Origin: Ignavibacteria bacterium
Lineage (GTDB): Bacteria > Bacteroidota > Ignavibacteria > Kapaibacteriales > Kapaibacteriaceae
DNA length: 64,000 nucleotides
Direction of reading: 5' to 3'
Assembly (NCBI GenBank): GCA_947458785.1
Contig: CANGZU010000001.1
Location: forward strand, 4,269-68,268
Shown here: positions 1 through 64,000 of the stretch, one piece after another
Layout: each line of letters opens with the position of its first letter
Position numbering within the stretch: position 1 is the stretch's first letter
Translations under genes and position numbers: made by a program
The notes under the pieces: model-generated
Databases searched by the model: none
Told to the model about the DNA's origin: nothing
What the model saw: only the letters and a program-made list of their open reading frames with translations

Positions 1-61
1 GACCGGCAGCTGCGCGTATTCCGGGAGACGGGCAGCATGACAGAAGTGGCGAAGTACATTC

Positions 62-1591
62 ATGAAGAATCAACACGTGGGCTCTAATCCTATGAAGCAT
101 CTGCTTACCATATCGCTGATTGTTCTCCAATGCCTAACACTGCACGCCGGTGAAGATGAAAAGCCGCAAAAGGCAGCTGTTCCCATCATTCATGAGCCCA
201 CGACCACGAATCACAGCATCACGATCGATGGAAATAAGATCGACTATCAAACGACCGTTGGTCACCTAAAACTCGTGCAGGAAGATGGGACACTTCGTGC
301 CAATGTATTCTTCATTGCCTACACAAAAAGTGGCGTCACTGACGCATCCGCTCGCCCCCTGACATTCTCGTTTAATGGCGGGCCAGGCTCCTCAAGCGTC
401 TGGTTGCATCTTGGCGTACTGGGCCCGCGCCGTGTACTGATGAACGACGACGGCACGACACTGCCGCCACCATACAAACTCGTCGACAACGACCAGTCAT
501 GGCTCGACCTGACGGACATGGTCTTCATCGATCCGGTGAGCACGGGCTTCTCACGTGCCGTCGATGACAAATCTGCCAAGCAATTCCACGGATACAATCA
601 GGATATCGAATCGGTTGGAGAGTTCATTCGCCGCTGGGTTTCGGATAACAAGCGCTGGTCTTCACCGAAGTATTTGATAGGCGAGTCATACGGCACAACG
701 CGCGCCAGCGCGCTCTCTGAACACGTGCAGTCAAAGTACGGCATGTACCTCAATGGTGTGATCCTCGTAAGTGCCGTGTTGAACTTCCAGACCATAGACT
801 TCAACGACGGCAACGACCTGCCATTTGCCACGTTCCTTCCAACCTATACCGCATCTGCCTGGTACCACAAACGCCTTCCGCCAGACCTGCTGGCAATGCC
901 CCTTGAGACTGTTGTTGAATCTGCACGTGTCTTTGCCAGCACGACCTACACACAGATGCTGATGAAGGGGTGGATGATGACGCCGGAGGAGCGCACATCT
1001 ACAATTGAGAAACTCGCCCGCTTTACAGGCCTTTCGCGGGAGTATCTCGATAAGGCCGACCTGCGCCCTATCATTTTTCGCTTCTGCCAAGAACTACTCC
1101 GCGACAGGGGGCAAGTAATCGGTCGCTTTGATAGCCGCTACACTGGAACGATCGCCGACCGACTGGGTGAATCCATGGAGCGCGATCCATCGCACCATCC
1201 AACAATTGCCGGGTGCTTTTCAACCTGTATCAACGACTATCTTACTCGTGAGCTTGGCGTCAAGACCACACTTCCCTACGAAGTGCTGACCGGACGCGTC
1301 TGGCCATGGGATTACTCCAATGTTCAGAATGAGTACCTCAACGTCGGACCTCGTCTTCGCAACGCCGTCCAGATGAATCCTTCGCTTCGTGTGTGGGTGC
1401 TCAACGGTTACTACGACCTGGCTACACCGTTCTACGGAACAGAGTACACATTCTCGCATCTGGGGCTGCCCGAGTCGCTCCGCAAGAACGTATCGATGTC
1501 CTACTACAAGGCCGGACACATGATGTATCTGCTCAAAACAGAGCTGGTGCAGATGAAGCAAGACGCCAAACAGTGGTATGGTGTTCGTTAA
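62..1591 (+). CDS. S10-family serine carboxypeptidase-like secreted peptidase
   Basis: NGGPGSSS motif matches the S10 GGPGCSS box; Ser-hydrolase GESYG motif; likely signal peptide from Met at 92 (MKHLLTISLIVLQCLTLHA). Confidence 0.7.
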   Translation: MKNQHVGSNPMKHLLTISLIVLQCLTLHAGEDEKPQKAAVPIIHEPTTTNHSITIDGNKIDYQTTVGHLKLVQEDGTLRANVFFIAYTKSGVTDASARPLTFSFNGGPGSSSVWLHLGVLGPRRVLMNDDGTTLPPPYKLVDNDQSWLDLTDMVFIDPVSTGFSRAVDDKSAKQFHGYNQDIESVGEFIRRWVSDNKRWSSPKYLIGESYGTTRASALSEHVQSKYGMYLNGVILVSAVLNFQTIDFNDGNDLPFATFLPTYTASAWYHKRLPPDLLAMPLETVVESARVFASTTYTQMLMKGWMMTPEERTSTIEKLARFTGLSREYLDKADLRPIIFRFCQELLRDRGQVIGRFDSRYTGTIADRLGESMERDPSHHPTIAGCFSTCINDYLTRELGVKTTLPYEVLTGRVWPWDYSNVQNEYLNVGPRLRNAVQMNPSLRVWVLNGYYDLATPFYGTEYTFSHLGLPESLRKNVSMSYYKAGHMMYLLKTELVQMKQDAKQWYGVR

Positions 1592-2631
1592 GAGGCGCGA
1601 AGAACTCCCCTCGGGCAAACGCTAACACATACTCCGCAGCCTACGCATGATGCGCGTTTGATTTCCTTGCCCTCTTGGGCGTAGGATCGGACATCGATGC
1701 CCATCTCACAATAGGTACTGCAGTTACCACAAGAAATGCACTGGCCTTGATTGGTCTCAATGCGGAATCGTGATGCATACTTCTGCAGAATGCCAAGCAG
1801 CGCAGCCATGGGGCATCCAAATCGGCACCATACACGTGAACCCAGAATCGGATAGAAACCCACTCCAACGACACCCGAGAATAGTCCACCGATGACAAAC
1901 CCATAGATGCGATTTGCTGTATCAGCGTATAGCTGCAACGCTGGATCTGGATGGGCATCAACATACCATAACAGTGCAGTGATTCCGATGATGATGACCA
2001 AGACTGGATAGATCGTCCACCGTTCAATTGTCCACGATAAGGGGCCTTTGCTGCTGAGATGACGGAACGAATCCCCGGCTGTCTCGGCCAATGCGCCGCA
2101 TCCGCAGACCCATGAGCAATACCAGCGCTTGCCATAGAAGTAAGTAAGCACGGGCGTCGCAACAACAAGCATGATCACACTCCACCATCCCATAAAGACA
2201 CGAAGCCTATCTGGACTGTCGATGAGTGGATGCAGCGTTGATGGGAAAAGATACTCGGGCTTCAAGGGCCAAAAGTAGCTGAAGTAGAACTCGCCGTGTC
2301 CACTGTGCTGAAGCATGTTCGGCAGTATGAATGCGAGAAGCAGTTGAACTGTAACAAGCGAGACCGTGCGTAGCATGTGATAGCGCTCGTTGCGATAGTC
2401 AATGATCTTCTTGACACCAAACATGCATACCACAAGTGTGTAGACTGCGCTGTACCAAAACCACACTGTCTGCGGTGCACCAAACGTTTCGGGTCGCCAG
2501 TAGACAATGGCATACAACGATGTTAGAACGATGCCCAGCCCATAGGCCATCCATCCCCTGTTGCGCAGCGATGATGACATTGGTGCAGAATTCACAGCTT
2601 CGGTGGGTATCGCAATCTGTATTGGTGTCAT
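1588..2631 (-). CDS. polytopic membrane protein with C-terminal 2x[4Fe-4S] ferredoxin domain (NapH/MauN-like)
   Basis: multiple hydrophobic helices; C-terminal CISCGNCSTYC...CVGCGVCVSVCP motifs; start refined to Met at 2631, giving an ATGA overlap with the upstream gene. Confidence 0.6.
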   Translation of the reverse strand: MTPIQIAIPTEAVNSAPMSSSLRNRGWMAYGLGIVLTSLYAIVYWRPETFGAPQTVWFWYSAVYTLVVCMFGVKKIIDYRNERYHMLRTVSLVTVQLLLAFILPNMLQHSGHGEFYFSYFWPLKPEYLFPSTLHPLIDSPDRLRVFMGWWSVIMLVVATPVLTYFYGKRWYCSWVCGCGALAETAGDSFRHLSSKGPLSWTIERWTIYPVLVIIIGITALLWYVDAHPDPALQLYADTANRIYGFVIGGLFSGVVGVGFYPILGSRVWCRFGCPMAALLGILQKYASRFRIETNQGQCISCGNCSTYCEMGIDVRSYAQEGKEIKRASCVGCGVCVSVCPRGVLRAS

Positions 2632-3797
2632 AGACACACCCTTGTTGAAAGCTGTGGATCGAACAACGCAGCACCAATGTTTCGTCGAACATAGTCCACA
2701 TCCCGACCCTGCATGATCCACTCGTTGCAGATGCTTTGGCGAAGACGTATGCCCAAGGCATGCACTCCAACGACCGAACCATCTGTGGTGTGCGCAATAC
2801 GCAGACAACGCGGCCGCTGCAAATCCATCCACAAGAACGTGTTGACATCATCTCGTGGAACTGTACCGTAGACCTGCCATTCCACATCAAAGAACTTGGC
2901 ACTGTTGTAGTAGAGTGATGGCAAATACTCCGACGATTGCCCGGTCAGCATTGCCGCAAGTGTTGCTCCATGCTCTCGTCCAACATACCATCCTTGACTA
3001 TTCCCCCAGGGTAGATGGGCACAATCTCCAATGGCAAAGATCCCCATTGCGCTTGTCTCGAACTTTTCGTTGACGACGATGCCAGAGGTGCATGTGATCC
3101 CTGCCTGCTCAGCTAACGACATGCTCGGTTCCATGCCAATGGCAACCACAACGAGATCGGCATCTCCTAGCACATCATCGGATGCTACGACCGTGTTGAT
3201 GCGCACGTCGATGCCGCGCCTTCGGACATGATCTGTGAGAAACTCTGACTCTTCTTCTGGAAGATGACTCCTGTAGACTCCGGATTCACGGATAAACCAC
3301 GTGGTTGGAATACCACGGGATGATAGTATCTCAGTAACCTCTGCGCCAATCAGACCACCTCCCACAACTGCCGCACGCTTGCAGCTGTGTATGGCTACGT
3401 TAAGTGCATCGATATCTGACAGCCGGGAGTACGTGAGCACCGTTCGATGCGAGGCAATCGATGCTTCAAGTAATCGTGGCTTTGCGCCCGTTGCAAGCAC
3501 AATGGCATCAGCCTGCATGGTTGTTCCGCTGCCCAAACTGCAGGTCTTGCTCTGCGCATCGATGTGCATACATGTATCATGCACAAGCCGTATGCCCATC
3601 CTATCCCACTCTTCATCACGATAGGGCTTGATGTGCTCACGCTCGAGTTGTCCGAGCGACACATACATCATCGCGGGACGCGAGAAATGGTAAGGGGCTT
3701 CACCTGATACGATCGTTACTTCGTAATCACTGAGCTCACGCAATTTGCGCGCGGCCGTGACTCCGGCAACACCATTACCGATGATGACAACATGCAT
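2628..3797 (-). CDS. NAD(P)/FAD-dependent oxidoreductase (pyridine nucleotide-disulfide oxidoreductase family)
   Basis: N-terminal VVIIGNGVAGV dinucleotide fold and a second VVGGGLIGAE Rossmann motif. Confidence 0.75.
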   Translation of the reverse strand: MHVVIIGNGVAGVTAARKLRELSDYEVTIVSGEAPYHFSRPAMMYVSLGQLEREHIKPYRDEEWDRMGIRLVHDTCMHIDAQSKTCSLGSGTTMQADAIVLATGAKPRLLEASIASHRTVLTYSRLSDIDALNVAIHSCKRAAVVGGGLIGAEVTEILSSRGIPTTWFIRESGVYRSHLPEEESEFLTDHVRRRGIDVRINTVVASDDVLGDADLVVVAIGMEPSMSLAEQAGITCTSGIVVNEKFETSAMGIFAIGDCAHLPWGNSQGWYVGREHGATLAAMLTGQSSEYLPSLYYNSAKFFDVEWQVYGTVPRDDVNTFLWMDLQRPRCLRIAHTTDGSVVGVHALGIRLRQSICNEWIMQGRDVDYVRRNIGAALFDPQLSTRVCL

Positions 3798-3814
3798 GGA
3801 GCGAATCTACTGCA

Positions 3815-4417
3815 TCACTGCGAGAGTAACTCTGGCATTACCGCAGTAAGGTCATCAACTGTGTCGATATCGCGCAGCACAGGCAGGTGGACAACAGAGA
3901 GTCCGGCTGATGTCGCACGCTCAAGTGTCTGCTCAAGCACGTGTTCGGTGCTCCAGGAGATGCCTTCAAACAGCCCCTCATGTAGTTGCTTCATGCCGAT
4001 GAGATAGTACCCTCCATCATGTGCCGGACCAATCACAACATCTGCAGTGTCGAGGCCTGTGATCGCCTGTTGCACGATCTGGGCTGTGATATTCGGCGTG
4101 TCGGAGCCGATAACAATCTGCACTGGATACGAAGAGCAGTCCTTCATGGCATTGATGATCCGCTCGCCGAGCGACGCACCGTGTTGTTTGATTGGACCAA
4201 CGGTTCCGGCCTGGACAAGGGTTATGTTGCCATCGACACATGCGCACACCTCATATCCAGAGCCTCTAGAGAGATTTGCAAACAGCGTTGCCATCATGAT
4301 CGAATACACATGATAGGCACGCTCCTCTCCAATGTCCTTGGCAAGGCGGGTCTTTACTCGCCCCCTCTCAGGAGCCCTGCAGACAACGATCACCACCGCA
4401 TCGTGCGGCTGACTCAT
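3815..4417 (-). CDS. TIGR04282/DUF2064-family transferase (arsenosugar-biosynthesis-associated, MobA-like fold)
   Basis: about 200 aa; N-terminal VVIVVCRAP...GRVKTRL and GSDTP...GPAHDGGYYLIG pattern typical of DUF2064; 4-nt overlap with the downstream hydroxylase gene. Confidence 0.55.
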   Translation of the reverse strand: MSQPHDAVVIVVCRAPERGRVKTRLAKDIGEERAYHVYSIMMATLFANLSRGSGYEVCACVDGNITLVQAGTVGPIKQHGASLGERIINAMKDCSSYPVQIVIGSDTPNITAQIVQQAITGLDTADVVIGPAHDGGYYLIGMKQLHEGLFEGISWSTEHVLEQTLERATSAGLSVVHLPVLRDIDTVDDLTAVMPELLSQ

Positions 4418-4851
4418 GATCTCTTGCCCCAGTACTTTGGCGGCACGAAGAAGAGTCCGTAGGCCTCTCCTGTATCATTGCCAACATGTTTATGATGCGC
4501 CATATGCATCTTATACACCGCCTGCAGGTATCTGTTCGTGGGAAGGGGCTGACGTAGAAACCGCTTATGGATCACCATGTCGTGCATCACGAAGTACGAC
4601 ATACCATACGCCGCGATACCAAGTCCAAAAAAGACAGAAGGTCCATCTGGCAAACCGATAGCGATTAGCACAAGAGCAATGCTTGTGAAGAAGAGCACAA
4701 ACACATCGTTTAGTTCAAGTGGATGCTTGGAAGGGGCATGATGCGTGTGATGAATGCGCCAGAGCGGACCATGCATTACATAGCGGTGAAACACCGTCGT
4801 AAATGCCTCCATACCAATGATTCCGGCGATGATGAAGAGAGCCTCAATCAC
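4414..4851 (-). CDS. fatty acid hydroxylase superfamily di-iron membrane enzyme (CrtZ-like)
   Basis: 145 aa with three His boxes (HHTHH, HDMVIHKR, HMAHHKH) and hydrophobic segments. Confidence 0.65.
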   Translation of the reverse strand: MIEALFIIAGIIGMEAFTTVFHRYVMHGPLWRIHHTHHAPSKHPLELNDVFVLFFTSIALVLIAIGLPDGPSVFFGLGIAAYGMSYFVMHDMVIHKRFLRQPLPTNRYLQAVYKMHMAHHKHVGNDTGEAYGLFFVPPKYWGKRS

Positions 4852-5420
4852 TGTTGCACCTCATGATAGCGGAAGCACGAAACTAGGTGATCATTGACCA
4901 TGCCAGTTGCCTGCATGTGGGCGTAGACAACAGTGCTGCCAACAAATGAGAATCCTCGCTGTTTGAGGTCCTTGCTGAGACGATCAGAGACATCCGTCTT
5001 GGAAGGCAAATCACTGAGTTCATGGAATGCGTTGATAGTTGGCCGACCATCCACAAAATCCCAAATGTATGCGTCGAATGAGCCGTGGCTCTCTTGAACA
5101 CGAAGAAACGCTTGCGCGTTGGCCACAGCAGCCCTAATCTTTTGTTGATTGCGGATGATGCCAGGATCTGCCATACAGCGGATGATGTCGGTCTCGGTAA
5201 ATCTCGCTACCACGTCTGGCCGAAAACCAGCGAACGCCTCGCGAAAGTTCTCACGCTTCTTCAGAACGGTATGCCAGCTCAATCCCGCCTGCATTGTTTC
5301 GAGAATGAGGAACTCGAACAAGAGCTGATCATCATGTAATGGCAAGCCCCATTCGTGATCGTGATAGTGCATGTAGAGGTCGTCCTTCATACACCAGCCA
5401 CATCGATGGATCGCACTCAT
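4848..5420 (-). CDS. tag: DNA-3-methyladenine glycosylase I
   Basis: RCGWC...HDHEWG...LILETMQAGLSW motifs as in E. coli Tag; start refined to the Met preceding RCGW. Confidence 0.8.
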   Translation of the reverse strand: MSAIHRCGWCMKDDLYMHYHDHEWGLPLHDDQLLFEFLILETMQAGLSWHTVLKKRENFREAFAGFRPDVVARFTETDIIRCMADPGIIRNQQKIRAAVANAQAFLRVQESHGSFDAYIWDFVDGRPTINAFHELSDLPSKTDVSDRLSKDLKQRGFSFVGSTVVYAHMQATGMVNDHLVSCFRYHEVQQ

Positions 5421-6472
5421 GCCAGCTGCCCTCCACACGAAGAGCCCGAGCCTGCTGTGCAGCCAAAACAATGGCGGTCTGTAGCGATCATACGCGACGT
5501 AATCTGCGCCTCGTCGAACTCAGCAATGTGCTTGACGCGTGATGCAACTGGCATCTCAAGCATCTGATTGAAGTCACAGTCGTAGAGACGTCCATCGTAT
5601 CCAACCGATATGGTGGTTCGACACATTACACCATGCGCGGCCGCAGGGTTAAACGCATCGACCAGTGTACGCATGTATCGCTCGTAGTTGCCTGAGTTGA
5701 CCAAGAATTCAAGGAATCTCGAGATCGGCATGTTCGTTATGCAGTGCAGACTATTAAAGACAACGTTGTGCTTATCGGAAAGATTGCGCTTGAACTCCTT
5801 CTCCAGTGATGCCTGGGGTCCGGGCAGCAATGCTCCAACAGGATTGTAGACTAGGTCTATAAGAAGCCCGGAGTTTTCAATCCCGTATCCCACATCATTG
5901 AGCATTTTGAGTGCTCTGATCGAGTCGTGGAACACGCCGCCCCCTCGCTGACGATCCGTATACGTCGCGTCGTAGAACGGCAGGCTTGAGACAACATGTA
6001 CACCATGCTCAGCGTAAAACTGCGGCAGATCATGATACTTCGGATTGGCAACAATGATCGTCAGATTGCAACGCACCATTACCATTACGCCACGTGCTGA
6101 AAGCTGCTCGACAAACCAGCGAAACTCTGGATTCATCTCTGGCGCACCACCGGTGAGATCTACTGTTGAGATGGTGCTCGCATCGAGCGCATCGAGACAC
6201 TGCTGCATGATCTCGCGAGACATGATCTCGGTTCGATCGGGTCCGGCATCAACGTGACAATGCTTGCAGGCCTGGTTGCACATCTTGCCAAGATTGATCT
6301 GCAAGATTGACGGCGAAAGCGGACGGAGCTCACCGATTCCAGAGTGCATGAGCTGTTCATCAAACTGCGGCAGGGAAAGCACTGCTGCATCCTGTTGCAG
6401 AAGTTGACGTTGGACACCAACGTTGGAGAGCTCAGATCCGCGTCGGATAAGGCTGGTAGTTGCAAGAGCCAT
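5417..6472 (-). CDS. arsS: radical SAM / Cys-rich domain protein, ArsS-like (arsenosugar biosynthesis family)
   Basis: CNQACKHC radical-SAM CX3CX2C box; C-terminal Cys-rich tail CFGCTAGSGSSCGG; about 350 aa as for the TIGR04167 family. Confidence 0.65.
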   Translation of the reverse strand: MALATTSLIRRGSELSNVGVQRQLLQQDAAVLSLPQFDEQLMHSGIGELRPLSPSILQINLGKMCNQACKHCHVDAGPDRTEIMSREIMQQCLDALDASTISTVDLTGGAPEMNPEFRWFVEQLSARGVMVMVRCNLTIIVANPKYHDLPQFYAEHGVHVVSSLPFYDATYTDRQRGGGVFHDSIRALKMLNDVGYGIENSGLLIDLVYNPVGALLPGPQASLEKEFKRNLSDKHNVVFNSLHCITNMPISRFLEFLVNSGNYERYMRTLVDAFNPAAAHGVMCRTTISVGYDGRLYDCDFNQMLEMPVASRVKHIAEFDEAQITSRMIATDRHCFGCTAGSGSSCGGQLA

Positions 6473-6482
6473 CGTGGTGTGG

Positions 6483-6815
6483 TTACATCGATACTTCGTT
6501 GACCTTGTTCATCATCTGCACGCCGTGCACAAGGGATGCACCGCCGCGAATCGCGGCCGACACATGTACGGCCTCCATCATCATCTGTTCGGTAGCGCCC
6601 TTCTGCATACTATCTGTGGTATAGGCATCTATGCAATATGGACACTGCACAGCATGTGCGACAGCAAGAGCAATCAGCGACTTTTCACGCTGCGTGAGAG
6701 CTCCTTCGGCGAATACCGCACCATACCAGTCGAAGAACTTTTCGGCCAACTCTGGCTGGAGCTGCGAGATAGTACCAAACTTTGGTAAATCAGCTGGATC
6801 GTAATAGGTCTTCAT
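6483..6815 (-). CDS. AhpD/carboxymuconolactone-decarboxylase family peroxidase-like protein
   Basis: 110 aa, CPYC redox motif in an AhpD-like core; lies directly upstream of the ArsS-like gene. Confidence 0.65.
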   Translation of the reverse strand: MKTYYDPADLPKFGTISQLQPELAEKFFDWYGAVFAEGALTQREKSLIALAVAHAVQCPYCIDAYTTDSMQKGATEQMMMEAVHVSAAIRGGASLVHGVQMMNKVNEVSM

Positions 6816-6848
6816 GGCTTTCCTTTCCGCGGAGAATTGGCAGTGACG

Positions 6849-7397
6849 TTACTGCTTCTCATGGAAGCTTACAACAACGACAACAAGAGCCGCGCAGACC
6901 AGTGATGTGATCTCTGGAGACCAGTGGAAGAAACCACTGTACATCATGAGACTCACCAGTGCTGCAGCCATAAGCTCGCGAAGTCCGCGCATGCGCCCAG
7001 AGCGAACACGCATGTAGTTCGATGCCATGAGGCCAGAGAATCCGAAAATTGAAACGGGATAAAGCATACTTAGGCCCATGTATCCAATGAGCTGGACAAC
7101 GGCAAGATCCTGAGCGATAGATCCGCCAAACAATCTGGCGCTCGAGATCAGGAGCAAGAGAAGAAAACATGCAAGAAAAACTCCCTGCAGCATCTTAGCG
7201 CCTTGCATGCCGAAAAATCTATCGGCAACGTAGCAGGAATACATGGCACCACCACCAATGGTCATGACCACGCGCCCCAGCTGTAGAAGCGGGTCTATCT
7301 CCATGATCACCGCCGCGATTGAAAGTACTGCGCCAGCGACGACGACGCTGACGAATCTCCACATCCAAGGATCGAGACGCTTTAGCATGTTCCACAT
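6849..7397 (-). CDS. hypothetical polytopic membrane protein
   Basis: ORF with about 6 hydrophobic segments; start may be the Met at 7364. Confidence 0.4.
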   Translation of the reverse strand: MWNMLKRLDPWMWRFVSVVVAGAVLSIAAVIMEIDPLLQLGRVVMTIGGGAMYSCYVADRFFGMQGAKMLQGVFLACFLLLLLISSARLFGGSIAQDLAVVQLIGYMGLSMLYPVSIFGFSGLMASNYMRVRSGRMRGLRELMAAALVSLMMYSGFFHWSPEITSLVCAALVVVVVSFHEKQ

Positions 7398-8326
7398 TCT
7401 CCATTTGCGTGCAAGTGCTCACTTTCTACCTGCACGGTAACGTGCGTCAACTGAAATCTGTTCCGCAGAACTTCACGCACTTCTCGCACAATCTCATCCG
7501 ATGACCTAGCGCTGACTACATGCACCGAGGCCGCATTTTCACGGATCGTGAGTTGCCAAACGTGCACGTCATGAACATCCTTGACACCAGGAATCGACAT
7601 TAACTCGCTTTTGACATCAAGGGGCGAGATGTTCAACGGAGCCGATTCCATCAGGATAACACCAGACTCACGAATCACGCGCACGGCACCGCGTGTAATG
7701 ATGATCGCAATAAAAATGGATATGATCGGATCGATCAGTTCCCATCCCGTGAGCTCGATCACGCCTGCTGCGATGATCACACCAAGACTCGACATTAGAT
7801 CCGTCATCACATGCAGATAGGCACTCCGCGTGGTGATATGCTCGGACTTGTGCAGATACATGGCGCTGATGGCATTGGCAAAAAAACCCACGATGGCAAC
7901 GTAGAGCATGATCTCTGAATCAACATGTGAGTGCTCATCACCTGCCATACGGCGGATTGCTTCGATCACAATGTAGATGCAGATGCCGATCAGCAGAAAT
8001 CCATTTGTAAGCGCTGCCAGAATCTCGATGCGCCGCAGACCGAAAGTGTATCGGATGTCATGTTGCTCGCGCGCCTTGGCAGCCAGTCGTAGACCAAAGA
8101 AGGCAATCAGCAGTGATGCCAGATCAACGAGCACGTGTCCAGCGTCGGAGAGCAATGAAAGACTGCCCGAGACGAGGCCACCAACAACCTGCACAGCAAA
8201 CACCGCGGCCGTTAGAACAACCGCTACACGAAGCGGCTTGATGTCGGTATGCTCGTGTATGTGCCCGTGATGGTGGTGATCATGGTGTTCATGGTCATGA
8301 TGACCATGATGGTGGTGATGTCCCAT
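7382..8326 (-). CDS. cation diffusion facilitator (CzcD/ZitB-like) metal efflux transporter
   Basis: His-rich N-terminus MGHHHHHGHHDHEHHDHHHHGH; 6 TM core and cytoplasmic C-domain typical of CDF. Confidence 0.85.
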   Translation of the reverse strand: MGHHHHHGHHDHEHHDHHHHGHIHEHTDIKPLRVAVVLTAAVFAVQVVGGLVSGSLSLLSDAGHVLVDLASLLIAFFGLRLAAKAREQHDIRYTFGLRRIEILAALTNGFLLIGICIYIVIEAIRRMAGDEHSHVDSEIMLYVAIVGFFANAISAMYLHKSEHITTRSAYLHVMTDLMSSLGVIIAAGVIELTGWELIDPIISIFIAIIITRGAVRVIRESGVILMESAPLNISPLDVKSELMSIPGVKDVHDVHVWQLTIRENAASVHVVSARSSDEIVREVREVLRNRFQLTHVTVQVESEHLHANGECGTC

Positions 8327-8329
8327 GAC

Positions 8330-9178
8330 TTAACGTCCAGTGAAGATGAGAACAAGGTAGATCGTCACTAACGGGGCTACAAAGAGCATTGAATCAAACC
8401 GGTCAAGGATTCCACCATGACCCGGAATGATGTGCGACGAATCCTTTACAACCGCATCTCTCTTGAGCCACGACTCTGCGAGATCGCCGATCGGGCCAAA
8501 GACGGCAATAATCGCACCGATGACAACGGCATGAATCATTGGAACGGTGGGCATGAGCCATGTGAACAAGCCGATCACAATCAGGACGGCAGCAATACCA
8601 CCCCCGATAGCCCCCTCCCAAGTCTTCTTGGGACTTACGCGAGGAAAGAGTTTATGCTTTCCGATGGCCAGTCCAGTAAAATAGGCGGCACTGTCGCACA
8701 TCCACACCCCGGCAAACAACGTAACTGTGAGTGAGGCTCCGTCGAATCCACCGATATTCACATTTGAACGAAGCATCATGAGCATCGACAGGCACACTGT
8801 TACGTAGACAACCCCAAAGACCGTGAGGGATGTATTGAGGAGAGCGTTTTCCTCGGCACGAAACATCTCTGCCGTGAGCGTGAGAAGCACGAATCCAATC
8901 GCGGCAACGGTCAGGTAGACCATGATCTGAGCACCTTGCGCCGTGGTGGACACAGTGTACAGGAGAAACAGGATCTGCAGTGCAATACTGCCAATAACTC
9001 CGACCACCTTGTTCGGTACAGCATGCTTCGACTCCGCAAGCTTGTAGAACTCGAGAAGCGCAAGGGTGGTCAAGGGGATGATGACAGCCGAGAATACTCT
9101 GGCGTCTGCATAGATCAGAGCTATCGTGGCTGGTATGCCTACTAGACCCACGAGGATGCGTTTTACCATGTTCGTCAT
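8330..9178 (-). CDS. cdsA: phosphatidate cytidylyltransferase
   Basis: multi-TM protein with C-terminal PGHGGILDRFDS CdsA signature. Confidence 0.8.
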   Translation of the reverse strand: MTNMVKRILVGLVGIPATIALIYADARVFSAVIIPLTTLALLEFYKLAESKHAVPNKVVGVIGSIALQILFLLYTVSTTAQGAQIMVYLTVAAIGFVLLTLTAEMFRAEENALLNTSLTVFGVVYVTVCLSMLMMLRSNVNIGGFDGASLTVTLFAGVWMCDSAAYFTGLAIGKHKLFPRVSPKKTWEGAIGGGIAAVLIVIGLFTWLMPTVPMIHAVVIGAIIAVFGPIGDLAESWLKRDAVVKDSSHIIPGHGGILDRFDSMLFVAPLVTIYLVLIFTGR

Positions 9179-9207
9179 GACGCGAAGCTACGTACTTTCG
9201 TAGCGCT

Positions 9208-10068
9208 ATGAACGTCTACAACCTCTCCGAACACGGCACATATAATGTTCTGCTCACGGGCGACTCTGATTTTGTGACAGAGTTCGCTGGGCTTCTACAG
9301 GCAGCAGAGATTCAGTTCAGTATCGTTGCGCCAATGGATGATATTGAAGATCTCGACGTTGATTTTGACGTCATGCAAGATATCGCGAGTGATGCCGGAG
9401 CTGATCCGTATGATCAGTTCACAGACAGACTTATCTCCGATATCCACTCGCTTACTGCGAACTACACGCATATTGTTGATCTGTCCATCACGTCGCACCT
9501 CGACCGAAAACTTGCTCTCGAACTCGCATCTGCTATGAATCCGCGCGCTGCCGTGATTGTATCGGTCCTTACCAACACAGCCACAGATATCGGCAGCATC
9601 TCCAATACAGGCGATCGTATCGTTGGCATCGGTCTAGCACCTGGCGCAATGAAGGGTCTTACAACGATTGACATTTGCAAGGGGCTCAACACCCCCGACA
9701 CCTATTTGGCAAGTGCGCGTGAACTAATGCGGGCGATTGGCTTTGCAACAGAGGTGGTGGAAGACCGCGTAGCATTGGTCCAGATGCGCGTACTGGCAAT
9801 GTTGATCAACGAGGCGGCATTCGCTGTCATGGAGGGCCTAGCAGCTCCGGAAGACATCGACAAGGCCATGATGCTCGGTGTGAATTACCCGAAGGGGCTT
9901 CTTGCTTGGGCAGATGAAATCGGCATCGGTGTTGTAACGCTGATCCTTGATGGTCTTTACAGGGAGTATCAACAAGAACGCTATCGTCCGTGTGTGCAGC
10001 TCAAGCAGATGATGCGCGCCGGGTGGACAGGTAAATCTGCTGGACGCGGCTTCTACATTTACAACTAG
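9208..10068 (+). CDS. 3-hydroxyacyl-CoA dehydrogenase family protein (degenerate NAD-binding loop)
   Basis: C-terminal 3HCDH dimerisation domain clearly conserved (DIDKAMMLGVNYPKGLLAWADEIG); N-terminal GxGxxG replaced by LLTGDSDF. Confidence 0.55.
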   Translation: MNVYNLSEHGTYNVLLTGDSDFVTEFAGLLQAAEIQFSIVAPMDDIEDLDVDFDVMQDIASDAGADPYDQFTDRLISDIHSLTANYTHIVDLSITSHLDRKLALELASAMNPRAAVIVSVLTNTATDIGSISNTGDRIVGIGLAPGAMKGLTTIDICKGLNTPDTYLASARELMRAIGFATEVVEDRVALVQMRVLAMLINEAAFAVMEGLAAPEDIDKAMMLGVNYPKGLLAWADEIGIGVVTLILDGLYREYQQERYRPCVQLKQMMRAGWTGKSAGRGFYIYN

Positions 10069-10071
10069 GCC

Positions 10072-10782
10072 ATGGCGATCCGGGTCTTTCTCGACTTTGA
10101 TGGTACGATAAGCCAACGTGATGTCGGAGATGAGGTTGTGCGTCACTTCGGCGAGTTCGAGCCCCTTCATTCCGAGCTACTTACAGGTTCAATGTCGGTT
10201 GCCCAGTACTACCAGCGGGCCGTACAGAGCTTCTCTGATTTGGTTACCCCCGATGCACTTTTAGCATTTGCGCTTGAGCAGGAACTTGACGCCGGTGCGG
10301 GCACACTGCTGCGCTGGCTTCGATCGGTCGAGATCCCAACCTACATCGTAAGCGATGGCTTCGACATCTACATCCGCCCCCTGCTTCAGACAATTGAAGG
10401 TGGTGCAGAACTGCCAGTAGCATGTAATGTTCTTCGATGGGACGGATCAGTGTTCATGCCTGAGTTTCCGGGGGCTTCGGAATCGTGCTCGTGTTTCTGC
10501 GCGTCGTGCAAGCGCAATGCCGTGATCTCGCGTATTGCGATGGATGATATCGTGATCTACATCGGTGACGGACGCTCAGACACCTGCGCCGTGCAGTTTG
10601 CAGACATCGTCTTTGCCAAAGGAACTCTAGCGGCGTTTTGCACAGAGCAAGGAATTCCGTTCCATCACTATCGTAGTCTGTATGACGTGCTGATCATTCT
10701 GCAGAACCGACATCAACACAAGGACTTCAGGCCAAGACGTCAGGCCTTTCTCGCCCGTAAGCGGGCCATAGAGGCCGAGTGA
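10072..10782 (+). CDS. HAD-superfamily phosphatase (MtnX/PSP-like)
   Basis: DFDGTIS motif I at the N-terminus; 3-nt gap from the upstream gene suggests an operon. Confidence 0.6.
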   Translation: MAIRVFLDFDGTISQRDVGDEVVRHFGEFEPLHSELLTGSMSVAQYYQRAVQSFSDLVTPDALLAFALEQELDAGAGTLLRWLRSVEIPTYIVSDGFDIYIRPLLQTIEGGAELPVACNVLRWDGSVFMPEFPGASESCSCFCASCKRNAVISRIAMDDIVIYIGDGRSDTCAVQFADIVFAKGTLAAFCTEQGIPFHHYRSLYDVLIILQNRHQHKDFRPRRQAFLARKRAIEAE

Positions 10783-10840
10783 TTAAACCTCTACGGGTGG
10801 CTGACCGTCTCATGGCCCACACACAATCGAGAGGTTCATC

Positions 10841-11743
10841 ATGAAACATGCATTAGTTATCTGCGCTGCTCTGATCAGTCTTCATGCGGCAGCTATCGCA
10901 CAAGACAAGTCCACAAAGCGTGCTGAACGTCGTGCCGCGATGACAGAGCTTCGCTCTGATTTGCGCACATGGTTCGAACGTGAAGTCTACGCTACGGTAA
11001 AGTCTTGGCATGAGCAATATGACGCATCACTTCCGGCAGAGGACCTGCGCACTCTGCAGGGGCTTCGTCAGGAAGCCAAACGTCTTAAGGAGTCTGTTGC
11101 GAACGATCTACAAAACATGCGCGGTACATTCGAGCGGGGCAACCGTAGCGAGCTGCGCGATAAGATGTCAGATCTCCGCGAGAAACATCGCGATGCAGTA
11201 AAGGATGTGCTTGAGCGCCTCAAGCCAATCGCAAAGCGTTCGCGCACGAAGCTGCGTCAGCTCTTCGATGACAACGAAGACAAGATTGAATCATGGCGCG
11301 GTCAAGCAAGAGATATCGTAGGTGACTGGCGCGATGAGCATGAGGACCTTGATTTCAATGGCATGTTCGGTCGTGGTGGACAGCAGTTGCCACTCATGGG
11401 CGGTGATGGACGCAAGGCAGCAATTCGCTTTATCCTTTGGGATGGCACAATGCCCCCTGCCCCCCAAGCGGGCATCTTTACACCGCAACGCATGCCAATG
11501 TCGGTGTCTCCTGCGCCAAGTGGCAACGCGGCTACAGTGGATGTTGCTAATGTTCCCGATGGACAACATGCGCTCCAGGTGTTCGACATGAATGGTACGC
11601 TGGTGCGCACGGTCAACGTCACAGCGCAATCAGGAAAGGTCAACCACCGGTTCGACCTCTCCGGTCTCCCTGCTGGCACATACATGGTAAGCATCAACAC
11701 ACCTGCCGGAAGAAGCACAACCAACGTGGTCGTTACAAAGTAG
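10841..11743 (+). CDS. secreted helical protein with T9SS C-terminal sorting domain
   Basis: signal peptide; charged helical middle; C-terminal about 80 aa beta domain (ALQVFDMNGTLV...GTYMVSINT) resembling a Por/T9SS CTD. Confidence 0.5.
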   Translation: MKHALVICAALISLHAAAIAQDKSTKRAERRAAMTELRSDLRTWFEREVYATVKSWHEQYDASLPAEDLRTLQGLRQEAKRLKESVANDLQNMRGTFERGNRSELRDKMSDLREKHRDAVKDVLERLKPIAKRSRTKLRQLFDDNEDKIESWRGQARDIVGDWRDEHEDLDFNGMFGRGGQQLPLMGGDGRKAAIRFILWDGTMPPAPQAGIFTPQRMPMSVSPAPSGNAATVDVANVPDGQHALQVFDMNGTLVRTVNVTAQSGKVNHRFDLSGLPAGTYMVSINTPAGRSTTNVVVTK

Positions 11744-11769
11744 ATTTATATTCATCAATCACACGGTCG

Positions 11770-11814
11770 GGCCCCGTTCATCACTCGTTGAGCGGGGCTT
11801 GTTCGTATATCTGC
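11770..11814 (+). terminator. candidate intrinsic terminator
   Basis: GCCCCG...CGGGGC hairpin followed by a TTGTTCG tail after the stop at 11743; the loop is long and the T-tract weak. Confidence 0.3.
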
Positions 11815-11860
11815 CGTGGTACAATGTATATTTGCGTGTTCAAACACATATGAGCGCACT

Positions 11861-12418
11861 ATGAAACTGCTTGGTATATCCGGCTCACTGCGTGAGAGTT
11901 CCTACAATACAGGACTGCTCACGACAGCAAGTACACTGCTCCCTGCCGATGTCACATTGACAATCGCCTCGCTACGTGAGATTCCGTTATACGATGGTGA
12001 TATCGACAATGAACCGCAACCATCTGCGGTAGTATTGCTGAAAGAGCAGATCGCTCAAGCAGACGGCGTAATCATCGCAACACCAGAATACAACTACTCG
12101 TACTCCGGTGTTTTGAAGAACGCAATCGACTGGGCCTCTCGTGGCGCTACACGCCCCTTCACAGACAAGCCCGTTGCCGTCATCGGTGCCAGCCCCGGAA
12201 ACTTTGGTGCTGTGCGCGCTCAGACAGATCTACGCAGATTGATGTCGGCCGTGAGCGGTGCTGTGCTTCCGCGCCCCGAACTCCTTGTGAGCAATGTTCA
12301 CAACAAAATCAACGAAGAAGGCATCATCACGGATGAAGCCACACTGAAGGTTTACAGAACGCTACTGACAAATTTCATTGAGTACATCAACCACAGCAAT
12401 CTAAAGCGGGGCTCATGA
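11861..12418 (+). CDS. NADPH-dependent FMN reductase
   Basis: MKLLGISGSLR start and IIATPEYNYSYSGVLKNAIDW motif. Confidence 0.8.
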   Translation: MKLLGISGSLRESSYNTGLLTTASTLLPADVTLTIASLREIPLYDGDIDNEPQPSAVVLLKEQIAQADGVIIATPEYNYSYSGVLKNAIDWASRGATRPFTDKPVAVIGASPGNFGAVRAQTDLRRLMSAVSGAVLPRPELLVSNVHNKINEEGIITDEATLKVYRTLLTNFIEYINHSNLKRGS

Positions 12419-13137
12419 TGAATGCCATTCACTACCCTGCGAACGATCGCGGACATGGCAACTTTGGGTGGCTTAACACGTATCACACGTTCAGCTTTGG
12501 GCAATACTACGATCCGTCGCGAATGAACTTTGGTGCACTTCGTGTCTTCAATGACGATACCGTTGCTGCCGGTGAAGGCTTTGGAACGCATCCTCACAAG
12601 AACATGGAGATCATCTCAATCCCGCTTGAAGGGGTGATCATGCACCAGGATTCGATGGGACACAAAGAAGGAATTGCAGCAGGCGATGTGCAGGTGATGA
12701 CTGCTGGTAGTGGAATCACCCATTCAGAATACAATGGTTCGCCGACCGACACATTGAAGTTCTTTCAGATCTGGATCATTCCAAACAAGGCCAATGTAGT
12801 ACCTCGATATGATCAGGTAACGGTAGGCCCAGTTGCCGCAAATACGATAACAACCGTCGTTGGTCCGGAGAACGCCGGAACACCCCTATGGATCCACCAA
12901 GAGGCGTGGCTTAGTATGGCACATGTTACGGGCGATACGGGCATAGAGTACACACGAAAAGGCACAGATACCGGCATCTTCACCTATGTCGTACATGGCA
13001 CGCTTGATGTTGCTGCAGATGATGCATCTATCACGCTTGGCAGTCGCGATGGTCTCGGCGTGATCGATGAGCAAAAGCTCACGTTCACCTCGAACTCGGC
13101 GTCTCAGTTTATCATCATCGAAGTTCCTCTGACATAA
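12415..13137 (+). CDS. pirin family protein (cupin)
   Basis: N-terminal GFGTHPHKNMEI pirin His motif; 4-nt overlap with the FMN reductase gene. Confidence 0.85.
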   Translation: MMNAIHYPANDRGHGNFGWLNTYHTFSFGQYYDPSRMNFGALRVFNDDTVAAGEGFGTHPHKNMEIISIPLEGVIMHQDSMGHKEGIAAGDVQVMTAGSGITHSEYNGSPTDTLKFFQIWIIPNKANVVPRYDQVTVGPVAANTITTVVGPENAGTPLWIHQEAWLSMAHVTGDTGIEYTRKGTDTGIFTYVVHGTLDVAADDASITLGSRDGLGVIDEQKLTFTSNSASQFIIIEVPLT

Positions 13138-15842
13138 CGCCAACGAAGGGACTTTTCAATTGCCACGGCAACATAGGCTATCACACCGCATGAGATGATG
13201 ATGGCCCACATAAGGGGCGGCAGGGCTTCTGTTCGAAACATGACATTCATGACGGGAACGTACGTAAACAGAACCTGTAGAGTTACCATCAACACCACGC
13301 CATAGACAATAGTCATGTTTGACGTTATCGGCGCTGCAGAGGGCGACACGAGTGTTCGGCAATTGAAGAGATAAAAAATCTCGATCATCACAAAGGTGTT
13401 CGACGCTGCGGTTCGTGCAACCTCGATCGTGTATCCGGCATGCTGGGCATAGAGGAATACACCATAACCCGCTGTCACGAGAAGTACTGTCACAAGCAAC
13501 GTTCGCATAAGCAAATCCCTTGTAAAAAGGGGCTCGCCAGTTCGCCGCGGCGGCTGACGCATGATATCGGCAGGGGCGGCCTCAAATGCCAACGGGAGTC
13601 CCAGGATAACGGCAGTGGTCATGTTGATCCAGAGAATCTGTACAGGTTCTATCGGTAACGCAGAGCCAGCAGCTACAGCTAAGACAATGATCAATCCTTC
13701 GGCGGCATTTGTTGGGATGGTCCACAGAATGAACTTCAGGAGATTCTCGTAGACAGTGCGTCCCTCTTCAACAGCCGAGACGATCGTTGAGAAATTGTCA
13801 TCCGTTAAGACCATAGGTGCTGCTTCCTTTGCAACATCCGTTCCCGAGCGCCCCATGGCCACGCCAATATCTGCAGCACGAAGCGCTGGCGCGTCGTTCA
13901 CCCCATCACCAGTCATCGCCACAACATGCCCCCTGCGCTGCAATGCAGTAACAAGGCGCAGCTTTTGTTCCGGCGAAACGCGGGCAAACACGCTAACGCG
14001 CCGGGCGTGTTCTTCCAAATCCTGGTCGTTCATGACAGCCAACTGTGCACCGGTGCGAACGTACAGTTCTGGATGCAGTGACTCAGTGATGATTCCCAGT
14101 TCGCGTGCTATAGCAACAGCTGTTGAAGCATGGTCACCGGTAATCATCTTGACGTCGATGCCAGCTTGACGACACTCGGCGATAGAGGCACGTACCTCGG
14201 CACGCGGAGGATCAACCATTCCAACAATTCCACAGAACGCAAGATCTGATGCGATCGTGCGCAGCTCCAGCGTTTCGGGTACGGTATCCTGATACCTGGT
14301 TGCACACGCCAAGACACGATGGCCACGCGCGCCCATCATCTCGGCCTCTGCATGAAACCGGGACGTATCAACTGCTCTGTGTGATCCATCCGGCTGAAGC
14401 TGCGAAGAACAACGAGGCAACAAAGCCTCTAAACTCCCCTTGACAAAGATGCGGGCACCGCCATGTTCAAGACGATGCAACGTTGCCATGAGGCGGTAGT
14501 CACTGGAGAACGGCAATACATCTACCAATGGCATGAGTTCATGTTCAACAGCCCGATGCACATCGGCTTTCATGCCGAGCACCACGAGGGCCGCTTCAGT
14601 TGGATCTCCGACGGACTGCCACCTGCCCCCTTCCTGATGAACGATGGCAGTTGAGCAGAGAACTCCTGTGCGGATTGTCTCGAGCAGGGCAATGTCCTGC
14701 CCAATGTGTATGGGGTACTCTGCACCCGATGAGTCATTGGCGCGTAGGATTCGGCCATCAGGTTCATAGCCCGTGCCTTCCACATCATACTCGTGCCCAG
14801 CTGTCGCGATCTTAACAACAGTCATTTGATTTTCGGTCAATGTTCCAGTTTTATCGGAACAGATCACCGTAGTCGACCCCAACGTCTCGACAGCCGGCAG
14901 CTTTCGAATAATGGCCCTACGCTTCGCCATACGGTTAACGCCGATGGCCAGGATGATTGTAACTGCTGCTGGCAGGCCCTCTGGAACAGCGCCAACGCTC
15001 AGCGCTACGGAAACGATGAGCATCTCTACGACCGAACTACCACGCAGAACGCCAACGATGAATGTAACAGCCGCAAGCCCTATAATGGCGTAGAGAAGCA
15101 TTGAACTAAACTTCTCGATCTGGCGCGTAAGTGGTGTCTGCAGCTGAGGAGCGGTGTCGAGTAGTGCCGAGATCGTCCCTACCTCTGTTGAAGTGCCAGT
15201 TGCCACGACGATCCCCGTTGCCGAACCGCGCACGACCACTGTTGAGGCGTATGCCATGTTTGATCGGTCCGCCACTTGCGTGGACTCATCCAATACCCCA
15301 GTGTGCTTCTCTGCAGGAAGCGATTCACCGGTAAGAACAGCTTCAGCAATGGCAACATCCTTGACCCAGAGAAGCCGTAGGTCCGCAGGTACTTTGTCCC
15401 CAGCCTCAAGGAGAACAATATCACCTGGAACAAGCTCGGGCATGGCGATCCGCATTCGCGTGCAGGAACGCACCACTGTGGTCTCGCCTTCGATGTTGGC
15501 CGCAAGGGATGCAAGAGCAGCAATTGCCTTGCCTTCTTGCAGAAATCCGATGATGGCATTTAGGAGGACAACACTGAATATGACAATTGCGTCTGCTATC
15601 CCGCTAACTACTACCGTGACGCAGCCGGCAAGGATCAAGATATAGACAAGTGGAGCATTGAGCTGACGTGCAAAGCGCCTCACGGGGTGCTCGATTGAAC
15701 CCTGCGGCAGGGAGTTCAGACCGTATGCTCGCCGTCGAATCGAGGCCTCCTGTTCAGTTAGCCCTTCTGTTGTTGATGATTCAAGTACTCGAAGAACATC
15801 ATCAATATGTTTAGCATGCCATATCGGATGCTCTATGATCAC
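13104..15842 (-). CDS. cation-transporting P-type ATPase (type II, Ca2+/Mg2+-like)
   Basis: CSDKTGTLT phosphorylation site, [17 protein letters not shown]; 912 aa; 34-nt convergent overlap with the pirin gene. Confidence 0.9.
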
Positions 15843-17374
15843 TCCATCATGCCTGCCGGAATTGCTTGAACGATAGCCCCTTGAACAACGAGTTTGTGCA
15901 CTGCATCCATGTCATGATAGAGAACACGATCGGCTTCGGCAAATGGAACTACCGTGCGGACAAGTCCTACGATACGCTCCAGTGTCGAACTGCTTACAAG
16001 CGGCCGTAACAAATCGATGCCCTGGCAAGCACAGAGTATCTCGATACTCAGTACACGTTCAACATTCGCTAAAACATTCCAAAGTTTACGTCCGGCAATA
16101 CTGCCCATCGAATTGTGGTCTTCCTGGTTCGCTGAAGTCGGAATGCTGTCAACACTTGCAGGGTGAGCAAGTACCTTGTTCTCGCTAACCAACGCAGCGG
16201 CCGTGTATTGCGCAATCATCATACCCGAGTGAAGTCCTCCGTTCGGAGTCAGAAATCGAGGCAATCCACCCAGTGCGTGATTCACCATGCGTTCAGTACG
16301 GCGCTCAGAAATGTTGGCCAGCTCCGACAGAGCGATTGCCAGATAGTCGAGAATCAAGGCAAGGGGCTGACCATGGAAATTACCCCCTTGTACGTGATCA
16401 TCATCTTCGGCAAAGATGAGTGGGTTGTCTGTTGCACTGTTCATCTCTCGCTCGACCACCTCTGTGGCAAACGTGATCGTATCGCGCGAAGCACCATGAA
16501 CTTGCGGCATGCAGCGCAGACTGTAGGCATCCTGGACCTTTCCGTCGCCATCACGATGCGATTCACGAATCTGACTGCCCGAGAGTAACGTCCGCAGATT
16601 CTTGGCAACTCTGAGCTGCCCAGGATGTGGACGCGTCATGTGCAGGCGCTCATCAAAGGCTGCATCGGTTCCACGAAGGGCATCAAGTGAAAGCGCTCCA
16701 GCGATATCAGACGTCTTCATGATGTTGCGCGCACGATGCAATGCCAGTGCCGCATACGAGCACATCATCTGCGTACCGTTGATGAGTGCCAAACCTTCCT
16801 TGGCGGCAAGGCGCACGAGCTCGATGCCGTGACGTCTCAAGACATCAGTACTTGGTACGCGCTGTCCGTTAACAATACACTCGCCCCTTCCAATCATACA
16901 TAGGGCAAGATGCGATAAGGGGGCAAGGTCACCGCTTGAACCAACAGACCCCTGAGATGGGATCGCAGGTATAATGTCTGCGTTGATCATGGCAACAAGT
17001 GTATCGACTGTTGACTCACGAATGCCGGAGAATCCCTTGACGAGTGCATTGACGCGCAGAATCATCATCGAGCGAACGATCTCATGCGGAAGCAGATCTC
17101 CAACGCCCGTGCTGTGAGAGATGATGAGGTTTTCTTGCAAAGCTTCGATGTCGCTCTGCGCGATATTCACGTTAGCAAACTCACCAAAGCCCGTTGTCAT
17201 TCCGTAGACTACACGACCTTCCGAGATCCAACGTTCTACCGCTTCACGTGATGCACGAACCCGCTCGCGCGCTGAAGGACTGATCTCAACGCGAGCGTTC
17301 GTATCGTAGACAACGTGAGCGAGTTCATCGATTGTGAGCGACTCGCCATCAAGAATCAGCGTTCGGTGCTGCAT
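15839..17374 (-). CDS. hutH: MIO-dependent ammonia-lyase, histidine ammonia-lyase family
   Basis: ALINGTQ and GSVGSSGDLAPL (MIO region, Ser-Ser-Gly variant); IISHSTGVG Ser-His selectivity pair typical of HAL. Confidence 0.8.
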   Translation of the reverse strand: MQHRTLILDGESLTIDELAHVVYDTNARVEISPSARERVRASREAVERWISEGRVVYGMTTGFGEFANVNIAQSDIEALQENLIISHSTGVGDLLPHEIVRSMMILRVNALVKGFSGIRESTVDTLVAMINADIIPAIPSQGSVGSSGDLAPLSHLALCMIGRGECIVNGQRVPSTDVLRRHGIELVRLAAKEGLALINGTQMMCSYAALALHRARNIMKTSDIAGALSLDALRGTDAAFDERLHMTRPHPGQLRVAKNLRTLLSGSQIRESHRDGDGKVQDAYSLRCMPQVHGASRDTITFATEVVEREMNSATDNPLIFAEDDDHVQGGNFHGQPLALILDYLAIALSELANISERRTERMVNHALGGLPRFLTPNGGLHSGMMIAQYTAAALVSENKVLAHPASVDSIPTSANQEDHNSMGSIAGRKLWNVLANVERVLSIEILCACQGIDLLRPLVSSSTLERIVGLVRTVVPFAEADRVLYHDMDAVHKLVVQGAIVQAIPAGMME

Positions 17375-18312
17375 TACTTTCCAGATCCCTTACCAATGAA
17401 CGAACTCCAAGCATACTCCGTAGGCACCTTGCGTCCTTCAAGGGCAAGATCGATGAGATATGTGGCTGTGGTTTTGAGTACCCATTCGAAGTTGTCTTCC
17501 TGCACCGATGTGCGCTCAGCATCAGGGGCAGGGTTCATGTAATCGATCGCATATGGGATGCCGTCACGAACTGCGAACTCGATCGTGTTAAAGTCGTAGC
17601 TCAACATTGTACAGATCTGAATGCACAACTCTTCGAGTCGCTCGAGCATCTCTGGCGACGGGGCAAACCCAGCCTGATAGCGAAGATGATGGGGGTTACG
17701 GGGCTCATACGGCATGATGCGCACATACTTCTTACCGATGCAGTAACACCGGTAGTACTCCGTAAACTCGATGCCTTCCTGCAGCGTCATGACGATATCT
17801 TCTGTTTCGGCATAGGCCTCAAAGAACTGATCAACGGTGTCGACCTTGTAGACGTGCTTCCAGCCCCCTCCATCAAATGGCTTGAGGTAGGCAGGGAACC
17901 CCACGTCATCAAACAGCTCCTGCCAGTTGAGCGGGTACTGAAGGTTCCGGAAGGAGTCGGCTGTTGTGTCGGGCGGATGGTTCTTGCTTGGAAGCAGCAC
18001 GGTCTTTGGTACCGGAATGCCAACACGATGAGCAAGAGCGTAGTTGAAGAACTTGTCGTCTGCTGACCACCAGAACGGATTATTCACAACACGCACTCCC
18101 TTGAGGGCGGCGAGCTTCAGCATAGCTCGGTAATACGGCACGTCCTGAGAGATACGATCAAGGATGACATCGTACTCGAACAATGTATCCAGACCCACCC
18201 CGCCAATCTTCATAAATTCTGCAGAGACACCGGCATCACGACTATTGATCTCCTGCACAAGAGCCGGGGGAAAGGACTGTTCCATCCCGAAGAGTAAACC
18301 GATCTTCTTCAT
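17374..18312 (-). CDS. ATP-grasp-like hypothetical protein
   Basis: 312 aa; fold assignment by overall resemblance only; 1-nt overlap with the hutH-like gene suggests translational coupling. Confidence 0.4.
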   Translation of the reverse strand: MKKIGLLFGMEQSFPPALVQEINSRDAGVSAEFMKIGGVGLDTLFEYDVILDRISQDVPYYRAMLKLAALKGVRVVNNPFWWSADDKFFNYALAHRVGIPVPKTVLLPSKNHPPDTTADSFRNLQYPLNWQELFDDVGFPAYLKPFDGGGWKHVYKVDTVDQFFEAYAETEDIVMTLQEGIEFTEYYRCYCIGKKYVRIMPYEPRNPHHLRYQAGFAPSPEMLERLEELCIQICTMLSYDFNTIEFAVRDGIPYAIDYMNPAPDAERTSVQEDNFEWVLKTTATYLIDLALEGRKVPTEYAWSSFIGKGSGK

Positions 18313-18339
18313 ACGAGTGCCTTTGTAATCATTGTTGTG

Positions 18340-19125
18340 TCAAATGTCTGTGGTTGCATGCATTTCGAACCCTCGCTCTGCGCTGAATGTGCCATAGGTA
18401 GCGGGCCGAGCGAGCCAGTGGCCGAGATTGATGTACCATCCATCCCGATGAGCAGTTGTCTCGGCCTTGTGGCGATGGCCCATGACCACGTAATCGAAGC
18501 CTTCATTGATCTTGCCGAGGGCAAAATCGCGAAGACCATCGCTCGTTCCATAGTCCTTGTGTCCAGTGTAGTCACGGCTTCCATGCGACGTGGCTGAAGC
18601 AAGTCCGATGCCCACATTCGGATGGAGCAGCCTATAGAACCACTGGGCTATTCGACTGCGCAGGACTGAACGCAGGATGAGATAGCCCGTATCGTTATGG
18701 GCCTTTCCGTCGCCATGAGCAATGTAGAATCGCTTACCATTGATTACTGCCTCGACATCTCCGCCGAGAACCTCAATGTCGAGCTCCTTATGGAAATACG
18801 TATCGTGACCGAAATCATGATTCCCCATCAGATACGTAACAGGTATCCCCTGATCTCTGAATCTGCCTAGGCAGGCAAGGGTTCGCACGTGATCGCGGGG
18901 AATGACCCGGGAGTAGTCAAACCAGAGGTCGAACAGATCGCCAACAATGAACAGGTGGCCACACGTCGGGAGAGCCCCCTCGAGAACTTTGAGCAGGTCG
19001 GACTCGCGCTGCCGGTCCTGATCGCGGGTGCCGTAGCCCAGATGTACGTCGGAAATGAACAGAGCATTTCGACCGGGCTGGAGGTCTACCGAGAGAGCAG
19101 TACGTGAAACAACTGGGTCGAACAT
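18340..19125 (-). CDS. calcineurin-like metallophosphoesterase (LpxH-like UDP-2,3-diacylglucosamine hydrolase family)
   Basis: FISDVHLG...DLFDLW...GNHDF motifs; start placed at Met 19125 (ORF extends to 19179). Confidence 0.6.
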   Translation of the reverse strand: MFDPVVSRTALSVDLQPGRNALFISDVHLGYGTRDQDRQRESDLLKVLEGALPTCGHLFIVGDLFDLWFDYSRVIPRDHVRTLACLGRFRDQGIPVTYLMGNHDFGHDTYFHKELDIEVLGGDVEAVINGKRFYIAHGDGKAHNDTGYLILRSVLRSRIAQWFYRLLHPNVGIGLASATSHGSRDYTGHKDYGTSDGLRDFALGKINEGFDYVVMGHRHKAETTAHRDGWYINLGHWLARPATYGTFSAERGFEMHATTDI

Positions 19126-19190
19126 AACGATAAGATAACGCCCAGAAGGCCTGCGACGGCTATCTTTGTGCCGAATCACGAAGTGTTATC

Positions 19191-20009
19191 ATGTCAGTTG
19201 TACCCAATACCCGCAAACGCGTAACAACCCGCAGGCTGATTGAAATGAAGTCTGCAGGGAAACCCATCGCATGCCTTACCGCATACGATGCTATCTCGGC
19301 CGCTATCCTTGATGCCTCTGGCGTCGAAGTGCTGCTGGTAGGTGACTCTGTAGGGAACGTGATTCAGGGACACGACACGACTATTCCCGTAACGCTCGAG
19401 CACATGATCTACCACACCCAAGCTGTGGTAAGAGCAGTCAGCCGTGCACTGGTGGTTACTGATATGCCCTTTATGAGTTATCAGGTATCGCCGCAGGAAG
19501 CCTTTCGGAATGCCGGGCGTCTGATGAAGGAAGCTGGCTCCGGGGCGGTCAAGCTCGAGGGTGGCCAGCGGGTCGTGGATTCGGTCAGGCTCATGACGGA
19601 AAACGGAATTCCTGTTATGGGGCACTTGGGGCTTACACCCCAGAGTATTCATCAGTTTGGGTCCTACAAGGAAAGGGGCTCTACCCCGGAAGAAGCAGAG
19701 ATCATGAAGCGTGACGCCCTGGCACTGCAAGAGGCAGGCGCATTTGCGATCGTTCTCGAGAAGATCCCAGCAACTCTGGCAGCGGAGATCACAAGCCTGC
19801 TTTCGATTCCTACAATAGGCATCGGAGCTGGGCCCGCATGTGACGGACAGATCCTTGTCTGGACAGATATGATGGGGATGTCCACGGAATTCAATCCTCG
19901 GTTCGTGCGGCGGTATGCTGATCTGCACACCGTTATGATCGAAGCAGCCTCACAGTACGTTCGCGACGTCAAAGAGCGTTCGTTCCCCTCAGACGAGGAA
20001 AGCTACTGA
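19191..20009 (+). CDS. panB: 3-methyl-2-oxobutanoate hydroxymethyltransferase
   Basis: [13 protein letters not shown]...[10 protein letters not shown]...GHLGLTPQS PanB motifs. Confidence 0.9.
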
Positions 20010-20401
20010 TGCGGAATCTTCTCATCATCGCAACGATCATGTGGGGGCTTGTGCTCGCATCATGCGATGGTTCAATGATTACCGAGCCACAAGATGTTGT
20101 GTTTCCAGACAGCAATGTGAGCTTTCGTGGACAGGTTTTGCCATTTCTGGCCGTTACCTGTGCGGTAAGTGGATGCCACGGAGACATAGGGGCAGCTGCT
20201 GGGATTCGGTTAACTTCGTACTCAACGTTACTTTTCGACAGACCCAACTTGGTTGTACCAGGCAAGCCCGACGAAAGCTTGATCATGCAAGTGCTCGACG
20301 GACGGCTTCTACATCCATGGGGGAACATCCAATCGGTCGTATCCAGCTCGCAGGTTCGTGGCATGGGTACATGGATCATCGAGGGCGCAATCAATAACTA
20401 G
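20009..20401 (+). CDS. small lipoprotein with PSCyt1-like (planctomycete cytochrome c-like) domain, atypical CX4CH
   Basis: lipobox LASC; VLPFLAVTCAVSGCHGD...IRLTSY...VVPGKPDESLIMQVL matches the PSCyt1 pattern, but the Cys are spaced CX4CH. Confidence 0.45.
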   Translation: MRNLLIIATIMWGLVLASCDGSMITEPQDVVFPDSNVSFRGQVLPFLAVTCAVSGCHGDIGAAAGIRLTSYSTLLFDRPNLVVPGKPDESLIMQVLDGRLLHPWGNIQSVVSSSQVRGMGTWIIEGAINN

Positions 20402-20432
20402 GTCACTGAACATTCTTTCGGAGTCAATTTTC

Positions 20433-21452
20433 ATGTCGACACTTCGTTCGCTTCTTATTGCCTTGGCTGGCATCGCGATCATTGCTGGATGTCAACCTAA
20501 GGCCAAACCCGTGCCAATCGAAGGCCTCGAGCTCAAGAAAGATGAGCTCCGCAAATTCGAGATCAAGGTTCCTGCGAACTGGGTTGTCCAGCACCGAAAA
20601 GGCGATATGATCGTGGCCTTTAGCACGAAGGCACATGCTGCGAGATTCACGCAGTTTGGCAAGGGGCGTGGTGGAGCAAAGGTCGAGATTCGCGCCATCG
20701 CTATGGACAGCACCACGAACATTGATTCTCTTGTCAAGCGCTCTAAGCTCGAGTTTGAAGATGGCCTTGACCGTTACCAGAAATCAGTCGCAACGTTAGG
20801 TGGTAAGTCTGGTCAGCGCTTGTTCGTTGATTTCGACCAGGAAGACGGCAAGTTCGTCACTGAATCGTATTTCGCTGAGAACGACTCAGTGGTAACGATG
20901 GTCACATTCGCAGCCTTCGGCAACACATTCGAAGACTATGAAGAAGAGTTCAAAGAGATTTTGGCATCGGTAAAGCTTGCCAAGAAAATGGCTCCACTTC
21001 CGGCTGGTGTTCCGCAGGGGCCGGGAGCACCTGTCCCCCCTAGCGATACTCTTAAGCCACACAGCGGTGGCGACTACGCGATCAGCTATCCAAAGAACTT
21101 CGAAACCAAGAAGGGTTCAGCATCAGCCATAAGCTCAACGATCTTTGTTGGAGCCCGCTTGGACTGTTCAATCCAGGTTGACGTGATCAACGCAAAGGAG
21201 CAAAACAACCTTGACCGAATCGTAGAACAGAACAAGGCGCGCTATCCAGGCGCAACGCAGAGCAATGCAACGCTCGGCGGACAGAAGTCCGTTGTGTTTG
21301 CCTACAATCCAACGGCAACCATTGCAGCGCGCGCATACTTTGCTGTCAAGGGCGATAAGATGTACCGCGTCACTGTCAACTGGAGCAAGGCAGATGAAAA
21401 GGTCTATTTACCGATCTTTGAGAAGTGTGTTCGCTCAATGAAGCTCAACTAA
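20433..21452 (+). CDS. lipoprotein with internally duplicated domain, unknown function
   Basis: lipobox IAGC; two about 150 aa halves with similar pattern; start refined to Met 20433. Confidence 0.4.
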   Translation: MSTLRSLLIALAGIAIIAGCQPKAKPVPIEGLELKKDELRKFEIKVPANWVVQHRKGDMIVAFSTKAHAARFTQFGKGRGGAKVEIRAIAMDSTTNIDSLVKRSKLEFEDGLDRYQKSVATLGGKSGQRLFVDFDQEDGKFVTESYFAENDSVVTMVTFAAFGNTFEDYEEEFKEILASVKLAKKMAPLPAGVPQGPGAPVPPSDTLKPHSGGDYAISYPKNFETKKGSASAISSTIFVGARLDCSIQVDVINAKEQNNLDRIVEQNKARYPGATQSNATLGGQKSVVFAYNPTATIAARAYFAVKGDKMYRVTVNWSKADEKVYLPIFEKCVRSMKLN

Positions 21453-21466
21453 ACGAGACCGTACAG

Positions 21467-22639
21467 ATGAAGGTAGCCGTCATCATCGCCGTCGTATTGT
21501 TCTCCAGTGCGACGGCGTTTTCTATTCCGCAGTTCTCTGCCATTTCCGGAAATCGCTGTATCAACTGTCACGTTGCCCCTTCAGGTGGCGGCGTGCGCAA
21601 CGATCTCGGTTGGTACAGCTGGTATGATGTAGGTCTTGTCCCAAGAACGAATGACCTGTTCAGCTGGTTCTACGACAAGGACTCGTCGAATCAGTTCTTT
21701 AACGGCAAGCTGATTCTTGGCATGGACACTCGCATCCAAAGTACACGGTCCTTCAACAGCGAAGCCTCGGTGCGCAGAACATTTCCAATGCAGACCTCAT
21801 TCTACTCGGCGTACACGCCAATTCCCGAGGTCACCATCGAAGGTTCAGTGAATCTGTCGACGATCGCCCTTGGGTCTGACAATCTTCCCTACCCCGGAAT
21901 GCGTCCGGCAGCAATCTCAGCAATCATTGCACCATCATTCTCTTGGCCATCACTGCGCGTCGGCATGTTCCGTCCGAACATCGGCATGCGATACGACGAC
22001 CACACCATGGCCCCCTACTCCTACACTCTTGCTACGCAGCGCAGGACAGTGATTGCCCCAGACTGGTCCGAGCTTGGTGCCGAGGTATCCTACGAGGGGC
22101 TCAAGTGGCTCTCGCTTCAGGCTGGCGTCTTCAGCAGTGAAGGTCTTTCTCAGGTTCGCATCTCCGATGGAATTGAAACATTTTCAGTTGTCAACGGCAA
22201 CCAGCCAACACTAACAGCTAGAGCAGTGCTCTGGCCGCGTGCATTCAACGACAAGCTGAACATGTGGTTCGGCGGTTCATATCTGCAGAACAACGACTTC
22301 AGCATTACGAGCGCCTTCAGCGGAATTGGACTCAGCGATGAGTTCTCACTCATGCTCGACTACACTCGCATGCATTACGATGATCGCTTTAGCTCTGAGT
22401 CTATGATGGCAGAGTTAATGTATTCGGCATCGACGTGGTTCTTCCCGTATGTTCGGGCAGAGCGTTACTATACGGATCAGTATCGAGCACGTGGCACCTA
22501 CCTGAGTAACTCTGCCACAATCGGAGCTCAGATCTTTTTGATGCCCTATATCGAGCTGCGTCCGGAATACCGCATCTGGGACACGTGGATGACTGGTTAT
22601 ACGTCTCGCTGGAACGTGCAACTGCACTTTTTCTATTGA
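21467..22639 (+). CDS. Cyc2-like fused monoheme cytochrome c-porin (outer membrane)
   Basis: signal peptide, then a single CINCH (CXXCH) about 10 aa into the mature protein, then about 350 aa of alternating amphipathic beta strands ending in aromatic FFY. Confidence 0.5.
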   Translation: MKVAVIIAVVLFSSATAFSIPQFSAISGNRCINCHVAPSGGGVRNDLGWYSWYDVGLVPRTNDLFSWFYDKDSSNQFFNGKLILGMDTRIQSTRSFNSEASVRRTFPMQTSFYSAYTPIPEVTIEGSVNLSTIALGSDNLPYPGMRPAAISAIIAPSFSWPSLRVGMFRPNIGMRYDDHTMAPYSYTLATQRRTVIAPDWSELGAEVSYEGLKWLSLQAGVFSSEGLSQVRISDGIETFSVVNGNQPTLTARAVLWPRAFNDKLNMWFGGSYLQNNDFSITSAFSGIGLSDEFSLMLDYTRMHYDDRFSSESMMAELMYSASTWFFPYVRAERYYTDQYRARGTYLSNSATIGAQIFLMPYIELRPEYRIWDTWMTGYTSRWNVQLHFFY

Positions 22640-22659
22640 TCGCAACAGGAGCCCCGTTC

Positions 22660-22959
22660 ATGAAACAGAACATCCTCATCATCATTGGAGTTGTAGGCAT
22701 CCTTGTAGGGGGCTGGCTCTGGGTTAAGGACGGCATGCATGTGTTCTCCAAGGATCGTGAAGAAGTGGTCCGCGAATTCAAGGACGAACTTTTCGGGACA
22801 ACCCGACGCGAAGTTGAGTACATCCCCGCATTTAAGTTTGGCCTACTTCCAGTCGATGTAACTGTAGCTGATTTCCCACGCTGCTACGCATTCGTAGGCA
22901 GTGTCTCAGTTGCACTCATTGGATTCGGCCTCTGGCGCAAACGCTCCTCTAGCAAGTAG
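22660..22959 (+). CDS. small two-helix membrane protein, unknown function
   Basis: 99 aa with N- and C-terminal hydrophobic helices; directly downstream of the Cyc2-like gene. Confidence 0.35.
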   Translation: MKQNILIIIGVVGILVGGWLWVKDGMHVFSKDREEVVREFKDELFGTTRREVEYIPAFKFGLLPVDVTVADFPRCYAFVGSVSVALIGFGLWRKRSSSK

Positions 22960-22967
22960 CACCTACC

Positions 22968-23060
22968 TCGTCATTCGTCATTGGTAATTCGTCATTCGTC
23001 ATTGGTAATTCGTCATTCGTCATTGGTAATTCGTCATTCGTCATTGGTAATTCGTCATTA
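22968..23060. repeat. perfect 21-bp tandem repeat x4.4 (TCGTCATTCGTCATTGGTAAT)
   Basis: read directly; each unit contains two TCGTCATT octamers; fills the intergenic space immediately 5' of the Rieske gene. Confidence 0.95.
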
Positions 23061-23068
23061 GCACGCCC

Positions 23069-23542
23069 ATGTCTACCTCATCTCGTCGTTCATTCCTGCA
23101 GCAGGCTGCTGCATCTGTTGGACTCGTTCTATCTGCTTCTACAGTGGCAACGCTTGTTGCCGGTTGTGAACAGGACGAAAGTCAGCCAACATCACCAGGC
23201 AAGACATATGATGTAAGTCTTGCAGCGTTTCCAGAGCTCAACACCGTTGGCAGTATCATCCAGACTACCATTGCTGGCGTGAATAACGGGGAGATGGTCT
23301 TCATCTCTCGTATCGATGCGCAGACGTTTGTGGTCTTCAGCACGGTCTGTACGCATTCAGGTTGCGGCGTGGGTCTGCCAATCGATGCTGCAAGCAATTG
23401 CGTTTGTCCGTGCCACAAGGCGGAGTTTGCACGCAGTAATGGTGCCGTACTAAGGCAGCCAACGTCTGGATCAGCTACGGACCTGCCCCGGTTTTCTTCG
23501 ACATACAATGCCTCTTCCAACGTGCTCACGATAACGGTCTAA
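23069..23542 (+). CDS. Tat-exported Rieske [2Fe-2S] protein
   Basis: SRRSFLQQAAA twin-arginine signal; CTHSGC and CPCH Rieske boxes. Confidence 0.8.
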   Translation: MSTSSRRSFLQQAAASVGLVLSASTVATLVAGCEQDESQPTSPGKTYDVSLAAFPELNTVGSIIQTTIAGVNNGEMVFISRIDAQTFVVFSTVCTHSGCGVGLPIDAASNCVCPCHKAEFARSNGAVLRQPTSGSATDLPRFSSTYNASSNVLTITV

Positions 23543-23544
23543 GC

Positions 23545-24615
23545 GTGCCAATTCCCTCAGAGTATCATGACGCCGTGCGCGACGCCGTCTACGACGTAAC
23601 CGCACAGCATAAGCACCTGTCGTCGAGTATAGAGCGCGTCTTTCGTGAGTTTAGACCCGATGCAGAAACTGCGCGCGCCGTGCGTGCAGCTATCTATCAG
23701 GCTGTGCGCTATGACGATGCCGATGCTGCCATTGACGGAGCACTGGACGGAGTTGTTGATCAGCGTCTTGCGCACTTCCCTGAGTGGTTGCGTGTTCGCA
23801 TTCGCGAGGTCTTTACCGACAATGCAGACAACGTGCTGACGTCGATGCTCAGCGATGCGTCAACGTTTATACGCGTCAACACACACCGCATCGATATCGC
23901 CACATGTGTGGCAGCGCTCGCCCCTTACGCGCCGTTGTATCTCGAGAATGAGATCATTCGTATCGACGAACCATTTGGTCTGTACACATCTGAAGCATTC
24001 CAGCGCGGCTGGTTCGAGCAGCAGGACATCAATTCGTACAAGGCTGCATGCGAGCTACCGTGTACGCCAGGTATGCGCATTGTAGACGCTTGCGCTGGTG
24101 CGGGCGGCAAGTCTCTCGTGTTCGCTAGCCACATGAAGAACAAGGGACGCATCATTGCCCTGGACACGCAAGCCTCCAAGCTTGATGCACTTCGCACGCG
24201 ATCAACGCGCGCTGGCGTAGACATTATCGAAACTCGCGAGATAACAACCACGAAAGTGGTAAAGCGACTTCACGAAACAGCGGACGGTGTTTTTATCGAT
24301 GTGCCGTGCACAGGCACGGGCGTGATCCGTCGCAATCCCGACATCCTCTATCGCCTCACCCCAGAATCTCTGCAGGAGTTGGTTAACATTCAGGCCGACA
24401 TCTTGCGGCGGTCCGCACCGATTGCTAAGGTTGGCGCAACAGTTGTTTACACAACGTGCAGCGTGCTTCCCGAAGAGGGACGCAACCAGATCAGTGCGTT
24501 TCTGGCAACTGAGTCTGGTGCTAAGTTTTCACTCCAGCATGAATGGTCCACACTGCCCAACGATGCAGGGGGCGACGGGTTCTACGTAGCACGGCTCAAG
24601 CGCGAGGCTGTGTGA
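23545..24615 (+). CDS. RsmB/Sun (NOL1/NOP2) family rRNA cytosine-C5 methyltransferase
   Basis: VDACAGAGGKS SAM-binding motif and IDVPCTGTG catalytic motif. Confidence 0.8.
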   Translation: MPIPSEYHDAVRDAVYDVTAQHKHLSSSIERVFREFRPDAETARAVRAAIYQAVRYDDADAAIDGALDGVVDQRLAHFPEWLRVRIREVFTDNADNVLTSMLSDASTFIRVNTHRIDIATCVAALAPYAPLYLENEIIRIDEPFGLYTSEAFQRGWFEQQDINSYKAACELPCTPGMRIVDACAGAGGKSLVFASHMKNKGRIIALDTQASKLDALRTRSTRAGVDIIETREITTTKVVKRLHETADGVFIDVPCTGTGVIRRNPDILYRLTPESLQELVNIQADILRRSAPIAKVGATVVYTTCSVLPEEGRNQISAFLATESGAKFSLQHEWSTLPNDAGGDGFYVARLKREAV

Positions 24616-24616
24616 G

Positions 24617-24994
24617 ATGAACGCCCCAGAACAGATCACCGTGATCTTCGATGGGATGTGCAACCTCTGCGATGCCACCGTAAACCATTTGCATCGGCAC
24701 GACATAAACCGTCAGCTACGCTACATACCGTTTCAGGGCGAAGAGGGCTCGGCACTGCTCCGCAGACACGGCGTTATGGGTCCGCCCGACTCGGTATATG
24801 TTATCACGCCATCGGGAGAATTCTACACAGAAGATCTGGCCATGATCTATCTCTTTACCCTCCTGGGTGGATGGCACAAGCCCCTTGCCTACCTGATCAA
24901 GGCCATTCCTCGCTTGATCAGGCGTCCGGTGTATCAGTGGATGTCACGAAACCGGTATGCGATGTTCGGCAAGCGAGAGACCTGTCGGTATTGA
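24617..24994 (+). CDS. DCC1-like thiol-disulfide oxidoreductase (DUF393)
   Basis: VIFDGMCNLCD motif near the N-terminus. Confidence 0.7.
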   Translation: MNAPEQITVIFDGMCNLCDATVNHLHRHDINRQLRYIPFQGEEGSALLRRHGVMGPPDSVYVITPSGEFYTEDLAMIYLFTLLGGWHKPLAYLIKAIPRLIRRPVYQWMSRNRYAMFGKRETCRY

Positions 24995-25069
24995 CCTCTT
25001 GGAAATCCCCTGTAGTTCGGTATCTTTGCCGTCCTTGTCAAAAGTGAACCCATTCGGGAGTCAAGAATT

Positions 25070-25393
25070 ATGAGTACCTACATCGTTAATCCTGTCAAGG
25101 TCCGCATGGACGAGTCTGCAAAGGGCTCGATCTATAAGTCTATCGTTGCCATGGGCTTACGCTCACGTCAGATCAACGACCAGATCAAGACACAGATCTC
25201 CGAGCGCCTTGCCGACGTTATCGTCGACACGGACGAGGCGGAAGGTCCAAATGCAGACCAGATCGCAATCAGCAAGGAGTTTGACCTTCTTCCGAAGCCT
25301 ACGTTCTTGGCGATGAAGGAAATGACAGACGGTCAGATCCATGTCCGCACGGAGCCGCTTCCAGTTGCAGCTCCTTTGGTAGCAGAGGAATAA
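25070..25393 (+). CDS. rpoZ: probable DNA-directed RNA polymerase subunit omega
   Basis: 107 aa; SIYKSIVAMGLRSRQIN resembles the omega core; conserved rpoZ-coaBC linkage. Confidence 0.5.
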   Translation: MSTYIVNPVKVRMDESAKGSIYKSIVAMGLRSRQINDQIKTQISERLADVIVDTDEAEGPNADQIAISKEFDLLPKPTFLAMKEMTDGQIHVRTEPLPVAAPLVAEE

Positions 25394-25453
25394 CCAATCC
25401 ATGAAGTTGAGGAAGAGCCATCCGGTCTGTGCCGAGATGGCTCTTGTTGTCTT

Positions 25454-26707
25454 ATGAACATCCTGCTTGGAATAACCGGAAGCGTTTCGGCCTACAAAAC
25501 GCCATGGCTTGTGCGAGATCTGCGCAAGGCCGGCCACGACGTGCGCGTGGTGATGACTCCATCTGCCCGCCAGTTCGTAGCGCCACTGGCCCTGGAGGCG
25601 GTATCACTGCATTCGGTGATCATCGACCCCTACGATCCAGCAATTCAGCAAGGGGGCTCATGGCACGTGCATCTTGCTCAGTGGGCCGATTTGATCTTGA
25701 TCGCCCCTTGCTCAGCAACGACGTTGGCACGCCTTGCCACAGGGTTATGCGACACAGCTCTCATGACTGTTGTCTGCTCACGGACAGCCGACACTGAGCT
25801 GATCGTGTTCCCGGCCATGGACACCGACATGTGGCTGCAACCATCGACCAAGCGCAATGTTGAACAACTGCGCGCTGACGGCATCACCGTTGTAGATCCA
25901 GACTCAGGCGAGCTTGCTTCCGGACTGATAGGTCAAGGCAGACTGCCAGAGATTGGGAAGATCGTTGGGATAGTAGCGAGTGCCGAGTACCGAGTGCCGA
26001 GCAGCGAAGTTGGTCGTCCTCGCGAAAGCGGGGACCCAGCACTCGGAACACGGCACTCGGCACTCGGCACTCGGAACTCGCTGCTTATAACCGCTGGTCC
26101 CACCCATGAACGCATTGATGCCGTACGCTCGATCGTAAATCATGCCACGGGTACAATGGGATTTGCACTTGCAGAAGCTGCACAGAAGCGTGGGTACCTG
26201 GTGACGCTTGTGACGGGTCCAACAAATCTTCCAGCACCATTTGGCGTGGAACGCATAGATGTTGTGAGCGCACAAGAGATGTACGAAGCAGTGATGAAGC
26301 ACAGAGATGTGGACGCATTCATCATGGCGGCAGCAGTGGCTGACTTTACCCCATTGAAGCCGTCACAGCAGAAGATCAAGAAGGAACAACTCGGCGATAC
26401 TCTTTCGATAGAGCTTACCCGCACCCACGACATTCTCGCAGAGATCGGCAAGGGTAAGACAGAACGTCAACGCGTTGTCGGGTTTGCTCTCGAATCCGAC
26501 GACGTCGTCGAGAACGCGAAGCGAAAGCTCGCAACGAAGAGTGCAGACATGATTATTGCCAATCAGGCAGGCGTGCCGAACAGCGGGTTTGGCGGCGGAC
26601 AGAATACCATAACGATCGTTACGAATGGTTCGGATCCAAAGACCTATCCGGCGATGTCGAAACGCGCATGTGCCGAGGTGATCCTCGATGCATTGGAGAA
26701 CCTGTGA
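25454..26707 (+). CDS. coaBC: bifunctional phosphopantothenoylcysteine decarboxylase / phosphopantothenate-cysteine ligase
   Basis: N-terminal flavoprotein domain; LLITAGPTHERIDAVRSIVNHATGTMGFALAEAA CoaB signature; linker lengthened by a repeat element. Confidence 0.9.
   Translation: MNILLGITGSVSAYKTPWLVRDLRKAGHDVRVVMTPSARQFVAPLALEAVSLHSVIIDPYDPAIQQGGSWHVHLAQWADLILIAPCSATTLARLATGLCDTALMTVVCSRTADTELIVFPAMDTDMWLQPSTKRNVEQLRADGITVVDPDSGELASGLIGQGRLPEIGKIVGIVASAEYRVPSSEVGRPRESGDPALGTRHSALGTRNSLLITAGPTHERIDAVRSIVNHATGTMGFALAEAAQKRGYLVTLVTGPTNLPAPFGVERIDVVSAQEMYEAVMKHRDVDAFIMAAAVADFTPLKPSQQKIKKEQLGDTLSIELTRTHDILAEIGKGKTERQRVVGFALESDDVVENAKRKLATKSADMIIANQAGVPNSGFGGGQNTITIVTNGSDPKTYPAMSKRACAEVILDALENL
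25975..26085. repeat. imperfect palindromic element: arms of GCCGAGT/ACTCGGC heptamer repeats around a CGCGAAAGCG tetraloop core
   Basis: read directly; in-frame within the coaBC interdomain linker (encodes ...AEYRVPSSEVGRPRESGDPALGTRHSALGTRNS...). Confidence 0.85.
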
Positions 26708-28638
26708 TAACACTATCGAACATTACTGTTGACTTTGGCACACGCGTGCTGTTCAAGGGCGTCAGCTTTCTGATCAAGTTTGGAGACCGTATTGGTCTTG
26801 TTGGACGCAATGGGGCTGGGAAGTCGACCATGCTCAGCATCATTGCCGGGGAGCGTCAAGCAACCTCAGGCGATGTATCACGTCAAAACGGTATTCGCGT
26901 TGGATTCCTCTCCCAGGACCTTACGCTCGACATCACCAAGACCCTGCGTGAGACGGCAATGCAGGCCTTCGAAGAGGTGCTTGCCCTGCACGACGAGATC
27001 GATCGCATTCAGCATCAGCTCGAGACACGCAGAGATTATGAGACCGACGACTACATGAAGCTCGTGCAGCGTCTTACAGATGCTAACGATCTCTATGCTC
27101 GGCGTGGAGGCCTTACGATGCAGGCAGACATTGAGCAGATCCTTACCGGTCTTGGTTTCGAACGCGAACAGCTAGACAATCCACTGACCATGTTCTCAGG
27201 GGGCTGGCAGATGCGAGCAGAACTCGGGCGATTGCTGCTGCAACGTCCAGACTGTCTCTTGCTCGACGAGCCAACAAACCACCTTGATATCGACTCCGTT
27301 CGATGGCTCGAGGATTTTCTCTCGAACTACGAAGGCGCCGTTGTCCTGATCTCGCACGATCGTACGTTCCTGGACAACATCACGAATCGCACGATCGAGA
27401 TCACGAAGAACAAGGTCTACGACATCCCTGCATCGTACTCCGAGTATGAAGAGATACGCGCTGAACGCATGGAACAACAAAAGGCTATTGCGGCTAGACA
27501 GGGCCGCGAACGTGAGCGGATGCAGAAATGGATCGACCGCTTCAAGTACAAGGCCTCCATGGCCTCACGCGCGCAGTCCCGCATCAAAGCGCTTCAGCGC
27601 ATGGATGTCGTAGAGGTCGATGATCAAGACACATCGTCAATTCACTTCTCGTTTCCAGCTGCACCACGCTCCGGTCGTGTAGTCGTTGAATGCACAAACA
27701 TCCAAAAGAACTACGGCGACAAGCGTGTTCTCAGAGGTGTAGACTTCGTGCTCGAGCGCGGTGAGAAGATCGCGTTTATCGGAAAGAACGGCGAGGGCAA
27801 AACAACGCTAGCCAAGATCATCGCCGGCGTAGAGCCCCTTTCCGGAGGCGACATCCAAGTAGGTCATGCCACCTCGATTGGATACTATGCACAGCACCAA
27901 GCAGATCTAATGGACGGACATCAGACAGTCTATGAGATTATGGAGCAGGCCTCGCCGCCAGAAATGCGCTCGCGCCTGCGCACGCTGCTTGGAGCCTTTT
28001 TGTTCAAGGGCGACGACATAAACAAACGTGTTGGGGTGCTGAGTGGAGGCGAGAAGTCACGTCTTGCTCTGGCGCGATTGCTGCTGCAGCCATACAACCT
28101 ACTGATTCTTGATGAGCCCACGAACCACCTAGACATGCTCTCCAAGGAGGTTCTCAAGGAAGCCCTTCTTGCCTACGACGGGGCCATGATCGTGGTCTCA
28201 CACGACCGTGACTTTCTTGACGGACTTACGGAGAAGATCATCGCCTTCCGTATGGGTACGCTCAAAGAGTACGAGGGAGATGTTGATGCATATCTCAAGC
28301 TTCTGGGCGACCCCCGTGTGCAGGATGCCCCGCCCCCTGCTGAGATCCCTCTCAAGCATGCCCCAGCTGCCGAGGACAAACCAGCCGTGCTAAGCCGCGA
28401 GGAACAAAAGGCTGTTGAACGGGAAAAGCGCAAGGCGGAGCGCAGAATCGCCGAGATCGAAAAGCAGGTTGGGATTCAGGAAAAGATGATTGCAGATCTC
28501 GAAGCAACACTTGCAGACCCAGAGCTCTACAAAGACCCGGTGAAGCAGCACAAGAGTGTGACATCCTACGACACTGCAAAGCGCGTGGTAGCGTCTCTGA
28601 TGGAAGAGTGGTCATCACTCATGGAAGTCCTTCAGTAA
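26704..28638 (+). CDS. ABC-F family ATPase (tandem ABC domains, no TMD)
   Basis: two Walker A (GRNGAGKST, GKNGEGKTT), two LSGG signatures and a helical linker; GTG start overlapping the coaBC stop. Confidence 0.85.
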   Translation: MITLSNITVDFGTRVLFKGVSFLIKFGDRIGLVGRNGAGKSTMLSIIAGERQATSGDVSRQNGIRVGFLSQDLTLDITKTLRETAMQAFEEVLALHDEIDRIQHQLETRRDYETDDYMKLVQRLTDANDLYARRGGLTMQADIEQILTGLGFEREQLDNPLTMFSGGWQMRAELGRLLLQRPDCLLLDEPTNHLDIDSVRWLEDFLSNYEGAVVLISHDRTFLDNITNRTIEITKNKVYDIPASYSEYEEIRAERMEQQKAIAARQGRERERMQKWIDRFKYKASMASRAQSRIKALQRMDVVEVDDQDTSSIHFSFPAAPRSGRVVVECTNIQKNYGDKRVLRGVDFVLERGEKIAFIGKNGEGKTTLAKIIAGVEPLSGGDIQVGHATSIGYYAQHQADLMDGHQTVYEIMEQASPPEMRSRLRTLLGAFLFKGDDINKRVGVLSGGEKSRLALARLLLQPYNLLILDEPTNHLDMLSKEVLKEALLAYDGAMIVVSHDRDFLDGLTEKIIAFRMGTLKEYEGDVDAYLKLLGDPRVQDAPPPAEIPLKHAPAAEDKPAVLSREEQKAVEREKRKAERRIAEIEKQVGIQEKMIADLEATLADPELYKDPVKQHKSVTSYDTAKRVVASLMEEWSSLMEVLQ

Positions 28639-28659
28639 CAACCGATACGGGAGCACCCT

Positions 28660-29364
28660 ATGTTTCGCATTCTGGCTGTATCTATCATAACGTTGATTAT
28701 TATCCTGCCAGCTCACGCTCAGGATCAAAAGACTCAGCGTCAGATCTCTATGGATGGCGAAGCGTCGATGATGGTAGCTCCTGATATGGCTAGCATATCT
28801 ATTGGTGTTGAAACGGAAGGCACAGGCATTGCTGATATCAAACGCGACAACGATCAGCGTGTATCATCGATCTATGAAGCTGTGAAGGGGCTTGGCATTC
28901 CAGACAAGGATATCCAAACCAGCGAGCTCTCAATTCAGCCTATCTATGACTACTCCAGCAAGCGTCGCAAATTCCTGCGGTACGAAATGCGCAATGTTGT
29001 TGCCATCACGGTGCGCAAGCTCGACATCATTGAAAAGGTCATCAACGCGTCGGTTCGTGAAGGCAGCAACGTGCTCGAGGGAGTGCACTTCATCGTGTCG
29101 AATCGTGATGCATTAGTTGATTCCCTGCAAGTAGAGGCTGCCAAGAATGCAAGCAAGCGCGCCTCAGACATTGCAAGCGCAGTTGGCGCAAAGCTTGGTA
29201 AGGCACTAACAATCGCTGCGTCGAGAGGAGAAGTCCCTGAGCCGATACATGGTCGAAGAGCCTTTGCCATGATGGCTGATGGAGGGGGCGAAGCTTCAAC
29301 ACCGGTGTCAGGTGGCGAGATGAAGCTTCGTTCGTCGGTAAGTATTACTTTTGAGCTCGAATGA
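28660..29364 (+). CDS. SIMPL/DUF541 periplasmic protein
   Basis: signal peptide and overall pattern of 26 kDa periplasmic immunogenic protein family. Confidence 0.6.
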   Translation: MFRILAVSIITLIIILPAHAQDQKTQRQISMDGEASMMVAPDMASISIGVETEGTGIADIKRDNDQRVSSIYEAVKGLGIPDKDIQTSELSIQPIYDYSSKRRKFLRYEMRNVVAITVRKLDIIEKVINASVREGSNVLEGVHFIVSNRDALVDSLQVEAAKNASKRASDIASAVGAKLGKALTIAASRGEVPEPIHGRRAFAMMADGGGEASTPVSGGEMKLRSSVSITFELE

Positions 29365-30104
29365 TCAACGGTAAACGCATAGTAGTTGTCATGCCGGCAT
29401 ACAATGCCGAGAAGACTCTGGAACAAACGTATCGGGAGATTCCTCTTGATATCGTGGACGAGGTTATTCTTGTCGATGATCACTCGCGCGACAACACAAC
29501 CGAGTTAGCGCACAGCCTAGGCATCCATCATGTGATTCGTCACGACTTCAATCGTGGCTATGGTGGCAACCAAAAGACATGCTACACGAAGGCTCTCGAG
29601 ATCGGCGCAGACATCGTGATCATGGTCCACCCGGACTACCAATACACCCCCACGCTTATCCCTTCGATGGCATGGATGATCGCGAATGACGTCTACCCTG
29701 TTGTCCTTGCCTCGCGCATTCTCGGCAACGGCGCACTCAAAGGCGGCATGCCTCTCTATAAGTACATTGCCAACCGCGGGCTAACGTTCATCCAGAATCT
29801 GTTCGTCTCACAGAAGCTAAGTGAATATCACACGGGCTATCGCGCATTCTCGCGCCAGGTACTTGAGACCATCAATCTTGAAGGCAACAGCGATGACTTT
29901 GTCTTCGACAATCAGATGCTGTCGCAGATCATCATGGCAAACTTCCCTATTGGCGAAGTGACATGTCCGACGAAGTACTTCGACGATGCATCATCGATAA
30001 ACTTTCGTCGTAGTTCCATCTACGGCATAGGCGTGCTGGCCACCAGCCTGCAGCACAGGCTGCACCGGTGGGGCCTTATCAAGAACGCTCGCTACAGCAA
30101 GTAG
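29361..30104 (+). CDS. family 2 glycosyltransferase (polyprenyl-phosphate sugar transferase-like)
   Basis: VVMPAYNAE...VDDHSRDNT...DxD-type GT-A fold motifs; 4-nt overlap with the SIMPL gene. Confidence 0.8.
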   Translation: MINGKRIVVVMPAYNAEKTLEQTYREIPLDIVDEVILVDDHSRDNTTELAHSLGIHHVIRHDFNRGYGGNQKTCYTKALEIGADIVIMVHPDYQYTPTLIPSMAWMIANDVYPVVLASRILGNGALKGGMPLYKYIANRGLTFIQNLFVSQKLSEYHTGYRAFSRQVLETINLEGNSDDFVFDNQMLSQIIMANFPIGEVTCPTKYFDDASSINFRRSSIYGIGVLATSLQHRLHRWGLIKNARYSK

Positions 30105-30111
30105 GGTCGGC

Positions 30112-31797
30112 TTAGGCCTGCTTACGCACACCCACAACGTTATAGCGATTCGTCACGAACTGCCAATCGGCAAACGTAGCATTACCTGCAGGGTTACATC
30201 CCGTTCCATGGAAGTCGCTAAACGCAGCTGACTGATTGACCCACACAAAGCTGTTGAAGTTGAATGCCACCGGAGCACCAGCCATCACAATAGCATCTTC
30301 GGCCTGCTGCATCTTTGCTTCATCCGTTGTGTAGACGAGAGCAGAGAGAGCTCCATGCTCGCGAATACTCTGCTCGACGGTCTTGAGTGACTCATCGAAT
30401 GAGCCGGTTGTGATCACAAAGGAGATCGGACCGAACCATTCACGTGTATACACGTCCGAACGTGATACATCTGTGCGGAGCACAAGGGGCGAATGTGAAC
30501 GTGCCGCATCAAACCCCGGCTGTGCGATCGCTGCTGTTGCGCGGATCTCAGCAAGTCCAAGTGTGAGCGCTTCGCCGAGGCGACCTGCTGTGGTTGGATT
30601 CTGAATCGCACCAAGCGTTCCCGGGCCTGCCTTTTCGTTGTTTACGAGCGCATCGACCTTCTCACGCAGCTTCAAGGCAACATCTTCAACAGAAACCGTC
30701 GTATCACCAACCTTCATACCTGATTCAGCGATGAAGATGTTTTGTGGGGCTGTACACATCTGGCCGGAGTACAGCGACAGCGAGAATGCCAGGTTGTCCA
30801 TGGCCTTGTCCAGATCGTCTGTGCTGTCAAGGATCACGCAATTCACGCCGGCCTTTTCCGTAAAGACAACTTTGCCGTTCTTGATCGACTCTTGTTCAAC
30901 ACGTGTGCCGAATGCTGAGCCCCCTGTGTAATCAATCACCCTCACTGCTGGATGCTGAACATACTCCAGTGTAAGGGGCTTTGCGGCCGTATCTGCAGCA
31001 AGTTGGATTACATTGGGGTCGAGTCCTAGGTCCACCAGAACGTTGCGCAGCTCGGCAATCACGATCGCAATCGGATAGACCGCACCCGGATGTGGCTTCA
31101 CGATAACGCTGTTACCAGTTACTAGGCCGGCAAACATGCCAGGGGTGGTATTCCACACTGGAAATGTAGAACAACCGATAACCAGATTTATACCCTTTGG
31201 TACGATGCGATACGACTTGTCGATGTTCACGGAAAACTTGCCCATGGGCTTTGACCACTGCACAGACTGTGTAAACGAGGTCTGAGCTGCAAGCCCCATA
31301 GCAACGGCTTCGAGGGCACGGTCAAATGCGTGTGGACCCGAGGCCTGGAATGCCATCACAAAGCCCTGTCCAGTCGTGTGCTGCGTCGCGTATCCGATCT
31401 CAAAGAAATGCTTTGAACCGCGCTCAAGGGCCTCAACGAGAATAGACGCACGCTCTGCTGGCGTTAGACTCTGCCAAGCAGTCTGCGCTGCTGAAGCGCA
31501 TTCGACAACCGTGGCAACTGGAGAGCTTGGGTACGTGATGCCTAGTGGGAACCCGTAGGGAGAAGACTCATCCCCAACCCATTCTTCTCCGCCAGACAGA
31601 CGGTCGAACTTGGCATTGAGCTGCCCCTTAAACCGCGTCAAACCATCGTCGTTGGCGGTTTCGCCATAGATCTTACCACTTGGCGCTTCAGGCCAGTGTG
31701 CGTGGAATGTACGCTCTTGGTTTGCCTTGATGGCATCGGCTAGAGTTTGGGCATGCGTTGAGCAAAGTTCTGATAGCGTCATGACGTGAATCCTCAA
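30112..31797 (-). CDS. aldehyde dehydrogenase superfamily protein, PaaN-like
   Basis: 561 aa; catalytic Cys in the GQMCTAP context and an ALDH NAD-binding region. Confidence 0.55.
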   Translation of the reverse strand: MRIHVMTLSELCSTHAQTLADAIKANQERTFHAHWPEAPSGKIYGETANDDGLTRFKGQLNAKFDRLSGGEEWVGDESSPYGFPLGITYPSSPVATVVECASAAQTAWQSLTPAERASILVEALERGSKHFFEIGYATQHTTGQGFVMAFQASGPHAFDRALEAVAMGLAAQTSFTQSVQWSKPMGKFSVNIDKSYRIVPKGINLVIGCSTFPVWNTTPGMFAGLVTGNSVIVKPHPGAVYPIAIVIAELRNVLVDLGLDPNVIQLAADTAAKPLTLEYVQHPAVRVIDYTGGSAFGTRVEQESIKNGKVVFTEKAGVNCVILDSTDDLDKAMDNLAFSLSLYSGQMCTAPQNIFIAESGMKVGDTTVSVEDVALKLREKVDALVNNEKAGPGTLGAIQNPTTAGRLGEALTLGLAEIRATAAIAQPGFDAARSHSPLVLRTDVSRSDVYTREWFGPISFVITTGSFDESLKTVEQSIREHGALSALVYTTDEAKMQQAEDAIVMAGAPVAFNFNSFVWVNQSAAFSDFHGTGCNPAGNATFADWQFVTNRYNVVGVRKQA

Positions 31798-31845
31798 AGA
31801 ATGGATACAAAGTTACGCAGGCAGTACCCTTCGTAACGGGTATCT

Positions 31846-33657
31846 TTGCGCATGCAACGTTTCGTATTCGCTGCCCTACTTGTTCTTGGGGCCATTGAAC
31901 TTTTTGCACAGCCATCCAGCAAGGGCCGTGCCCATGCCGGTGTGGTCAACGGCGACACAATCTGGCTCGATGAGTATTCAAAAGAAGTTGGGCGCCGCAC
32001 TGAGTATGCCCAGCAGCGCAGCAAGGTCGATCCGTCGGAGATCATGCAACAGGCGTGGAATGAGCTCACGCAGCGCAAACTACTCCTGCGCGAATCTGTT
32101 CGTCTTCGCGTGCGGGTTACGAATGCCGATGTTGATAGCATATTTCTATCGGCTACGCCTGACTTTATAAAGCGTGGGGTTGTTGACACGAAGGGCAAGT
32201 TTGATCTTGAGCTCCTAAGGGCCATACTCTATCGTCCGGATTCACTGATCCGAGCCAACACCCAGGGTATGCCTGAGAAGGAGCGTGCCGATGAGCTGCT
32301 GCAGCTTCGTGCCTCCGTTGCACAGTGGAGGGAGATCATCGGCTTGTCTGAAACGGAGACACGCGTACGCCGCGCAATCACCGATACCGTAACGCTCGAT
32401 ACAACCGTGTTGCGTCCGCGATTCCGCGAAGCGGCTACATCGGCAACTGCAGACATCATCTATATGCCCTGCCTGAGTAATCTGCCAGCCCCCTCGATTG
32501 CAGAGACCGAGTTGTATTTCAAGGCACATCCGCAGGAGTTTACTACCACAGAACCGATGCGTAGACTTGCCTATCTGGCATGGCCAATGTCTGCAGCACC
32601 AATCGACTCGGCGCTTGTGCTTAGCAATGTGCGACGCTTCGTTGGACTCCTGAACGGGGCTCGCAACGGGCGCACCCGCGACTCATTATGGCAAAGTGTT
32701 GCCGGGACGACATCTTCCGGCACCGCGCGTCTATCGCCGGACAGTATGGCACATGCTTCGTTTTATGGACTCATCAAAGGCAAGAAGCGCTACACAGCGG
32801 TAGGCCCCATTGGCCATGCAACAGGCGTGCATGTCTTGATGGTGGATTCTGTAATCACAGTAAAGGGAAGAAAGCTCCCTGACGTTAAGGTTCGGGTTAT
32901 CGTTACCGAGATCGAGCCCTCTCGTCAAACTGTCGATAGCATCCTGCGCATCGTTGATGATGCGGCCGGGCTCTATGACCAGGGAATGGAGCTTGGTGTG
33001 ATCGCCGGAAGGTTTGGACGCACAATCGAACTCTCACCATGGTTCACTGATGACGAGAAGATTTTCGGATCGTATAGGCTTGGCGACATTGCATTCAAGA
33101 CCCAGGTGGCAGCTGCCTGCGACCCAATAGACACTCCAGAAAAAGGTGTGGTTCTGGGTGTAGTTGTCGACAGCATCGATGCAGGACCCATGCCCTTTGA
33201 CGCCGCAGCATCTCGCGTTGCTATGTTGCTCAACCGTCAACGCGGTTGTGAGGCACGTAAAGACGCCATGAAGACGATCATGGGAGTTACAACCCGCCTT
33301 GATGACGGTGTGATGTTTATTGCTGAGAATCCCAAGGGGGCTCAGATCATGCGCAACATTTCGATCCAGGGCAATGGCTTCATTGGTGAAGAACTCTTCG
33401 ATCCAGCCGCTGCCAAGGAGATCCTTGCCAAGCCTACTACCGAACTGCACGGACCATTCCTGGGCGATCTTGGCTGGTACATCGTCAACCTCACAGGCAT
33501 CGTCAAAGCCAATGATGCCGAGTTCCCGATGTGGCTCGAACTGCGCACAGAGGATCTGCTGCAAGAGCGCAAGCAGTCTGTATGGGCTGCATATCTGCAG
33601 AGCCTGCGCTCTGAAGCCAACATCGAAGACAACCGCTGGTACTACTTCCGCTACTAG
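31846..33657 (+). CDS. periplasmic SurA/PpiD-like chaperone domain protein
   Basis: signal peptide; N-terminal SurA-like helical domain; weak similarity only. Confidence 0.3.
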   Translation: MRMQRFVFAALLVLGAIELFAQPSSKGRAHAGVVNGDTIWLDEYSKEVGRRTEYAQQRSKVDPSEIMQQAWNELTQRKLLLRESVRLRVRVTNADVDSIFLSATPDFIKRGVVDTKGKFDLELLRAILYRPDSLIRANTQGMPEKERADELLQLRASVAQWREIIGLSETETRVRRAITDTVTLDTTVLRPRFREAATSATADIIYMPCLSNLPAPSIAETELYFKAHPQEFTTTEPMRRLAYLAWPMSAAPIDSALVLSNVRRFVGLLNGARNGRTRDSLWQSVAGTTSSGTARLSPDSMAHASFYGLIKGKKRYTAVGPIGHATGVHVLMVDSVITVKGRKLPDVKVRVIVTEIEPSRQTVDSILRIVDDAAGLYDQGMELGVIAGRFGRTIELSPWFTDDEKIFGSYRLGDIAFKTQVAAACDPIDTPEKGVVLGVVVDSIDAGPMPFDAAASRVAMLLNRQRGCEARKDAMKTIMGVTTRLDDGVMFIAENPKGAQIMRNISIQGNGFIGEELFDPAAAKEILAKPTTELHGPFLGDLGWYIVNLTGIVKANDAEFPMWLELRTEDLLQERKQSVWAAYLQSLRSEANIEDNRWYYFRY

Positions 33658-33669
33658 CAAACAGGATTT

Positions 33670-34242
33670 ATGTCTCTTCTTATTCTTGACCTTGGTGGGG
33701 TGCTCTTCGATATTGAGTTCGAACGTACCCGTCAAGCACTGCTTGCCCTGCCCGGCTATAATGGTACGCCCATCAACTTCGGTGTGGAGCAACAGTCGGA
33801 CATTTTTGTTTCCTACGACCGGGGTGACATCTCTACGGCTCAGTTCCGTGAGGGATTGCGATCACTCTATGGCTTCACGTGCGACGATTCCGACCTAGAT
33901 CGTGCTTGGTGTGCAATTCTCGACAAGGGTCTCTTTGTGGATGCTGTACAGCGCGTGCAGCGGTTCAAGGATACATATGGTGCAGAGCGAACTGTGATTC
34001 TGTCAAATATCTCTGAGCTCCATCATCTTGATTCTGCGCAGAGGTGCATACCTGTGTTCGATGCGGTAGATCAGGTCTACCTTTCCTACGTCATACGTCT
34101 GCGTAAACCAGATCCGCAGGCATTTCTTCATGTATGTCGAGCCGAAGGGTACGCGACGGCCAGCACTATACTCGTTGATGATTCGTGGGGTAATTGTGCG
34201 GCCGCCAGCCAGCTGGGTGTTTCCACGATACATTGGTCCTGA
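33670..34242 (+). CDS. HAD-like hydrolase (non-canonical motif I DLGGV)
   Basis: LILDLGGVLFD N-terminal motif and C-terminal VDDS motif. Confidence 0.5.
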   Translation: MSLLILDLGGVLFDIEFERTRQALLALPGYNGTPINFGVEQQSDIFVSYDRGDISTAQFREGLRSLYGFTCDDSDLDRAWCAILDKGLFVDAVQRVQRFKDTYGAERTVILSNISELHHLDSAQRCIPVFDAVDQVYLSYVIRLRKPDPQAFLHVCRAEGYATASTILVDDSWGNCAAASQLGVSTIHWS

Positions 34243-34394
34243 ACTGGCCTTTGTATCTTGTGCTATCTGCGAGTGTACCCTAGTGTAGCTGCATTTCTTT
34301 GTTCATTGCTACTCCTGCTGAATAAGCATGCAGCGCCCAGCAGCGCCTGTCTGCTAGACCTATAGTTCTACTCACATACCACAGAGCGTATCCT

Positions 34395-35054
34395 TTGCAT
34401 CCCCAATATCCGATACGCGTTGCCATTGTTGATGATCACCATGTATTCGCCGAAGAACTGGCGAAGGCCTTGCCGACCGATCAACGGCTAGCAATTCACG
34501 GCTTGTTTTCAAATGCACAAGAATGCATAGATGCACTCACCGCAGGAGCTAAGGTTGATCTGCTGTTGTCCGGATTTTCCATCCCGCCGATGAACGGCAT
34601 CGAACTGCTCGCACAGGTAAAACAACTGAGGTCGGAGATTGTATGTGTGTTGTTGACCCGGCATGACGTAGCCGATCTACACAGTCGGTGTAGAAGAGCC
34701 GGTATTGACGGCTATCTGCATAGAACTTCCAGTATGCACGAAATCCGTGAGCAACTTTTAAGAATTGCAAGTCTCGACAAAGTCAACAATCAAGACGACA
34801 TGTCAAACGATTTCAATGTTCTGTATCAGACAGCCTTATCGCCGAGTGAGATTGAAATTGTGCGCTGCGTTGTATGCCTTGAGCTCTCCTCTCGAGCAAC
34901 AGCTGAATTCTTGAACCGGAGTCATCACACAGTGGAACAGCATCGCAAGCACATCTATGCGAAACTTGGCATTGATTCAATTGCTGCGTTAACGAAATAT
35001 GCCATCTCCATGGGTATCTGTTCAGGTATAGATCCAACCAATCAAGTAGACTAG
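34395..35054 (+). CDS. response regulator, NarL/FixJ (LuxR HTH) family, orphan
   Basis: receiver domain (IRVAIVDDH...D) plus C-terminal LuxR-type HTH; no adjacent kinase; lower GC than its flanks. Confidence 0.8.
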   Translation: MHPQYPIRVAIVDDHHVFAEELAKALPTDQRLAIHGLFSNAQECIDALTAGAKVDLLLSGFSIPPMNGIELLAQVKQLRSEIVCVLLTRHDVADLHSRCRRAGIDGYLHRTSSMHEIREQLLRIASLDKVNNQDDMSNDFNVLYQTALSPSEIEIVRCVVCLELSSRATAEFLNRSHHTVEQHRKHIYAKLGIDSIAALTKYAISMGICSGIDPTNQVD

Positions 35055-36265
35055 TGCGGCAGATCCTGTCCACGTGTCTCACGAGCCCCTAACAGTGTAA
35101 GCAATCCGACAATGTATGATCCGGCAAACAATGTGATAGCATTCTGATAGCCGCCGAGATGTTCTACAAGGACGCCGAGAAAGAAGACGCCAATTGCCGT
35201 TAGAATACGACCCATATTCATACTTAAACCCGTTGCTGCTCCACGAACAATCGTGGGGAACAACTCGGGGAGATACCCACTTAGAATACCTTGATTGAGT
35301 CCAATGAAGACGCAGATGCTGAAGGTGCCCGCGAAAAATAGGAAGGATGGTTCAAGTCCTGTTTGTAGCGTCAGTACAGTCGTTGTTAGGCATCCTATGT
35401 ATCCGATAGCGGCTGCCTTCCGACGTCCAAGTCGGTTGGAGAGCAAGCCGCTGAAAAGTCCGCCGGCAACGTTGCCAATTCCGAACATGATGTTTGCAAG
35501 CGAACGGTTCGCCTGAGAATGCTCCGGTAAACTGATCTTCGCAATGTATGTGGGCATCCAGCCCAGTACAGCCCAAATGCCCAGAAGCATAGAGCCAAAC
35601 AGGACGATGGCGACACGCAGATCAGAACGTAGCGACGGATGCCACACAGTAAGCGCTGTCGTACTCTCAGCCGCTGATACACTCGATCTCCACATGTCGC
35701 TCTCGCGCACAACAAATAGCACCGCAATGGCTAAGAACATTGCGGTGCTTGCCAAGCGATAACCTGCCTGCCAATCATCGGTAGACTGCGTGATAAGTCC
35801 AGCACCGACAAAGCCCATAGGGAAGGCATTGATGAGAATGCCAACAACAATGGAACGACTCGTGGTTGGGAATGCTTCGGAAATCATCACGACAGATTGT
35901 GCCAAGACGCTACCAACACCCACTCCCATAAGAGCTCGGGCCATGATCAGCATGGCCATTGAGTCAGCATAACTTATGAGCAGCATACACGAAGTGGCCA
36001 GAAGAACACTCATGAAGTAGGCATACCGGCGTCCGATCTTATCAGAAACCCAACCCAGAGCAAATGCACCAACCGCCCAGCCGAACAGGAAGGCAGAGCC
36101 GCCGTAAGAGCCTACCTGACGGATCGCATCACTGGGCTCGAGCCCGGGCAAGAGACTTGCAGCAATTCGCGGGACATATCCGCTAAAGAGTTGAGCTGCC
36201 ATGCCAGATGCCGCTGTACATGTCATGGCGAGAATGTAAAGCATGTGACGGTGTTGCATACGCAA
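35051..36265 (-). CDS. MFS transporter
   Basis: 12 predicted TM segments and a GxLaDrxGrR-like motif between TM2 and TM3. Confidence 0.8.
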   Translation of the reverse strand: MRMQHRHMLYILAMTCTAASGMAAQLFSGYVPRIAASLLPGLEPSDAIRQVGSYGGSAFLFGWAVGAFALGWVSDKIGRRYAYFMSVLLATSCMLLISYADSMAMLIMARALMGVGVGSVLAQSVVMISEAFPTTSRSIVVGILINAFPMGFVGAGLITQSTDDWQAGYRLASTAMFLAIAVLFVVRESDMWRSSVSAAESTTALTVWHPSLRSDLRVAIVLFGSMLLGIWAVLGWMPTYIAKISLPEHSQANRSLANIMFGIGNVAGGLFSGLLSNRLGRRKAAAIGYIGCLTTTVLTLQTGLEPSFLFFAGTFSICVFIGLNQGILSGYLPELFPTIVRGAATGLSMNMGRILTAIGVFFLGVLVEHLGGYQNAITLFAGSYIVGLLTLLGARETRGQDLPH

Positions 36266-36552
36266 AGATAGTCGCGTGATATATTTGCACGCCGATGTAG
36301 TTGCTGTCGCTAATCACGGCAGCACATTGAGGGAAGCACGCGAGAATCGTGCACGGTTGCGCCGCCGTAACGGCAGACGATCCTACCTAGTCCTGAGAGG
36401 ACAGTCACTGCGTGTGTGTTGATGACACAATGCGGGAAGACGGTTGGAGAGGATGAAGCCGAAGTCGGAATACCTGCTACATCGATTTCTACAACTGGAG
36501 ACGCTGTCTCCTCTGTCGCGCATCACGACAGACAATACTCAAGGGGCTTGCC

Positions 36553-37821
36553 ATGCGCAGCTTCATACTTGCATGTGCTCTTGCACTAACATGCACATCG
36601 AGCTTTGCCCAAAACAAAGCTGCTACTCCACCTCTTCCTTCAGCTGTGTTTTTCGACGACGGGTTCGCCCATGTGTTGTGCGCGCGCCTCGACGCTGATT
36701 ACGACGGCGAGATAGATACTGGCGATGCTTCCGCATCGTGGCTTGTGATAGACCCGGCAACGTTGAGCGTTGTGCGCAGCCAGCAGTTTGAATGGAAGGA
36801 CGTTAAAGTCACACGATCTGGGTCGTCGCTGGAAAAGGATGTTCTCGACCTTGTGATTGGCAAAGAGGTGGTACGCTATCAGACAACGACGTTAACGCCC
36901 CTTGGCAGTCTCTTTGAAGGTAAGATCTTTGGTCTTGATGCCAGCCAGGACCTGAAGACACTCTGGATGAGCGAGCGCCCGTCGTTTACAGAGCCGGGAA
37001 ATGTAATCGAGTTTAACGTCGATACCAAGCAGACCACGATCATCCCAGTTGGCGTGAACCCTCAACAGGTTTCGTATCATCAAACTGCTAGCGGGCTTGA
37101 GCAGGTACTTTTGATCTGTGAAGAGCTATTCGGTAAGGCAAATGGTACGTTCAGCATTGTTGATCTGAAGACTACACCACGTGCACAGAAGGTTATCGAA
37201 GTTGGTGATACCCCGAACTACTTTGTTACCGACGGCGATACGGCCTACGTCGTCGTTAACGGTTCTCATACCATTGTGATGGTCGATCTTGTAAAGCACG
37301 AGAAGGTCGGCACAATCGATGCGGGTACATCCGGCTTTGATGGTCCGCGAGAAGCAGCCGTATGGTTCGATCCAACATTGAAGTCCAAGGTGCTTCTGGT
37401 CTCGACATTTGATGAAGAGATTCGCATCTTTAACCTTCAGACCCGTGAACACATCAAGTCGATCAAACTGGCTGCCAAGCCAGAGGGCATCGCACTTCGT
37501 GGAAACGATCTATGGGTAACACAGACCTTCCGTAAGGACACCTACGAACCAGCCTCTGATGTGGCGATCTATGACCTGCTCAGCGCCGTCTCCGTCAATG
37601 ATCTTGAGACACCTTCGCTGCCCAAGGGCATCCTAGCTACCTCTGGCTCAGTCAGACTGCCATTCGAGCCGGGCAGCTCCGTTATAATCACCGATATCAC
37701 AGGTCGTTTGACTGCACTTTCTGCCGTAGTTTCGGGTTCGCAAACCATTGACTGTAGCATGCTGCCGCATGGCACATATCTGCTTTCCAATGGCAAGGAA
37801 TCTGTCAAACTCATGCGGTAA
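36553..37821 (+). CDS. secreted beta-propeller-like protein with T9SS C-terminal sorting domain
   Basis: signal peptide MRSFILACALALTCTSSFAQ; C-terminal ...VIITDITGRL...GTYLLSNGKESVKLMR CTD-like tail. Confidence 0.5.
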   Translation: MRSFILACALALTCTSSFAQNKAATPPLPSAVFFDDGFAHVLCARLDADYDGEIDTGDASASWLVIDPATLSVVRSQQFEWKDVKVTRSGSSLEKDVLDLVIGKEVVRYQTTTLTPLGSLFEGKIFGLDASQDLKTLWMSERPSFTEPGNVIEFNVDTKQTTIIPVGVNPQQVSYHQTASGLEQVLLICEELFGKANGTFSIVDLKTTPRAQKVIEVGDTPNYFVTDGDTAYVVVNGSHTIVMVDLVKHEKVGTIDAGTSGFDGPREAAVWFDPTLKSKVLLVSTFDEEIRIFNLQTREHIKSIKLAAKPEGIALRGNDLWVTQTFRKDTYEPASDVAIYDLLSAVSVNDLETPSLPKGILATSGSVRLPFEPGSSVIITDITGRLTALSAVVSGSQTIDCSMLPHGTYLLSNGKESVKLMR

Positions 37822-37828
37822 AAGCCTA

Positions 37829-40800
37829 ATGAGACTTGTTCTCGCCCTCCTCGTTCTTCCTGCTGTGCTCATCGCACAGCTTCTTCCCACGCCAAGTACA
37901 GAACAACTCGATATCGCATTTCGAGCGATGAAGTTTCGATGCATCGGCCCCTACCGAGCGGGTCGATCCCTGGCCGTTGCAGGGCACCCAGACCTGAAGT
38001 CGACTTACTACTTCGGAGCGACGGGAGGGGGCGTTTGGAAGTCGGAAGATGGTGGTGAGAACTGGCGATCAGTCTCTGACGCAACATTCGGATCTTCAAG
38101 TGTGGGGGCGATCACCATCGCCCCCTCCGATCCTAACGTTGTTTATGTAGGAATGGGCGAGACTGACATCCGGGGCAACATCTCGCCCGGCGATGGTATG
38201 TACAAGACCACTGATGGTGGCCATACGTGGAGGCACATCGGTCTGCGCGAAGCAACGATGGTAGCAGATATCGTTGTGGACCCCGAGGATGAGAACGTTG
38301 TGCTTGTCTCTGCGATGGGCAATGTCTTTTCAGCCAATGAAGAACGGGGCATCTACAAATCAACCAATGGCGGCGAAACATGGCGCAAGGTGCTCTATCG
38401 CAATGATAGCACCGGCGGCATGACGCTGAAGATGGACCCAAACAATCCACGCATCGTGTACGCTTCGCTTTGGCAGGCATACCGCAATGCATACAGCATG
38501 AGTAGTGGCGGCAAGGGCTCCGGTCTCTTCAAGAGTACGGATGGTGGAGAGACGTGGAGGGAAATCACGACGAATCCAGGAATGCCCAAGGGCATCCTCG
38601 GTAAGATCAATGTTGATGTTTCTCGCGCACAACGCAATCTTGTCTGGGCAATGATCGAAAGCGAGCACGGTGGTCTGTTCAAAAGTGTTGATGGAGGGTA
38701 TTCGTGGTCACGCGTGAGCACGTATGCCGAGATCCGTCAGCGTCCGTGGTACTTTAACCATGTCTATGCCGACCCGCTCGATGCCAACACTGTTTATGTA
38801 CTCAATGTTGGATGGCACAAGAGTACAGATGGCGGACGCACCTTTACTGGACTCGGTTCGAACCATGGCGACCATCACGACCTATGGATCGACCCAACTG
38901 ATCCTAAGCGCATGATCATCGGTGACGACGGAGGCGCTGTGGTTACAGAAGATGGCTGGAAGCACTGGACAGAGGACGACGTTGCAACTGCACAGTTCTA
39001 CCATGTGAGCGTTGACAACCATTTCCCCTACAGACTTTACGGCGCACAACAAGACAACACCACATGCTCTATTCCCCATCGTCTGATCGGGGGCTGGTCA
39101 ATCGGCAAGAACGACTGGTATCCAGTTGCAGGCTTCGAGAGCGGTTATGTTATTCCCCACCCAACGGACCCTGATATCACATTTGGCGGTAATTACTCAG
39201 GATACATCGGACGTAAATCCCTGAAGCTCAATCAGGAGCAAGACATTTCTGTCTACCCAGAGAACCCCATCGGCGAGGGATCTATCGATCGCAATGAGAG
39301 ATTCCAGTGGACCTTCCCGCTTATGTTTTCACCGCACGATAACAAGGTACTCTACACCACATCTCAGCACGTTTGGAAGAGCACAAACGAGGGTATGAGT
39401 TGGACGAAGATCAGTACTGATCTTACGAGAAACGATCCGTCGAAGCAGCAGCCCTCAGGAGGCCCGATCACAAAGGACAATACCGGCGTCGAGGTCTACA
39501 ACACCATCTTCACCTTCGCTGAGTCCCCCGTCAAGCAAGGCGTTCTCTGGACAGGAAGCGACTGCGGCTTGATACATGTGAGTACCGACAATGGCAACAC
39601 TTGGAAGAACGTTACTCCAAAGGGTCTGCCTGAATCACTGGTGAGTATGATCTCACCGTCGCCATTTGATGCAGGAACCGCTTATGCCGCAGTAAACCGC
39701 TATAAGCATGGCGACATGGCTCCATACATCTACAAGACAACAGACTACGGCGCCTCTTGGACGCTGATCACACAAGGCATCCCTGCAGGTGCATTTGCAC
39801 GCGTTGTTCGCGAAGACCCCTTCCGCAAAGGGCTGCTGTATGCGGGCACAGAACAAGGGATCTTCATTTCGTTCAATGCTGGAGCTACATGGAGCAGGTT
39901 CCGGCTGAACTTCCCAGTTACACCAGTTCACGACCTCGTCATACATCCAACGGAAAAGGATCTCGTGATCTGCACACACGGACGCTCTTTCTGGATCCTT
40001 GACGACCTGACACCACTGCACCAATACTCAGTCCCTTCCAAGAAGCTTCTTACGGCACATGCGCCACGTCACACCTATCGGGTGGCAGGGGGCTCATGGA
40101 GCGAACCAACAATGAACGTTGGGGAGAATGCACCATCTGGTGTGCAACTGTTCTACACCCTAACGGACACCACATCGAAGGAGCTGCGCATTACGATCCG
40201 AACCGAGCAGGGCGACAGTATCATAGCATACTCAAGCACAACAACTCCTAAGGGTGAACCGATTAAGATTGATCGCAATTTCCACGTCGACCCTCTCCAT
40301 CGTGCATCAGCGGAGGCACCAACGATGTACAGTGGTCTGAACAAGTTTAGATGGAACATGCGCTGGCCTGATGCCGAGGAGCTCGAGGGTGCACTCCTCT
40401 GGGGTGGCGGCACAGAGGGCCCGCTTGCTGCGCCCGGATGGTACAAGGCAACTTTCACACTTGGCGATCAATCAGAAACTGTTCCCTTTGAGATCCGCAT
40501 GGATCCGAGGCTCGATACGCCACGCGAAGATCTCGTTGCCCAGTTCGAACTTCACCAGCAGATCAACACGAAGCTCTCTGAGATCAACAAAGCAATCAAA
40601 CGTATTCGTGAAGTTCGCTCGATTGTTGCAAGTGTAAAGTCTAGCTGGTCAGACCTCGATTCTACCCAGACGAAGACTGTCGATACGCTTGCAAAGCATA
40701 TCAGCGATACGCTGACGTCGGTCGAGGATGCGCTGATCCAGACTAAGGCAAAGGCATTCCAGGATCTGCTGAACTATCCTGTAAAGCTCAACAACAAGAT

Positions 40801-41005
40801 CGCTTCACTTGCGAGCGTTGCTACAAGCGCAGACAGACGTCCGACCAAGCAGACGTACGATCTCTTCGATCAGCTCGCACGCGAGGCCGACACATACCTG
40901 CGGAAGTTGTATGATGTTGATGAGAAGCTTCTCATAGAACTCAACGCAAAGATCAAACAACTAGATCTTCCGATCATTCCGAAAAAGAAGCCTAGCAAGA
41001 AGTGA
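37829..41005 (+). CDS. BNR/Asp-box repeat (sortilin/VPS10-like) secreted glycosidase-like protein
   Basis: signal peptide; many S/TxDGGxTW Asp-box repeats; start refined to Met 37829. Confidence 0.7.
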   Translation: MRLVLALLVLPAVLIAQLLPTPSTEQLDIAFRAMKFRCIGPYRAGRSLAVAGHPDLKSTYYFGATGGGVWKSEDGGENWRSVSDATFGSSSVGAITIAPSDPNVVYVGMGETDIRGNISPGDGMYKTTDGGHTWRHIGLREATMVADIVVDPEDENVVLVSAMGNVFSANEERGIYKSTNGGETWRKVLYRNDSTGGMTLKMDPNNPRIVYASLWQAYRNAYSMSSGGKGSGLFKSTDGGETWREITTNPGMPKGILGKINVDVSRAQRNLVWAMIESEHGGLFKSVDGGYSWSRVSTYAEIRQRPWYFNHVYADPLDANTVYVLNVGWHKSTDGGRTFTGLGSNHGDHHDLWIDPTDPKRMIIGDDGGAVVTEDGWKHWTEDDVATAQFYHVSVDNHFPYRLYGAQQDNTTCSIPHRLIGGWSIGKNDWYPVAGFESGYVIPHPTDPDITFGGNYSGYIGRKSLKLNQEQDISVYPENPIGEGSIDRNERFQWTFPLMFSPHDNKVLYTTSQHVWKSTNEGMSWTKISTDLTRNDPSKQQPSGGPITKDNTGVEVYNTIFTFAESPVKQGVLWTGSDCGLIHVSTDNGNTWKNVTPKGLPESLVSMISPSPFDAGTAYAAVNRYKHGDMAPYIYKTTDYGASWTLITQGIPAGAFARVVREDPFRKGLLYAGTEQGIFISFNAGATWSRFRLNFPVTPVHDLVIHPTEKDLVICTHGRSFWILDDLTPLHQYSVPSKKLLTAHAPRHTYRVAGGSWSEPTMNVGENAPSGVQLFYTLTDTTSKELRITIRTEQGDSIIAYSSTTTPKGEPIKIDRNFHVDPLHRASAEAPTMYSGLNKFRWNMRWPDAEELEGALLWGGGTEGPLAAPGWYKATFTLGDQSETVPFEIRMDPRLDTPREDLVAQFELHQQINTKLSEINKAIKRIREVRSIVASVKSSWSDLDSTQTKTVDTLAKHISDTLTSVEDALIQTKAKAFQDLLNYPVKLNNKIASLASVATSADRRPTKQTYDLFDQLAREADTYLRKLYDVDEKLLIELNAKIKQLDLPIIPKKKPSKK

Positions 41006-41589
41006 AGCAACGTTCAGCACAGATCATCATCATCTGGCTTGCGGCCATCGTTGCCTCGATGTTGTGGCTCGACAAGCCCCTTGCCCTCTGGATTGAAAGC
41101 ACGCAGACGGATTTCAGTCGCATGCTTGGTCACTGGTTAGAGGAAGCCGGTAAAGCACACTGGATCTTAGGTTACTGCATCGTGATCACAGGTATAGCTT
41201 GGCGATCACGACGTGACGAGGCATACAATCACCTTCGTCTTTTTGGTGCTGTTGCAGCGTCGGGCATCATTGCGAACATCATCAAGGTCATCGCCTGTCG
41301 TCCACGTCCGCCACTGTTCATCGAACAGTCAATAACCGATTGGAATGTGCTTGGGTTCCAGATGGACTATATGTGGAATTCATTTCCGAGCGGACATGCT
41401 ACAACGGGGCTTGCCATAGCCGTTGCGGGTGCTGCTGCATATCCTCGTGCAAAGCATGCATTCTGGATTGTCGGCATAGCCATCGCGCTTGGACGCATCA
41501 TGCTCAACGTACACTACCTAAGTGATGTACTTACGGGAAGTCTCATAGGGGTGGTTGTGGCTGAGATACTAATAACTCTGAAACGCTGA
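41002..41589 (+). CDS. PAP2 family membrane phosphatase
   Basis: KxxxxxxRP...PSGH...SRxxxxxHxxxD PAP2 motifs (RPRPP, FPSGHAT, HYLSDV). Confidence 0.75.
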   Translation: MKQRSAQIIIIWLAAIVASMLWLDKPLALWIESTQTDFSRMLGHWLEEAGKAHWILGYCIVITGIAWRSRRDEAYNHLRLFGAVAASGIIANIIKVIACRPRPPLFIEQSITDWNVLGFQMDYMWNSFPSGHATTGLAIAVAGAAAYPRAKHAFWIVGIAIALGRIMLNVHYLSDVLTGSLIGVVVAEILITLKR

Positions 41590-41593
41590 AGTG

Positions 41594-42499
41594 TCAGCTT
41601 TTGTGTAGCCAATTATGATTGAGCGGGAACCCCATTCGCAGTGAGTCAATCATGTAGGTATCAATCAGATTCACTACAGTAGTTTTCCATGTGTTATTAG
41701 GTTCGATAACAGATAATAAATGATCAAGAAGAATAAGTGTATTGCTGATGCCTCGAATGCTCGAACTCATCTCGTTGACAAGATGCCGAGGTTTGGTACG
41801 TGGGATCTTCGCAGTAACCGTTAGCTCCCGGTTCCACAATCGACCATGATGTGCACAGATGTTTCGAACATATGTTAAGTGTTGCATCCAAGATGCTAGC
41901 ACATCATGATCTATTCCGAATGGCTTACTGATGAGGGATCGCGTTCGGTTGTCACGAAGATTCGCAAAGCATTTTGACAATAGTCCTAACGACAGCACTT
42001 CACAGACTGCCCATACGGGAGGTGTGGGATCAACGTACTTATCTCTGAAGTGCCTTACAAACAATTCATGAGAGCGGCTCAACTCTCGTTGCATCTCTGT
42101 GAGGTTTCTATCTCCATGCTGAAGATCCTTGAAAAGATGCGGTTTGAGATGAGCAAAAGGTCCATGCTCCATTCCCATGTGATGGGCCCACATAGAGCGC
42201 ATCGACACCTCGACCCGTTCTATCGCGGAAAGCACAAGCAATCGAAGTTCGCGATCAAACAGATAGTGATCAACGACTCGTTGAAAGTTCGTACCTGGCT
42301 TGAATCGATGTGTTTCATGATCCGCCTCGAAGGGCAGCCAGTAAGCACCAAGACGATAATAGTTTAGATGTCTTAGATAGTGCTCCGCTATAGACACGTC
42401 ATCGAAACACATCCCTCTGCGTTGAAGAATCTCAACCTGGTCAGTAATCGGCTTGGGGTCTTTTGAAAATGGAACTTTCACGGCGCAACTCTCTTCCAA
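41594..42499 (-). CDS. Abi_2 (AbiD/AbiF-like) abortive infection protein
   Basis: N-terminal KPITDQVEILQRRGM...YLRHLNYYRLGAYWLPFE pattern typical of the Abi_2 family; about 45% GC against about 56% flanks. Confidence 0.65.
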   Translation of the reverse strand: MEESCAVKVPFSKDPKPITDQVEILQRRGMCFDDVSIAEHYLRHLNYYRLGAYWLPFEADHETHRFKPGTNFQRVVDHYLFDRELRLLVLSAIERVEVSMRSMWAHHMGMEHGPFAHLKPHLFKDLQHGDRNLTEMQRELSRSHELFVRHFRDKYVDPTPPVWAVCEVLSLGLLSKCFANLRDNRTRSLISKPFGIDHDVLASWMQHLTYVRNICAHHGRLWNRELTVTAKIPRTKPRHLVNEMSSSIRGISNTLILLDHLLSVIEPNNTWKTTVVNLIDTYMIDSLRMGFPLNHNWLHKS

Positions 42500-42507
42500 A
42501 AAGAAGT

Positions 42508-42560
42508 AACCCGCCGATTTGAGGGTACACTAACGTGCATAGCCTTGGCGGGTTTTGTTG
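42508..42560. terminator. hairpin with T/A tracts on both sides (candidate bidirectional terminator after argH)
   Basis: AACCCGCC...GGCGGGTT stem followed by TTGTTG on plus and preceded by AAAAAGAAG (U-tract on minus). Confidence 0.4.
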
Positions 42561-42616
42561 TCACAAAACTACATTAGCCGCTACTGATATGCAACGAGCC
42601 CTCAATTCGGCACATC

Positions 42617-43909
42617 TTAGCTATGAACACCAAGCCTTCTGCGTAGCTCATCGAGCCCAGGATTTCCCACGCTGCCAAGCGCAGCCGTTGCATCTGCACC
42701 ACCATCATGACTGCTACGCATAGGTTTGCCCTCGGCTACTTGTTGCGCTACCTCCTTGTAGGCCTCGCGGAACGGCATGCCTTGACGTACCAGATCGTCC
42801 ACCCGATCAACACTGAACAACGCATCATACATTTCATTATCAAGTATGTCGATGCGCGGCATGATCATCGGCGTCACATGTTGCGCTACGCGCAGACACA
42901 GCCCGATCTCATCAATTGTGTGCACGATGCGATCTTTCGTGAACTGCATGTCACGGTGATAGCCAGATGGCAGGTTTGTGCAAATGAGCGTTATTTCTTG
43001 TGCAACAGACTGGAGTCTGTTGCAGCGCGCGCGCAGAACCTCGAATACATCGGGGTTCTTCTTGTGCGGCATGATGCTCGAGCCCGTCGTCAGTGAATCT
43101 GGCAGAGAAACAAAGGCAAAGTTCTGACTTACATAGTGCACGACATCAGATGCAAACCGCGCAAGTGTCGAGGCCACCTGTCCGATGGCAAGCGCTGCAA
43201 GTTTCTCCGTACGCCCGCGCGACATTTGTGCAAAGGTGCTTGTCACATGCACGCGATCAAAGTTCAGCGCCTCTGTTGTGCGAATTCTGTCAAGGGGCAA
43301 GCGAGTACCGTATCCAGCAGCACTACCGAGGGGGTTGGCATTGGCCGCATCAATCGCCATATCAAGCACACGCATATCCTCGATGAGGGCCTCCGCATAG
43401 CCCCCTAACCAAAGGGCAACACTTGATGGCATCGCAACTTGATAGTGCGTATATCCGGGTAAGAGAACTGTTGCATGACGTTCAGCATGGTCGATGAGCA
43501 GGCTGGCGAGTTCTCTCACCGCACCCTTAATCGCACGGAGTTCGTGACGCAGAAAAAGCTTAAGATCAACGAGAACCTGATCGTTTCTGCTACGACCAGT
43601 GTGAACCTTCTTTCCGACATCGCCGAGTTTCTCGGTAAGGATCATTTCAACCTGCGAATGAATGTCTTCGACTCCATCTTCAATGACAATGCCTTCTGTG
43701 TCAATTGTTGCAAGAAGCTCACTCAGCGCAGTAACAAGCTGCTGTGATTCTTCGTGTGGAATCAACCCTACGGCACCAAGCATTTCAGCATGAGCGATTG
43801 ATCCGACAACGTCCCACCGGGCAAGGCGCACATCAACCGTACGGTCATCGCCTACTGTAAACGACTCCATGATCGCATCGATTGGAGTTCCTTTATCCCA
43901 AAGCTTCAC
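42617..43909 (-). CDS. argH: argininosuccinate lyase
   Basis: fumarate-lyase signature GSSIMPHKKNPD. Confidence 0.9.
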   Translation of the reverse strand: MKLWDKGTPIDAIMESFTVGDDRTVDVRLARWDVVGSIAHAEMLGAVGLIPHEESQQLVTALSELLATIDTEGIVIEDGVEDIHSQVEMILTEKLGDVGKKVHTGRSRNDQVLVDLKLFLRHELRAIKGAVRELASLLIDHAERHATVLLPGYTHYQVAMPSSVALWLGGYAEALIEDMRVLDMAIDAANANPLGSAAGYGTRLPLDRIRTTEALNFDRVHVTSTFAQMSRGRTEKLAALAIGQVASTLARFASDVVHYVSQNFAFVSLPDSLTTGSSIMPHKKNPDVFEVLRARCNRLQSVAQEITLICTNLPSGYHRDMQFTKDRIVHTIDEIGLCLRVAQHVTPMIMPRIDILDNEMYDALFSVDRVDDLVRQGMPFREAYKEVAQQVAEGKPMRSSHDGGADATAALGSVGNPGLDELRRRLGVHS

Positions 43910-44973
43910 GATAGCCTCCGCATCATGGTGTCGAGTAGGTTAATCAATGTCGGAACAGAAGTTTCGAGTTCTTCAATGCCAATCCATTCATCAGGAGTAT
44001 GAGATCTCGATGAATGGCCAGGGCCGATCTTCAACGAAGGAACACCATATGGCAAGAGCGCTTGGTCTGACAACGTCGGACTGCCATACGTCCTAATGCC
44101 GAGTTCGAGTCCCGCCTTTACAAGTGGATGCTCTACCGGAATTGAGGACGACTGCAATCGCATGGATCGGGGCACAACATCACATTGCACGTGTTCACGA
44201 ATCACCTCAACGACCTCTTGATTTGTATAGGCATCGGTCACGCGCACATCCACAACAAAGTCGCAGCGATCGGGCACAACGTTATGCTGAGAGCCAGCAT
44301 TGATTTGCGTAACTGTCATCTTAACCTTACCGAGCTGCTCAGACACTCGATCAAACGCATACGTTTTGAACCATTCGATGTCCCGAAGTGCGTTTGTGAT
44401 GGCATTAATGCCCTCCTCCCGAGCAGCATGTCCTGTGCGTCCATGCGCAGTGCAATCCAGCACAACAAGCCCCTTCTCCGAAATCGCAAGCTCCATGGCT
44501 GTTGGCTCGCCAACAAGCGCGAGATCTATCGGATAGGAGTTCCAGAGCTGTCGCGTTAATGCGTCCATGCCGCCAGTGCCCGATACTTCTTCTTCGGCTG
44601 TTGCCGCAAAGACAAACTCAACCGGCAAATCAGTGTGTGATTGATAATGCAGAAAGGCGGCAAGCATCATCATCAGCGCCCCACCTGCATCGTTGCTGCC
44701 AAGGCCGTAGAGTCGGTCGTTTTCGATGGCAGCGCCAAACGGATCCTTCGTCCAGCCTTGGCCTGGACGGACAGTATCGTGATGTGAATTTAGCAGGACG
44801 CGCATCGCGCCTTGCTTGAACGAGCCAGCAAAACTCTTAGCAACAACGTTGTTGCCAATGCGCTGAACATGAAGATCGCGTTCATGTAGGTATTGCTCAA
44901 TGATATCGGCCGTAGCATGTTCTTCCCGAGAGAAGGACTGCGTTGCAATCAACTGACGTAGCAGGTCGATCAT
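43906..44973 (-). CDS. argE: M20 family N-acyl-ornithine deacylase (ArgE-like)
   Basis: M20 peptidase metal-binding pattern (HHDTV, GSNDAGG, EEE); position within the arg operon. Confidence 0.75.
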   Translation of the reverse strand: MIDLLRQLIATQSFSREEHATADIIEQYLHERDLHVQRIGNNVVAKSFAGSFKQGAMRVLLNSHHDTVRPGQGWTKDPFGAAIENDRLYGLGSNDAGGALMMMLAAFLHYQSHTDLPVEFVFAATAEEEVSGTGGMDALTRQLWNSYPIDLALVGEPTAMELAISEKGLVVLDCTAHGRTGHAAREEGINAITNALRDIEWFKTYAFDRVSEQLGKVKMTVTQINAGSQHNVVPDRCDFVVDVRVTDAYTNQEVVEVIREHVQCDVVPRSMRLQSSSIPVEHPLVKAGLELGIRTYGSPTLSDQALLPYGVPSLKIGPGHSSRSHTPDEWIGIEELETSVPTLINLLDTMMRRLS

Positions 44974-45734
44974 TGAATCACCGTCCCCTTTTGTGTGCCG
45001 AGATCTTCAGCATGCTGAATTCGGACCTTAATGCCAGCGCGTGCAGCATCCACAGCCATGGTAATCTTAGGGAGCATTCCTGCATGCAAGATTCCTTCGG
45101 CCACCAGCTCATCCACCTGATCGGCCTTGATTTCGGGAATCACTGATGATATGTCATCAACATCACGAAGAACACCATGCAAATCGAAAAGGTAGGCAAG
45201 CTCTACTGGTTCGGCTCCAGATGCAGCAAGAGCTTTTGCGATCTCAGCTGCAACCGTATCAGCATTTGTATTGAGTAGCTGCCCTTTGCCATCGTGGGTA
45301 ATGGGCGCAACGACCAGCGATACCCCCTGATGGAGAATCTCTTGCAGTCGTTGAGCATTCACGCTCACGACGTCACCAACAAATCCAAAGTCGACCTCTG
45401 GGTGCTCTCGGCGCTTGGCAGTGATCAGATTCATATCGGCGCCGCACACACCCAACGCGTCTAATGACAGGGCCTGCAGCCTTGCTATGATATCCTTGTT
45501 TATCAAGCCAGCATAAGTCATCGTCACAATGCGCAGCGTGTCAGCGTCGGTGATGCGCCGTCCACCCACCATCGCTTGAGGTATGTTCAATGCATGAGCT
45601 ATCTCCGTGGCTACTCTTCCGCCACCGTGAACAAGAATGAAGGGGGCCTGCAGTACTGCGCATGCACGAAGGACACGCTGCAGCATCTCTGCATCATCAA
45701 TGACGCCTCCTCCGATCTTGATCACGTGTATCAT
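44970..45734 (-). CDS. argB: acetylglutamate kinase
   Basis: VIKIGGG...LVHGGG amino-acid kinase motifs. Confidence 0.9.
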   Translation of the reverse strand: MIHVIKIGGGVIDDAEMLQRVLRACAVLQAPFILVHGGGRVATEIAHALNIPQAMVGGRRITDADTLRIVTMTYAGLINKDIIARLQALSLDALGVCGADMNLITAKRREHPEVDFGFVGDVVSVNAQRLQEILHQGVSLVVAPITHDGKGQLLNTNADTVAAEIAKALAASGAEPVELAYLFDLHGVLRDVDDISSVIPEIKADQVDELVAEGILHAGMLPKITMAVDAARAGIKVRIQHAEDLGTQKGTVIQ

Positions 45735-46690
45735 GCGAGCCCCTTGAGCATGTATGCGAGCACGGTCTGTGCCGATACGACACGATTGGCTGCTTGAGGG
45801 ATCACGATCGAGTTTGTACTGTCGATTACTTCGTCTGTGACGATCATATTTCTCCGCACAGGCAGACAGTGCATGAACTTTGCATTGTCCGTGAGAGCCA
45901 TCTTCTTAGTTGAAACAGTCCACGACGTATCCTGCGAGAGGATCTGTCCGTATGGCTCAACAGCCGACCAGTTCTTCGCATAAACGAAATGTGCACCTTT
46001 GAGCGCTGCATCCTGATCGTTTGTTACATGTACACCCTCAACAAAGGATGGATCAAGGTCGTAGCCCTCAGGGTGCGTTACAACAAGCTCAACATCTGCA
46101 TGCTTCATCCACTCCGTGAACGAGTTTGCAACAGCCTGTGGCAGAGCTTTGGGATGCGGTGCCCATGATAGAACCACTTTGGGACGCTGCGTTGTCTTGT
46201 GCTGTTCAATGGTGACGAGATCAGCGAAGCTTTGCAATGGGTGGCGCGTTGCACTCTCGAGGCTGATCACTGGAACGCCGCTGTGCTGAATGAACTTTTC
46301 AAGCACCGTTTCTTGATAGTCATACGTGCGGTCCGTTAGTCCGGCAAAGGTGCGCAGACCAAGGATGTCGCAGTAGGCTCCCATCACAGCCGCAGCCTCT
46401 TTGATGTGCTCGGTGGTGCTGCCGTTCATGATCACGCCGTCACGTGTTTCAAGTGTCCATGAATCACTGCCGGCGTTAAGAACAATCGTCTCGGCACCCA
46501 ACAGACTCGCCGCCTTTTGCGTGCTCATGCGCGTTCGCAGTGATGGGTTCATGAACAACAGGCCAACAGTCTTACGCTTTCCGAGGCACTCGTCTTTCCA
46601 AGGAGATTCGGCATAGGCCAGCGCATCGGTGATGGCCTGCGAAAGTCCGTAGCCATTGAGAAGATCGTGAACAGATGTAAACCGTTTCAT
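45731..46690 (-). CDS. N-acyl-L-ornithine carbamoyltransferase (ArgF', AOTCase/SOTCase family)
   Basis: NPSLRTR carbamoyl-phosphate motif and HCLP motif; Bacteroidetes-style operon context. Confidence 0.75.
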   Translation of the reverse strand: MKRFTSVHDLLNGYGLSQAITDALAYAESPWKDECLGKRKTVGLLFMNPSLRTRMSTQKAASLLGAETIVLNAGSDSWTLETRDGVIMNGSTTEHIKEAAAVMGAYCDILGLRTFAGLTDRTYDYQETVLEKFIQHSGVPVISLESATRHPLQSFADLVTIEQHKTTQRPKVVLSWAPHPKALPQAVANSFTEWMKHADVELVVTHPEGYDLDPSFVEGVHVTNDQDAALKGAHFVYAKNWSAVEPYGQILSQDTSWTVSTKKMALTDNAKFMHCLPVRRNMIVTDEVIDSTNSIVIPQAANRVVSAQTVLAYMLKGLA

Positions 46691-46698
46691 ATGCCTTG

Positions 46699-47658
46699 TT
46701 AGAATGCAGATGCTTTGGTGAGGAGTCCAGCCGTTTCATCAATGCCGAACATGATGTTCATATTCTGCACGGCCTGACCTGAAGCCCCCTTCATGAGGTT
46801 GTCGATCACAGAAACGATGAGCAGCGCTGACTCCGATGCAACGATACCTATGTGACACATATTGGTGTTGACCACGGACTTGACGTCTGGTTCTGCGTCA
46901 CGAACGACCACAAAGGGATGGCTCGCATAGTACACACGGTAGAGCTGCTCGAGCTGTTGCGCATCATATTCGCCAGGTATCACGCACGTCGTATAGATTC
47001 CGCGGCTAAATGGACCTCGCAAGGGGATGAAATTCAGACTCGCAACGCCAAGCGTCTGTTTGATCTCTGCTTCATGTTGATGCTGAAACACTCTGTAGGC
47101 ATTCACATTGCTGTATCGCCACGAAAAATGTGTCGTATCGATTGGCTGCTGCCCGGCTCCGGTAGAGCCAGTCATCGACTGCGCAATAATGTCTCCATGC
47201 AAAGCAGCAGACTCAGCTAGCGGCAAAAGGGCGAGCTCAACAGAGGTAGCAAGACATCCAGGATTAGCAACTCTAGTTGACGTCGACAACTGCTTACGAT
47301 ACTTCTCTGGCAATCCGTAAACAAATGGACTATCGGCACTCATTGCGCGGAAGTCCATGCTTAAGTCGATGACCTTCACTTGATCGGGCACGTCATGTAT
47401 GCTCATCCAGACACGACTCTTCCCATGCCCCATGCAGAGAAAAACCACATCCACGTTCTCGAATGAGGTCAACTCGCCAACAAAGGTCAAGTCTGTGTAT
47501 CCCCAAAGATCACTGTGTGCACTAGCAAGGGGCTTACCTGCATGCGAACTGCTCACGGCCGTGATTGTTGCAGCATTAACGAGCGGATGTTGCAGCAGCA
47601 GGCGTAGTGTTTCGCCTCCTGTATAGCCTGCTGCACCGATAACGGCGGCCTTGATCAT
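46699..47658 (-). CDS. argC: N-acetyl-gamma-glutamyl-phosphate reductase
   Basis: VIGAAGYTGGE N-terminus and catalytic Cys in PGCLATS. Confidence 0.9.
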   Translation of the reverse strand: MIKAAVIGAAGYTGGETLRLLLQHPLVNAATITAVSSSHAGKPLASAHSDLWGYTDLTFVGELTSFENVDVVFLCMGHGKSRVWMSIHDVPDQVKVIDLSMDFRAMSADSPFVYGLPEKYRKQLSTSTRVANPGCLATSVELALLPLAESAALHGDIIAQSMTGSTGAGQQPIDTTHFSWRYSNVNAYRVFQHQHEAEIKQTLGVASLNFIPLRGPFSRGIYTTCVIPGEYDAQQLEQLYRVYYASHPFVVVRDAEPDVKSVVNTNMCHIGIVASESALLIVSVIDNLMKGASGQAVQNMNIMFGIDETAGLLTKASAF

Positions 47659-48857
47659 TGGCCCTCTCCATGGACGCTGCGCCAGAGCGTTGTCGAGATC
47701 GCATTGATCGTAGCAAATCCTCGTGCATCAGCTCCGTCCCAGGCCTTGTTTTCCTCACCATAGGTTGCGAAGCTAGATTTCATGAGGTCGTTCAATGACT
47801 CAACGCCAAGAATGCTGAAACTATTCGCAGAACATTGCAGGGTTACTGTACCTGAAACCGCTTCCTGCGTTGTGCGGAAGAATGCTTCGATATCGCGCAA
47901 GGCTGGCTCGAGGAACTGACCTTCATGCAGGAGCTGGCCATACCACAGTGAAAGTTGATCCTTGAGCATCAGCTGCCATTTCGTGAGTGTGTGCTTTTCA
48001 AGTGCATGATGCGCCTTGATTGTCATCAATGCAGCCGGCGCTTCAAACGCCACTCGCCCCTTGATGCCAAGGATCGTGTCGCCGATGTGCATGTCGCGTC
48101 CAATATGCCAACGTGAACCGATTTCGTTGAGACGTCGAATCACATCGAGTGGCTCCATCAATGCTCCATTGAGCGCCGTGGGTAGCCCCTTCTCGAACGT
48201 GATTGCAACGCGCTCAGTTGTCTTGTCAGGATCTAGTTCGCATGCAGACGATGGCCATGCATCGTTTGGAAGGGGCTCGTGCGACGTGAGTGTTTCTCGT
48301 CCGCCTACCGTTGTCCCCCAAATGCCTTGATTGATCGAATAGGCAGACTTCGTCCAGTCGCCCTCAACGCCATGCTGTGCAAGGTATGCGATCTCCTCAT
48401 CACGCGAGAGTTTCTTGTCGCGGACAGGCGTAATCACCGGGAGCTCTGGACACAGGATCCGAAAGATCACATCAAAGCGAATCTGATCGTTACCCGCACC
48501 TGTGCTGCCATGTGCGATATGTGTTGCCTCTATGGCACGTGCATGTTGTGCGATAGCGATGGCCTGCACGACGCGTTCAGCGCTAACACTGAGGGGATAG
48601 GTGCCATTCTTGAGGACATTCCCGGCGATGCAGTACCGCAGGACTGAGTCGAACAGCTCTTGCGTTCTGTCCAGCGTAACATGGGAGGCAACGCCGCAGG
48701 AGCTTGCCCGCGACGCAATGTTCTCGATGTCTTGAGCAGAGAATCCGCCGGTATCGACGAGAACCGTATGGACCTCCATACCCATGTCTACGCTGAGATA
48801 CCGCGCACAGTATGATGTGTCGAGTCCACCACTAAACGCAAGTAGGACCTTGTTCAT
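47655..48857 (-). CDS. argG: argininosuccinate synthase
   Basis: AFSGGLDTS PP-loop. Confidence 0.9.
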   Translation of the reverse strand: MNKVLLAFSGGLDTSYCARYLSVDMGMEVHTVLVDTGGFSAQDIENIASRASSCGVASHVTLDRTQELFDSVLRYCIAGNVLKNGTYPLSVSAERVVQAIAIAQHARAIEATHIAHGSTGAGNDQIRFDVIFRILCPELPVITPVRDKKLSRDEEIAYLAQHGVEGDWTKSAYSINQGIWGTTVGGRETLTSHEPLPNDAWPSSACELDPDKTTERVAITFEKGLPTALNGALMEPLDVIRRLNEIGSRWHIGRDMHIGDTILGIKGRVAFEAPAALMTIKAHHALEKHTLTKWQLMLKDQLSLWYGQLLHEGQFLEPALRDIEAFFRTTQEAVSGTVTLQCSANSFSILGVESLNDLMKSSFATYGEENKAWDGADARGFATINAISTTLWRSVHGEGQ

Positions 48858-49426
48858 TCTTCAGACTCCTTCGGATCATAGAGCATGCCGGTGCACAGAC
48901 ACATAGAACGCTTTGTGCGCTCAAGAATGTCAAAGTTGGGGCAAGACTGGCATCCCTTCCAGAATGACTCATCTGTCGTTAGTTCCGAGAAATGCACGGG
49001 GCGATATCCCAGCTCAAAATTGATTTTCATCACGGCAGCACTTGTTGTGATACCGAACATCTTGGCGTCTGGAAACCGCTCACGAGAAAGCTCAAAGGCA
49101 GCCCGTTTGATCCTGCGGGCCAGGTTGTTCTTTCGGTACTCAGGCTTTACGATCAGGCCAGAGTTTGCAACGTAGCGACCGTGCTCCCAGGTCTCGATGT
49201 AGCAGAAACCGGCAAAGCTGCCGGATGGCGTTAGGGCGATAATGGCCTTGCCTTCTGTCATCTTCTGCTCGATGTACTCAGGTGTCCTTCGAGCAATACC
49301 AGTGCCGCGTTGTTGTGCAGCTACGAAGATCGTTTCAACGATCTCCTCTGCATAGGAGATATGTGATCGGTCGGCGCGTAGAATACACACGTCGACCTCT
49401 TCCATGAGGTTATTCATAGGCTTCAA
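48854..49426 (-). CDS. GNAT N-acetyltransferase (probable N-acyl-glutamate synthase, first gene of arg operon)
   Basis: GNAT fold motifs; 4-nt overlap with argG. Confidence 0.65.
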   Translation of the reverse strand: MKPMNNLMEEVDVCILRADRSHISYAEEIVETIFVAAQQRGTGIARRTPEYIEQKMTEGKAIIALTPSGSFAGFCYIETWEHGRYVANSGLIVKPEYRKNNLARRIKRAAFELSRERFPDAKMFGITTSAAVMKINFELGYRPVHFSELTTDESFWKGCQSCPNFDILERTKRSMCLCTGMLYDPKESEE

Positions 49427-49668
49427 ATGAGGGGTGCTTGATCCGAACGGCGAGCGGAATTGCTCGAGCGGTTCGTTGTGGGCGAGGCGCTGAAGGCTTC
49501 GCTGCGGGATGGGTCAGGAACGGCGCGTTACGACAGACGCATTTCCAGCCGGGTTTCCCGCAGCGGAAGTCGTCGTCGATCCTCTTGATGGTAACGCGTT
49601 TTCATCATTCGTGGGTCGCAAACATCGGAAGAATGCAACTCCTGCGCAAGCGACACACTGATACGTTA

Positions 49669-50154
49669 TCAGATATTATTGTTCTTGGCCCGTGAGTCAG
49701 ATGCGAGTTGTTCCTTGTAAGCAATCAAGCGTGGCAGCAGATCCGGCATACCGATAGAGAGCATTTCTACGGCGAGCAGGCCTGCGTTACGTCCGCCCCC
49801 TATCGCCACGGTGGCAACTGGGACACCACTTGGCATTTGTACGATGCTCAGAAGTGAGTCAAGACCACGGAGCTGTTTTGTAGCGATCGGTACGCCGATC
49901 ACCGGAAGGGGGGTATACGAGGCCGTCATGCCTGGCAGGTGGGCAGCTCCACCAGCACCAGCAATGATAACCTTAATGCCACGTGTGTGGGCAGTAGCTC
50001 CGTACTCGGCCATATCGTGCGGAGTGCGATGAGCACTTACGATGCGCATTTCGTATGCAACACCAAACTCTTCGCATACGGCAGCGGCCTCCTTCATCGT
50101 CGGAAGGTCAGAATCACTGCCCATGATGATGCCTACAACTGCTTGCGTGCTCAT
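49669..50154 (-). CDS. purE: 5-(carboxyamino)imidazole ribonucleotide mutase
   Basis: [12 protein letters not shown] and [10 protein letters not shown] PurE motifs. Confidence 0.9.
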
Positions 50155-50768
50155 GGTGTTTCCTTTGGTGTTTGATTAACAATTCGCTTCATCAGGCCTA
50201 AGAGCTGGTGTCTGCCCAGACCTGTTTCACTCGATGAAGGAATCACGTCCACAAGGCTCGCGCATTGTGCGAGGAGCTCCTTTACCTGCTCAACGCGTTC
50301 TTGGAGAGCTGCCGGCTTGAGTTTGTCGCATTTCGTAAGGATGACCGCATAGCTACGTTGAGCGAATTCAAGCTCTTCGATCATTGCTAGGTCAAGGGGC
50401 TGTGGGTCGTGCCGTGAATCTACCAAGACACAGGTAACAGCGAGCTGCTCACGCTTGAGTACGTACGTCTTGATAAGTGTCGAGAATTGCTCTCGTTGAG
50501 TCTTACTTACGCGGGCATAACCGTATCCAGGCAAGTCAACGAGCATGAAGCCGAGATCTGTTACAAAGAAATTGATTTCCTGTGTTTTGCCCGGGGTATT
50601 GGACACGCGCGCCACTCTCGACGACCGCACGAGTGTATTGATTAGGGATGACTTCCCAACGTTGGACCGACCAATGAAGGCGATCTCCTGCAGGCTGGAT
50701 ACAGGGAAGTGCTCAGGTGATGTTGCACCTTTGACAAATTCCGCTCGCAGATGAATTTCTTGCGCCAT
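50151..50768 (-). CDS. engB: ribosome biogenesis GTPase YihA/EngB
   Basis: [13 protein letters not shown]1 and DLPGYGY G3 motifs. Confidence 0.85.
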
Positions 50769-50770
50769 AG

Positions 50771-50812
50771 GAGATAAAAAATGAAAACGCCGGATGCTGT
50801 CGCAACCGGCGT
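50771..50812 (-). terminator. intrinsic terminator after rplQ
   Basis: on the minus strand an ACGCCGG/CCGGCGT 7-bp stem followed by TTTTCATTTTTTATC. Confidence 0.5.
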
Positions 50813-50834
50813 CTGTCGTACAGATTATAGCAAA

Positions 50835-51563
50835 TTACTCCGCAGAGCTACCGTCGGCTGCTGGAGCGTCGGCTGCTGGAGCGTCGGCTGCTGGAGCGTC
50901 GGCTGCTGGAGCGTCGGCTGCTGGAGCGTCGGCTGCTGGAGCGTCGGCTGTATCAGCAGGTGCTTCTGCTGCAGGAGCTTCTGCTGCAGGTGCTTCGACC
51001 ACTGGCGTCTCTTCTACAATGGCCTCCTCAACGACCGGGTCTTCTACAACGACCGGTGCAGGAGCTACTGCCACTGGAGCTGGCTTTGGCTTGGCTGCTG
51101 GCTTCGGCTTGGCTGGTGTCTTCGCTGCGGCACGGCGCTTCGTAGAAGATGATCGGCCATCAACCGGATTTGACCAGTCGACAAGCTCAATCATCGCCGT
51201 CGCTGCGGCATCACCACGACGAAGCCCAAGCTTCGTAATGCGTGTATAGCCACCATCGCGCTCTGCCACAAGTGGAGCGATCGTATCGAACAGCTCCTGC
51301 AGCACACCCTTGTTCTTGATGAAGCGTCCTACCATACGGCGGTTGTGAACGTCAACGCCGGTGATGGCGCCTGACTTCTCCGACCGATGCGCATTGCGTG
51401 CACGTGTGATAAGCTGTTCAGCAAATGGACGGAGTTCCTTGGCCTTCGCAACTGTTGTTACCAGACGCTTGTGCTCGAACAACGATGTTGCCAAGTTCGC
51501 AAGCAACGCGCGCTTGTGGCTCGCTGTGCGCTTGAGTTTCCGACCTGCATACCCATGTCGCAT
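50835..51563 (-). CDS. rplQ: 50S ribosomal protein L17 with long Ala/Pro/Lys-rich C-terminal extension
   Basis: N-terminal about 120 aa canonical L17 (MRHGYAGRKLKRTASHKRALL...); C-terminal about 120 aa low-complexity tail ending in 6x APAAD. Confidence 0.9.
   Translation of the reverse strand: MRHGYAGRKLKRTASHKRALLANLATSLFEHKRLVTTVAKAKELRPFAEQLITRARNAHRSEKSGAITGVDVHNRRMVGRFIKNKGVLQELFDTIAPLVAERDGGYTRITKLGLRRGDAAATAMIELVDWSNPVDGRSSSTKRRAAAKTPAKPKPAAKPKPAPVAVAPAPVVVEDPVVEEAIVEETPVVEAPAAEAPAAEAPADTADAPAADAPAADAPAADAPAADAPAADAPAADGSSAE
50854..50950. repeat. six perfect 15-bp tandem repeats (TCGGCTGCTGGAGCG) inside the rplQ 3' end
   Basis: read directly; encodes (APAAD)6 on the minus strand; a second degenerate 15-bp repeat family follows (GCAGGTGCTTCTGCT). 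Confidence 0.95.
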
Positions 51564-51584
51564 GATTACTTCTCCTTGCCTTCC

Positions 51585-52604
51585 TTAGTCTTGTTTCTTT
51601 TCGTCGCTGCTGAGGTAGTCATCCAGATTCATACCGAATGTCAATCCATTTGCAGAGACAACTTCTGCCAACTCCGAGAGAGACTTACGACCGAAGTTGC
51701 GAAACTTCAGCAGATCAGATTCTTGGAGGCTGACCAAATCTGCAAGCGTTTTGATGCTAGCAGCCTTGAGGCAGTTGTGAGCACGAACGCTCAATTCTAA
51801 TTCATCTACTGGTTGGAGCAGGATGCGACGAACACGTGAGCGTTCGCGATCTGCTTCACTGTCGCCTGCTGATGTTTCGTGTACCTCGGCTGCACCTGCT
51901 GCAGATGGATTTACACCCAAGAACAGCGCAACGTGCGAACGAAAAATGCTAGCTGAATGCTCAACAGCTTCCTTCGCGGTGATTGAACCATCAGTGCTGA
52001 TATCAAGCACCAAGCGCTCATAGTCTGTCTTTTGGCCAACGCGGAACGGCTCCACGTTGTAGATAACGTTCTTGATCGGAGTGTAGATAGCATCAATCGG
52101 GAGCATCCCGAGTGGGAAATCAGCTGCGTTTTGCTCTTCCGATGGCACATATCCCTTGCCACGTCCAATGCGGAGTTCAACATCGAAGTCGACATCGTCT
52201 GACAGTGTAGCAATCTTCTTCGACGGATCAAGTACTTCGATCGCGCCAGCCGTTGCGTCTTGGATCATTTCAGCAGTCCACGTTTTCTGCCCCTTTACAC
52301 GGAACGAGATACGCTGCGACGCCTTTGGATCATTGATACGGAAACGAACTTCTTTCAGATTGAGGATGATCTCACACATGTCTTCCACAACACCCGGGAT
52401 CGTCTGGAATTCATGCTGAACATCGGAGATCTTAACTCCAACGATCGCTGAACCCTGGATCGATGAAAGGAGCACGCGACGAAACGCGTTACCTATTGTA
52501 GTACCGTAACCCTCTTCAAGAGGATTGAGGATAAACCGAGCATGGTATGGACTGCCGAGTTCTTCGACGACGACGCCTTCGGGCATCTGCATCTGCATAT
52601 TCAT
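51585..52604 (-). CDS. rpoA: DNA-directed RNA polymerase subunit alpha
   Basis: canonical alpha NTD/CTD sequence; position between rpsK and rplQ. Confidence 0.95.
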   Translation of the reverse strand: MNMQMQMPEGVVVEELGSPYHARFILNPLEEGYGTTIGNAFRRVLLSSIQGSAIVGVKISDVQHEFQTIPGVVEDMCEIILNLKEVRFRINDPKASQRISFRVKGQKTWTAEMIQDATAGAIEVLDPSKKIATLSDDVDFDVELRIGRGKGYVPSEEQNAADFPLGMLPIDAIYTPIKNVIYNVEPFRVGQKTDYERLVLDISTDGSITAKEAVEHSASIFRSHVALFLGVNPSAAGAAEVHETSAGDSEADRERSRVRRILLQPVDELELSVRAHNCLKAASIKTLADLVSLQESDLLKFRNFGRKSLSELAEVVSANGLTFGMNLDDYLSSDEKKQD

Positions 52605-52656
52605 GGCCTTCCTTTGGTCAAATTCAGACGGAAAAAAACAACATCAACAGTACGGG

Positions 52657-53043
52657 TTAGACGCGGCGCTTTTTCGGCGGACGGCAACCGTTGTGTGGCA
52701 ACGGTGTTTCGTCGAGGATCGAAAGAACCTCAAAGCCTGCCTGTGTCAGCGCACGGATAGCGGCTTCGCGTCCGGATCCTGGCCCCTTCACAACAACGTC
52801 AACCTTGCGAAGACCCATTTCGAATGCTTCACGAGCGGCCTTGTCTGCAGACACCTGTGAGGCATACGGTGTGTTCTTCTTTGAACCACGGAATCCGTTC
52901 TTGCCCGCAGATGACCACGACAACGTGTTGCCGTACGTATCTGTTACTGTGACGATTACGTTATTGAATGTGGCACGGACAAACACCTTGCCATGCACAT
53001 CCGCAACGATTTTGCGCTTTACGCGCTTCTTAGCAGCTGCCAT
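52657..53043 (-). CDS. rpsK: 30S ribosomal protein S11
   Basis: conserved S11 sequence. Confidence 0.95.
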
Positions 53044-53060
53044 TGATCATCATCCCTTAA

Positions 53061-53438
53061 TTACTTCTTCACTGCCTTCTTCTTACCAGCAACCGTCTTA
53101 CGCTTACCCTTGCGAGTACGCGCATTGGTACGCGTGCGTTGTCCACGTGCTGGCAAACCGCGGCGGTGGCGTAGGCCACGGTAACATCCGACGTCCATAA
53201 GACGCTTGATGTTGAGTTGAATCTCCGAGCGGAGCTGACCTTCTACTTTGTAGTCGGCGAGCACCTGACGGATGCGTGCAACTTCATCGTCGGTCCATGT
53301 CGATACACGCTTGCTGTGATCAATACCCGCTTTGTCGAGTACTTCACCACTGATCGTGCGGCCGATGCCGAAGATGTATGTGAGCGCGACGATTCCGCGC
53401 TTGTTTTTTGGTAGGTCGATACCTGCGATACGAGCCAC
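53061..53438 (-). CDS. rpsM: 30S ribosomal protein S13
   Basis: [10 protein letters not shown] start. Confidence 0.95.
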
Positions 53439-53453
53439 GTTGTGTCTCCCTTT

Positions 53454-53570
53454 TAGCCTTGACGTTGCTTGAAGCGTGGGTTTTTCTTGTTGATAATGTA
53501 AACCCGTCCCTTACGACGTACAATTTTGTCGTCTGGGCTGCGCTTCTTGACTGATGCTGTTACCTTCATG
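53454..53570 (-). CDS. rpmJ: 50S ribosomal protein L36
   Basis: manually translated 38 aa [38 protein letters not shown]; not in the ORF track because it is short. Confidence 0.85.
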
Positions 53571-53597
53571 ACTTCACCTGAAGTTTAAATCTCGACA

Positions 53598-53816
53598 TTA
53601 CTTGTAGCGATACACGATTCGACCCTTCGACAGATCATACGGAGACATTTCAACTGTCACCTTATCACCGCGAAAGATTTTGATGAAGTGCATACGCATC
53701 TTGCCAGACACATGTGCGAGGATCTTATGCCCGTTATCCAGTTTTACGATGAACTGTGTATTCGGGAGTGCTTCCTCGATCGTGCCATCAACACGTATGA
53801 CGTCTTCGCGACCCAT
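53598..53816 (-). CDS. infA: translation initiation factor IF-1
   Basis: 72 aa S1-like IF-1 sequence. Confidence 0.95.
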
Positions 53817-53837
53817 GTAATCCTAGTTGTGTTTCTG

Positions 53838-54635
53838 TTAATTCCACTCTGTAAGAATTCTTGGTGTTGGCCCGTCGATGAGAATGGTATGTTCGAAATG
53901 CGCCGAGGGCTTCCCATCCGCCGCATATACCGTCCAACCATCGCTTGCTGTTTGCACATGGAACATTCCCATGTTTACCATCGGTTCAATCGCCAATGCC
54001 ATCCCTGTTTTCAGGGGAACATTTGGAAATCGTGACCGATGCAGCAATCCCGGGACAAAGTTTGGTACAGGGGGCTCTTCGTGCAGGTGCTGGCCTATGC
54101 CGTGTCCTACGAGCTCACGTACCACCGAGAATCCTTGTTTTTCAACGCACGTTTGAACAGCTTTCGCAATATCATATACGCGATTACCATCCTTCGCCTG
54201 CTCGATACCTAACCTCAGGGATTCCTGAGTGACGTCGAGTAGACGCTGTTTCTCGGCTGAAATCTCACCGACACCAAATGTGAAGGCGCTATCTCCATAG
54301 TAGCCATCCTTACGAACGCCTACGTCAACCGAAATGATTTGGCCTGCTGACAGCTCACGCTGTCCTGGCATGCCGTGCACAACCTCTTCATCTATGCTGA
54401 TGCAAAGTGTATAAGGATACGTCTTGCGATCAACCTTATACCCTTTGAATGCCGGCTCGGCATCTCGCGTTCGGATGAAATCCTCTGCGATTGCGTCGAG
54501 CTCTAGTGTTGTAACCCCGGGTTTAATGTATCCTTGTAGATGCTGTAGAACGTCCGCAACGATTCTGCATGCAGCCTCGATTTTACGCACGGCGTCCCCA
54601 TTATGGGTCGGTATGCGAAGATCGTGGGGAGACAT
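53838..54635 (-). CDS. map: type I methionine aminopeptidase
   Basis: MetAP metal-ligand pattern. Confidence 0.9.
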   Translation of the reverse strand: MSPHDLRIPTHNGDAVRKIEAACRIVADVLQHLQGYIKPGVTTLELDAIAEDFIRTRDAEPAFKGYKVDRKTYPYTLCISIDEEVVHGMPGQRELSAGQIISVDVGVRKDGYYGDSAFTFGVGEISAEKQRLLDVTQESLRLGIEQAKDGNRVYDIAKAVQTCVEKQGFSVVRELVGHGIGQHLHEEPPVPNFVPGLLHRSRFPNVPLKTGMALAIEPMVNMGMFHVQTASDGWTVYAADGKPSAHFEHTILIDGPTPRILTEWN

Positions 54636-54641
54636 CTTACC

Positions 54642-55991
54642 TTAGGATGCAACTCCTGCACGCCCACGGATCTTTCCTGTCTTCATGAAACCGTCATAGT
54701 GACGCATCAAGAGATAAGATTCGATCTGTTGAAGTGTGTCAAGAGCTACACCAACAACGATGAGAAGACTTGTACCGCCAAAGAACGACGCGAGTGCTGG
54801 CTGGACTGTCAAGACGCTCATTGCAAACGTTGGTAGGATTGCAATAATCGCCAAGAATATAGACCCTGGCAGCGTGATTCGCGTTAGAATGTTTTCGATA
54901 TAATCTGATGTCGGACTACCAGGACGAACGCCTGGAATAAAGCCACCGTTCTTCTTCATGTTATCGGCTACTTCCTTTGGATTAAAGGCAATGGCCGTAT
55001 AAAAATACGTGAAGAACACGATCATCAACCCGTACAACACGGAATACAATACGGCGTCAGGACGCAACGCAGCTTCAATCGTACGGAAGAATGCAACATC
55101 AGGGAAAAAGCCAGCGATTGTTCCTGGAATGAACAGTATCGACTGCGCAAAAATGATCGGCATAACACCTGCAGTGTTTACACGCAGAGGAATATACTGG
55201 GTTGAACCACCGTAAACCTTCCGTCCAACAACACGCTTTGCATACTGCACTGGGATGCGACGTGCACCTTGTGTGATCAGGATAACAACGGCAATGATAC
55301 CTAGAAGCAGAGTCAGGAAGATGGCTCCAATAACGAGCTGCTGGCCAAACGTGCTGTCTTCTGGTGTGGTCGCAAACTGTTGGTACAAACCAATCGGGAG
55401 ACGGGAGATGATGCCGATAAAGATGATCAGAGATATCCCGTTTCCAAGTCCGCGGTCCGTGATCTGTTCCCCAATCCACATCAAACCCATAGTTCCTGCT
55501 GTTAGCAGGATAACAGATGAGACTGTCCAGAAGAAACCTGGGTCAACAACGGCACCTGGGTAATCGTAACCAATCTTCGCCGTAACACCCCAAGCTTGCA
55601 GCGCTGCAATCGGAATTGTTAGTAGTCGTGTAAACTGATTGATTTTACGACGTCCGTCTTCACCTTCACGCTGGAGCTTTTGCAACTGTGGCAAAACAAC
55701 GCCTGCAATCTGCAGGATGATGCTTGCTGAGATGTATGGCATGATACCAAGCGCAAAAATGGCGGCGTTTTCAAACGCGCCCCCTACAAAGAGGTTATAG
55801 ATCTGGAAGATGCCACCATCTCCGGCAGCACCTGCTTCGATCTGACGTTGCAGTTCAGTTGTATTGATACCGGGGATCGCGATCAGCGATCCGAGGCGCA
55901 CAGCGAGCAATGCGACGAGCGTAAAGATGATACGCTGTCGTAGCTCTTCAATTCGGAACATGTTCCGAAATGTGGTAACAATATTAGACAT
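54642..55991 (-). CDS. secY: preprotein translocase subunit SecY
   Basis: 10 TM SecY sequence; position after rplO. Confidence 0.95.
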   Translation of the reverse strand: MSNIVTTFRNMFRIEELRQRIIFTLVALLAVRLGSLIAIPGINTTELQRQIEAGAAGDGGIFQIYNLFVGGAFENAAIFALGIMPYISASIILQIAGVVLPQLQKLQREGEDGRRKINQFTRLLTIPIAALQAWGVTAKIGYDYPGAVVDPGFFWTVSSVILLTAGTMGLMWIGEQITDRGLGNGISLIIFIGIISRLPIGLYQQFATTPEDSTFGQQLVIGAIFLTLLLGIIAVVILITQGARRIPVQYAKRVVGRKVYGGSTQYIPLRVNTAGVMPIIFAQSILFIPGTIAGFFPDVAFFRTIEAALRPDAVLYSVLYGLMIVFFTYFYTAIAFNPKEVADNMKKNGGFIPGVRPGSPTSDYIENILTRITLPGSIFLAIIAILPTFAMSVLTVQPALASFFGGTSLLIVVGVALDTLQQIESYLLMRHYDGFMKTGKIRGRAGVAS

Positions 55992-56445
55992 GAACGGTTA
56001 CCGCTCCTCCGGCAGATTCGATCTTGTTCTTTGCAGATTCGGAGATCTTATCGCACGAGACAGAGAGCTTTGCTGAAAGACCGCCGTTACCCAAAATCTT
56101 TACTGGAGCAGACCTCTTGCGGATGACGCCCAGAGACAAAAGTGTCTCTTTATCTACAACACCGTTTGTGATCTGCTGTTCATCTACCAAACGCTGCAGA
56201 GTTGCAACGTTTACTTCTTGATATTCAATGCGGTTGATGTTCGTGAAGCCGAATTTCGGAACACGACGAGTAAGCGTCATCTGTCCGCCTTCGAATCCAC
56301 GGCTCTGGCTGAAACCACTGCGCGACTGATGGCCCTTGTGACCACGCGTTGCAGTACCGCCATGGCCTGAACCGGCACCACGACCTACGCGCTTCTTCTT
56401 GTGACGTGAACCCGCTGCGGGTGATAGATTTCCTATGTGTTTCAT
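55984..56445 (-). CDS. rplO: 50S ribosomal protein L15
   Basis: Gly/Arg-rich N-terminus typical of L15. Confidence 0.9.
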   Translation of the reverse strand: MKHIGNLSPAAGSRHKKKRVGRGAGSGHGGTATRGHKGHQSRSGFSQSRGFEGGQMTLTRRVPKFGFTNINRIEYQEVNVATLQRLVDEQQITNGVVDKETLLSLGVIRKRSAPVKILGNGGLSAKLSVSCDKISESAKNKIESAGGAVTVHV

Positions 56446-56453
56446 GTTGGGCC

Positions 56454-56645
56454 TCAGTCTGCAATCTCTTCAACCGTCACGAGGTGACGTACTGTGTTAA
56501 TCATGCCAAGAATTTGAACGTTCTTTGGCTTGATCGATACGTAGTTAGGGCGGCCAAGGCCAAGAGCCTTGATCGTTGCTTTGTGCGCCTTCAGTGCTCC
56601 GATCGACGAACGCACTTGTGTGATTTTCAGCTTCATACTCTTCAC
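56454..56645 (-). CDS. rpmD: 50S ribosomal protein L30
   Basis: KLKITQVRSSIG motif. Confidence 0.9.
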   Translation of the reverse strand: MKSMKLKITQVRSSIGALKAHKATIKALGLGRPNYVSIKPKNVQILGMINTVRHLVTVEEIAD

Positions 56646-56659
56646 TTCCCTTGTTTCGC

Positions 56660-57163
56660 TTAGCCTTGAAGAACTTTTTCGACACTAACACCACGGCGAG
56701 CAGCCACAGCGGCAGCATCTTCGAGCTGCATCAATGCATCCATTGTTGCCTTGACGGTGTTGTGAGGATTAGACGAACCTTGTGACTTCGTCAGGACGTC
56801 CTTCACGCCAGCCAATTCGAGGATCGCTCGTACACCACCAGCAGCAATAACACCAGTACCAGGAGTTGCCGGACGGATGAGAACCTTCGCTGCGCCGAAA
56901 CGTCCAAGGACTTCGTGCGGAATTGTTCCGTTCTCTACGCGAACCTTGACAACCGACTTCTTAGCTGCTTCTGTAGCCTTTGTTACGGCATTGGAAACTT
57001 CACCAGCTTTGCCAAGACCGTACCCAACATGTCCCTGCTCATCGCCTACGACGACCATCGCAGAGAAGTTGAAGCGACGTCCGCCCTTAACAACCTTCGC
57101 TGTCCGGCCAACGTAAACGATCTTATCCTTGAGGTTCAGATCTGATAATTTTTGCTTTGCCAC
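56660..57163 (-). CDS. rpsE: 30S ribosomal protein S5
   Basis: conserved S5 domains; GTG start at 57163 with a GGAG 9 nt upstream preferred over the ORF-track ATG at 57226, which would overlap rplR. Confidence 0.85.
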
Positions 57164-57188
57164 GTGTACTGCTCCGTTTCGTTCTCTA

Positions 57189-57560
57189 TTAGAAATCGAG
57201 ACCACTCTCGCGGGCTGCTTCTGCAAGCGCCTTTACGCGACCGTGATACAAAAACCCGTTGCGGTCGAACGCCACTGTTTTAACATTGGCTGCCTGTGCG
57301 CGTTGGGCAAGGACTGTGCCGACAAGACGGCTCTCTTCGACCTTCGTCATTTCCTTCGTGATCTTCGCGCGTACTTCGCTATCAACTGTAGATGCTGATG
57401 CCACTGTTGTAGCTGCAACATCGTCGATGATCTGAGCATAAATATGCTGGAGTGTGCGATGTACCGTAAGGCGCAAACGCTCTGGTGTACCTGTGATGTT
57501 CTTACGAACTCGGCGATTTCGGCGTGCTTGACGGTGATTTTTTAGCTTGATGCGATTCAT
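57189..57560 (-). CDS. rplR: 50S ribosomal protein L18
   Basis: conserved L18 sequence. Confidence 0.9.
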
Positions 57561-57575
57561 AGTCGTTTATTCTCC

Positions 57576-58115
57576 TTACTTACCAGCAGACTTACCAGCC
57601 TTGCGACGAACGTATTCACCTTCATAGCGAATACCCTTGCCCTTGTAAGGCTCTGGTGGACGAAGCTTGCGAACCTTGGATGCTACTTCTCCCACGAGGT
57701 GCTTGTTTATGCCCTTGACCGAAAACGCCGTAGGCGTGGCAACAGCAAACTCAACACCGTCTGGCGGCATAAATAGAATTGGGTGAGAATAACCAAGGGA
57801 AAGGAGTAGATTCTTGCCACGCAATTCGACCTTGTATCCAACACCTTCAATTTGAAGGTTCTTTGTAAATCCGTTGGCAACACCCTCTACCATCCAAGCA
57901 ATGTGAGCACGTGTCAGTCCGTGCAAAGCACGAACCTTCTTGTCTTCACTGTTGCGAGAAAACGTAATCGTGTTACCTTCCGTTGTTGGCGCGATGGCAT
58001 CGCTCATGTTGAAGTGAAGTTCGCCCTTAGGCCCCTTTACTGAACATGTACCCGCGTCGAACTTGACGCTAACACCACTCGGTACAACTATTGGCTTTTT
58101 TCCTACTCGAGACAT
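57576..58115 (-). CDS. rplF: 50S ribosomal protein L6
   Basis: MSRVGKKPI start. Confidence 0.95.
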   Translation of the reverse strand: MSRVGKKPIVVPSGVSVKFDAGTCSVKGPKGELHFNMSDAIAPTTEGNTITFSRNSEDKKVRALHGLTRAHIAWMVEGVANGFTKNLQIEGVGYKVELRGKNLLLSLGYSHPILFMPPDGVEFAVATPTAFSVKGINKHLVGEVASKVRKLRPPEPYKGKGIRYEGEYVRRKAGKSAGK

Positions 58116-58140
58116 TGTCGTAAGCTCCTAACTTCTCTTC

Positions 58141-58536
58141 TTACCAGATTGTGCACAACACTTCGCCACCAACATTTTCACGGCGCGCTTGTTTGTCTGT
58201 CATTACGCCCCGAGGCGTAGAAACAATTGCAATGCCGAGACCGTTGCGTACGCGCGGCAGCTTGTCTACTGCAGCGTAAATGCGGCGCCCAGGCTTACTC
58301 ACACGATGAATCTCTCGGATCACCGGCTGTCCGTAATAGTAGCGCAGCTTCACCGTCAGAACACCCTGCTTGCTATCGTCCGCATGAGTAAAGTCTTGGA
58401 TGTAACCTTGATCCTTAAGGATCTCAGCAATGGCTGTCTTAAGCTTCGATGCAGGGATTTCCACGGTCTTGTGCTTTGCAGCGGACGCATTGCGAATGCG
58501 TGTGAGGAAATCTGCTATGGTATCTGTGACTGGCAT
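58141..58536 (-). CDS. rpsH: 30S ribosomal protein S8
   Basis: DTIADFLTRIRNA motif. Confidence 0.95.
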   Translation of the reverse strand: MPVTDTIADFLTRIRNASAAKHKTVEIPASKLKTAIAEILKDQGYIQDFTHADDSKQGVLTVKLRYYYGQPVIREIHRVSKPGRRIYAAVDKLPRVRNGLGIAIVSTPRGVMTDKQARRENVGGEVLCTIW

Positions 58537-58578
58537 ATTCGTCGTCGTTGGTCGTGTTCGAAAAAGTGGCCGGATTGA

Positions 58579-58848
58579 TTACCAACTGGCCTTGCGCATA
58601 CCTGGAATCTTGCCTTCAAGTGCAAGAAGACGGAACATATTTCGGCAGAGACCGAACTTACGGTAGACCCCTTTGCCACGCCCTGTGATGAGGCAACGGT
58701 TGCGTACCCGCGTAGGTGAACTGTTGCGTGGGAGCTTTTGCAAACCTTCCATGTCTCCAGCCGCCTTGAGCGCAGCACGACGTTCTGCGTACTTAGCAAC
58801 CAGTCGGATGCGCTTGTTGTTGCGAGCGATAATCGATGTTTTCGCCAT
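58579..58848 (-). CDS. rpsN: 30S ribosomal protein S14 (long, non-zinc type)
   Basis: 89 aa S14. Confidence 0.9.
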
Positions 58849-58869
58849 GACTCTTCTCGTTATTCTCTA

Positions 58870-59493
58870 TTAGTCGCGTTTACGGAATGGGAAGCCAAAC
58901 TCTTGAAGCAATGCGTATGCTTCCTCATCAGTCTTGGCGGACGTCACAAATGTGATATCCATGCCTTGGATCTTTGATACCTTATCGACGTCGATCTCAG
59001 GAAAAATGATCTGTTCCTTGATACCGATCGTGTAGTTACCGCGCCCGTCAAAACTCTTATCAGAGAATCCACGGAAGTCACGAATACGCGGAGCGGCAAT
59101 GTTGATGAACCGGTCAAGGAACTCATACATGTGCGCACGACGCAACGTTACACGTGTGCCGATGGGCATGCCCTCGCGAAGCTTGAAGTTCGCGATCGAC
59201 TTGGTCGCACGCGATACGGCTGGGCGCTGACCAACGATGAGCTCAAGTTCGTTTACTGCAGACTGCAGCATTTTAGTGTCCTGCGTTGCAGCTCCCACAC
59301 CGATGTTAATCGCGATTTTCTCAATACACGGCACCTGCATGATGCTCGAGTAATTGAATCGCTTCATCAGTGCTGGCACTACACTCTCCTTGTAGAAGGC
59401 ATGCAACCGTGCTGGTACCCGAACGTCTTCGATGTCCTCGATACGTGGGCCTTCCGGCTTGAATTGATCCCTTTTTGACGTTGTCTTAGCCAT
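58870..59493 (-). CDS. rplE: 50S ribosomal protein L5
   Basis: conserved L5 sequence. Confidence 0.95.
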
Positions 59494-59524
59494 GATACGT
59501 GCGTTCCTTCGTCATTCGTCTGGT

Positions 59525-59854
59525 TTATTCTTCGTTCCCTGATTCTACAGCTTTCGCCTTCTTCGTGGCCTTCTTTGCCGCTGGCTTTGAGGCCTTTACA
59601 GAAGCACGATTCGGCTTGGAATCATACTTGTCCGCAAGTTGAACATTCGAGTAGTGGATCGGACCTTCCATCTCTATAATACCACCGTTCGGGTACTTTG
59701 GAGATGGACGTACAGCCTTCTTACGAATGTTGACACCCTCGACGAGGATCCGCATCGATGTTGGTTGTACCATTAGGACGCGGCCACGCGTTCCCTTGTT
59801 CTTTCCTGCGATGACGACAACTTCGTCGCCTTTTTTAATCTTCAGCTTCATCAT
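59525..59854 (-). CDS. rplX: 50S ribosomal protein L24
   Basis: KGDEVVVIAGKNKG KOW motif. Confidence 0.95.
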   Translation of the reverse strand: MMKLKIKKGDEVVVIAGKNKGTRGRVLMVQPTSMRILVEGVNIRKKAVRPSPKYPNGGIIEMEGPIHYSNVQLADKYDSKPNRASVKASKPAAKKATKKAKAVESGNEE

Positions 59855-59859
59855 ATACC

Positions 59860-60228
59860 TCAGAGCACCTCAGGTGCGAGAGAAATAATCTTCATGAATG
59901 CGCGCTCACGCAATTCGCGAGCTACCGGTCCAAAGATGCGCGTTCCACGAGGATCGTTGTTATTGTTGATGATTACGGCAGCGTTTTCATCGAAGCGGAT
60001 ATACGATCCATCTCGACGGCGGATCTCCTTCTTCGTACGAACGATCACGGCCTTTACGACTTCACCCTTCTTGACAGCACCTGTTGGCAGAGCTGCTTTG
60101 ACTGAACAGACAACGATGTCGCCCACGCCAGCATAACGCTTGCCATGGCCTCCAAGAACACGGATACAACGTATGCGCCGTGCTCCTGAATTATCTGCGA
60201 CAACGAGGTTGGTTTCCTCTTGAATCAT
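59860..60228 (-). CDS. rplN: 50S ribosomal protein L14
   Basis: [16 protein letters not shown] start. Confidence 0.95.
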
Positions 60229-60241
60229 GATTCATTCTCCC

Positions 60242-60523
60242 TTACTGCGCTCGTTCGATGATCTCCACGAGGGCCCAACGCTTACGGGCGCTCAGTGGAC
60301 GATGTTCGATGACCTTGACAACGTCGCCAATGTTGCACTCATTCTTTTCGTCGTGCGCCATGACCTTCGTTGTCTGTTTGAAGTACTTGCGATAAAGCGG
60401 GTGGGCTACTTGGCGCTCAATGCTAACCACAATAGTCTTATCTGCCTTATTGCTGACAACCTTACCAACGCGGACCTTGCGGCGCGATGCTGTTGCCTCT
60501 GTTGATGTCGTTTCTTCTGCCAT
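60242..60523 (-). CDS. rpsQ: 30S ribosomal protein S17
   Basis: [14 protein letters not shown] motif. Confidence 0.9.
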
Positions 60524-60538
60524 GATATATTATCCGAT

Positions 60539-60745
60539 TCAGTTTGCGTTGCGAGTGCGCTGGTGAAGGATCGTCTTCATACGGGCGATGTCCTTACGGA
60601 GCGTCTTGATGTTTGACGAATCCTGCAATTGACCCAGTGCGAGCTGAAAACGCAGACGCGTAATGTTGTCTTCGCTTTCCTTGAGAAACGACTGGAGCTC
60701 AGTATCGGTAAGACCTACAAGGTCTTTTGCCTTACGTGCCTTCAT
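60539..60745 (-). CDS. rpmC: 50S ribosomal protein L29
   Basis: start refined to MKARKAKDL so that it abuts the rplP stop; ORF-track start 60784 would overlap rplP. Confidence 0.85.
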   Translation of the reverse strand: MKARKAKDLVGLTDTELQSFLKESEDNITRLRFQLALGQLQDSSNIKTLRKDIARMKTILHQRTRNAN

Positions 60746-60747
60746 GA

Positions 60748-61167
60748 TTAATCCTCCAAGTCTACGCGTTGGACAAACTTGCACTTGATAGGGAGCTTGT
60801 TGATCGCAAGACGCACAGCTTCTTGTGCACGTTCCTTCGACACTCCGTCAATCTCGAAGATGATACGACCAGGCCTTACTACCGCTACCCAGAATTCGGG
60901 ATTTCCTTTACCCGAACCCATTCGCGTTTCCGCTGGCTTCTTCGTTACCGGCTTGTCCGGGAAGATGCGAATCCACACCTTACCATCACGGCGTAGGTAG
61001 CGATTAATCGCAATACGCGCCGATTCGATTTGACGATTCGTGATCCAAGCCGCTTCTAGCGCCTTAAGACCGAAAGATCCAAATGCTACCGTCGATCCAC
61101 GATAGGCCTTGCCTCTACGGCGGCCACGTTGGGTTTTGCGGTGCTTAACTCGTTTTGGGATGAGCAT
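60748..61167 (-). CDS. rplP: 50S ribosomal protein L16
   Basis: [11 protein letters not shown] start. Confidence 0.95.
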
Positions 61168-61186
61168 GTCGTTGCCTTAGCCTGAC

Positions 61187-61834
61187 TTACTGTTCCTTGT
61201 TCTGTTGCTTACCGATCACATCGCCACGGCATATCCATACCTTGACGCCGATCGAACCATATACTGTCTCTGCACGGCTCTGCGCGTAATCAATGTCTGC
61301 ACGCAGTGTGTGAAGAGGCACGCGGCCTTCCTTGTACTGTTCCTGACGGGTCATGTCGGCGCCACCAAGACGTCCCGAACACATAACACGTACACCTTCT
61401 GCACCAACACGCATTGTGCTGCTGACGGCATTCTTCATCGCTCGACGGAATGAAATGCGACCTTCCAACTGTGCCGCGATGTTATCAGCTACCAACTGCG
61501 CATCCAGTTCCGGACGCTTGATCTCGCTGATGAGCACCTTGACTTCCTTCTTGGTAAGCTTGCGCAACTCTTCCTCAAGTTGTGCAATATCCTTACCCGA
61601 GCGACCAATAATCACACCAGGACGTGATGTGTTGATCGTTACACGAAGTTGCTTCGCTGTCCGCTCTACGATGATACGTGCTACACCGGCCTTTTTGAGA
61701 CGGCTCTTGATGTAGTTGCGCACCATGATGTCTTCTTGGAGCTTTTCTGCGATGTTCTTCTCATCAAACCAGTTGGCTTCCCACTGGCGGATGATTCCAA
61801 GGCGTAGTCCTATCGGATTTGTCTTCTGACCCAC
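61187..61834 (-). CDS. rpsC: 30S ribosomal protein S3
   Basis: MGQKTNPIGLRLG start and KH domain. Confidence 0.95.
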   Translation of the reverse strand: MGQKTNPIGLRLGIIRQWEANWFDEKNIAEKLQEDIMVRNYIKSRLKKAGVARIIVERTAKQLRVTINTSRPGVIIGRSGKDIAQLEEELRKLTKKEVKVLISEIKRPELDAQLVADNIAAQLEGRISFRRAMKNAVSSTMRVGAEGVRVMCSGRLGGADMTRQEQYKEGRVPLHTLRADIDYAQSRAETVYGSIGVKVWICRGDVIGKQQNKEQ

Positions 61835-61849
61835 GTGTCTTGACTCCGC

Positions 61850-62191
61850 TTACTGTTTCGTCGAAACGATGATGGTTAAATGATGTGAACGCTTACGAAT
61901 ACGATACGCGCGCCCCATCGGAGCTGGCGAAATACGCTTCATCGTTGGACCTGGGTCCACAAAGCATTCCTTCACGATGATGGACTCTGGATCAATCCCT
62001 TGATCCTTAGCCGTCAAATTGCTTATCGCCGACTTCAACGTCAACTGAGCAACTTCTCCAGCAGCCTTATCAGAAAACTGCAGAATATTCAGTGCTTCTT
62101 GAGCCGACTTGCCACGGATGAGATCAACGACCAGACGCATCTTGCGTGGTGAAGACCTATTGTAGCGTTTGATTGCGCGTGCTTCCATCAT
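61850..62191 (-). CDS. rplV: 50S ribosomal protein L22
   Basis: conserved L22 sequence. Confidence 0.9.
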   Translation of the reverse strand: MMEARAIKRYNRSSPRKMRLVVDLIRGKSAQEALNILQFSDKAAGEVAQLTLKSAISNLTAKDQGIDPESIIVKECFVDPGPTMKRISPAPMGRAYRIRKRSHHLTIIVSTKQ

Positions 62192-62197
62192 TCGTCC

Positions 62198-62485
62198 TTA
62201 CTTCTTGCCCGTTTTGAGATCTTTCCGGTTTCCAGCGTGCCCACGGTACGTACGAGTTGGCGAAAACTCACCAAGCTTGTGACCTACCATATTTTCAGTT
62301 ACGTAGACCGGAATGAACTTGTTACCATTGTGAACTGCGAAGGTGTGCCCAACGAAGTCCGGAGAAATCGTCGATGCGCGTGACCATGTCTTGATCACGG
62401 TCTTCTTGCTAGCTTCATTCATCGCATCAACTTTCTTGACGAGCTTGTAGCTAACAAAAGGCTCTTTTTTCAGTGAACGTGGCAT
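62198..62485 (-). CDS. rpsS: 30S ribosomal protein S19
   Basis: [11 protein letters not shown] start. Confidence 0.95.
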
Positions 62486-62510
62486 GTTCTCTTAACTCCG
62501 TGATCCTGTT

Positions 62511-63347
62511 TTACGAATTGCGTCTGCGAATGATCATATCATCCGAAGCATTCTTCTTCTTGCGTGTCTTCAGCCCCTTAGCAAGCTGACCCCATGGTGA
62601 GCGAAGGTGCTTACGACCACCGCCCGATTTCGAACGACCTTCACCACCACCGTTCGGGTGATCGATCGGATTCATCGCCATACCACGTGTTTGTGGGCGG
62701 ACGCCCAACCAACGCATACGGCCTGCCTTGCCATAGCTAATGTTCTCGTGCGAACCATTGCTAACTACCCCGATGGTTGCCATACAGACTGATGGCACCA
62801 TACGAATCTCACCTGAAGGAAGCTTGAGTTGCGCTTTGTTCCCATCGATACCGACAAACTGCGCAGATGTGCCAGCTGAACGAGCCATCTGTCCGCCCTT
62901 GCCTGGACGCATTTCGATGTTGTGCACGACGTAACCCACAGGGATCTTCGTGAACGGCAAAGCATTTCCGTCCTTAGGCTCAGCCATCTCCCCGCTCATG
63001 AGCGTCTGGCCAACCTTGATCTTGTCCGGTGCGATGATGTAACGCTTTTCCCCGTCTGCATACTCCAGAAGAGCAATACGGCAGGTGCGGTTCGGATCGT
63101 ACTCGATTGTCTTGACCGTAGCGGCGATACCAAGCTTGTTTCGCTTGAAATCAATGATACGATACATACGCTTGTGACCACCACCACGGTGACGCGATGT
63201 TACGCGGCCAGTGTTGTTACGACCACCCGATTTTTTGATCGGCTCAAGAAGGCTCTTCTCAGGCTTCGACGTTGTGATTTCGTCGAAGGTACTGATGCTG
63301 TAGTAGCGCGTTCCCGGCGTGATTGGTTTGAGATTTCTCGTTGCCAT
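62511..63347 (-). CDS. rplB: 50S ribosomal protein L2
   Basis: conserved L2 sequence. Confidence 0.95.
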
Positions 63348-63373
63348 GATAATGCTTCGTTAGTCTTCTTCGA

Positions 63374-63676
63374 TTATTCTTCGTTTCCTTCGCCAGAAAC
63401 GATGTCGATCGTCTGACCTTCCTTCAATGTCACGTAGGCCTTCTTCTTGAGGTTTGTCCTACCTACCTGTAACCCCTGACGCGTATTACGTGTCTTTACT
63501 TTGCCCTTTGTTCGGACGGTGCGAACACTAACGGCATCCACATCAAACATCTGCTTGATTGCAGCACGGATCTGGAGCTTGTTGGCATCAGGTGCTACTT
63601 CAAAGACATACTGGTTTTGATGTCCAACCTTCGTAGCCTTTTCTGTGATAAGGGGCTTGCGCAATACCGTAATCAT
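63374..63676 (-). CDS. rplW: 50S ribosomal protein L23
   Basis: conserved L23; 4-nt overlap with rplD. Confidence 0.9.
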   Translation of the reverse strand: MITVLRKPLITEKATKVGHQNQYVFEVAPDANKLQIRAAIKQMFDVDAVSVRTVRTKGKVKTRNTRQGLQVGRTNLKKKAYVTLKEGQTIDIVSGEGNEE

Positions 63677-64000
63677 TGTGCTCCTCCTTCATCGCCGAAT
63701 GACTTCGCAATTGTGTCGATAGCGCTTTTGAAGATCAGAATCTTCGTGTGATTCAGCACGTCGTAGGCAGAGATCTTGTCCGCAGGGAATGTCGTTACCC
63801 CAGCAATGTTGCGCGCAGAACGAACAAATGTCTCGTTAGCTGCCGGCAACAACACAAGTACCTTCGAACCACCGCACTGGACGGCGTTGAGCATAGATGC
63901 CACTTCGCGTGTCTTAGGTGCCGATAGCGTGAAATCTTCAACGACAACAAGGTTGTTTTCGCGAGCACGCAGCGTTAACGCTGACTTACGTGCAAGACGC
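63673..64000 (-). CDS. rplD: 50S ribosomal protein L4 (C-terminal part; gene runs off the window end)
   Basis: the reading frame stays open upstream of the ORF-track start to position 64000 and encodes the L4-like ...LVVVEDFTLSAPKTREV... Confidence 0.85.
   Translation of the reverse strand, partial: RLARKSALTLRARENNLVVVEDFTLSAPKTREVASMLNAVQCGGSKVLVLLPAANETFVRSARNIAGVTTFPADKISAYDVLNHTKILIFKSAIDTIAKSFGDEGGAQ

Follow-up and report, generated by a model that had tools for sequence, protein, structure and literature searches.

The gene cluster

The window, that is, the whole 64-kb stretch of DNA analysed here, carries on its forward strand a cluster of five genes which is syntenic in all relatives, down to a Rieske protein identity of 49%. 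The first gene (20009..20401), also syntenic in relatives, encodes a 130-aa predicted lipoprotein (LASC) with a CxxCH motif and a PSCyt1-type cytochrome c domain (Pfam PF07635, E = 3.5e-5). A second predicted lipoprotein of 339 aa with an IAGC lipobox follows (20433..21452); the window protein has no Pfam match, and its L042 homologue shows a faint match to PsbP_2. The third gene (21467..22639) encodes a 390-aa protein with a signal peptide, as judged by eye, the sequence CINCH (CxxCH) near its N-terminus and a predicted 16-strand beta-barrel. Its AF2 model has a mean pLDDT of 79.7, and the top Foldseek matches of the model are porins, including OprP (2o4v) and OprO (4rjw). All 31 homologues share residues C31, C34 and H35, and the family consensus is AIPQFSxLTGNRCxNCHVxPxGGG. 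From the model, the protein is predicted to be a haem-c porin with the fused cytochrome-porin architecture of Cyc2. The fourth gene (22660..22959), preceded by AGGAG and again syntenic in all relatives, encodes a small membrane protein of 99 aa with no family match in Pfam or NCBIfam.

The likeness to Cyc2, a fused cytochrome-porin iron oxidase, extends to the signal peptide and single N-terminal CxxCH, to a porin of approximately 16 strands with OprO and OprP as structural matches, and to a size of 365 aa or more (PMC8406198). The Cyc2 signature, however, places PXFAR[Q/K][T/Y] ahead of the CxxCH and PXL after it (Keffer 2021, PMC8406198); set against this published description, the 390-aa protein has IPQFSAIS at a different distance from the CxxCH, and PXL is missing. 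The genes for the Rieske protein and for a Cyc2-like haem-porin departing from the signature sit in one conserved cluster, a candidate new outer-membrane redox module.

The last gene (23069..23542, forward strand) encodes a Rieske [2Fe-2S] protein of 157 aa (Pfam PF00355) with an SRRSFLQ twin-arginine signal and a VAGC lipobox. Across 10 homologues the residues R6 R7 x F9 L10, the lipobox Cys33 and the ligands C94, H96, C113 and H116 are invariant, while the disulfide pair C99/C115 is nearly so. The protein is thus predicted from its sequence to be a Tat-exported lipoprotein, and the invariant twin-arginine motif upholds the Tat export proposed in the first-pass annotation. The same annotation saw no cytochrome b partner nearby, and none of the genes called over ±10 kb has a cytochrome b domain. 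With no such neighbour, and with NCBIfam scores of 24–33 bits that lie far under the family cut-offs of 97–275, assignment as the Rieske subunit of a cytochrome bc1 or b6f complex is rejected. The suggestion that the protein belongs instead with the upstream redox module gains weight from the five-gene synteny and from the haem-c porin model of the 390-aa member.

The heptad array and its spacer

The 99-aa gene (ORF 22660..22959) ends with a TAG at 22957–22959 and the Rieske ATG lies at 23069, leaving an intercistronic spacer of 109 bp (22960..23068, forward strand) which is composed of CACCTACC (8 bp), a tandem array of heptads (22968..23059, forward strand) and AGCACGCCC (9 bp). Tandem Repeats Finder describes the array with a period of 21, 4.4 copies, 100% matches and the consensus TCGTCATTCGTCATTGGTAAT, or with a period of 7, 13.1 copies and 81% matches. 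Each 21-bp unit is built of three heptads, TCGTCAT TCGTCAT TGGTAAT, in an A-A-B pattern, so that the basic period is 7 bp and 13.1 heptads make up the 4.4 perfect units. The perfect 21-bp array reported in the first pass is therefore real, though 21 bp is not its basic period as had been assumed. The spacer size was likewise correct, but the array does not fill the entire spacer, as it occupies 92 of the 109 bp with CACCTACC ahead of it, and its distance from the ATG, given as 8 bp, is nine.

At up to 3 mismatches, the 21-mer occurs in the window only at the four positions of the array, and in 0 of 100 shuffles. The octamer TCGTCATT is found nine times in the array and three times elsewhere, where approximately 3.1 are expected for the entire window. 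Neither further TCGTCATT direct repeats nor a second TCGTCAT array were found in the 64 kb, and no reverse-complement heptad was found near the array. The array contains 4 G per 21 nt, with no G-runs, and is noncoding, each unit carrying a TAA in the Rieske reading frame, which rules out an N-terminal extension of the Rieske ORF across it. When short-period arrays with periods of 4 to 12 are counted across the window, there are two at period 7 and none at each other period, giving two heptad-array loci in 64 kb of the source genome. The second is the coaBC linker pair (25968–26085), which is also strain-variable. A split coaBC in L039 was considered as a demonstrated frameshift and rejected, the sequence being discontinuous at the repeat, which indicates a mis-join or rearrangement.

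No 4-mer of the Shine-Dalgarno sequence AGGAGGT was found 4–13 nt upstream of the Rieske ATG; such motifs are present at 9 of the 19 neighbouring genes, three of them in the cluster. A promoter scan detected no promoter-like site in 22640–23069, regional counts being equal to the shuffle expectation, and we know of no promoter consensus defined for this phylum, so the scan may not apply. Terminator-like sites were also absent from the spacer by scan, again with counts equal to shuffle expectation. A search of the entire window against Rfam at the gathering threshold returned only a distant cobalamin riboswitch and nothing at the array. The spacer RNA is less structured than its shuffles (MFE of -10 vs -13.2 kcal/mol, z = +1.24), with a centroid that is essentially unpaired. 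In in-silico folding of 0–8 units, nucleotides around the AUG stay unpaired with a mean probability of 0.60–0.62, and RNA structure was accordingly rejected as the basis of a rheostat. Readings of the unit as a Fur box, a Pho box or a sigma-70 promoter proved poor matches by eye, and the spacing is wrong too, with contiguous 7-bp repeats in place of 11-bp or 6-bp periodicity. No regulator or transcription-factor domain was found among the genes within ±10 kb.

Variation among relatives

Contigs that share the same Rieske protein and have 4-kb flanks 99.8–100% identical carry 1, 2, 3 or 4 units, all alleles being taken from short-read metagenome assemblies in which assembler collapse may account for some of the copy numbers. 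L004 has two units and L003 three. Between L001 and the window there is 1 substitution in 4,000 bp but a 63-bp difference in the array. Comparison of copy number across strains, proposed as a check in the first pass, reveals variation, and the recent expansion and contraction deduced there from the perfection of the array is supported. In total, at least nine alleles of 46–154 bp exist among contigs with flanks 98.6–100% identical.

Strains that are ~99% identical, referred to as B-type, have spacers of 63, 98, 133 and 154 bp, which differ by multiples of 7 bp in steps of 35 and 21 bp. Their heptads GTACCCT, GTACCTC and GTACCTT (GTACCYY) grade into GTAATTG GTCATTC GTCATTC, with a higher order that is 14-bp or irregular and with two or three copies of TCGTCATT retained. 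Spacers of 133 bp occur with two different internal heptad orders. Alleles match across independent ENA and JGI assemblies (L030 = L031, L034 = L035, L036 = L037), and 3 Logan contigs terminate within the array.

In a sister species (76% identity) the spacer holds three heptads that are unchanged in five contigs, with no TCGTCAT and no TCGTCATT; short arrays look stable. Relatives at 58–60% protein identity have spacers of 4 nt and 13 nt with no array, the 60% relative displaying GGAG 9 nt upstream of the start, and the relative at 49% has a repeat-free spacer of 94 nt. The closest named relatives are listed as 'Ignavibacteria bacterium' and 'Candidatus Kapabacteria bacterium', with no cyanobacterium among them. 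Plain 7-bp and 14-bp orders are both seen among relatives. The array is a lineage-specific and presumably slippage-prone heptameric repeat.

The same heptads in other phyla

Heptad arrays containing the exact 21-mer are present in 17 genomes from approximately 10 phyla and in 19 metagenome contigs, against ~0.3 occurrences expected, in scans of genome and metagenome collections whose matches do not include the source locus itself. Nostoc, Aulosira, Microcoleus and Leptolyngbyaceae carry the 21-mer in their STRR arrays, and arrays of the heptad T[C/G/T]GT[C/A]AT are distributed across Cyanobacteria, Bacteroidota, Ignavibacteriota, Verrucomicrobiota, Planctomycetota and Nitrospirota. Identical arrays scattered over unrelated loci had been named in the first-pass annotation as the mark of a generic dispersed repeat, and across genomes this is the pattern observed. 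By crude ORF calling, a forward ORF begins no further than 60 nt away at 18 of the 34 distinct loci that carry the 21-mer, and the orientation count of 18 forward against 13 reverse is a weak bias, so that a preferred orientation towards downstream starts was not accepted. Fourteen of the 34 are inverted pairs, and pairs of the form (AATGACGA)n...(TCGTCATT)n are a frequent form in which the heptads recur across phyla. Viral contigs searched with the window unit and with a B-type 21-mer gave 0 matches, and thus no evidence of phage-borne spread.

Origin and possible roles of the array

The array is probably an STRR-like heptanucleotide SSR that arose in the spacer of a conserved operon, has no dedicated regulator and exerts at most a modest effect on output. 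It would have arisen and expanded in one Ignavibacteria/Kapabacteria lineage, within a five-gene operon whose putative products are a cytochrome c lipoprotein, the 339-aa lipoprotein, a Cyc2-like cytochrome-porin, the 99-aa membrane protein and the Rieske lipoprotein. Changes in length may proceed by slipped-strand mispairing or by unequal recombination. With an A-A-B pattern of heptads, perfect re-pairing is achieved only when the register shifts by 21 bp, which yields steps of 21 bp and is a better explanation of them than helical phasing. Transcription of the array within the polycistronic mRNA is probable, and there it would form an unstructured, U-rich spacer. The array-bearing clade has a long leader without a Shine-Dalgarno sequence where a tight junction of 4–13 nt, in one case with GGAG, is found in two of the three distant lineages. 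Any effect on Rieske output would be length-dependent and modest at most. Against this account, recurrence of the heptads in unrelated phyla, together with persistence of some array at this site across the clade, could reflect selection and not mutational bias alone.

An alternative considers the array a translational cis-element or rheostat, in which forward heptads replace the Shine-Dalgarno sequence and copy number tunes the Rieske protein against its operon partners in the manner of a contingency locus, either by recruiting ribosomes or an S1-, Csp- or CsrA-like RNA-binding protein, or by fixing the spacing for re-initiation downstream of the preceding cistron. Consistent with this, 9 nt separate the array from an ATG lacking the motif seen at nearly half of the neighbouring genes, the array-free 60% relative has its GGAG at the same distance, natural populations are polymorphic in copy number, and forward starts lie close to 18 of the 34 loci with the 21-mer. 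Precedents are found in the geometry of the TAACTGA repeats (PMC4679880) and in the (ATCTTTC)n heptamer rheostat of hmw1A (PMC12721329). The heptads themselves, however, are not conserved, given that strains at 99% identity mostly use GTACCYY and the sister species has no TCGTCAT, and a sequence-specific reader is therefore unlikely. The orientation bias is slight (18 forward vs 13 reverse, with inverted pairs at 14 of 34), predicted accessibility of the start is flat over 0 to 8 units and no hairpin partner of the hmw1A kind is present. Altogether, a rheostat appears unlikely at this locus.

This proposal can be widened, such that T[C/G/T]GT[C/A]AT arrays in general would be transcribed cis-elements shared across phyla, serving as Shine-Dalgarno substitutes and slippage-driven rheostats and here setting Rieske stoichiometry; they would be recognised by a conserved single-strand nucleic-acid-binding protein or by the ribosome itself. 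The wider proposal is improbable. If it is true, the stoichiometry of a periplasmic Rieske lipoprotein within a hitherto undescribed Cyc2-like outer-membrane electron-transfer module would be governed by array copy number.

The first-pass annotation regarded the array as iterated TCGTCATT sites spaced by two helical turns and bound by a direct-repeat-binding transcription factor, which would control the Rieske gene. The perfect 21-bp period of the window allele and its nine TCGTCATT octamers agree with such an operator, but the repeating unit is 7 bp and the 21-bp order is specific to one haplotype: the ~99% identical B-type strains have different heptads in 14-bp or irregular order with two or three octamers, and the sister species has none. 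Relatives at 49–60% identity have no array, the motif is unconserved at orthologous loci, and otherwise identical strains carry one-unit alleles. In addition, the spacer offers no promoter-like site to regulate, no transcription-factor gene lies within ±10 kb, and arrays of the same motif occur at unrelated loci in many phyla. An operator is thus very unlikely.

Equally hard to credit is an internal promoter assembled from adjacent units, with TTGGTA as a -35-like and GGTAAT as a -10-like element, by which alleles of at least two units would transcribe the Rieske gene independently. By eye, TTGGTA-N17-GGTAAT occurs once per pair of adjacent units, and would be missing from one-unit alleles. 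Of 12 positions, however, just 8 match, the -10 element is without the key A at its position 2, the promoter scan is silent and the motif pair is missing from B-type arrays. Finally, de Bruijn graph assemblers are known to collapse tandem repeats and three Logan contigs stop inside the array, but it is extremely improbable that the perfect array or the copy-number differences are short-read assembly artefacts, as typical reads, and also the k=141 that the k141_ contig names imply, exceed the 92 bp of the array, independent projects and assemblers return identical alleles (the three pairs above), and alleles differ in internal heptad order and not in length alone.

Taken alone, then, the array represents an ordinary hypermutable repeat. 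The locus offers a VNTR marker for strain typing of an uncultured Ignavibacteria/Kapabacteria population, and it warns of contig breakage or collapse at the array. An influence of pre-start heptamer repeats on translation is a long-standing idea, for which the series of 1, 2, 3 and 4 units with identical flanks provides a natural test set, directed at whether heptamers before starts without a Shine-Dalgarno sequence affect translation. Furthermore, with the heptads recurring in some 10 phyla, the STRR phenomenon reaches well beyond cyanobacteria.

Comparison with known heptameric repeats

Heptameric intergenic repeats have been known since 1990, when Mazel et al. reportedly described the STRR heptamers CCCCAGT, TTGGTCA and CAACAGT of Calothrix and Nostoc, which are said to belong to cyanobacterial genomes, chiefly those of heterocystous species. 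STRR heptads are found between co-transcribed genes, for example hupS-hupL (PMC2670836), and heptameric SSRs generally are over-represented in bacteria, are ascribed to polymerase slippage and vary strongly among close relatives (PMC4692102). The present array shares with STRRs its tandem 7-bp units, its location in an intergenic or intercistronic operon spacer and its variability between close relatives (PMC2670836, PMC4692102). It also draws on the same heptad family, with TTGGTCA in B-type alleles and CCCCAGT in L010 and L011. Unlike STRRs, it resides in an Ignavibacteria/Kapabacteria-like host, which places it outside the strict sense of the term, reserved for cyanobacterial genomes, and the window allele has a perfect higher-order unit of three heptads.

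The TAACTGA intergenic direct repeats of marine Beggiatoaceae, Cyanobacteria and five Bacteroidetes (MacGregor 2015, PMC4679880) are similar in that forward heptamers end shortly ahead of start codons that have no Shine-Dalgarno sequence, from a few to about 40 nt away in the published cases and 9 nt here, that close relatives have shorter, repeat-free spacers between the same gene neighbours, and that contigs break inside the repeats. For these repeats, an RNA-binding protein acting on polycistronic mRNA is a published hypothesis (PMC4679880), with which the corresponding suggestion of the first-pass annotation for the present array agrees. The differences are that the units here are TCGTCAT and TGGTAAT, with heptad sequence turning over between strains, and that the genome fragment examined holds one such pre-start locus.

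The phase-variable (ATCTTTC)n tracts in the 5'-UTR of Haemophilus influenzae hmw1A/hmw2A are also heptameric SSRs of naturally polymorphic copy number that precede the coding region of an exported protein (PMC12721329). There, 10 repeats and a G-rich arm form a long hairpin that is cleaved by RNase III, and expression drops as the repeat lengthens (PMC12721329), whereas the RNA of the present array is predicted to be unstructured and has no partner arm. The GGGAATC and GGGGA(T/C)T repeats of Xanthomonas and Nostoc (Rehm 2015, PMC4692102) resemble it as intergenic, sometimes intra-operon, heptameric SSRs, in some cases inside an operon as in pecE-pecF and sometimes in inverted pairs, and likewise at a single intergenic site they are very variable in length and sequence among close relatives (PMC4692102). 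They are, however, G-rich and quadruplex-forming, in contrast to the G-poor composition described above. The array is a hypervariable heptameric SSR of a kind known from cyanobacteria and some other bacteria, and shows no sign of being a dedicated regulator-binding site.

Structure and variation of the repeat array

The spacer between the 99-aa membrane-protein gene (22660-22959, stop codon TAG at 22957-22959) and the Rieske gene (start ATG at 23069) comprises 109 bases, 92 of which are occupied by a tandem array, with 8 bp on its 5' side and 9 bp (AGCACGCCC) on its 3' side. The array noted by the first-pass annotation was confirmed with Tandem Repeats Finder at 22968-23059 (period 21, 4.4 copies of TCGTCATTCGTCATTGGTAAT, 100% matches), and the same stretch is also called at period 7 (13.1 copies, 81% matches). 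The 21-mer is composed of TCGTCAT-TCGTCAT-TGGTAAT, and the true repeating unit is the heptad. With up to 3 mismatches allowed, no further site for the unit was found in the 64-kb window (0 of 100 shuffles), while the octamer TCGTCATT occurs nine times in the array and three times elsewhere in the window, a chance level. The Rieske start lacks a Shine-Dalgarno motif, which is present at 9 of 19 neighbouring genes, three of them in the same cluster.

Spacers read from fetched contigs with an identical or near-identical Rieske protein fall into two haplotype groups. Window-type spacers, flanked by CACCTACC and AGCACGCCC, measure 46, 67, 88 and 109 bp, corresponding to 1, 2, 3 and 4 units, in contigs 99.8-100% identical to the window across a 4 kb flank. 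The recent expansion and contraction proposed in the first-pass annotation is thereby borne out. One such contig, L001, has a single substitution in the 4 kb flank but differs by 63 bp in the array; in three more, the array is interrupted by the contig end. B-type contigs, with flanks ~99% identical, have spacers of 63, 98, 133 and 154 bp (length steps of 35 and 21 bp), built of GTACCCT, GTACCTC and GTACCTT heptads that merge 3' into GTAATTG-GTCATTC-GTCATTC. Their 133-bp alleles show two distinct internal orders, and some 63-bp alleles are separated by point changes.

Further away, a sister species (76% protein identity) has a 42-bp spacer with only three heptads (CTTGTAC CTTGTAC CTCGTAA), the same in five contigs. 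In a second 76% relative, CCAGTAA-type heptads extend across the small gene's stop codon: CCAGTAA CCAGTAA TCAGTAA TCAGTA covers its last codons and stop (contigs L010, 5959-5985, and L011, 4-30). The small membrane protein has 103 aa there versus 99, and slippage at these heptads would alter its C-terminus. Relatives at 58-60% identity have spacers of 4 and 13 nt, the latter with GGAG, and a 49% relative has a repeat-free spacer of 94 nt. The tight junctions, seen in two of three distant lineages, are probably translationally coupled and suggest that a tight junction is the ancestral state. The heptad array is an expansion specific to one clade, and its rate of change exceeds that of point substitution by orders of magnitude.

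Recurrence across phyla

The repeat is generic and not tied to this locus. Arrays at unrelated loci, which by the first-pass annotation would count against its reading, do occur across genomes, with the source genome covered over 64 kb. When one genome for each species (596 Gb, ~0.3 chance matches expected) was scanned for exact matches, the window's 21-mer was located in 17 genomes, which carry cyanobacterial names (Nostoc, Aulosira, Microcoleus, Leptolyngbyaceae) or belong to Chitinophaga (two), Bacteroidales (two), one other Bacteroidota, Ignavibacteria, Chthoniobacterales (two), one other Verrucomicrobiota, Planctomycetaceae, Bythopirellula, Nitrospirota and Saccharibacteria; scanning metagenomes added 19 contigs. 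In every case the 21-mer is embedded in a T[C/G/T]GT[C/A]AT heptad array. An inverted partner array forming a long hairpin accompanies 14 of 34 distinct loci, and in 13 of these 14, from many phyla, the order is (AATGACGA)n-centre-(TCGTCATT)n with a GC-rich centre (inverted-pair loci: L012, L019, L025-L028, L047, L051, L054, L058-L060, L064). The two Chitinophaga varians copies (L019 and L026) surround the same conserved hairpin core, resembling a dispersed palindromic element. Within 60 nt, about half of the 34 loci show a plausible start codon in forward orientation and nearly as many show one in reverse, so orientation bias is weak.

Other repeats in the window

A lag-identity scan detected two short-period arrays of period 7 in the window and none of any other period from 4 to 12. 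The second, ~3 kb from the Rieske array, is a strain-variable inverted pair, (GAGTGCC/GAGTACC)n ... (GGCACTC)n, at 25968-26085, in the CoaC-CoaB linker of coaBC (25454..26707, +), where the reading frame runs straight through the arrays. At this second hypervariable heptad site, which was also located in contigs L007 (8903-9001) and L009 (8900-9082), relatives carry other heptads, (AGCGARC)n ... (TCGCTGC)4, which encode 7-aa SSEQRAP repeats. The protein has 417, 427, 454 or 461 aa, and one allele pair differs in length by exactly 21 bp. L010 has a palindrome, GGGGCGAGCC...GGCTCGCCCC, in place of the heptad pair. In the sister-species contig L039, sequence diverges completely midway in the coaBC array, from ~5840 onward, and two ORFs (209 and 283 aa) are called; either the contig was mis-joined at the repeat, or a genuine rearrangement or insertion has taken place there.

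Elsewhere, an ORF at 50835..51563 (-), which by eye we take to be ribosomal protein L17, contains a perfect 15-bp x 6.6 array (50852-50950), in-frame as (PAADA)n in the C-terminal tail, followed by a second, imperfect 15-bp array (50956-50996). A full-length cobalamin riboswitch (RF00174, 72.3 bits) lies at 36281-36495 (+).

The Rieske protein and its gene cluster

The gene 3' of the array encodes a Rieske [2Fe-2S] protein (PF00355). An alignment of 10 homologues of 46-100% identity shows no variation in the twin-arginine residues (R6 R7 x F9 L10), in C33 of the VAGC lipobox or in the cluster ligands C94, H96, C113 and H116. The protein is therefore predicted to be a lipoprotein exported by the Tat pathway, the Tat export agreeing with the first-pass annotation. 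It scores far under the cut-offs of bc1, b6f and arsenite-oxidase Rieske subunits, and, as had also been noted, a cytochrome b gene is absent from the surrounding +/-10 kb. The cluster (20009-23542, +) encodes a PSCyt1-like cytochrome c lipoprotein (130 aa), a second lipoprotein of 339 aa, a protein of 390 aa, the 99-aa membrane protein and the Rieske protein, always flanked by panB on one side and an rsmB-like gene on the other. Relatives with as little as 49% Rieske identity share this gene order, which supports the suggested membership of the Rieske protein in the upstream redox module. The five genes are a candidate outer-membrane-to-periplasm electron-transfer module that lacks cytochrome b. 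Source names on the homologues place the organism among Ignavibacteria/Kapabacteria.

The 390-aa protein (21467-22639, +) combines a signal peptide with an N-terminal CxxCH that is invariant among homologues. Its predicted structure is a barrel of ~16 strands (mean pLDDT 79.7), for which the best PDB matches in Foldseek are porins, including OprP and OprO. As modelled, these features are those of the fused cytochrome-porin architecture published for the iron oxidase Cyc2 (PMC8406198), although the Cyc2 signature PXFAR[Q/K][T/Y] is absent. All 222 homologues found, with names from Ignavibacteria, Kapabacteria and Bacteroidetes, are 'hypothetical', and the protein may represent an undescribed haem-porin family.

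Role of the array

Neither a promoter-like or terminator-like site nor an Rfam match was found in the spacer, from which the simplest inference is co-transcription with the upstream genes. We consider the array likely to be a passive spacer, U-rich, unstructured and prone to slippage, that the operon tolerates. It would convert the junction, tight in two of the three distant lineages, to a leader without a Shine-Dalgarno motif, and its length may modestly modulate Rieske translation. The main rival reading, a genuine translational cis-element or rheostat, is rather unlikely, the heptad sequence not being conserved between strains 99% identical. To our knowledge, (ATCTTTC)n of H. influenzae hmw1A is the sole heptamer repeat with a demonstrated mechanism. 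There, a 5'-UTR hairpin is cleaved by RNase III and longer repeats lower expression (PMC12721329). Unlike hmw1A, the Rieske spacer RNA is predicted to be less structured than shuffles (MFE -10 vs -13.2 kcal/mol, z = +1.24), and modelled alleles with 0-8 units keep a steady mean unpaired probability of 0.60-0.62 between positions -20 and +12 relative to the AUG, so an hmw-like structural rheostat is unsupported.

An operator with regulator sites phased at two helical turns, the model of the first-pass annotation, is highly improbable: the unit is a heptad and B-type arrays have no 21-bp phasing. The A-A-B heptad pattern of the window haplotype would allow perfect re-pairing in slippage only at a 21-bp register shift, accounting for the 21-bp step and making helical phasing unnecessary. 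An internal promoter is given just as little credence. Least probable is an assembly artefact, against which identical alleles from independent assemblies argue (L030=L031, L034=L035, L036=L037). The value of the locus rests mainly on its clean natural allelic series, on the reappearance of these heptads in other phyla and on the neighbouring Cyc2-like module.

Comparison with known heptamer repeats

Many bacteria have an excess of heptameric SSRs, which is put down to polymerase slippage; these repeats vary strongly in length and sequence among close relatives at one intergenic site (PMC4692102). MacGregor reported TAACTGA repeats from Beggiatoaceae, Cyanobacteria and five Bacteroidetes, mostly forward and a few nt 5' of start codons that lack a Shine-Dalgarno motif, where the spacers of relatives are shorter and repeat-free, and put forward S1-, Csp- or CsrA-type readers (PMC4679880). 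The window array is of the same sort as the cyanobacterial STRRs, which are likewise heptamer arrays. The original STRR heptads of Mazel et al. in 1990 were reportedly CCCCAGT, TTGGTCA and CAACAGT. Two of these are found literally here, CCCCAGT in L010/L011 and TTGGTCA in B-type alleles. The array belongs with the STRR-like heptameric SSRs, a known kind of repeat, and its host genome is Ignavibacteria/Kapabacteria-like.

Follow-up and report, generated by a model that had tools for sequence, protein, structure and literature searches.

A palindromic heptanucleotide repeat in the interdomain linker of coaBC from an Ignavibacteria/Kapabacteria-type lineage

The coding sequence for the linker between the CoaC and CoaB domains carries an imperfect palindrome of 7-nt repeats in a 64-kb stretch of Ignavibacteria DNA (referred to as the window). 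Sequence comparisons suggest that this palindrome is probably a tolerated heptanucleotide microsatellite, or cassette, that is prone to slippage and is exchanged by recombination. It belongs to a class of 7-nt tandem arrays that is common in this Ignavibacteria/Kapabacteria-type lineage.

The palindrome and its host gene

The host gene, coaBC (25454..26707, forward strand), was identified from the ORF list, Pfam, and a PDB match, and encodes a protein of 417 aa. The CoaC domain (Pfam Flavoprotein) covers residues 1-175 and the CoaB domain (DFP) covers residues 208-389, with E-values of 1.5e-32 and 7.3e-66, and the top PDB match is CoaBC from M. smegmatis (6TGV; E = 4e-55). In the AlphaFold model, pLDDT falls below 50 for exactly residues 179-206, a segment bounded by a helix (167-178) and a strand (209-214), and the middle of the palindrome maps to these low-confidence residues of the linker. 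As modeled, the tether between CoaC and CoaB is presumably flexible. The initial annotation of this DNA had described a structured repeat that lies in frame in the coaBC linker and is tolerated there with both catalytic domains undisturbed, and the Pfam and AlphaFold boundaries agree with that description.

The whole palindrome, delineated as an inverted repeat and by RNA and DNA folding, spans 114 nt of the forward strand (25972..26085; codons V174-L211). Its location had been correctly recognized: the arms at 25972-26001 and 26056-26085, 30 nt each, are 90% complementary. On the same strand, the left arm (25972..26006) parses into five 7-nt units, which in register read AGTAGCG, AGTGCCG, AGTACCG, AGTGCCG, and AGCAGCG. 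The right arm (26039..26085) parses into six units (GCACTCG, GAACACG, GCACTCG, GCACTCG, GCACTCG, and GAACTCG) followed by CTGCT, and extends into the codons of a conserved S-L-L where CoaB begins. Tandem Repeats Finder (period 7/14 in the left arm) detected 4.3 period-7 copies at 25972-26001 and 6.0 at 26039-26080, and both arrays contain at least three head-to-tail 7-nt copies, as heptanucleotide SSRs do. The motif counts of the initial annotation need some revision. The left arm has two exact copies of CCGAGT[GA] (25983 and 25990), not three, along with the one-mismatch copies GCGAGTG and CCGAGCA; the right arm, credited with four to five copies of CACTCGG, has four exact ones (26040, 26054, 26061, and 26068), the rest being degenerate units. 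Folding and motif position place an 8-bp stem, GTCCTCGC/GCGGGGAC, with a GAAA tetraloop at the center of the palindrome (26016..26035, forward strand), just as a GNRA-type stem-loop had been proposed. One example of a cassette core, next to which the arms lie, is GTCGTCCTCGCGAAAGCGGGGACC.

The fold stability of the palindrome is far above chance. The RNA fold has a free energy of -78.6 kcal/mol (z = -9.0), which none of 200 shuffles equaled, and the DNA fold has one of -42.8 kcal/mol (z = -6.9). Within the 64-kb window, the palindrome is the sole long hairpin. The 14-mer CACTCGGCACTCGG, with up to two mismatches allowed, has eight matches in the window against 0.66 expected, all of them at the coaBC element. 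The window has a single copy of the core CCTCGCGAAAGCGGGG, which among 208 fetched loci was found only in L001 and L202.

The coaBC array departs from the usual intergenic or 5'-leader placement of heptamer SSRs, as it lies 192-235 codons away from both ends of the stop-free frame that covers the gene. Heptamer arrays in this lineage are mostly intergenic and often sit just upstream of start codons. The window carries another period-7 array in such a position (22968-23059), and in 430 kb of related sequence, which is biased to the coaBC neighborhood, period-7 arrays occur at many intergenic sites. In these genomes, most intergenic arrays have no palindromic form; therefore, palindromy is not automatic for the heptamer class.

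A metagenome scan with (ACTCGGN)3 matched at least 120 unrelated contigs, many of them at intergenic sites, and among the matches listed, 20 of 120 contigs have a second array in inverted orientation no more than 250 nt away. By itself, the arm motif therefore does not identify one particular element. Palindromic arrays of the same unit also lie within unrelated ORFs, namely those of a Usp-domain protein (L210) and an EpmA/GenX-like protein (L211); a six-frame peptide search yielded these as a by-product, along with one in another CoaBC fragment. That search returned no protein with core-encoded words, and the known positives P0001 to P0003 and P0005 were likewise not returned. Palindromes in other organisms match only the simple-repeat arms and not the center. 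Our literature search found nothing specific to heptamer repeats in Ignavibacteria.

Linker cassettes across relatives

The stretch from GRLPEI to LLITAGPT is 42 aa long in the window CoaBC. The earlier estimate that the element lengthens the linker by about 20 aa holds against short linkers, such as that of 6TGV (25 aa), but not against the nearest repeat-free relatives (30-37 aa), where the gain is about 6-12 aa. Repeat linkers are present in all 33 of the closest CoaBC proteins. Linkers of the SSEQRxA type measure 39, 46, 53, 60, or 67 aa and those of the DILPERA type 46, 53, 60, 67, 74, or 81 aa, that is, they change in steps of 7 aa (21 nt). Copy number thus varies between close relatives in two cassette types. 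No copy-number variants of the window-type cassette were found: all five carriers (the window, P0002, P0003, L001, and L202) have the 42-aa linker. More than 35 linker variants included no frameshift and differed in length by whole 7-aa steps, as judged from assembled consensus sequences, which may hide rare alleles. Only three-unit changes (21 nt, 7 aa) are seen because coaBC must remain in frame.

At the DNA level, palindromes occupy the same coaBC site in 14 relatives (L001-L004, L006, L018, and L201-L208). Their units are of the AGTGCCG, AGTGGAG, AGCAGCG/AACAGCG, and ACGGAAT types, and one further cassette type consists of a 26-nt inverted repeat around 21-mers. The initial annotation had raised the possibility of a strain-specific insertion into a plain linker. 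This does not hold, as every sampled clade member has a palindromic cassette at the linker, with other unit sequences.

Sequence comparison indicates that cassette history departs from gene history. The window and L201 (ERZ28593956 scaffold_23) are 99.6% and 99.0% identical in the two domains, and their cassettes are unrelated; the differing tract runs about 27 nt past the linker, includes three synonymous changes, and looks as would be expected of a recombination patch. Conversely, the longest exact runs revealed a tract of 105 nt (25949..26053, forward strand) common to the window, L001 (CAZAGH01), and L213, of which the inner 86 nt (25961-26046, forward strand) are, by base-by-base comparison, also identical in L202 (CAYNKR01, GCA_964397835.1). 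The coaBC domains of the window are 85-88% identical to those of L001 and L213, and the linkers differ at 2-3 of 126 bases. Against L202, the domains are 76-79% identical and the 8.6-kb locus is 77.6% identical; the 86-nt exact run compares with a next longest run of 47 nt. The identical tract starts 11-23 nt before the first base of the palindrome and stops within the right arm. L202 is itself a hybrid with a window-type left arm and center and an AGTGGAG-type right arm, and L212 is a hybrid with the reverse combination of arms. We rejected a single ancestral insertion followed by vertical inheritance, since the distribution of cassette types disagrees with the tree of the domains.

Taken as a tolerated microsatellite, the cassette would change its copy number by replication slippage, inverted duplication or template switching between the arms would create and partly keep the palindrome, and short-patch homologous recombination between related lineages would replace cassettes. 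The protein would merely tolerate the resulting peptide of 31-81 aa, and the strong mRNA or DNA hairpin would be a by-product and not a selected function. Against this reading stands the finding that the palindrome is kept, in constant register, across a clade that extends down to 72% protein identity. Such persistence could reflect selection for the hairpin, and the unchanged tract of 86-105 nt could in principle mark strong constraint at the nucleotide level instead of recent transfer. The constant length of the window-type cassette and the scarcity of palindromes among the intergenic arrays likewise speak against it.

Other explanations for the palindrome

It is unlikely, in our view, that the palindrome is a cis-acting hairpin (an mRNA stem-loop or a DNA cruciform) kept by selection, although several observations point that way. 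A selected hairpin might slow the ribosome between the two domains, giving CoaC time to fold or assemble before CoaB emerges, or it might control mRNA stability. Every clade member has a hairpin despite complete turnover of the arms. The pairing register relative to protein anchors is identical in 12 of 12 sequences, 86.6% of cells pair in register compared with 24-49% when the partner is slid, and both sides changed in 12 of 28 pairs. Beyond the extreme z score of the RNA fold of the palindrome in the window, MFE per nt ranges from -0.42 to -0.65 in the clade cassettes versus -0.26 to -0.36 in repeat-free relatives; the exception is L006, whose short palindrome (-0.33) falls inside the repeat-free range.

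However, fold energy showed no systematic preference for the sense strand, which the antisense strand equaled or exceeded in stability in roughly half of the sequences, and G-U pairs were not enriched on the sense strand. Arm complementarity is therefore of the Watson-Crick kind, at the DNA level. Neither the center nor the loop is conserved from one cassette type to another, the arm changes of L001 are uncompensated, the hybrids L202 and L212 have mismatched arms, and the arms of L002 are strongly unequal (about 26 units versus 4). The hairpin is also absent from the nearest outgroups. No Rfam family matched the element at gathering score, and a permissive scan returned only generic miRNA-precursor models (35 bits versus a gathering score of 89). 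Elsewhere in the window, a cobalamin riboswitch (36281-36495) is the sole gathering-score Rfam match. The region 25300-26800 has no terminator-like site on either strand; an intrinsic terminator would need a T run after a G+C-rich stem, and the bases 3' of the stem here are CTGCTTATAACC. The one promoter-like site detected is not above shuffles. Given the lack of strand bias, Rfam family, terminator, and conserved center, and the mismatched arms of the hybrids, the mRNA hairpin proposed in the initial annotation is disfavored.

We consider it just as doubtful that a small mobile element, either MITE/REPIN-like or a site-specific "homing" cassette, entered the coaBC linker and moves as a unit. 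Genes of 78-87% identity carry the same cassette at 98-100% identity, and a gene of 99-99.6% identity carries a different one, as mobility would produce. The length of 114 nt and the long-hairpin shape resemble REPINs, and palindromes of the same unit occur in unrelated ORFs and at intergenic sites of other bacteria. On the other hand, neither the arms nor the core recur elsewhere in the 64-kb window, and the core was not found outside coaBC among the 208 fetched loci or in viral contigs. The flanks (TTGGGAT/AGTAGCG on the left and CGCTGCT/TATAACC on the right) show no target-site duplication. No defined insertion boundary coincides with the palindrome ends; the shared tracts ignore the palindrome limits, and the tract limits in L001, L213, L202, and L201 suit recombination patches better than precise insertion. 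In addition, the arms recombine independently, and palindromes elsewhere have simple-repeat arms in common but not the center. The term "mobile" in the initial annotation is thus apt insofar as cassettes are exchanged between lineages at the same site, but no second copy, target-site duplication, or transposition was seen. A single viral match to the L004-type 26-nt inverted repeat lies between phage tail genes and is a terminator-like hairpin of the ordinary kind; it was rejected as a chance palindrome.

A further reading appears rather improbable: the coaBC linker could serve specifically as a place where in-frame, protein-compatible, self-complementary heptamer cassettes land or are exchanged, these cassettes being mobile and moving as units from species to species, and the hairpin could itself be selected, as a DNA recombination or replication signal or as an mRNA translation pause. 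A landing site would explain the palindromy in every lineage, the unchanged tract across 13-22% divergence, and the palindromes in unrelated proteins.

Very improbable is a phase-variation (contingency) switch, in which gain or loss of a single unit would turn CoaB on or off. Seven is not a multiple of three, and single-unit slippage would therefore break the frame, as such a switch requires. In other bacteria, a role in regulating expression has been suggested for heptamer arrays (PMC4679880). However, every assembled linker variant was in frame, and beyond the right arm there is no canonical start codon in frame. In the bacteria known so far, CoaBC is, to our knowledge, essential and present in a single copy. 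An assembly artefact (a chimeric or fold-back contig) is scarcely credible: contigs L018, L020, L024, and L212 do break at these repeats, but an identical protein (P0001; 100% identity, six member sequences) is on record in a separate, independent collection, and the same cassette was independently assembled, with the frame intact, in ENA, NCBI, and GTDB records (L001, L202, and L213).

Relation to known repeat systems

Long SSRs of bacteria, including the heptanucleotide class, were reportedly covered by Mrazek et al. in 2007. Described cases include the STRR heptamers of cyanobacteria, heptamers in Nostoc (bioRxiv 10.1101/2022.06.06.494920), and TAACTGA repeats in Beggiatoaceae, Cyanobacteria, and Bacteroidetes (MacGregor 2015, PMC4679880). 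MacGregor found one inverted ("indirect") repeat set versus 169 direct sets; heptamer repeats within ORFs were mainly at protein ends, and the rare in-ORF cases sit where the protein tolerates repeats (PMC4679880). The arrays studied here resemble these SSRs in their head-to-tail 7-nt units, in the many arrays per genome, in their patchy occurrence among lineages, and in their frequent position just upstream of start codons (22968-23059 and orthologous sites). As in other heptamer SSRs, unit and copy number vary between close relatives, and contigs break at the arrays. In contrast to them, the two coaBC arrays oppose each other and form a long hairpin well inside an essential gene, and this layout is kept clade-wide while the cassette is swapped between lineages. 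The host is also of the Ignavibacteria/Kapabacteria type, outside the described lineages.

Like in-frame coding VNTRs, the cassette changes length in frame-preserving steps, encodes a disordered segment, and leaves both domains untouched. Unlike in VNTRs, the unit spans 7 nt, which makes three units the viable step, and the 7-aa repeat is an accident of frame. The second arm, moreover, encodes a reverse-complement peptide (for example, SSEQRAA ... LLAARCS). With REPINs and MITEs, the cassette shares an imperfect hairpin of about 100 nt, repeated arms, and a sign of identical copies spreading horizontally; it differs in being found at a single locus in the sequence covered, with no other copies or target-site duplication seen, in having identical-tract limits that differ from the palindrome limits, and in having simple tandem repeats as arms.

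The arms of quasipalindromes tend to become complementary through DNA-level copying. Quasipalindromes are said to be hotspots of template-switch mutation, as in the Ripley model and in E. coli work by Lovett and others. Template switching would explain unit changes that are mirrored in both coaBC arms. Unlike at such hotspots, much of the co-variation could stem from replacement of whole cassettes, and hybrids with mismatched arms exist.

The coaBC cassette extends a known 7-nt repeat class (cyanobacteria, Beggiatoaceae, and some Bacteroidetes) to an Ignavibacteria/Kapabacteria-type lineage. It is a clear case of heptamer repeats inside an essential enzyme gene, where the frame limits slippage to 21-nt steps and one site holds interchangeable palindromic cassettes. 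If the hairpin were indeed selected or mobile, it would represent a novel type of structured element that is compatible with coding. For genome studies, the linker carries a technical warning, as contigs break there and gene-based and cassette-based trees conflict. For uncultured freshwater populations, the same site offers a strain marker that evolves very fast and a hotspot at which recombination can be seen. It also constitutes a natural experiment in which the CoaC-CoaB tether apparently accepts any sequence of 31-81 aa, which helps in understanding and engineering this bifunctional enzyme.

Palindromic heptamer repeats in the coaBC linker

The bifunctional coenzyme A gene coaBC (25454-26707, + strand; 417 aa) carries a real and very stable palindrome of 7-nt repeats, in frame within a linker modeled with low confidence. 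Inverted-repeat detection delimited an imperfect palindrome at 25972-26085, with arms of 30 nt each (25972-26001 and 26056-26085) that are 90% complementary, which confirms the site proposed in the initial annotation. Tandem Repeats Finder (period 7/14) resolved each arm into a tandem array of 7-nt units, parsed in register as AGTAGCG, AGTGCCG, AGTACCG, AGTGCCG, AGCAGCG on the left and GCACTCG, GAACACG, GCACTCG, GCACTCG, GCACTCG, GAACTCG on the right. The initial copy counts were close: the three left-arm copies of CCGAGT[GA] are two exact copies plus two one-mismatch neighbours, and the four to five right-arm copies of CACTCGG are four exact copies plus degenerate units. The GNRA-type stem-loop described at the centre was recovered by folding and motif position as an 8-bp stem (GTCCTCGC/GCGGGGAC) capped by a GAAA loop (26016-26035).

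The suggested RNA fold prediction, run on a 131-nt stretch containing the palindrome, gave -78.6 kcal/mol (z = -9.0), and 0 of 200 shuffles were equally stable; the DNA fold gave -42.8 kcal/mol (z = -6.9). This structure exceeds chance by far. A double-unit motif with at most two mismatches matched 8 times in the window against 0.66 expected, and all eight matches lie at the palindrome. No second hairpin of comparable size was found in the 64-kb window.

The linker joins CoaC (Flavoprotein domain, residues 1-175) to CoaB (DFP domain, residues 208-389). An AlphaFold model of CoaBC (61 homologues; mean pLDDT 85.6) is confident except at residues 179-206, where pLDDT falls under 50; these residues separate the final CoaC helix (167-178) from the first strand of CoaB (209-214), and, judging from the model, the linker is presumably disordered. 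The palindrome extends from codon 174 to codon 211, so its middle falls in this low-confidence tether, and its outermost few base pairs come from codons that encode the adjoining helix and strand residues. Measured between the conserved motifs GRLPEI and LLITAGPT, the linker is 42 aa in the window, 25 aa in Mycobacterium smegmatis CoaBC (solved structure 6TGV), 20-26 aa in some distant homologues, and 30-37 aa in the nearest Ignavibacteria-type relatives without repeats. Because repeat-free kin are already this long, the gain of about 20 aa initially proposed shrinks to only about 6-12 aa relative to them.

Heptamer arrays in relatives and other bacteria

The genomes nearest to the window are MAGs of uncultured, Ignavibacteria/Kapabacteria-type bacteria, recovered from lakes and similar sites. 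Ortholog alignment spoke against a strain-specific insertion: repeat linkers occur in 33 of the 33 closest CoaBC proteins (72-100% identity), with differing unit types. Judged by these sequences, the linker is a repeat hotspot and does not hold a private insertion. Linker peptides are of the types (SSEQRxA)n followed by SLLAARCS, (DILPERA)n between VGASRWLAR and ASHRLAPT, SGEWRVES...PLSTLHS, and, in the window, ASAEYRVPSS...ALGTRHSALGTRNS. DNA from 14 relatives revealed that these peptides are 7-nt units translated in frame (three units = 21 nt = 7 aa), with the far side encoded by reverse-complement units, also in frame. Copy number varies among relatives in frame-preserving steps: lengths within a type differ by 7 aa (39/46/53/60/67 and 46/53/60/67/74/81), and no out-of-frame variants were found among the relatives examined.

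Among the fetched loci (L-numbers; contigs of relatives, other bacteria or metagenomes), the unit type is AGTGCCG in the window, L001 and L213, AGTGGAG in L206 and L018, and AGCAGCG/AACAGCG in L002, L003, L201, L203, L204, L205 and L208; L006 has an ACGGAAT-type palindrome, and L004 and L207 have a 26-nt inverted repeat around 21-mers. Folding energies of most cassettes lie between -0.42 and -0.65 kcal/mol per nt, with a weaker value of -0.33 for L006, compared with -0.26 to -0.36 in relatives without repeats. More distant lineages (L014, L015, L016 and L024) have other, non-palindromic short repeats in the linker. The contigs of L018, L020, L024 and L212 terminate at or within the linker repeats. 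Heptamer arrays are probably under-represented in MAGs because assemblies break at them.

The coaBC palindrome is one of a class of heptamer arrays found across the lineage. Period-7 arrays are frequent in ~430 kb of related sequence; outside coaBC they lie between genes or at the ends of genes, and often stop a few bases short of a start codon. One such intergenic array in the window (22968-23059) is a perfect 21-nt repeat (TCGTCATTCGTCATTGGTAAT, 4.4 copies) built from 7-nt units, and ends 9 nt upstream of a Rieske protein gene (ATG at 23069) whose product has a twin-arginine signal. Orthologous leaders (L001, L201, L204, L205, L208, L003 and L004) carry heptamer arrays of other units, including GTAATTG, GTACCTC/GTACCTT and CCTAGTC.

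Among the long simple-sequence repeats of bacteria, heptamers form the most abundant class. Their phylogenetic distribution is patchy and they tend to precede start codons; repeats within ORFs are rare and at tolerant positions, and one "indirect" (inverted) set was reported versus 169 direct ones. These accounts, taken from PMC4679880 with its summary of Mrazek et al. 2007 and from work on Nostoc (bioRxiv 10.1101/2022.06.06.494920), agree with the arrays of this lineage, and the 22968-23059 array resembles the start-codon-proximal heptamers of PMC4679880. Simple repeats of heptamers and in-frame repeats within coding sequence have both been described before. What is new is the inverted-array (hairpin) form within the linker of an essential enzyme, the persistence with turnover of palindromic arrays across a clade, their cassette-like exchange, and the Ignavibacteria/Kapabacteria-type host lineage.

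When metagenomes were scanned for three ACTCGGN units, at least 120 unrelated contigs matched (L081-L200; GC 0.38-0.73), and among the matches listed, 20 of 120 had a partner array in inverted orientation within 250 nt. These counts mark the arm motif as a common simple repeat of which inverted pairs recur. Among the same listed matches, which come from soil, sediment and water metagenomes, the arrays often adjoin start codons and commonly neighbour arrays of related units. In this group the inverted form is found in noncoding sequence too, as an intergenic pair (AGTTACG)n ... (CGTAACT)n (L024 9483-9566 and L015 105-134; -42 kcal/mol); coaBC starts ~450 nt downstream of it, at 10001. Many units (CCGAGTG, CCTAGTC, CCCAGTA, ATCAGTA, GGAGAGT and CTAGTTA, from L004, L007, L008, L015, L024 and the window) appear to share an AGT/ACT core, as do the published units CCCCAGT, CAACAGT and TAACTGA.

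Probable exchange of cassettes between lineages

Cassette phylogeny disagrees with gene phylogeny, and hybrid cassettes exist. In a tree of the CoaC and CoaB domains built without the linker, cassette types are interleaved. The window and L201 are 96% identical over 11 kb (CoaC part 99.6%, CoaB part 99.0%), yet their cassettes share neither unit type nor length (42 vs 52 aa); the differing tract runs from linker base 12 to ~27 nt into CoaB, with three synonymous differences. Conversely, the window and L001/L213 share 85-88% identity in the coaBC domains, with 2-3 differences in the 126 nt of linker and a 105-nt exact run (25949-26053). L202 matches the window at 77.6% over 8.6 kb but shares an 86-nt exact run (25961-26046; next longest 47 nt); from these figures, an unchanged 86-nt run at 22% divergence has a chance of ~3e-10 per starting position. 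Likewise, L208 and L004 differ in cassette type at 94-98% domain identity, whereas L004 and L207 have 26-nt arms in common at 75-83%.

In the hybrid of L202 (2902-3036), the left arm and centre are of the window type and the right arm is of the AGTGGAG type; in that of L212 (1-160), an AGTGGAG-type left arm faces ten right-hand units of the window type. Arm pairing is poor in both. The simplest account of these sequences is that cassettes and single arms were swapped between related lineages via short recombination patches. Within a SIMPL-domain gene, a 135-nt run (29017-29151) is identical to L001, against 87% identity overall, suggesting that patches were possibly exchanged between these two lineages elsewhere as well.

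Origin of the palindrome

We consider it reasonably probable that slippage generates the length variants, that inverted copying or template switching at the DNA level created and partly maintains the palindromy, and that homologous recombination swaps the cassettes, while the CoaBC protein would tolerate the resulting linker and the hairpin would have no dedicated function.

Palindromy persists in every clade member and the 86-105-nt tract is unchanged, which would also be expected of a hairpin kept by selection or of a genuinely mobile, site-specific element. In an alignment anchored on flanking protein motifs, independently of structure, the pairing register was the same in 12 of 12 sequences, and 86.6% of cells paired, versus 24-49% with the partner slid 1-3 nt (500 shuffles reached at most 82%). 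Both sides change in 12 of 28 pairs, corresponding to about four periodically recurring unit positions and thus to few independent events among roughly three unit types. However, folds of the antisense strand equal those of the sense strand in stability, the sense strand shows no enrichment of G-U pairs, and centres and loops differ wholly between cassette types. These results favour Watson-Crick complementarity in the DNA over a selected mRNA structure. No terminator-like site was found around the palindrome, promoter-like sites were not in excess there, and no Rfam family matched it at gathering score (sub-threshold matches were generic miRNA-hairpin models only). The cis-acting mRNA hairpin initially proposed therefore finds little favour, and we regard selection on the hairpin as improbable.

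A mobile element, the other initial proposal, fares similarly and seems doubtful to us: exchange between lineages agrees with it, but the window holds no second copy of the arms or core, and no target-site duplication flanks the palindrome. The boundaries of identical or replaced tracts differ from the palindrome ends, which argues against precise transposition. Among 208 fetched loci, the core CCTCGCGAAAGCGGGG occurs only in coaBC of L001 and L202, and viral contigs lack it; no further protein with core-encoded words emerged from a six-frame peptide search, although that search likewise missed known positives. Phase variation or an assembly artefact is unlikely to explain the palindrome.

The six-frame search also turned up in-frame palindromic arrays of the window's unit family in a Usp-domain protein (L210, ~2270-2400; AGTGCCG x 4 ... 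CACTCGG x 4, -99 kcal/mol) and in an EpmA/GenX-like protein (L211, ~2175-2290; AGTGCCG/AGTGCCC ... CACTCGG unit family). As these are unrelated ORFs of unrelated bacteria with centres unlike that of the window, such arrays in tolerant protein segments are a recurring phenomenon, not copies of one element.

Elsewhere in the window, a full-length cobalamin riboswitch (RF00174, 72.3 bits) lies at 36281-36495 (+). A perfect 15-nt repeat (50852-50950, 6.6 copies) in the ORF at 50835-51563 (-) encodes (APAAD)n within the low-complexity C-terminal tail of an apparent ribosomal protein L17, and is followed by additional 15- and 18-nt repeats at 50956-50996 and 51079-51124.
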